In this document: positions 1-11,154 of the stretch, one piece after another
Position numbering within the stretch: the first letter of the stretch is position 1
How the letters are laid out: each line of letters begins with the position of its first letter
NCBI GenBank assembly: GCA_023136205.1
Contig: JAGLRQ010000007.1
Coordinates: 1 to 11,154 of the forward strand
DNA: 11,154 bases
DNA from: Candidatus Auribacterota bacterium
GTDB taxonomy: Bacteria > Auribacterota > UBA6266
Direction of reading: 5' to 3'
Notes under the pieces: generated by a model
Seen by the model: the letters and a program-made list of their open reading frames with translations, nothing else
The model's database searches: none
Told to the model about the DNA's origin: nothing
Program-made: the position numbers and the translations under genes

Positions 1-453
1 TCTAAAAAGCTAAAAATGGACTTTGCCGAAATGGATGACCTTATCGAACAGGAAGCTGAAATGACAATATCAAAAATCTTTACAGAAAAAGGCGAAAAAT
101 ACTTTAGGACTATGGAACGTGAAGTGGTAAAGGGCCTTGCCTCAAGAAACAATATAATTATTTCAACCGGAGGAGGCGTTGTTCTCAACAAAAACAACCT
201 GGATGACTTCAAGAAAAACGGTGTTACAATCTCACTTATGGTTTCTCCAGAGATTGTACTTAGAAGAACAGCAGATACAAATCACAGACCGCTGCTCAAT
301 GTCAGTGATAAGTTAAAAGAAATAACAAATCTTCTCAAAACAAGGAAAGACCATTATGAGCAAGCGGACTATATAATAGAGACTGATAAACTTACGCCTG
401 AAGAAGTGACCCGCGAAATAATCCAAAGATTAGAAGAACGGTGTAAAAAATAA
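1..453 (+). CDS. aroK: Shikimate kinase, 5'-truncated at the window edge
   Basis: ORF 16..453 stays open in frame back to base 1 (SKKLK-MDFAEMDDLIEQE...). The sequence matches the part of shikimate kinases after the P-loop (D-x-D region, ISTGGGVV, RPLL). The Walker A motif must lie off-window. Stop TAA 451..453. Confidence 0.9.
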   Translation, partial: SKKLKMDFAEMDDLIEQEAEMTISKIFTEKGEKYFRTMEREVVKGLASRNNIIISTGGGVVLNKNNLDDFKKNGVTISLMVSPEIVLRRTADTNHRPLLNVSDKLKEITNLLKTRKDHYEQADYIIETDKLTPEEVTREIIQRLEERCKK

Positions 454-469
454 TCACGAAACACTGTTC
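436..469. terminator. Candidate hairpin at the convergent aroK/pilD junction (possible bidirectional terminator)
   Basis: GAACGGTGT (436..444) pairs with ACACTGTTC (461..469): 9 bp including one G.T. The 16-nt A-rich loop contains the aroK stop, and only 17 nt separate the two stop codons. Weaknesses: large loop, no clean U-tract on the plus transcript, and the G.T becomes a C.A mismatch on the minus transcript. Confidence 0.25.
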
Positions 470-470
470 T

Positions 471-1271
471 TCAAAACAATCCCAAGTACCAATCAACCAA
501 TTTGTTGCCCCAGAGAATTGATACCACAGCACCTATGGCAAGATAAGGACCAAATGGAACTTTGCCTTTCCATGTTTTGTTTTTGATTAAAAGGGCTGTG
601 CCTCCGATAACTGTTCCAACAATTGATGAAATCGCTATACTCAAAAAAACAACAAGTACCCCGCCAAAAGAACCTATCATCGCAATCAGCTTAACATCAC
701 CAAAACCCATCGCATCCTTTTTAAGAAGTTTTGAACCGGCCAGGGACACCGCGCTAAGAACAGCAAAACCTGTCACGGCTCCAAGAAAAGACCTGTACAA
801 ACCAAGATACCACTTTGCTTCACCCTGAAGATGCGGGAAAAATGACGAAGCAAGAAGAGCAAAAACAAGCCCGATAATATTACATTCATCCGGTATCACA
901 AAATGTTTTAAATCAATAAATGAGACAACAATAAGAAGAGAAAAGAACATTATCCTGAAAACAACCTCCGCGGCACCCGAGGAGAAAAGAAATGCTGTCA
1001 GGAAAAGAATTCCTGTAAGCAGCTCTACTATAAAATAGACAGGCGAGATAGGCTTCCCGCAATTTCTACATTTACCCTGAAGGATAATATAACTTAATAA
1101 TGGAATATTATCATACCACTTTATTTTTGCCTTGCAGTTAGGGCAATGTGATAGTGGAAATATAATTGAAAGCTCCTCAGGAAGACGATAAATACAAACA
1201 TTTAAAAAACTTCCAACGATTGTTCCGAAGATAAAAAAGACTGATGACCAAAATATATTAATTGGATTCAT
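471..1271 (-). CDS. pilD: Type IV prepilin peptidase / N-methyltransferase (peptidase A24 family)
   Basis: 266-aa polytopic membrane ORF with an N-terminal four-Cys cluster (CPNC...CRNC). Both catalytic Asp contexts are present (FVIPDE and GFGDVKL), typical of A24 prepilin peptidases. ATG at 1271 overlaps the upstream stop as ATGA, and no obvious SD precedes it. Confidence 0.9.
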   Translation of the reverse strand: MNPINIFWSSVFFIFGTIVGSFLNVCIYRLPEELSIIFPLSHCPNCKAKIKWYDNIPLLSYIILQGKCRNCGKPISPVYFIVELLTGILFLTAFLFSSGAAEVVFRIMFFSLLIVVSFIDLKHFVIPDECNIIGLVFALLASSFFPHLQGEAKWYLGLYRSFLGAVTGFAVLSAVSLAGSKLLKKDAMGFGDVKLIAMIGSFGGVLVVFLSIAISSIVGTVIGGTALLIKNKTWKGKVPFGPYLAIGAVVSILWGNKLVDWYLGLF

Positions 1272-1555
1272 TGTAATTCATCACTTAAATCCTTTAATTC
1301 AGGATTTACACCTTTAACTAAATTTAATTTCCACTCACGATGCCAGTTTTTTAATTGTTTTTCACAATTAATCGCGTCTGTTATTTGTTCAAAAAACTCG
1401 TAATAAACCAAAAAGCTGCATTTATATTTCAATGGGAACTTTGCTCCGATACCTCTTTTATGTTCTGCTAATCTGCGTAATAAATCATTTGTTACACCGA
1501 TGTAGAACGTGGTTCTTTTGTAGTTCGACAATATGTAAACATATCCGCTGTTCAT
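1268..1555 (-). CDS. Small stand-alone GIY-YIG (URI-domain) nuclease family protein
   Basis: GYVYIL...FYIGVTNDLLRRLAEHK...E..K.W.R.WK is the GIY-YIG core as seen in small UPF0213/YhbQ-like proteins. The ORF track starts at a TTG (1579) whose first 8 codons are simply the translated hairpin repeat. I call the first ATG (1555, MNSGYVYIL...) as the start. Stop TGA 1268..1270 overlaps the pilD ATG. Confidence 0.88.
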   Translation of the reverse strand: MNSGYVYILSNYKRTTFYIGVTNDLLRRLAEHKRGIGAKFPLKYKCSFLVYYEFFEQITDAINCEKQLKNWHREWKLNLVKGVNPELKDLSDELQ

Positions 1556-1564
1556 GTTGTTTTT

Positions 1565-1592
1565 AAGATCCCGAAACAAGTTCGGGATGACA
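1565..1592 (-). repeat. 28-nt hairpin repeat, copy C (canonical orientation TGTCAT-CCCGAA-CTTGT-TTCGGG-ATCTT on the minus strand)
   Basis: Plus strand reads AAGATCCCGAAACAAGTTCGGGATGACA, identical over 28/28 nt to 1729..1756. It forms an 8-bp stem ATCCCGAA/TTCGGGAT with a 5-nt loop. It ends 9 nt upstream of the GIY-YIG ATG. Confidence 0.9.
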
Positions 1593-1594
1593 TG

Positions 1595-1647
1595 TTAGGT
1601 GTTCGGAATAACATTTTAGGTATTTTAATATCTTAAGTATTCGGAAT
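1595..1647 (+). repeat. Two decayed half-copies of the hairpin repeat (right arm only)
   Basis: TTAGGTGTTCGGAAT (1595..1609) and TTAAGTATTCGGAAT (1633..1647) match 13/15. Both resemble the right arm plus flank of the full repeat (GTTCGGGATGACATGTT versus GTTCGGAATAACATTTT, 14/17). No complementary left arm is present. Confidence 0.6.
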
Positions 1648-1676
1648 TTTTTCCACTTATTACCATGTTGCCTCAC

Positions 1677-1704
1677 TGTCATGCTGAACTTGTTTCAGCA
1701 TCTT
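1677..1704 (+). repeat. 28-nt hairpin repeat, copy B (inverted relative to the other two, covarying stem)
   Basis: Plus strand reads TGTCAT-GCTGAA-CTTGT-TTCAGC-ATCTT, versus TGTCAT-CCCGAA-CTTGT-TTCGGG-ATCTT for the reverse complement of the other copies (24/28 identity). All 4 differences are two compensated base pairs (C:G to G:C and C:G to T:A). Flanks and loop are unchanged. Confidence 0.9.
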
Positions 1705-1728
1705 TTCTCCTTTACATCCTGGCCTTTC

Positions 1729-1756
1729 AAGATCCCGAAACAAGTTCGGGATGACA
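1729..1756 (-). repeat. 28-nt hairpin repeat, copy A
   Basis: Identical to 1565..1592. On the minus strand it starts 18 nt after the aroE stop. It forms an inverted pair with copy B across a 24-nt spacer. Confidence 0.9.
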
Positions 1757-1774
1757 GTTTGGATATTTATCGAA

Positions 1775-2686
1775 TTACAATTCTTTTACCTTAAAATGTT
1801 TTTTTAGGGCTTCTTCCATTGCTTTGTAAGCGTTTAAAAATGGCTGTTTCCTGCCCGTAAACTCTTCCATCCATAAATCAGATGCCCACATTCCCTGGTA
1901 GAGGAGCATTAATAACCCTCCACAACATTTCAGCCCCTTCTGTTTAGCATCTTTTAATAAGGGAGTTTCCAAAGGATTATAAACAAGGTCAAACACAAAC
2001 TGTTCAGAATGCAAAACTTCTGTGTTGATACTTTTTCTTGTATCTCTGCCCATTCCAAGAGGAGTGGCGTTTACAATTATATCTGCTTCTTTTACATGTT
2101 CATCAACTGCGCTTTCGGCAACATTTCTTATCTCCGGCTTATATCTATCTGTCCCGTATGATGCGGCAAGATGCTTTACTAACTCAGAAGCCTTAGAATT
2201 ATCCACATCAAAAACAAAAATTTTCTCAGCATCTTCAACAAGTGCTCCTGCCGCAACTGCTCTCCCCGCGCCTCCAGCACCCGCAATAAAAACTTTCTTA
2301 TCTTTAAAAAATTTTACAGCTTTTGAATTTAAGCCAAATTTGTTCTTATATGCCCCAAGAAAACCATAAACATCTGTATTATATCCCCAGAGAACTCCAT
2401 TTTTGTTCACAATAGTATTAATCGCGCCAATAATGTTTACGTAATCATTTTCGTCATCAATTTTATCTACTAAACCTTTTGCGTCAACCTTATAAGGAAT
2501 AGTTACATTACACCCTAAATATTCACCAGAGTCCCTGATTTCTTTAATTTTGGATTCTAGTTCTTCTGGAAGGATATCGCATAACTCATAAGTAACATCA
2601 ACACCGAGAGCCTTAAACCCCGCGTTCTGGAAAACAGGTGAAGCCGAATGGCCTAATGGATGGCCCAGAAGAAGTACTTTTTTCAT
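1775..2686 (-). CDS. aroE: Shikimate 5-dehydrogenase
   Basis: 303-aa ORF with the N-terminal GHPLGHSASP substrate motif, NVTIPYK, and the glycine-rich NADP site GAGGAGRAV. The ATG sits 2 nt after the leuA stop (TAAccATG) with no strong SD, suggesting translational coupling. Confidence 0.92.
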   Translation of the reverse strand: MKKVLLLGHPLGHSASPVFQNAGFKALGVDVTYELCDILPEELESKIKEIRDSGEYLGCNVTIPYKVDAKGLVDKIDDENDYVNIIGAINTIVNKNGVLWGYNTDVYGFLGAYKNKFGLNSKAVKFFKDKKVFIAGAGGAGRAVAAGALVEDAEKIFVFDVDNSKASELVKHLAASYGTDRYKPEIRNVAESAVDEHVKEADIIVNATPLGMGRDTRKSINTEVLHSEQFVFDLVYNPLETPLLKDAKQKGLKCCGGLLMLLYQGMWASDLWMEEFTGRKQPFLNAYKAMEEALKKHFKVKEL

Positions 2687-2688
2687 GG

Positions 2689-4233
2689 TTAAATCAACCT
2701 GCTTCTCTTTCTTGAAGTTTTACCGGATATAACCTTATTGACCGCGTTGAGATAAGCTTTTGCGCTTGCTTCGACAATGTCAGTACTCGCGCCCCTGCCA
2801 TTAACAATCCTACCGCTGCCAAAGTCAACTTTGACAATAACTTCACCAAGAGCATCTTTTCCTTCTGTCACAGAATGGATACCGTAATTAAGTAAGGACC
2901 CTTTAATTTTTGTTATTTTGTCTATTGCTTTATAAATCGCGTCTACAGGCCCATCACCGGAAGCATCTTTGGCAATTTTAACTTTATCTTTTTCCAGGGT
3001 AACAGAGACTTTCGGAATGTCACCGGTCTTGTAACTTATATTCAGGGTTTGAAATTTATAGACTTCTTTAATCTCCGCGATTTCATCATTAACAATCGTT
3101 ATAAGGTCTTCATCATATATTGTTTTCTTCTTGTCAGAAAGAATCTTAAATCTACTGAATGCTTTCTCAAAGTCCTTGTCAGAAAGTTTAAACCCAAGAC
3201 TTTTGATTCTTTCTTTAAAGGCATGCCTGCCGGAATGCTTGCCCAAGACGAGTTTTGTTTTTTCCACGCCAACATCCTGAGGTTTCATTATTTCATATGT
3301 CTTTCTTGACTTTAATATCCCGTCCTGATGTATTCCCGCCTCATGGGCAAAAGCATTCTCCCCAACCACAGCTTTGTTAGGTTGAACAACGATTCCGGTA
3401 ATACGGCTGACAAGACGGCTTGTCTTAATTATCTCTTCAGTCTTGACATCAGTGTAACACCTAAAATAATCACCCCTTGTTTTAATACCCATGACAATTT
3501 CTTCGATTGAACAGTTTCCCGCCCTTTCACCAATCCCGTTTACGGTACATTCAACCTGGCGGGCTCCATTTATCACAGCGGCAAGCGAATTAGAAACAGC
3601 AAGGCCAAGGTCATTATGGCAATGAACACTTATAACAGCCTTGTCTATATTTGAAACATTTTCAAACAGGTATTTTATGGTATTTGCGAACTCTCCGGGT
3701 ATCGCGTACCCCACTGTATCCGGTATGTTTACAGTGGTGGCTCCTGCTTTTACGACCGCCTCCACCACTCTTGCAAGAAATTTGGATTCTGTCCTTGACG
3801 CATCTTCAGGAGAAAATTCAATATCTTTACAAAACTTTTTCGCGTATTTCACCGCTTCAACAGCCTGGGAAAGAATTTCTTCCTCGGCTTTTTTGAGTTT
3901 GTATTTCATGTGAATTTTGGATGTCGCGAGAAAAACATGTATTCTCTTTCTCTTAGCCTTCTTAACAGCTTCAGCCGCACAATCAATATCCTTCTTTAAC
4001 GACCGTGCCAATCCGGAAATTATCGGGCCGTTAATCTCAGAGGCAATACCCTTCACCGCCTCAAAATCACCGGGAGAAGAAATAGGAAACCCCGCTTCTA
4101 TCGCGTCTACATTAAGACGCACAAGTTGACGGGCAACCTCAAGTTTCTCCTTTATGTTCATACTCGCTCCCGGAGACTGTTCCCCATCTCTCAGGGTTGT
4201 GTCATATATTACTATTTTATCTTTCTTTTTCAT
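2689..4233 (-). CDS. leuA: 2-isopropylmalate synthase
   Basis: 514 aa with TLRDGEQSPG at the N-terminus, VHCHNDLGLAV metal-site context, GIGERAGN, and a C-terminal LeuA-dimer/regulatory-type domain. Length fits the bacterial short form. The paralogue citramalate synthase (CimA) cannot be strictly excluded by eye. Confidence 0.88.
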   Translation of the reverse strand: MKKKDKIVIYDTTLRDGEQSPGASMNIKEKLEVARQLVRLNVDAIEAGFPISSPGDFEAVKGIASEINGPIISGLARSLKKDIDCAAEAVKKAKRKRIHVFLATSKIHMKYKLKKAEEEILSQAVEAVKYAKKFCKDIEFSPEDASRTESKFLARVVEAVVKAGATTVNIPDTVGYAIPGEFANTIKYLFENVSNIDKAVISVHCHNDLGLAVSNSLAAVINGARQVECTVNGIGERAGNCSIEEIVMGIKTRGDYFRCYTDVKTEEIIKTSRLVSRITGIVVQPNKAVVGENAFAHEAGIHQDGILKSRKTYEIMKPQDVGVEKTKLVLGKHSGRHAFKERIKSLGFKLSDKDFEKAFSRFKILSDKKKTIYDEDLITIVNDEIAEIKEVYKFQTLNISYKTGDIPKVSVTLEKDKVKIAKDASGDGPVDAIYKAIDKITKIKGSLLNYGIHSVTEGKDALGEVIVKVDFGSGRIVNGRGASTDIVEASAKAYLNAVNKVISGKTSRKRSRLI

Positions 4234-4247
4234 TTCTCAGTTCCTGC

Positions 4248-5240
4248 TTATTTCGCAAGCCATTTCATCATTCCTCGAAGTTTTGCTCCGACTTTCTCAA
4301 TAAGATGTTCCTTCCCCTGTCTTACAAGCGCGTTAAACCGGGGCTTTCCTACCTGATTTTCAAGGAGCCACTCTGTCGCGAATTCACCGCTTTGTATTTC
4401 TTTGAGAATTTTTTTCATTTCCCTTCTTGTCTTTTCAGTAACAATCCTCGGGCCTCTGGTCACATCTCCATATTCCGCAGTATCAGAAATAGAATATCTC
4501 ATACCCGCAATACCCTTCGCGTACATTAGGTCAACTATAAGCTTAAGCTCGTGTAAACATTCAAAATAAGCTATTTCCGGCTGATAACCTGCCTCAACCA
4601 GGGTGTCAAAACCCGCTTTTACAAGTTCTGTCGTACCGCCACAAAGAACAACCTGTTCACCAAATAAATCCGTTTCGGTTTCTTCCGCGAATGTGGTTTC
4701 TAAAACTCCGGCTCTTGTCCCGCCAATTCCTCTCGCGTAAGACAAAGCTGTTTTCTTCGCCTTTCCGGAAGCATCCCGAAAAACGGCTATAAGACATGGC
4801 ACTCCTCCTCCCCCTGTGAAAACATCCCTAACAAGATGTCCAGGGCCTTTTGGAGCAACCATAATAACATCAACGTCCGCCGGCGGAACAATCTGGCCGT
4901 AATGGATATTAAAGCCATGGGAAAAAACCAGCGTTTTCCCTTTTTTCATATGCTTCTTAATTAACTCTTTATAAACAATAGACTGAACCTGATCGGGAAC
5001 AAGTATCTGGATAATATCGTTTTTTTTCGCAGCTTCATCCGCGCTTACCGGTTTAAAACCATGCTTTACCGCAAGCTTGTAGTTAGCGGTCCCCGGAACT
5101 TCAGCTACCGTTACCTTAACTCCGCTGTCCCTGAGATTTTGCGCCTGGGCATGCCCCTGGCTGCCATAACCTATAATAGCTACCTTTTTATTTTTGATAA
5201 GTTTTATGTCCGCGTCTTTGTCATAATACATCTTTGTCAT
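4248..5240 (-). CDS. ilvC: Ketol-acid reductoisomerase (class I)
   Basis: 330 aa with [19 protein letters not shown] dinucleotide-binding motif and a conserved C-terminal knotted-domain sequence (EYGD, LLENQ). SD-like AAGGGG lies 6 nt before the ATG. Confidence 0.96.
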
Positions 5241-5303
5241 CCCTTGCCCCTTTCGTTGAATTAAAAATTTGTTTGCCCTTTGAACTTTTTTTGAAAGACT
5301 TTT

Positions 5304-5777
5304 TTATCCTCTCGCAATAGCTATCCTGCCTGTCCGTGACAGCTCTTTTATACCAAAGGGCCTCAGCATATCAAATATGGCATTCACTTTCAAATCGTTG
5401 CCTGTTACCTCGATAGTCATACTTTTTGTTTTTATATCAATTATCTTTGCTCTGAATATCTCAACTATCTGCAATACTTCGTGTCTGGTTTTGCCGTCTA
5501 CTGAAACCTTAACAAGTATAAGCTCTCTGCCGACAAAATCCTTTCCCATAAAATCCTGAACTTTTATAACATCAATAAGCTTATTAAGCTGTTTACAAAC
5601 CTGTTCTACAACAGCATTGTCCCCTTTTACTACTATAGTCATTCTGGAAATAGAAGGGTCCTGCGTCTCACCTACGGCCAGACTGTCAATATTGAAGCCG
5701 CGGGCACTAAACAATCCCGCGATTCTTGCCAAGACACCAGCTTTATTTTCAACCAAAACGCTAATTGTATGTTTCAT
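5304..5777 (-). CDS. ilvN: Acetolactate synthase small (regulatory) subunit
   Basis: ACT-domain start MKHTISVLVENKAGVLARIAGLFSARGFNIDSL is typical of IlvN/IlvH. The ORF track begins at a TTG (5813). ATG 5777 is preceded by GGAGG (5787..5783) with a 5-nt spacer and matches where homologues start, so I call 5777. Confidence 0.92.
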   Translation of the reverse strand: MKHTISVLVENKAGVLARIAGLFSARGFNIDSLAVGETQDPSISRMTIVVKGDNAVVEQVCKQLNKLIDVIKVQDFMGKDFVGRELILVKVSVDGKTRHEVLQIVEIFRAKIIDIKTKSMTIEVTGNDLKVNAIFDMLRPFGIKELSRTGRIAIARG

Positions 5778-5799
5778 CACAACCTCCGTTTTTATTTCG

Positions 5800-5881
5800 C
5801 CTGCCTGACCCAAGGAATTCGTAGAATTCCCGGGACTAAAGTCCTTGGAATCTTTCAGATTCCTAAGGGCCGGCAGGCAGG
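5800..5881 (-). other. Nested-palindrome structured element in the ilvB-ilvN spacer
   Basis: Outer 8-bp stem: CCTGCCTG (5800..5807) with CAGGCAGG (5874..5881). Inside it: GGAATTC/GAATTCC (5814..5820 with 5824..5830, 3-nt loop), GGAC/GTCC (5833..5836 with 5841..5844), GGAATCT/AGATTCC (5847..5853 with 5857..5863, 3-nt loop), and a competing CCAAGGA/TCCTTGG pair (5810..5816 with 5842..5848). The outer stem's 3' arm on the mRNA ends 12 nt before the ilvN SD. Confidence 0.6.
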
Positions 5882-5894
5882 GATTTATATCTTT

Positions 5895-7619
5895 TTATGC
5901 CATTGATTCTATCATCTCACTAAGCGACGCCCCCGCGGCAACCATAGGAAACACATTCTCTTCCGGTTTAACTATAAATTCTAAAACTGACGTATTTTTC
6001 GACTTTATCGCCTTTTTAAGGGCAGGAATAACTTCAGATTCCTTTGTAACCCTTATTCCATCAGCTCCAAAAGCTTCGGCAGCCTTTATAAAATCAGGTA
6101 AATAAGAATGGCATTTGCCATCTTTGCAATAAGTTATACCTTTCTTGCCATGCGGGCCTTTGGTGTTTAAAACAGTTGAAGAATACCTTCCCCCATAGAA
6201 AAGTTCCTGCCACTGCCGTACCATTCCCAGGCAGCCGTTATTCAATATAATTATATTGATAGGAAGCTTATTCAAAACACAGGTTGTCAGCTCCTGTATG
6301 TTCATCTGAATGGAACCATCACCCGCAATATCAAAAACCAGCTTATCGGGACACCCAACCTGGGCTCCCATCGCCGCGGGAAGACCGTATCCCATCGTTC
6401 CCAACCCGCCGGAAGAAATATAAGTTCTCGGATTGATGTAATTATAAAACTGGGCCGCCCACATTTGATTTTGCCCTACCTCCGTAACTATAATCGCGTC
6501 ACCCTTTGTAAGCTCCCATATCTTCTCAACTACAAACTGAGGCTTGAGCATTCCTTTTTTCGCGTACTTTAAAGGATATTTCTTTTTCCATTCGGCAATT
6601 TTTTTAACCCACGATTCTGTTTTGCCTGCCTTTACACATTTATTAAGTTCGACTAAAACCTTTTTAACATCACCAACAACTGGAACATCAACATTAACAT
6701 TTTTTCTGATCGATGTAGGATCTATATCTATATGAATTATCTTTGCATGCGGAGCAAATTCGGAAATTTTGCCCGTAACCCTATCATCAAACCTTGCTCC
6801 AATGGCAATTAGAAGGTCCGCGGACTGGATTGCCAGATTTGCATACTTTGTACCATGCATACCCAGCATCCCCAATGAAAGCGGGTCCGTTCCCGGAAAA
6901 GAACCTAGCCCCAGGAGAGTTGTTGTAACAGGAATTTTCATTTTCCTGGCCAGTTTTGTCATTTCCCGCGAACCACCCGAAATTATAACTCCGCCGCCGG
7001 CATATATAAGGGGCTTTTTAGCCTTTGCTATAAGCTCGGCAGATTTTTTTATCTGCCTAAGATGGCCTTCATATGTAGGCTTATAGCTCCTTATATCAAC
7101 CCTGTCGGGATATTTTTTGCGCGTAACGGCATTTTGTATATCCTTTGGAATATCAACCAATACGGGGCCCGGCCTTCCGGAATTTGCAATATAAAAGGCC
7201 TCTTTCAAAATATGCGGAAGTTCATCAACATCCTTAACCAGATAATTATGTTTCGTAATTGGACGGGTTATTCCCGTAATGTCCGCTTCCTGAAAAGCAT
7301 CATTTCCTATCATACGGGTAGGAACCTGTCCCGTAATAGCAACCATTGGAACAGAATCCATGTATGCAGTTGCTATGCCGGTAACAAGATTTGTCGCACC
7401 GGGGCCTGAAGTCGCTATACAAACACCGGTTTTGCCTGTGGCTCTGGCATATCCATCAGCCGCATGCGCGGCACCCTGTTCATGCCTTGTCAGTATGTAT
7501 TTGATATCCGATTTATAAAGAAGATCGAATATATCTAAAACAGCACCACCGGGATAACCAAAAATAATCTCAACTTTCTCTTTTTTAAAGCAGTCTAAAA
7601 GTATTTCCGCACCTTTCAT
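5895..7619 (-). CDS. ilvB: Acetolactate synthase (acetohydroxyacid synthase) large catalytic subunit, biosynthetic type
   Basis: 574 aa. ThDP enzyme signatures are present: [22 protein letters not shown], and the ThDP/Mg motif [14 protein letters not shown]...NNG. GGAGG (7630..7626) lies 6 nt before the ATG. Confidence 0.95.
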
Positions 7620-7703
7620 TATTTACCTCCATTCATTAAAAGCAACGGGCAATTATCCGTTACAATCACCAGTCCGAAATAAACATTCTTCGCCCTTTGT
7701 TTC

Positions 7704-9362
7704 TCACTTTTTAAATACAGCCCCAGTTCCCGCGGATGTAACCATCTCGGAATACCTTGCAAGGTAACCGGTTTTGATTCCCGGTTTTTTCAATTTCATA
7801 GTTCTCTTTCTCTTCTTTATTTCATCAGAACTAATACCAAGTTCAAGTTTCCTGTTTGGAATATCAAGAGAAATAATGTCTCCGTTTTTAACCAGAGCAA
7901 TAAGGCCGCCCTCCGCAGCCTCAGGAGAAACATGTCCTATGCATGGCCCCCTTGTTCCACCTGAAAAACGCCCATCAGTAATAAGCGCGACAGATTTTCC
8001 AAGGCCCCTGCCTATAATAGCTGCCGTGGGTGATAGCATTTCTCTCATCCCGGGACCGCCTTTAGGCCCTTCATATCTTATAACAACTACCATTCCCTTT
8101 TTTACCTTACCCTGCATTATCGCGTTCATTGCATCTTCTTCTTTATTAAAACATATGGCTTTACCTTTAAATTTCATCATTGATTTTTCAACAGCTGACT
8201 GTTTAACTACGGCCCCGCTTTCCGCAAGGTTGCCCCGCAAAATAGCTATCCCTCCTTGTTTATGATGAGCTCTCTTTAACGGACGAATAACATCTTCATC
8301 CTTTATCACAGCTTCGGCGGCAATATTGCCGGTGGTTCTGCCCGAAACCGTAGGCCTCGCGGCAACCTTACTACCCAACCTTTTAAAAACAGCCGGTATC
8401 CCACCCGCATTATGAAGGTCCTCCATAAAGTACCCGTCGGGAGAAGGATTCATTTTTGCAATATGAGGAGTAACCCTGCTTATTTTATCAAATAATTCAA
8501 CAGGGATATCCAAGCCCGCCTCATGGGCTATAGCGGTAATATGTAAAACCGTATTAGTCGATCCTCCAAGAGCAACATCAACCCTTATAGCATTTTCTAT
8601 AGATTTACGGTTAACCACCTTTTTAGGGGTTATATTTTTCCTGATAAGCTCAACCGCCCTTATCCCGCTTTCATGGGCTATCCTCTTTTTCTGTGCGGAA
8701 ACAGCAAGTGCTGTAGCACAGTATGGCATTGAAAGCCCCATAGCTTCAGTTGCGCATGCCATAGTATTTGCAGTAAACATTCCCTGACATGAACCGGCAC
8801 CCGGACATGCAACCATTTCAAGCTCACATAATGTTTTTTCTGAAATCTGACCTGCTTTGTATTTGCCAATAGCTTCAAAGGTATCAGTAACCAGGGATGT
8901 TCTCCTACCATAATGCCTTCCTGTAAACATTGGCCCGGCAGTTACAACAATAGCGGGTATATTCAGGCGAAACATCCCCATAATCATCCCGGGGGTTATC
9001 TTATCGCAGTTTGTTAAGAAAACAAGCCCATCCAAAGCGTGTGCGGTAGCTACTGCTTCAATCATATCGGCAATAAGTTCACGAGAGGGAAGAGAATATT
9101 TCATTCCCTTATGCCCCATAGCTATGCCATCGCATATCCCCGGAATACCAAAAACAAAAGGCCTTCCGCCACCGGCATAAACACCATTTTCAATAGCTCT
9201 TTCAAGCTGCTTCATGTCAACGTGGCCGGGAATCAAATCAGTAGCAGAGGAAGCTATCCCAATAAATGGCTTCTTCAAATCACCTTTTGTAACACCGGTT
9301 CCAAACAATAAAGCTCTATGAGGAGCTCTCTCCAACCCTTTTTTAATCGCATCACTTTTCAT
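7704..9362 (-). CDS. ilvD: Dihydroxy-acid dehydratase
   Basis: IlvD/Edd family with conserved Cys-containing contexts ([27 protein letters not shown]) that I read as the Fe-S ligand region. The ORF track starts at ATG 9431, which has no SD and adds 23 residues not expected in IlvD. ATG 9362 gives [19 protein letters not shown], the usual IlvD N-terminus, and follows GGAGA (9371..9367). Confidence 0.93.
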
Positions 9363-9455
9363 AATATCTCCACAATGCCTTTTACTCTGTAACTCAATAA
9401 CTCTTTCTCTTCCATTTAATCGAAATTTCATCTTACTTAAATTAAAAGAGCATGT

Positions 9456-9497
9456 AAATAAAAAACCCGCCGCCTCTTTTACCGAGGTAGCGGGTTT
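9456..9497 (-). terminator. Intrinsic terminator of the ilv leader (attenuator regions 3:4)
   Basis: Minus-strand RNA reads AAACCCGCUACCUC-GGUAAAA-GAGGCGGCGGGUUU followed by UUUAUUU. The stem has 14 stacked positions with one A.C mismatch and one G.U, is GC-rich, and is followed by a U-tract. It lies about 95 nt upstream of the ilvD start. Confidence 0.82.
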
Positions 9498-9519
9498 AAA
9501 TTTTCAATCTCTGTTGCAA

Positions 9520-9609
9520 TCAGATCCGAACACAGACCACCGCGACCTCGCCCCTTTTAAGGACGAGCACCACAAGCACTAAAAGTAAACTTGTCATAGC
9601 GGCAATCAT
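9520..9609 (-). CDS. ilv operon leader peptide, 29 aa: MIAAMTSLLLVLVVLVLKRGEVAVVCVRI
   Basis: Hand-translated; the ORF is below the ORF-track length cutoff. AGGAGA (9622..9617) lies 7 nt upstream of ATG 9609, and the stop is TGA 9522..9520. There are ten consecutive Leu/Val codons (9588..9559), and 16 of 29 codons are Ile/Leu/Val. It sits between a promoter-like site and a terminator in front of BCAA biosynthesis genes. Confidence 0.75.
   Translation of the reverse strand: MIAAMTSLLLVLVVLVLKRGEVAVVCVRI
9540..9567 (-). promoter_or_regulatory. Attenuator regions 1 and 2 (anti-antiterminator / antiterminator segments)
   Basis: CUCGUCCU (9567..9560, leader codons 15-17) pairs with GGGGCGAG (9554..9547): 6 WC plus 2 G.U pairs, loop UAAAA. 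The overlapping segment GAGGUCGCGG (9549..9540) pairs 9/10 with the terminator 5' arm CCGCUACCUC (9493..9484) and mimics the terminator 3' arm GAGGCGGCGG. Confidence 0.65.
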
Positions 9610-9634
9610 TCCATGTTCTCCTTATTCCAACTTA

Positions 9635-9663
9635 AAAATACCTTTAAAATCGTTAAATGTCAA
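9635..9663 (-). promoter_or_regulatory. Sigma-70-like promoter for the ilv leader/operon
   Basis: Minus strand reads TTGACA (9663..9658), a 17-nt spacer, then TATTTT (9640..9635). It lies 12 nt after the antiporter stop and about 25 nt upstream of the leader ATG. This is a sequence match only, and the consensus for this unknown taxon is assumed. Confidence 0.5.
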
Positions 9664-9675
9664 GGGTTTTAATAA

Positions 9676-10623
9676 TTACCCCATTGACCTATTCACTATA
9701 AACACAATGTAAAAAACATATAAAAGAATCAGCAAAATGCCCGTTTTCCTGCCAATTCTCTTTTTTGTGTATACAGACAGAGAAACTAATATTAAACCGA
9801 ATATAAAATAATAGTTATCAAAGGAAACAATTTCTTTCGGAACAGAAAAGGGGAAAAACATTGAGACAATACCGATCACAAACGCGATATTAAATATACA
9901 GCTTCCTATTACATTTCCCGCGGATATATCCCCTTCTTTTTTCGCGCTGGCAATTGTACTTGCAAAAAGTTCAGGTAAAGATGTCCCAATGGCAACAATT
10001 GTTAATCCTATAAGGAGCTTACTTATCCCCAATGCCTCAGCTATCTTCACAGCACTATTGACGGTAAAATGCCCCCCGGCAGTAAGAACGGTAAGCCCCA
10101 GTAAAACAATAATGAAATTTTTTACAATTTTTACATTCCCCGGTTTAGGAGGAATACTCAAAACATCGGTTTCTCTCCTGTTTTTTAATTGAAATACTAC
10201 ATATCCAGCGAGAAATACAAAAAGGACAGCACCCATATACCGGGTAATTACACCTGTAAAGCAAAACAAAACAAAAAGAGCCGTTATCCCAAGCAAAACA
10301 GGCATGTCTATTTTCAAAACCTGCGGGTGAATTTTAATCGGCCTTATTAATGCAGCTATTCCCATTACCAAAAATATATTTGAAATATTGCTGCCTACAA
10401 CATTCCCGACACATACGTCATAGGACCCACGTAGTCCAGCAAAGAAACTCACGATAAACTCAGGGGAAGATGTTCCAAAAGCAAAAAGAGTAAGCCCGAT
10501 TACAAGTTTTTTTACATGGAAATTCAGAGCGATGTTTACACCACCCCTAATAAGCATTTCAGCACCAAAATACAGCATGAAAAAGCCTGCAATTAAAACA
10601 GCACTGTTAAGAAATATTCCCAT
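9676..10623 (-). CDS. CaCA-family cation/Ca2+ antiporter (YrbG/NCX-like sodium:calcium exchanger)
   Basis: 315-aa, roughly 10-TM ORF with two internally repeated alpha-repeat motifs, GNVVGSNISNIFLVMG and GNVIGSCIFNIAFVIG, each preceded by a GTS(S/L)PE segment. Confidence 0.88.
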   Translation of the reverse strand: MGIFLNSAVLIAGFFMLYFGAEMLIRGGVNIALNFHVKKLVIGLTLFAFGTSSPEFIVSFFAGLRGSYDVCVGNVVGSNISNIFLVMGIAALIRPIKIHPQVLKIDMPVLLGITALFVLFCFTGVITRYMGAVLFVFLAGYVVFQLKNRRETDVLSIPPKPGNVKIVKNFIIVLLGLTVLTAGGHFTVNSAVKIAEALGISKLLIGLTIVAIGTSLPELFASTIASAKKEGDISAGNVIGSCIFNIAFVIGIVSMFFPFSVPKEIVSFDNYYFIFGLILVSLSVYTKKRIGRKTGILLILLYVFYIVFIVNRSMG

Positions 10624-10632
10624 TCTTATCCC

Positions 10633-11154
10633 TTATCTGGAAACAGTAAGCGGCAGACGGCAAACGTCCGTCGGCCTGTCCTGCCACGTAAATTTTATTT
10701 CAACATCGCTTAAATTTCTCTTTCTGAGTGCGTTACTTACAACATCAGCGGCCCGGCCCGGCTCATTATGATCCTGACTCATATGTGCAAGAAATACCAC
10801 GTTAAGTTCGGGGCCGGCTACCTCTTCTACAAGACGGCCCAGGTTTTTATTTGACAGGTGGCCTTTTCGTCCCACTATTCTTTGTTTTACCTCCCACGGT
10901 CTGTTTCCATTGAAGACCATTTCCTCCTCATGATTCGCCTCCAGAATAAGAACATTACTTTGTTTTATTCTTTCTTTTACAAGAGAAGTCGGGAACCCAA
11001 TATCCGTAGCAATGCAAATTTTGCCTCCGGGGTGCATCAGCTCAAAACCAACAGGATCAATTCCATCATGTGCTATAGAAAAAGAATTTATCCTAAATTT
11101 TTTTAACTCAAACTCCACCCCGTTTTCAAAAGGAAAAAACATATTTTTATTACG
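10633..11154 (-). CDS. MBL-fold metallo-hydrolase (YycJ/WalJ-like), 5'-truncated at the window edge
   Basis: C-terminal part of a beta-lactamase-fold hydrolase, with motifs FSIAHDGIDPVGF, ATDIG, LEANHE and KGHLSN. The frame stays open from ATG 11142 to base 11154 (RNKN-MFFPF), so the HxHxDH motif and the true start are expected off-window. Confidence 0.8.
   Translation of the reverse strand, partial: RNKNMFFPFENGVEFELKKFRINSFSIAHDGIDPVGFELMHPGGKICIATDIGFPTSLVKERIKQSNVLILEANHEEEMVFNGNRPWEVKQRIVGRKGHLSNKNLGRLVEEVAGPELNVVFLAHMSQDHNEPGRAADVVSNALRKRNLSDVEIKFTWQDRPTDVCRLPLTVSR

Follow-up and report, generated by a model that had tools for sequence, protein, structure and literature searches.

The stretch of DNA analysed here (11,154 nucleotides, in the following termed the window) belongs to Candidatus Aureabacteria and carries a small gene for a predicted GIY-YIG nuclease between aroE and a prepilin peptidase gene. 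Three 28-nt hairpin elements in alternating orientation, lying exactly where the initial annotation had placed them, and a decayed half-copy occupy the gap between aroE and the nuclease gene (Table 1).

Table 1. Features of the aroE–pilD region of the window.
Feature	Position	Strand	Remarks
Prepilin peptidase (PilD-type) gene	471..1271	-	downstream flank of the insertion
ssn-like gene	1268..1555	-	95 aa, single-domain GIY-YIG nuclease (predicted); stop codon overlaps the prepilin peptidase ATG by 4 nt
Inserted cassette, ~506 bp	1272..1777	-	three hairpins, half-copy and ssn; absent at the collinear aroE–pilD junction of relatives
Hairpin copy A	1565..1592	-	TGTCAT-CCCGAA-CTTGT-TTCGGG-ATCTT; oriented like the ssn gene; 9 nt 5′ of the ssn ATG
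Decayed half-copy	1601..1613	-	TGTTATTCCGAAC; 11/13 identity with the 5′ half of the hairpin element
Hairpin copy B	1677..1704	+	TGTCAT-GCTGAA-CTTGT-TTCAGC-ATCTT; inverted relative to A and C
Hairpin copy C	1729..1756	-	same sequence as A; starts 18 nt past the aroE stop codon
aroE (shikimate dehydrogenase)	1775..2686	-	upstream flank of the insertion; C-terminus intact

Copies A and C (TGTCATCCCGAACTTGTTTCGGGATCTT on the − strand) are identical at 28/28 positions, while copy B, which reads TGTCATGCTGAACTTGTTTCAGCATCTT on the + strand, differs from them at four (CCCGAA → GCTGAA, TTCGGG → TTCAGC). As first proposed, these four differences amount to two compensated pairs within an 8-bp stem (ATNNNGAA/TTCNNNAT) that encloses the loop CTTGT; the spacing of 9 nt between the ATG of the GIY-YIG gene (position 1555) and the nearest hairpin was likewise confirmed. 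Copies B and C constitute a tail-to-tail doublet with 24 nt between the 28-nt copies, and repeat similarity extends past the 28 nt, with 30-nt inverted arms and a 43-nt direct repeat of 86% identity. With up to three mismatches allowed, the hairpin pattern has no sites in the 11,154 bases other than these three; in 200 dinucleotide-preserving shuffles of the window, the pattern gave 0 matches. As single-stranded DNA (ssDNA), all three copies are predicted to fold into hairpins (−6.7 to −7.7 kcal/mol; z-scores −3.2 to −4.3). Hairpins are present in the window 5′ of the nuclease gene only, 12–176 nt upstream of it; just after its stop codon, a usual position in the loci of homologues, there is none.

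The encoded protein and the Ssn family

The pairing of hairpin repeats with a small GIY-YIG nuclease, which the initial annotation implicitly treated as new, has already been published: Ssn proteins are a family of site-specific ssDNA nucleases described in Nat Commun in 2025 (Chenal et al. 2025, PMC11893778). They are single-domain GIY-YIG proteins of ~94 aa, assigned to cd10448 (GIY-YIG_unchar_3), whose substrates are oriented hairpin repeats (NTS/SRM); the proteins bind these in single-stranded form and cleave a short distance 5′ of the repeat (PMC11893778). Typically, ssn genes are flanked by NTS/SRM repeats, among them NTS (CGTCATTCCCGCGMAVGCGGGAATCYRG) and NTSvar (CGTCATACTCGGGNNNNNCCCGAGTATC) (PMC11893778). 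Activity has been demonstrated for four proteobacterial homologues—from N. meningitidis, N. elongata, N. wadsworthii and Wolbachia pipientis—and these four enzymes act on GC-rich NTS-type repeats (PMC11893778).

The window protein matches the Pfam GIY-YIG domain over residues 4–78 (E 1.4e-15), the other match (T5orf172) overlapping the same stretch; its size and composition agree with those of the Ssn family (~94 aa, ≤150 aa, without an extra DNA-binding domain). In a 16-member alignment that includes NTS-flanked members, it keeps all family-invariant columns (Y7, Y18, G20, H32, E65, N84) as well as the nearly invariant R28, and it carries the C-terminal motif KQLKNW.R.WK..L....NP...DL that is characteristic of its family. 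As proxies for the N. meningitidis enzyme (Nm SsnA, CAX49033.1), we used open reading frames (ORFs) from viral contigs that adjoin exact matches to the 25-nt core of the NTS consensus. One of these ORFs (contig L235, 7823–8134) has exact NTS-core matches on both sides (7785–7809, +; 8141–8165, −), and another (contig L258) has one, just upstream of the gene. In BLASTP comparisons with these two, the window protein shows 39% and 44% identity over 89–90 of its 95 residues, that is, 94% of its length, with E values of 1e-28 and 2e-28. Sequence comparison thus shows that the window protein is homologous to proteins whose genes are bordered by canonical NTS repeats of Neisseria; measured against these NTS-flanked proxies, the values lie within the homology thresholds of the Ssn family (E <1e-10 and ≥75% coverage versus Nm SsnA).

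Searches of NCBIfam, PADLOC and PHROGs with the window protein returned no meaningful family, the weak matches being the PADLOC entry 'HEase' and TIGR01453. Together with the insertion of the gene between two conserved genes, in the manner of the phage seg and mob genes, these matches are what might be expected of a free-standing GIY-YIG homing endonuclease that had cut double-stranded DNA (dsDNA) at aroE/pilD and been copied in by repair, the hairpins being passengers. This is very improbable: the TIGR01453 score is 16.8 bits versus a cut-off of 56.05, the 95-aa protein lacks the C-terminal DNA-binding domain by which GIY-YIG homing endonucleases are defined, its homologues occupy many unrelated sites instead of one homing site, and the association with hairpins is systematic. 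Among the solved structures in the PDB, only UPF0213 proteins (1YWL, 1ZG2) show a recognisable relation, the E value being 1.5e-05 for the single sequence and 1.9e-08 for a profile. These UPF0213 or YhbQ-type proteins are likewise stand-alone domains of ~100 aa; however, the relation is distant, and it is the Ssn-type C-terminal motif that marks the family of the window protein. We know of no hairpin repeats associated with the UPF0213 subfamily.

The repeats associated with ssn genes have been defined by a degenerate search string, HGTCWYN(0-2)YYVSBRHN(0-5)WNVSBRGN(0-2)RNCYNB, within 500 bp of the gene, and by this string SRMs are present at 71% of the ssn homologue regions (PMC11893778). The string matches the NTS consensus but finds no counterpart in the window, whichever strand is read, or next to the close homologues. 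The mismatch concerns the stem and loop letters of the window hairpins (class NNNGAA-CTYGT-TTCNNN), not their flanks; membership of these hairpins in the motif family therefore rests on shared architecture and not on the published definition. This architecture of NTS and NTSvar (Y-GTCAT, a stem starting with AT, a loop of 4–5 nt and ATC-Y) is present in the window hairpins, on the 5′ side of the gene only. Both systems, furthermore, place a copy in sense orientation within a few tens of nucleotides 5′ of the start codon, have copies dispersed outside genes and show an IS-like arrangement of hairpins and gene. The window differs in its host, Candidatus Aureabacteria, and in having no hairpin 3′ of the gene.

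The hairpin class and its association with ssn homologues

Hairpins of the sub-class defined as GTCAT-NNNGAA-CTYGT-TTCNNN-ATC are present in many phyla (genome scan, among the matches listed) and are common in Bacteroidota, Treponema, CPR and other AT-richer lineages, hosts on which the main text of the Ssn study is silent (PMC11893778). The element is not confined to the window, copies having been found in other genomes and contigs, and the cores are identical over 18 fixed bases across many phyla (among the matches listed). A literature search for the repeat core yielded unrelated primer coincidences only.

The stem compensation seen in the window extends to these further copies. In viral contigs, 16 of the 45 matches to TGTCAT-N6-CTTGT-N6-ATCTT have stems with 6/6 Watson–Crick pairs, in four different sequences (P about 1e-46), and most of the other matches have only 1–3 pairs. 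For GTCAT-NNN-GAACTNGTTTC-NNN-ATC, 155 copies were compared, namely 152 among the genome-scan matches listed and the three of the window; the three free pairs are 3/3 Watson–Crick in 137/155 (P about 1e-225). In the 152 genome copies, 149 of which have distinct flanks, the outer pair is G-C in 62, C-G in 60 and T-A in 22, and the third pair is T-A in 114 and C-G in 28. A pyrimidine precedes GTCAT in 141/155 copies and follows ATC in 151/155. These data show that the hairpins are real, oriented elements with a GTCAT 5′ flank, an ATC-Y 3′ flank, a CTYGT loop and a covarying stem.

The positional association with GIY-YIG genes that had been suggested for the window is strong elsewhere. By exact protein look-up, 4 of 6 close homologue families have the hairpin class within 300 bp (stems GCTGAA, CCTGAA, TCCGAA or GCCGAA), without perfect-stem copies elsewhere in the loci of these four (up to 10 kb); near the other two families (P0094, P0097), the class was not found. 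At 36 viral-contig ssn loci, 56 GTCAT-hairpin-ATC elements lie within 300 bp of the gene and 17 elsewhere, corresponding to an ~18-fold enrichment (odds ratio 17.7, P 9e-31), and 24 of these loci have at least one motif type, be it the hairpin element or the published SRM string, within that distance. Among the matches listed, all metagenome contigs with both a CCCGAA copy and an ssn-like ORF (7/7) have hairpins at most about 125 nt from the gene. The usual layout at homologue loci includes a sense-oriented copy 11–63 nt upstream of the start, and a common order is [antisense copy][sense copy]-ssn-[antisense copy]. In the majority of cases, the 8-kb block that holds a dispersed copy contains no ssn gene (among the matches listed), as expected of a dispersed repeat. 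It is evident from these loci that the same hairpin class flanks homologues of the window protein in unrelated genomes.

In their genomic distribution, the hairpins resemble REP elements and BIMEs. Among the matches listed, ORFs of ≥100 aa cover only 38% of the copies, versus 89% of random positions, and adjacent pairs are inverted in 52 cases versus direct in 12. One contig (L089) has five copies in alternating orientation, and the commonest inverted partner of CCCGAA copies is GCTGAA (52 doublets in metagenome contigs, among the matches listed); this alternation of two stem types according to orientation recalls E. coli BIMEs with their Y and Z REPs. Extragenic palindromes in inverted doublets and BIME-like alternating clusters could thus be seen as ordinary REP/BIME elements whose Y1 (RAYT/IS200-type) transposase is encoded at another locus and whose proximity to a GIY-YIG gene is accidental. 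We give this hardly any credence. No Y1 transposase domain (Y1_Tnp) was found in the ten window proteins scanned, in line with the RAYT absence noted at the outset; the conserved flank of REP elements is a GTAG-type tetranucleotide, whereas the 5′ flank here is GTCAT, common to NTS and NTSvar; hairpins are enriched beside ssn homologues; and gene and hairpins are jointly absent from empty sites. Like REPINs with their RAYT (an HUH enzyme of the Y1 type), the window combines a dedicated nuclease gene with its own flanking repeats, but the partner is a GIY-YIG hydrolase and not an HUH tyrosine transposase, and covalent-intermediate chemistry is lacking. The proposal of a REP/BIME-like family partnered by a small GIY-YIG nuclease in place of a RAYT, with the hairpin as its substrate, is probably right, as supported by homology and the literature (PMC11893778).

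A role of the hairpins in RNA would make them terminators, mRNA stabilisers or translational regulators of ssn within an aroE-ssn-pilD transcript, with the nuclease unrelated to them. Copies A and C would be transcribed in sense if the operon were read through, only 9 nt separate copy A from the ATG, folding of the entire gap is stronger than that of shuffled sequences (z −4.5), and REPs are known to influence the fate of 3′ UTRs. However, T-runs are missing downstream of every copy on the coding strand, and no terminator-like site was found on the − strand between 1200 and 1900; the sole such site in this interval is copy B on the + strand, antisense to the genes. Rfam searches at permissive thresholds gave no family at threshold, the best being AaHKsRNA41 with 26.5 and 20.9 bits versus a gathering score of 97; these matches were rejected because the inverted repeat itself generates them. 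Orientation alternates in the window, dispersed copies occur in both orientations, and the asymmetric flanks are kept, as in the DNA-recognised NTS. Moreover, Nm SsnA does not bind RNA (PMC11893778), and altogether an RNA-level function appears improbable.

Insertion between aroE and pilD

Five contigs of Candidatus Aureabacteria relatives (L304–L308), whose aroE is 61–82% identical to that of the window, have a 4-nt overlap of aroE and pilD, with nothing between the two genes and no ssn; a further relative contig (L309) ends at aroE. Hairpins are absent from L304–L309 (~37 kb in total), and no dispersed copy was seen in ~48 kb of Aureabacteria DNA, comprising the 11-kb window and the ~37 kb of relatives. 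As the aroE–pilD junction of the relatives is without ssn and hairpins, the hairpin-ssn unit of the window is an insertion, and the empty sites show that gene and hairpins arrived there together, which is in keeping with the co-mobilisation envisaged in the initial annotation. In the window, the aroE stop codon is TAA, while the ancestral arrangement is an overlapping ATGA. A search for a relative with a different hairpin complement led to two contigs (L310, L001) that are identical to the window across the cassette.

Two further features of the junction were considered. Repeats at its edges (GAATTG left, GAATTA right) are too short to be convincing as a target-site duplication, and C-termini of the DEL type are normal for the family. 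A functional tie of ssn to pilD or competence was rejected, since the aroE–pilD coupling is ancestral in relatives without ssn; the adjacency of ssn and pilD accordingly reflects the insertion site.

The cassette and the dispersed doublets may, as a tentative alternative, represent a selfish mobile system, whose spread is driven by Ssn acting on the end hairpins and in which any effect on incoming DNA is secondary; the doublets would then be non-autonomous, in analogy to IS200/IS605 and RAYT/REPIN systems, yet with a hydrolytic nuclease. Such mobility is suggested by the presence/absence polymorphism at aroE–pilD, where insertion at the 4-nt overlap has left both frames intact, and by the occurrence of hairpins in the sampled Aureabacteria DNA only where ssn occurs. 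The identity of the core across many phyla fits as well, and ssn homologues sit in unrelated contexts, including within restriction-modification (RM) and CRISPR-Cas loci. In two contexts of one identical protein (L180 versus L182), homology stops exactly at the hairpin edge. In the common ssn layout, the outer copies are on one strand, like IS200/IS605 ends, and the same IS-like hypothesis was raised by Chenal et al. (PMC11893778). On the other hand, hydrolysis by a GIY-YIG enzyme proceeds without a covalent intermediate, which would make strand transfer dependent on functions of the host. Neither excision products nor circles were observed, nor was any clear target-site duplication; a hairpin 3′ of the gene is lacking from the window cassette; and transposition has been reported for no Ssn. 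The comparison with IS200/IS605 'peel and paste' elements is instructive in both directions: small size, strand specificity, recognition of folded ssDNA hairpins near the ends and, in many ssn loci, outer hairpins on the same strand are shared, but the hairpin-ssn unit has neither TnpA/TnpB nor defined left- and right-end cleavage sites, and its nuclease family is unrelated.

A bolder and still more doubtful version holds that the unit is a still-active and mechanistically new mobile element, in which a 95-aa hydrolytic ssDNA nuclease would act in concert with the repair or replication of the host to bring in the cassette and amplify the doublets. The heterotypic CCCGAA/GCTGAA stems would keep each hairpin folding alone, aroE–pilD would be a fresh insertion, and the GAACTYGTTTC class would be a horizontally spreading lineage missed by the SRM definition.

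Proposed activity and relevance of the cassette

We favour the interpretation, at a probability of roughly 0.85, that the locus comprises an Ssn nuclease gene and its cognate SRM-type hairpins, forming a ~0.5-kb cassette inserted between aroE and pilD in Candidatus Aureabacteria. Extrapolating from the published biochemistry of the four Ssn homologues, the following course of action is predicted. Whenever DNA becomes single-stranded, during replication, repair, uptake or transfer, the strand reading GTCAT-stem-loop-stem-ATC would fold into a hairpin, to which the 95-aa nuclease would bind through the unpaired flanks and the hairpin shape. The same strand would then be hydrolysed a few nucleotides 5′ of GTCAT, with dsDNA, RNA and the complementary strand being spared; for copies A and C, the predicted cut lies immediately 5′ of the element on the − strand, and for copy B in the corresponding position on the + strand. 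The biological role could be to restrict or modulate ssDNA that bears the repeats, whether incoming or exposed, as in N. meningitidis; alternatively, it could be the propagation of cassette and hairpins.

For genome annotation, this interpretation implies that the three hairpins and the small gene for a 'GIY-YIG nuclease family protein' form one Ssn/SRM cassette, and not a REP cluster next to a hypothetical gene of no relation to it. Where ORF calls extend across hairpins, they are repeat artefacts, such as the MFRDL... start in the window, where a TTG-start ORF (1579..1268) is a mechanical call reading through copy A as ..LFRDL.., or tails of the type ...DPETSSG elsewhere. For the peptide strings mentioned in the initial annotation, confirmed occurrences are limited to the ends of homologues (C-terminal tails DPETSSG and DAEMSSA) and to the window itself, where they make up the spurious N-terminal extension.

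Three points appear to go beyond the main text of the Ssn study (PMC11893778): a very widespread hairpin sub-class that escapes the published SRM search string, a clean pair of filled and empty sites documenting the joint arrival of gene and hairpins, and the systematic use of two stem types in inverted doublets. The sub-class may explain some of the ~29% of ssn homologues that were scored as SRM-less (PMC11893778). Finally, every new pair of an Ssn protein and its hairpin is a candidate reagent for sequence-specific cutting of ssDNA.

Hairpin copies and the small GIY-YIG protein

On the minus strand, the genes and repeats of the window follow the order ilvD, ilvB, ilvN, ilvC, leuA, aroE, copy C, copy B, a decayed half-copy, copy A, a GIY-YIG gene and the prepilin peptidase gene pilD, copies A, B and C being three 28-nt hairpins in the gap between aroE and the GIY-YIG gene (see table). 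The stem comprises 8 bp (ATNNNGAA/TTCNNNAT) and the loop reads CTTGT; copy B differs from copies A and C at four positions, which are both sides of two base pairs. These are the only three sites in the whole window with up to three mismatches to the hairpin pattern, which had no match in 200 dinucleotide-preserving shuffles of the window, and upon ssDNA folding all three copies form the expected hairpin (-6.7 to -7.7 kcal/mol, z-scores -3.2 to -4.3). The three copies with one compensated inverted copy, as described in the initial annotation, are confirmed. That the hairpins act at the RNA level is very unlikely, considering that their orientation alternates, that the coding strand shows no T-run after any of the copies and that no Rfam family matches. 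Copy B followed by CTTTTCTCCT scores terminator-like on the plus strand, antisense to all adjoining genes, which is probably incidental.

Coordinates of features in the window and in the fetched loci (L-numbers)
Feature	Position	Strand	Remark
Copy A	1565-1592	-	TGTCATCCCGAACTTGTTTCGGGATCTT
Copy C	1729-1756	-	TGTCATCCCGAACTTGTTTCGGGATCTT, same as copy A
Copy B	1677-1704	+	TGTCATGCTGAACTTGTTTCAGCATCTT, single occurrence
Decayed half-copy	1601-1613	-	TGTTATTCCGAAC
Terminator-like stretch	1681-1710	+	copy B and following bases
aroE	2686..1775	-	
GIY-YIG gene	1555..1268	-	95 aa
Longer ORF	1579..1268	-	TTG start
pilD	1271..471	-	ATG overlaps GIY-YIG stop codon
Attenuator-like region	9457-9609	-	upstream of ilvD
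Leader ORF	9609..9520	-	29 aa, MIAAMTSLLLVLVVLVLKRGEVAVVCVRI, rich in Leu, Val, Ile
GC hairpin with T-run	about 9497..9457	-	follows leader ORF
L235, NTS	7785-7809	+	
L235, gene	7823-8134		
L235, NTS	8141-8165	-	
L168, 3' hairpin	5284-5308		overlaps ssn stop codon
L180, 3' hairpin	5301-5325		overlaps ssn stop codon
L168, ssn homologue	5001-5291		in defence locus
L171, ssn homologue	917-1210		in defence locus
L172, ssn homologue	5001-5294		in defence locus
L177, ssn homologue	5001-5339		in defence locus
L068, hairpin copy	2672-2696		
L089, hairpin array	1489-1677		five copies

GIY-YIG is the sole Pfam domain of the encoded protein (1.4e-15, residues 4-78 of 95), to which NCBIfam, PADLOC and PHROGs added nothing; the only relatives of solved structure are UPF0213 proteins (1e-5 with the single sequence, 1e-8 with a profile). 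A homing endonuclease is highly improbable, given that the protein is without a DNA-binding domain and that its TIGR01453 score is far below the cut-off. The mechanically listed longer ORF reads through copy A, hence its "LFRDL" N-terminal extension.

Relation to the published Ssn system

SsnA of Neisseria meningitidis belongs to the site-specific ssDNA nuclease (Ssn) family and consists of one GIY-YIG domain (94 aa; CDD cd10448). It binds its hairpin repeat, NTS (CGTCATTCCCGCGMAVGCGGGAATCYRG), exclusively in single-stranded form and on one strand only, and cleaves just upstream of it; DNA that bears NTS transforms less efficiently when SsnA is present (Chenal et al., Nat Commun 2025; PMC11893778). 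Ssn-related motifs (SRMs) typically flank ssn genes, being present in 71% of homologue regions by the published search string, and the analogy to REP/BIME and IS200/IS605 was drawn in the same work (PMC11893778); the hairpin-nuclease idea of the initial annotation had therefore already been published. As a proxy for N. meningitidis SsnA, viral contigs were scanned for a 25-nt core of the NTS consensus, and the resulting loci were searched with an HMM built on homologues of the window protein, which found ORFs adjoining exact NTS matches (e.g., in L235). By BLASTP, the window protein is 39% and 44% identical to two of these ORFs over 89-90 of its 95 residues (E 1e-28 and 2e-28). In a 16-member alignment including the NTS-adjacent proteins, the invariant Y7, Y18, G20, H32, E65 and N84 and the motif K..W.R.WK..L....NP...DL are all kept in the window protein, as is the nearly invariant R28. 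By proxy, i.e., through the NTS-adjacent ORFs and not N. meningitidis SsnA itself, this homology would place the protein within the published Ssn criterion.

NTS and its variant NTSvar (CGTCAT-ACTCGGG-N5-CCCGAGT-ATC; PMC11893778) have oriented flanks in common with the window element, on the plan GTCAT, stem starting AT, short loop, ATC. The published SRM string, HGTCWYN(0-2)YYVSBRHN(0-5)WNVSBRGN(0-2)RNCYNB, is matched by the NTS consensus and by neither the window copies nor the copies beside close homologues. Since the mismatch falls in stem and loop letters, the window hairpin class lies outside the published operational definition while the Ssn-repeat architecture is kept.

We read the locus, with a probability of roughly 0.85 and on the grounds of sequence comparison, as an ssn gene with cognate SRM-type hairpins, inserted as a cassette. 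Following the published Ssn biochemistry, the 95-aa nuclease is predicted to recognise the hairpin that the GTCAT-reading strand forms as ssDNA, and to hydrolyse the same strand a few nucleotides 5' of GTCAT—i.e., 5' of A and C on the minus strand and 5' of B on the plus strand—and would not act on dsDNA, RNA or the complementary strand. Here it may serve to control ssDNA that carries the repeats, as it does in Neisseria transformation, or the cassette and its hairpins may be spreading selfishly. The locus could be useful to Ssn specialists.

On the protein side, exact look-up covered six diverse homologues with 56-68% identity to the window protein: four of these families are flanked within 300 bp by the hairpin class (stems GCTGAA, CCTGAA, TCCGAA or GCCGAA), and their loci, up to 10 kb long, contain no further copy with a perfect stem; the other two families have no such hairpin nearby. 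Across 36 viral-contig loci with relatives, 56 GTCAT-hairpin-ATC elements lie within 300 bp of the gene versus 17 in the other 164 kb (odds ratio 17.7, P 9e-31); the published SRM string, which captures GC-rich classes, gave 42 near versus 5 elsewhere in the same loci (odds ratio 45), and 24 of the 36 loci have one or both motif types within 300 bp of the gene. The suspected proximity to GIY-YIG genes is, thus, borne out, and the idea of a hairpin family partnered by such a protein, with the hairpin as the putative substrate, draws support from the homology to NTS-adjacent proteins and the published Ssn work.

In the usual ssn layout, two copies precede the gene, one antisense (about -80 to -115) and one sense (about -30 to -60), and a third, again antisense, follows about 20 nt past the stop codon. 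The window has the 5' half of this layout, with B antisense at -123 and A sense at -12, copy C being extra. The copy 3' of ssn often overlaps the stop codon, and several homologues owe both their stop codon and an unusual C-terminal tail to it (...DPETSSG, ...DAEMSSA; L168 and L180, proteins P0042, P0064 and P0094); these hairpin-encoded tails and LFRDL-type N-terminal extensions are annotation artefacts of the repeat. The peptide strings named in the initial annotation were recovered in these two forms and not beyond them. Several ssn homologues lie inside defence loci (L168, L171, L172, L177): between a type III RM methylase and its ResIII helicase, within a type I-C CRISPR-Cas system between cas3 and cas5d, or downstream of an MmeI-like RM gene. 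Such places may be hot spots of insertion, or the genes may be functionally linked.

Distribution, stem covariation and doublets

Viral contigs scanned with TGTCAT-N6-CTTGT-N6-ATCTT, six inner stem positions being free, yielded 45 matches with a bimodal outcome (P about 1e-46): 16 have perfect 6/6 Watson-Crick stems of four sequences (GCTGAA, TCTGAA, CCTGAA, CCCCGA), and the remainder mostly form 1-3 pairs, which is chance-like. Species-representative genomes, scanned with GTCAT-NNN-GAACTNGTTTC-NNN-ATC, contain at least 152 copies in at least 120 stretches. Among the matches listed together with the window's three, 137 of 155 copies are fully paired (3/3) at the free positions (P about 1e-225), the outer pair of the 152 listed genome copies being G-C in 62, C-G in 60 and T-A in 22, and the third pair T-A in 114 and C-G in 28. 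As flanks differ in 149 of these 152, the copies represent separate loci. C or T precedes GTCAT in 141/155 and follows ATC in 151/155, both in agreement with SRM flanks. Hosts among the matches listed include Sphingomonadales, Rickettsia, many Bacteroidota, Treponema, Gastranaerophilales, Elusimicrobiota, Nitrospirota, Ignavibacteria and several CPR lineages. The element is, hence, not confined to the window locus, and its further copies carry compensated stems, both as initially anticipated; this widespread sub-class outside the published SRM string is a modestly new detail. One copy lies on a 3.8-kb contig binned as Nanoarchaeota (L068); either the contig was wrongly binned or the hairpin occurs, rarely, in archaea.

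Long ORFs are under-represented as sites of the listed genome copies, 38% of which fall within ORFs of 100 aa or more, compared with 89% of random positions. Among the matches listed, an ssn gene shares the 8-kb block with dispersed copies in 4/120 genome blocks and 7/120 metagenome stretches, a scarcity which is what a dispersed repeat looks like.

Adjacent listed genome copies are mostly inverted (52 pairs versus 12 direct). In a metagenome scan anchored on the CCCGAA copy (L348-L467), the inverted partner among the matches listed was GCTGAA in 52 doublets, TCTGAA in 10, CCTGAA in 9 and CCCGAA itself in 1, with spacers of 4-43 nt in most listed cases that are not conserved. The window's B and C (1677-1756), GCTGAA then CCCGAA tail to tail, are of the same type; NTS-type loci likewise combine TCCCGC sense with CCCCGC antisense copies, and Sphingomonad doublets are often homotypic. 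We infer that unlike stems would tend to form two local hairpins rather than a single long duplex between the copies. These heterotypic doublets, also modestly new, resemble the Y/Z REP alternation of E. coli BIMEs. REP elements served by a RAYT are hardly credible here, as no Y1 transposase was found in the window, the conserved flank differs, and the partner gene co-varying with the hairpins is ssn. Neither this explanation nor RNA-level action or a homing endonuclease accounts for the gene-hairpin association across phyla. An Ignavibacterium sp. MAG (L089) holds a BIME-like array of strictly alternating copies at 39-43-nt spacing, with CCC stems on one strand and GCT on the other, which is the window's pairing.

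Insertion of the cassette between aroE and pilD

Homologues of aroE assign the source to Candidatus Aureabacteria, the window aroE being 82% identical to a named MAG protein. Five relatives' contigs (L304-L308, aroE 61-82% identical) keep the order leuA-aroE-pilD-aroK, each with a 4-nt overlap of aroE and pilD and nothing between the two genes; alignment shows about 506 bp (1272-1777) to be unique to the window. There, the aroE C-terminus is kept, its stop is now TAA, and an ATGA overlap with pilD is formed anew by the stop codon of ssn. Hairpin copies are absent from about 37 kb of relatives (L304-L309, including a short contig ending at aroE) and from the rest of the window, and three same-population contigs are identical to the window across the cassette. 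Since the empty-site relatives contain neither gene nor hairpin, both arrived together; this clean filled/empty site pair is a modestly new detail. A short GAATTG/GAATTA repeat at the two cassette junctions could be microhomology or a duplication, though not a convincing one. That pilD, a gene of the type IV pilus machinery, lies next door reflects where the cassette inserted and does not speak for a connection with competence.

In another lineage, one and the same 107-aa Ssn protein is encoded behind two different upstream sequences (L180 4700-5000 versus L182 1628-1900 and L183), the L180/L182 homology ending precisely where the antisense hairpin at -35 has its ATC edge. In L180 there are, in addition, direct repeats of an about 145-bp unit containing the variant hairpin GTCAC-CCCGAA-TTCAT-TTCGGG-GTC. 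Assembly GCA_023139245.1 (L001, L308) holds two aroE-pilD contigs (aroE 82% identical), only one of which carries the ssn cassette, and hence its bin mixes two related populations.

Elsewhere in the window, Rfam gave sub-threshold matches only (Trp_leader 26.6 bits, BcKCsr2 27.1 bits) for the region upstream of ilvD, which, judged by its leader ORF and GC hairpin, looks like a classic ilv-type attenuator.

Follow-up and report, generated by a model that had tools for sequence, protein, structure and literature searches.

The ilvD locus and its upstream region

The stretch of DNA analysed here (the window, 11,154 nucleotides) comes from an uncultured bacterium of the PVC group, Candidatus Auribacterota/UBP3, although a first-pass annotation made from the letters alone had mistaken the host for a low-GC Firmicute. 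The minus strand carries an ilvD-ilvB-ilvN-ilvC-leuA-aroE operon comprising genes of the common BCAA pathway together with leuA, without an Ile-specific gene. The gap between ilvD and the upstream Ca/Na antiporter gene was first given as 244 nt, a figure that presumes an ilvD start at 9431. Three lines of evidence, namely homologues, the NCBIfam profile and an in-frame stop within one related locus (L001), place the start at 9362, so that the gap is in fact 313 nt long. One protein record places the ilvD start at an ATG just past the P2 block, which is 69 nt too early. The features of the locus are as follows:

9635..9663, minus strand: P1 promoter-like site, TTGACA (9663..9658), 17-nt spacer, TATTTT (9640..9635); direct reading
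9617..9623, minus strand: Shine-Dalgarno sequence AAGGAGA, 7 nt 5' of the leader ATG; direct reading
9520..9609, minus strand: leader ORF, 29 codons plus TGA (9522..9520), MIAAMTSLLLVLVVLVLKRGEVAVVCVRI; direct reading, with 29 codons in 6/6 orthologues
9596..9607, minus strand: region 0, GAUUGCCGCUAU (G of the AUG to codon 5), 5' strand of a 12-bp helix with 9546..9535; RNAalifold
9559..9588, minus strand: regulatory run, codons 8-17, LLLVLVVLVL (6 Leu, 4 Val); direct reading
9547..9567, minus strand: hairpin 1:2, CUCGUCCUU (codons 15-17), AAA loop, AGGGGCGAG; -13.7 kcal/mol with extension
9535..9549, minus strand: region 2/2', GAGGUCGCGG (9549..9540) overlapping GUCGCGGUGGUC (9546..9535, the region 0 partner); pairing and shuffle tests, RNAalifold
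9498..9534, minus strand: ORF tail, stop codon and spacer, tentatively a variable hairpin nested in the antiterminator loop (weak evidence)
9460..9497, minus strand: predicted intrinsic terminator (3:4), 5' arm 9497..9484, loop 9483..9477, 3' arm 9476..9463, U6 9465..9460; -21.4 kcal/mol
9430..9458, minus strand: P2 promoter-like block (putative), TTTACA-17-TAAGAT, directly past the U-tract; promoter scan and alignment
1775..9362, minus strand: downstream operon; NCBIfam equivalog matches, with gene order and spacing repeated in locus L091
9362..7704, minus strand: ilvD; NCBIfam equivalog match
7619..5895, minus strand: ilvB; NCBIfam equivalog match
about 5777..5304, minus strand: ilvN; NCBIfam equivalog match
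5240..4248, minus strand: ilvC; NCBIfam equivalog match
4233..2689, minus strand: leuA; NCBIfam equivalog match
2686..1775, minus strand: aroE; NCBIfam equivalog match

A leader ORF with an uninterrupted Leu/Val run

The elements that the first-pass annotation described upstream of ilvD are borne out by direct reading of the minus strand, among them the TTGACA-17-TATTTT site at 9663..9635, AGGAGA (9622..9617) 7 nt ahead of an ATG (9609..9607), a 29-codon ORF (coding part 9609..9523) in which 16/29 residues are Ile, Leu or Val, and ten consecutive Leu/Val codons (codons 8-17, 9588..9559). The biosynthetic operon is preceded in its 5' leader by a short ORF with its own Shine-Dalgarno sequence, and clustered within this ORF are codons for amino acids made by the downstream enzymes. 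That the codons match the end products of the pathway had also been proposed, and it holds: the ten Leu/Val codons lie ahead of ilvD, ilvBN, ilvC and leuA.

Taken as a class, promoter-like matches show no enrichment in the window (22 observed against 24.9 expected), and support for P1 therefore comes from its conservation and not from the consensus match itself. Each P1 hexamer is 6/6 identical across 4/4 aligned relatives, whilst in L002-L004 the spacer keeps its length but only 5-6/17 identical positions. AGGA or AGGAG is found at a spacing of 5-7 nt in every relative.

All six orthologues have 29 codons, with start and stop at matching aligned positions. In the relatives, the run reads IIVVLLVLVL or ILVVLLVLVL. 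Only 15-16/27 nucleotides (56-59%) of codons 6-14 are identical to those in L002-L004, yet every run codon specifies Ile, Leu or Val, as do all 60 run codons across the six orthologues. Runs of this kind are rare: in a six-frame translation of 632 kb there are nine I/L/V-only runs of at least nine residues, seven of them being the leader and its orthologues and two being simple repeats. The ORF had been called unannotated, which does not hold for one relative, whose public records call it a 29-aa hypothetical protein; in an exact look-up of five leader peptides, 3/5 were already in the protein collection, one as 'hypothetical protein'.

Alternative RNA structures

A predicted intrinsic terminator separates the leader ORF from the first structural gene. 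Its arms, AAACCCGCUACCUC (9497..9484) and GAGGCGGCGGGUUU (9476..9463), form a hairpin of -21.4 kcal/mol (z = -5.07) that none of 200 shuffles matched (0/200), with a U6 tract at 9465..9460, in agreement with the hairpin and U-tract proposed at first. The orthologous terminators reach -21.5 kcal/mol (L001) and -27.3 to -28.0 kcal/mol (L002-L004), and 96.7% of cells in this helix are paired across orthologues.

The proposed antiterminator strand, GAGGUCGCGG (9549..9540), is complementary at 9/10 positions to the terminator 5' arm (9493..9484, CCGCUACCUC), as the first-pass annotation had it, so that one strand is common to antiterminator and terminator. The pairing is 9/10 in the window, 8/10 in L001 and 10/10 in L002-L004. 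Dinucleotide shuffles gave duplexes as good in 67/2000 cases for the window, 361/2000 for L001, 6/2000 for L002 and 16/2000 for L004; for the window this makes the duplex only moderately unusual, and for L001 no better than shuffles.

It had further been suggested that the end of the Leu/Val run holds the antiterminator strand in an alternative pairing. The pairing itself stands, with 9567..9559 pairing to 9555..9547 in hairpin 1:2, but it overlaps 9549..9540 by only 3 nt, and the remainder of that strand is held by region 0 instead. Hairpin 1:2, which uses codons 15-17, would thus act as an anti-antiterminator overlapping the regulatory codons, and in the modelling a ribosome stalled there frees the antiterminator strand. 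The hairpin keeps 9/9 pairs in 5/5 sequences, with one-sided changes CG>UG, UG>UA and GC>GU.

Two features were missing from the initial inventory: the region 0:2' helix, seen with RNAalifold, and the promoter-like block after the terminator, seen in the promoter scan and the alignment. The 0:2' helix is conserved, long-range and 12 bp in length, with 95% of cells paired; in the shuffle test it was equalled in 29/2000 cases for the window, 46/2000 for L001 and 0/2000 for L002-L004. Region 0 resembles the terminator 5' arm (CCGCUA). The possible hairpin formed by the ORF tail and spacer is present in every orthologue, in differing registers, at an identity of 16-20/37.

Conservation and distribution of the leader

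Orthologous leaders, flanked by the Ca/Na antiporter gene and ilvD, occur in loci L001-L004 and L091/L092 (IlvD 78-94% identical). Alignment of relatives, which had been suggested at the outset, shows that the five closest relatives conserve a short BCAA-codon-rich ORF ahead of ilvD; these are Candidatus Auribacterota/UBP3 MAGs and not Firmicutes. All five keep the ORF with its run, length and stop position, the terminator and its complementarity to the antiterminator strand, and both P1 hexamers.

Conservation across the locus is mosaic. L002-L004 share 100% of positions with the window in the P1 hexamers and about 32% in the P1 spacer; the figure is 87% in region 0, 82-91% in regions 1-2-2' and 82-87% in the terminator, and 43-54% in the ORF tail and spacer. 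Segments taken as non-functional (the P1 spacer, the 5' UTR, the ORF tail and the sequence past P2) overall show 30-55% identity, against 82-100% for functional blocks. This is the pattern that an attenuator would be predicted to leave.

Standard pairs occupy 97% of the cells of the OFF state and 94.5% of those of the ON state, compared with 31-61% when the partners are slid by 1-3 columns. The search for covariation, also suggested at the outset, had a mixed outcome: the pairings are kept, but neither RNAalifold nor pair counts found a two-sided compensatory change in any helix among the six orthologues, which are few, close and confined to two shallow subgroups. We attribute the lack of two-sided change to this shallow sample. 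All stem substitutions are one-sided and wobble-compatible, and in covariation statistics on five sequences all shuffles equalled the observed values. Because only two shallow subgroups are represented, much of the conservation could be due to common descent and nothing more.

The leader is absent from the next IlvD relatives, L093-L095 (70-71% identity); in its place, L093 and L094 carry plain terminators and a DUF465-like gene upstream of ilvD. Searching via IlvD added one clade member only (P0005, locus L091). At 75 IlvD loci from other phyla, the 700 nt upstream contain no I/L/V-run ORF beyond weak runs of 5-6, and we therefore regard the leader element as clade-specific. A metagenome DNA scan with the core GTCCTTNNNAGGGNNGAGGTNGCGG returned 10 matches, all of them chance matches in high-GC DNA with no leader, and hence zero new orthologues. 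No Rfam family reached its gathering threshold, the best match to the leader being Trp_leader (26.6 bits against a gathering score of 41). Rfam matches to BcKCsr2, ohsC, RsaJ and PyrR were sub-threshold and carried by the terminator hairpin.

Effect of ribosome position on folding

At equilibrium, the terminator is retained at every ribosome position. The fold originally proposed as a test, with 9559..9588 masked, does not flip the structure: the terminator is still better by 7.5-20 kcal/mol. We also used a co-transcriptional model, in which region 4 has not yet been made and only RNA past the ribosome edge is folded, on five sequences. Here, the modelled probability of the antiterminator is 0.97-0.98 with the A site on codons 11/12-16/17 (5/5 sequences) and falls to 0 from codon 19/20 onwards. 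Because equilibrium folding always favours the terminator, an attenuator switch exists only under the kinetic assumption, and within the modelling only the kinetic version of the folding test is discriminating.

The way in which a translating ribosome would release the terminator differs from that first put forward, in which a ribosome at the stop codon covers region 2. With standard footprint sizes, a ribosome with its A site at 9522 would reach back only to about 9537 and would leave 9549..9540 uncovered. Occlusion of this strand would occur instead during reading of codons 19-27, with later refolding behind the ribosome.

A model for attenuation

The element is most probably a ribosome-mediated leader-peptide transcription attenuator acting on P1 read-through into ilvD-ilvB-ilvN-ilvC-leuA-aroE. 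The first-pass annotation had proposed such an attenuator, and both the conserved elements and the switch in the co-transcriptional model support this; of the computational checks able to refute this core interpretation, none did so. The element itself is real and, on the modelling, the operon is most likely turned on when charged Leu/Val tRNA is low. From the elements of the leader, their conservation, pairing potentials and energies, we infer the following course of events.

Transcripts from P1 would carry the 29-codon leader ORF. When Leu- and Val-tRNAs are charged, a translating ribosome would cross the Leu/Val run and region 2/2' (9555..9535) to the stop at 9522, its passage keeping the antiterminator strand occluded; behind it, hairpin 1:2 and the region 0:2' helix would recapture that strand. 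Region 3, left free, would pair with region 4 and RNA polymerase would terminate at the U6 tract (about 9460). A ribosome stalled with its A site at roughly codons 11-16 would cover region 1 and expose GAGGUCGCGG (9549..9540), which could then pair with the newly made terminator 5' arm (9493..9484) before region 4 exists, so blocking the terminator and allowing transcription to proceed into ilvD. Untranslated leaders would be expected to adopt 0:2', 1:2 and 3:4 together, resulting in termination (super-attenuation). The effective stall window contains Leu and Val codons only, which fits an operon with common pathway genes and leuA and no Ile-specific gene.

The P2 block and alternative explanations

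The P2 block is 25-30/30 identical between the window and its relatives. Its spacer is conserved, its -10 hexamer reads TATTAT or TATCAT in relatives, and similarity between the subgroups stops right past that hexamer. In the window, P2 matches the consensus at 9/12 positions and P1 at 10/12; in relatives P2 scores 10/12 by eye (TATTAT, TATCAT). Judged from these sequence comparisons, P2 could drive ilvD independently of the attenuator, a point that counts against the attenuator reading. The spacer motif TTTTAATTTAAGTA recurs neither in the window nor in 21.7 kb of L091, and so provides no evidence for a regulon.

A more elaborate form of the attenuator model is conceivable, in which the leader is a two-input control module. 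The start-codon region 0 (9607..9596) would act as a decoy that locks the antiterminator strand, so that only ribosomes loading co-transcriptionally, before 9546..9535 is made, could open the switch; 9458..9430 would be a genuine second promoter whose invariant spacer serves as the operator for some regulator; and the whole would represent a well-formed classical attenuator in the PVC group. That all these parts hold jointly we consider rather unlikely. Were it so, the BCAA and shikimate genes could be expressed via P2 independently of the attenuator, and the PVC group would be credited with a well-formed attenuator of the classical type.

The strong conservation of P2, its closeness to P1 in consensus score and the end of subgroup similarity just past its -10 hexamer would also suit a different arrangement, in which the ilv operon is transcribed from P2 and the ORF is an independent small gene with its own P1 and terminator. 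Its product would be a 29-aa hydrophobic micro-protein, either a membrane peptide or type-I-toxin-like, and the hairpin would do no more than terminate the small gene and the antiporter transcript. The peptide does have a hydrophobic stretch of 16 residues with KR(G/D)E after it, and public records speak of a hypothetical protein, but 16 residues are short for a membrane span, and F/A/G/M/S/T residues, common in membrane helices, are missing from the run. Where the peptide is conserved (the MI-A start and KR-EVAV past the run), it coincides exactly with helices 0:2', 1:2 and 2:3, which argues for selection on the RNA rather than on the peptide, and the C-terminal residues vary whilst the stop position is fixed. 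Neither an upstream strand complementary to the 5' arm nor a start-codon decoy is needed by a plain terminator, and the ORF is strictly linked to ilvD in every orthologue. We consider a micro-protein gene improbable. Genes for type I toxins or small hydrophobic membrane proteins stand alone with an antisense RNA overlapping or next to them, and many are multicopy and found at varying places, a description that the locus does not fit: the ORF is single-copy with fixed synteny beside ilvD, no plus-strand promoter-like site is found in 9200..9900, and the match to ohsC_RNA (23.5 bits against 50) rests on the terminator.

Competing terminator and antiterminator structures are common to all such mechanisms, including those with a sensor other than the ribosome, and one could imagine an RNA attenuator here that responds to uncharged tRNA (T-box), to a ligand such as ppGpp or to an RNA-binding protein, the ORF being incidental. 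Precedents exist in the B. subtilis ilv-leu T-box and in ppGpp riboswitches on some ilvB genes (PMC5794164, PMC10272879). In 9300..9750, however, Rfam has no match at E <= 10 to a T-box, which was rejected, nor to ppGpp/ykkC or any other riboswitch. The spacer between ORF and terminator (43-54% identical) contains no conserved structured aptamer-like domain, whereas reading frame, length, Shine-Dalgarno sequence, stop and I/L/V run are kept across about 40% nucleotide divergence; a sensor of this kind is very improbable. Finally, a chance ORF beside the antiporter-gene terminator, conserved only through close kinship, might be argued from the six orthologues in two shallow subgroups, the lack of two-sided covariation and the unenriched promoter-like matches, but is scarcely credible given non-functional flanks at 30-55% identity beside functional blocks at 82-100%, an I/L/V run without counterpart in the 632-kb background and a terminator z-score of -5.

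The ribosome-mediated attenuator opens no new question, since textbooks already cover its mechanism and ilv uORF attenuators confined to a lineage turn up regularly. What annotators gain is a concrete element that is absent from Rfam and whose ORF is now either missed or recorded as 'hypothetical protein'. It might also be used as a candidate Leu/Val-responsive switch in a heterologous host.

Comparison with known systems

The leader resembles the enterobacterial ilvL, ivbL, leuL and trp leaders in its short ORF with a Shine-Dalgarno sequence and clustered end-product codons, in its mutually exclusive anti-antiterminator, antiterminator and terminator hairpins and in having a U-tract terminator ahead of its first structural gene. 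Sensing of several amino acids (multivalent sensing) would be shared with the ilvGMEDA and ilvBN leaders, and an extra 'protector'-type helix is also present in the leu, his and thr leaders. The enterobacterial leaders have no sequence homology to it (Trp_leader, the best match, falling short as noted above), and the architecture differs in several respects. Here, the ORF crosses region 2 and stops 18 nt beyond it, whereas enterobacterial leader ORFs end at region 2 or earlier. At 10 unbroken I/L/V codons the run exceeds theirs in length, the start-codon region doubles as the decoy strand (region 0), the terminator is followed by a promoter-like block, and the host belongs to a candidate phylum of the PVC group.

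Two experimentally supported ilvD attenuators, in Staphylococcus aureus and Listeria, are analogous, and we count them in favour of the attenuator reading. In S. aureus, a 26-aa Ile/Leu-rich leader with a ribosome-binding site, a conserved terminator and an alternative antiterminator precedes ilvD, and mutations in the peptide or the terminator relieve repression (Kaiser et al. 2018, PMC5794164). As here, the leader lies directly upstream of ilvD, the first gene of the ilv-leu operon (PMC5794164), although in sequence neither its peptide nor its RNA is related to those here. In S. aureus it is the poly-U tail that the antiterminator sequesters, and not the 5' arm as here, the terminator lies 52 nt past the stop codon whilst the stem here begins 22 nt past it, and CodY provides a second layer of control (PMC5794164), no CodY being implied here. 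In Listeria monocytogenes, Rli60 is a ribosome-mediated attenuator upstream of ilvD in which the terminator, at -17.1 kcal/mol, exceeds the antiterminator (-10.3 kcal/mol) in stability and ATG or ribosome-binding-site mutants are super-attenuators (Brenner et al. 2018, PMC5864092). The four-segment logic (2:3 antiterminator, 3:4 terminator) and the greater stability of the terminator are common to both systems (PMC5864092). The Rli60 peptide is 13 aa long, against 29 aa for the attenuator predicted here, and unrelated in sequence; Listeria sRNA families in Rfam gave no match at E <= 10.

Further relatives in kind are the ilvB-II motif of Corynebacterium, ilvB-OMG of several phyla and ilvB of Leptospira, lineage-specific I/L/V-rich uORFs with a strong terminator stem that led their authors to describe uORF attenuation as a common mechanism for ilvB genes (PMC10272879). 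These motifs precede ilvB, whereas the leader here precedes ilvD, and the ilvB-II peptides are 15-17 aa long with BCAA codons mainly at four positions (PMC10272879), against 29 aa and a run of 10. An Rfam search detected no similarity to any of the three in sequence or structure.

Like the attenuator proposed here, the B. subtilis ilv-leu T-box sets competing terminator and antiterminator structures before a BCAA operon and reads tRNA charging, but there a specifier loop and the T-box sequence detect uncharged tRNA directly, without translation. The first-pass annotation had expected a T-box at this locus and based its case for novelty on a leader-peptide attenuator in a low-GC genome, against the T-box typical of low-GC Firmicutes. 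The expectation arose from the wrong taxonomic guess and the argument is wrong; nor does the contrast with Firmicutes hold, as S. aureus (PMC5794164) and Listeria (Rli60, PMC5864092) have ilvD attenuators of their own. From the PVC group, our literature search for leader peptides found Chlamydia TrpL only, described as atypical and unvalidated (PMC7755916). BCAA attenuators with leader peptides have been described before in Proteobacteria, Actinobacteria, Staphylococcus, Listeria and Leptospira, and beside these the present element stands as a compact and clear example, with a ten-codon uninterrupted run and four nested alternative helices.

The leader and its conservation among relatives

The leader upstream of ilvD is probably a ribosome-mediated attenuator, a reading proposed in the first-pass annotation and supported here in silico. 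All the elements that annotation named are present in the minus-strand reading of 9300..9800, and are listed with one further helix (0:2') and a second promoter-like block (P2).

Elements of the leader
9663..9658 and 9640..9635, minus: promoter-like site P1, TTGACA, 17-nt spacer, TATTTT (direct reading, consensus scan)
9623..9617, minus: Shine-Dalgarno sequence AAGGAGA, 7 nt upstream of the ATG at 9609 (direct reading)
9609 to TGA 9522..9520, minus: leader ORF, 29 codons, product MIAAMTSLLLVLVVLVLKRGEVAVVCVRI (direct reading)
9588..9559, minus: run of ten uninterrupted Leu/Val codons (direct reading)
9607..9596 with 9546..9535, minus: helix 0:2', GAUUGCCGCUAU (G of the AUG to codon 5) with GUCGCGGUGGUC (RNAalifold)
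codons 15-17 with 9555..9547, minus: hairpin 1:2, 9 bp, CUCGUCCUU with AGGGGCGAG (folding)
9549..9540, minus: antiterminator strand GAGGUCGCGG, complementary to the terminator 5' arm at 9/10 positions
9497..9463, minus: terminator hairpin, then U6 at 9465..9460 (-21.4 kcal/mol, z = -5.07)
9458..9430, minus: P2, TTTACA-17-TAAGAT, starting two bases past the U6 tract (consensus scan)

On folding, the entire leader (-62.7 kcal/mol, z = -4.14) is more stable than its own shuffles. A two-codon mini-ORF, ATG-GAA-TGA (window 9606-9614, minus), shares an ATGA overlap with the start codon of the leader; its counterpart at L001:1921-1929 reads ATG-AAA-TGA, and L002-L004 lack it. It is probably unused because its ATG lies just 3 nt from the Shine-Dalgarno sequence.

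Conservation of a short ORF rich in branched-chain codons upstream of relatives' ilvD was borne out at L001-L004 and L091/L092 (IlvD 80% identical, 1.99-Mb contig), where the leader unit sits between the antiporter gene and ilvD. In these relatives the P1 hexamers are identical and the 17-nt spacing is kept (spacer identity 5-6/17 in L002-L004), the Shine-Dalgarno sequence is shared, the ORF always has 29 codons and begins and ends in the same alignment columns, and the terminators finish with GGGUUUUUU. The leader peptides are MIAAMTGLLLVLVVLVLKRDEVAVACIRI, MITAIKAIIVVLLVLVLKRDEVAVISVRF, MITAIKAIIVVLLVLVLKRDEVAVVSACF and MITAIKYILVVLLVLVLNRDEVAVISVHV. Codons 6-14 show 56-59% nucleotide identity between the two subgroups, and all ten run codons are still I, L or V. 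From segment to segment, identity varies in the mosaic fashion that an attenuator should show.

Identity of leader segments, L002-L004 versus the window
P1 hexamers: 100%
Region 0 (ORF start): 87%
Regions 1-2-2': 82-91%
ORF tail and spacer: 43-54%
Terminator: 82-87%

No ORF with an I/L/V run was found upstream of ilvD at 75 IlvD loci from other phyla (0/75), and no leader at the next-closest IlvD relatives (70-71% identity). Across 632 kb in six frames, I/L/V runs of at least nine are confined to the leader, present in seven copies, and to two simple repeats. Among the loci compared, the element is clade-specific and absent outside the clade. At L093 (1575-1990) and L094 (455-873), where IlvD is 70-71% identical, the architecture upstream of ilvD is different: a conserved DUF465-like gene of 78-79 aa and a promoter of the TTGACT type are present along with two terminator-like hairpins (plain terminators), and there is no leader ORF.

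The closest IlvD loci come from an uncultured MAG (94%), a Candidatus Auribacterota MAG (82%), bacterium UBP3_UBA6266 (81%) and a fourth MAG (78%), with Nitrospirota next at ~65% identity; the protein database labels one close IlvD protein 'Candidatus Aureabacteria'. The low-GC Firmicute host envisaged initially (window GC is 40.6%) must therefore be replaced by a member of Candidatus Auribacterota/UBP3, the former a phylum within the PVC group, and the accompanying expectation of a T-box, with surprise at its absence, was unfounded.

RNA helices

RNAalifold applied to five leaders recovered hairpin 1:2 and the terminator, both recognised by the first-pass annotation, and also the 12-bp long-range helix 0:2' enclosing hairpin 1:2, which had been overlooked. 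Region 0 contains CCGCUA and so mimics the 5' arm of the terminator. Hairpin 1:2 shares only three bases with GAGGUCGCGG; the rest of the antiterminator strand is paired by region 0. The 0:2' duplex is better than 1971/2000 shuffles in the window and 2000/2000 in L002-L004. Standard pairs fill 97% of OFF-state cells (0:2', 1:2 and the terminator, 3:4), against 45-61% with partners slid by 1-3 columns, and 94.5% of ON-state cells (the antiterminator, 2:3), against 31-51% when slid. All ten antiterminator positions are complementary in L002-L004, nine of ten in the window and eight of ten in L001, with shuffle ranks of 6/2000 (L002), 16/2000 (L004), 67/2000 (window) and 361/2000 (L001).

As to the covariation sought in the stems, pairing is kept, all substitutions being one-sided and wobble-compatible, and no pair changed on both sides. 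Because of this, and with a shuffle control that is uninformative at five sequences, the structures are conserved but not proven by covariation.

Geometry of the proposed switch

Masking 9559..9588 and refolding, a check suggested earlier, did not flip the structure: the terminator was retained. At equilibrium the full transcript forms the terminator at every ribosome position, and forcing the antiterminator costs 7.5-20 kcal/mol relative to the terminator state. Such a preference likewise holds for validated attenuators, the decision being kinetic; in Listeria Rli60 the values are -17.1 kcal/mol for the terminator and -10.3 kcal/mol for the antiterminator (PMC5864092). Equilibrium folding cannot discriminate in this situation, and we therefore used a co-transcriptional model in which only RNA past the ribosome leading edge is folded and region 4 is not yet made.

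In this model P(antiterminator) is 0.97-0.98 with the A site on codons 11/12 to 16/17, in 5/5 orthologues, making V-L-V-V-L-V the effective stall codons in the window. It is 0 from codon 19/20 on, because region 2 is then within the ribosome. Stalls at codons 8-9 are ineffective in the window and L001 (0.01-0.36) because hairpin 1:2 still forms.

One detail of the original proposal fails: a ribosome at the stop codon would not cover 9549..9540, its rear edge reaching only ~9537 if a standard footprint (~15 nt 5' of the A site) is assumed. The antiterminator strand would be occluded while codons 19-27 are read, and later, once the ribosome has moved on, because 1:2 and 0:2' form again; given the position of the stop codon, the leading edge (~9508) would never reach the terminator stem (9497).

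A second promoter-like block

P1 and P2 fit the promoter consensus about equally well. The -10 hexamer of P2 is TATTAT or TATCAT in relatives, and the block including its spacer is identical to the window at 25-30 of 30 positions (e.g. L002:2911-2940, L091:9909-9938), similarity between the two subgroups stopping directly after the -10 hexamer. The spacer of P1 has diverged whereas that of P2 is conserved, a possible sign of an operator; no second copy of the P2 spacer motif turned up in the window or across 21.7 kb of L091. P2 may be an attenuator-bypassing promoter with operator and, if active, would allow transcription of ilvD independent of the attenuator. It is mainly this putative promoter that keeps our confidence in the attenuator from being higher.

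The main rival explanation likewise centres on P2: the leader ORF would be a stand-alone micro-protein gene followed by the real ilv promoter. We regard this as improbable: conserved peptide positions fall on RNA helices, the run consists purely of I/L/V, C-terminal residues vary whilst the stop position is fixed, and the 2:3 and 0:2' complementarities would be purposeless for a simple gene.

The operon and its neighbourhood

The leader lies between a Ca/Na antiporter gene and ilvD, ilvB, ilvN, ilvC, leuA and aroE (NCBIfam, which assigns leuA and not cimA). The longest ilvD ORF (575 aa) starts at ATG 9431 (minus), the start adopted by database record P0001. Three observations indicate that the true start is 9362 (MKSDAIKKG...; 552 aa): homologues are 550-552 aa long, the NCBIfam family profile aligns from residue 1 of the 9362 start, and in L001 the frame is interrupted by a stop six codons before the equivalent ATG. 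The 23-residue extension, beginning directly after the P2 block, is an annotation artefact, and the intergenic gap, put at 244 nt on first reading, is therefore 313 nt. In L001 (IlvD 94% identical, closest relative; 2100-2250) ~130 additional nt separate the P2 block from ilvD, including a moderately GC-rich stretch, GGGAACCTAGAGCCTGGAGCCCGCAGCC, that the window lacks.

The ilvD-ilvB spacer (window 7620-7703, minus) is 84 nt long, against only 22 nt in L091, and contains a hairpin (7663..7642, GTAACGG...CCGTTGC) followed by TTTTAATG; possible explanations are weak internal termination, RNA processing at this site or an insertion. aroE (1775-2686, minus) lies 2 nt from leuA and is translationally coupled to it within the BCAA operon. 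A shikimate kinase gene (16-453, plus) is convergent with the operon, as are shikimate kinase and chorismate synthase genes in L091:16541-21659. As the arrangement is conserved, expression of one step of the shikimate pathway may follow Leu/Val supply together with the BCAA genes.

At window 1268-1767, aroE is separated from the gene for the prepilin peptidase by a 103-aa GIY-YIG nuclease-domain ORF (1268..1579) and, preceding it, a ~30-nt hairpin-containing repeat in three copies (1561-1603, 1675-1704 (inverted) and 1725-1767). In L091 aroE and the peptidase gene overlap directly, which suggests that a small mobile element has inserted in the window.

Comparison with known systems

An Rfam scan gave no family at or above threshold, and no T-box or riboswitch matched at relaxed thresholds. 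The best relaxed-threshold leader match, to hairpin 1:2 and the terminator, was Trp_leader (26.6 bits vs 41). The leader lies outside every curated sequence family. The passages searched in the Auribacterota description paper make no mention of such regulation, and one PVC-group precedent was found in the literature searched, the putative TrpL of Chlamydia, termed atypical and unvalidated (PMC7755916).

The case for novelty made in the first-pass annotation is unsupported. Experimentally supported attenuators of the same kind occupy the position immediately before ilvD in S. aureus (26-aa Ile/Leu-rich peptide; PMC5794164) and in Listeria (Rli60; PMC5864092). Lineage-specific I/L/V-rich uORF motifs have been described in Corynebacterium, Leptospira and 'various phyla', and those authors regard ilvB genes as commonly controlled by uORF attenuation (PMC10272879). 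The working mode is also that of the enterobacterial ilv, leu and trp leaders. The mechanism is well known, and the leader is a clade-specific element that adds two details to it: a start-codon decoy helix and a promoter-like block downstream.
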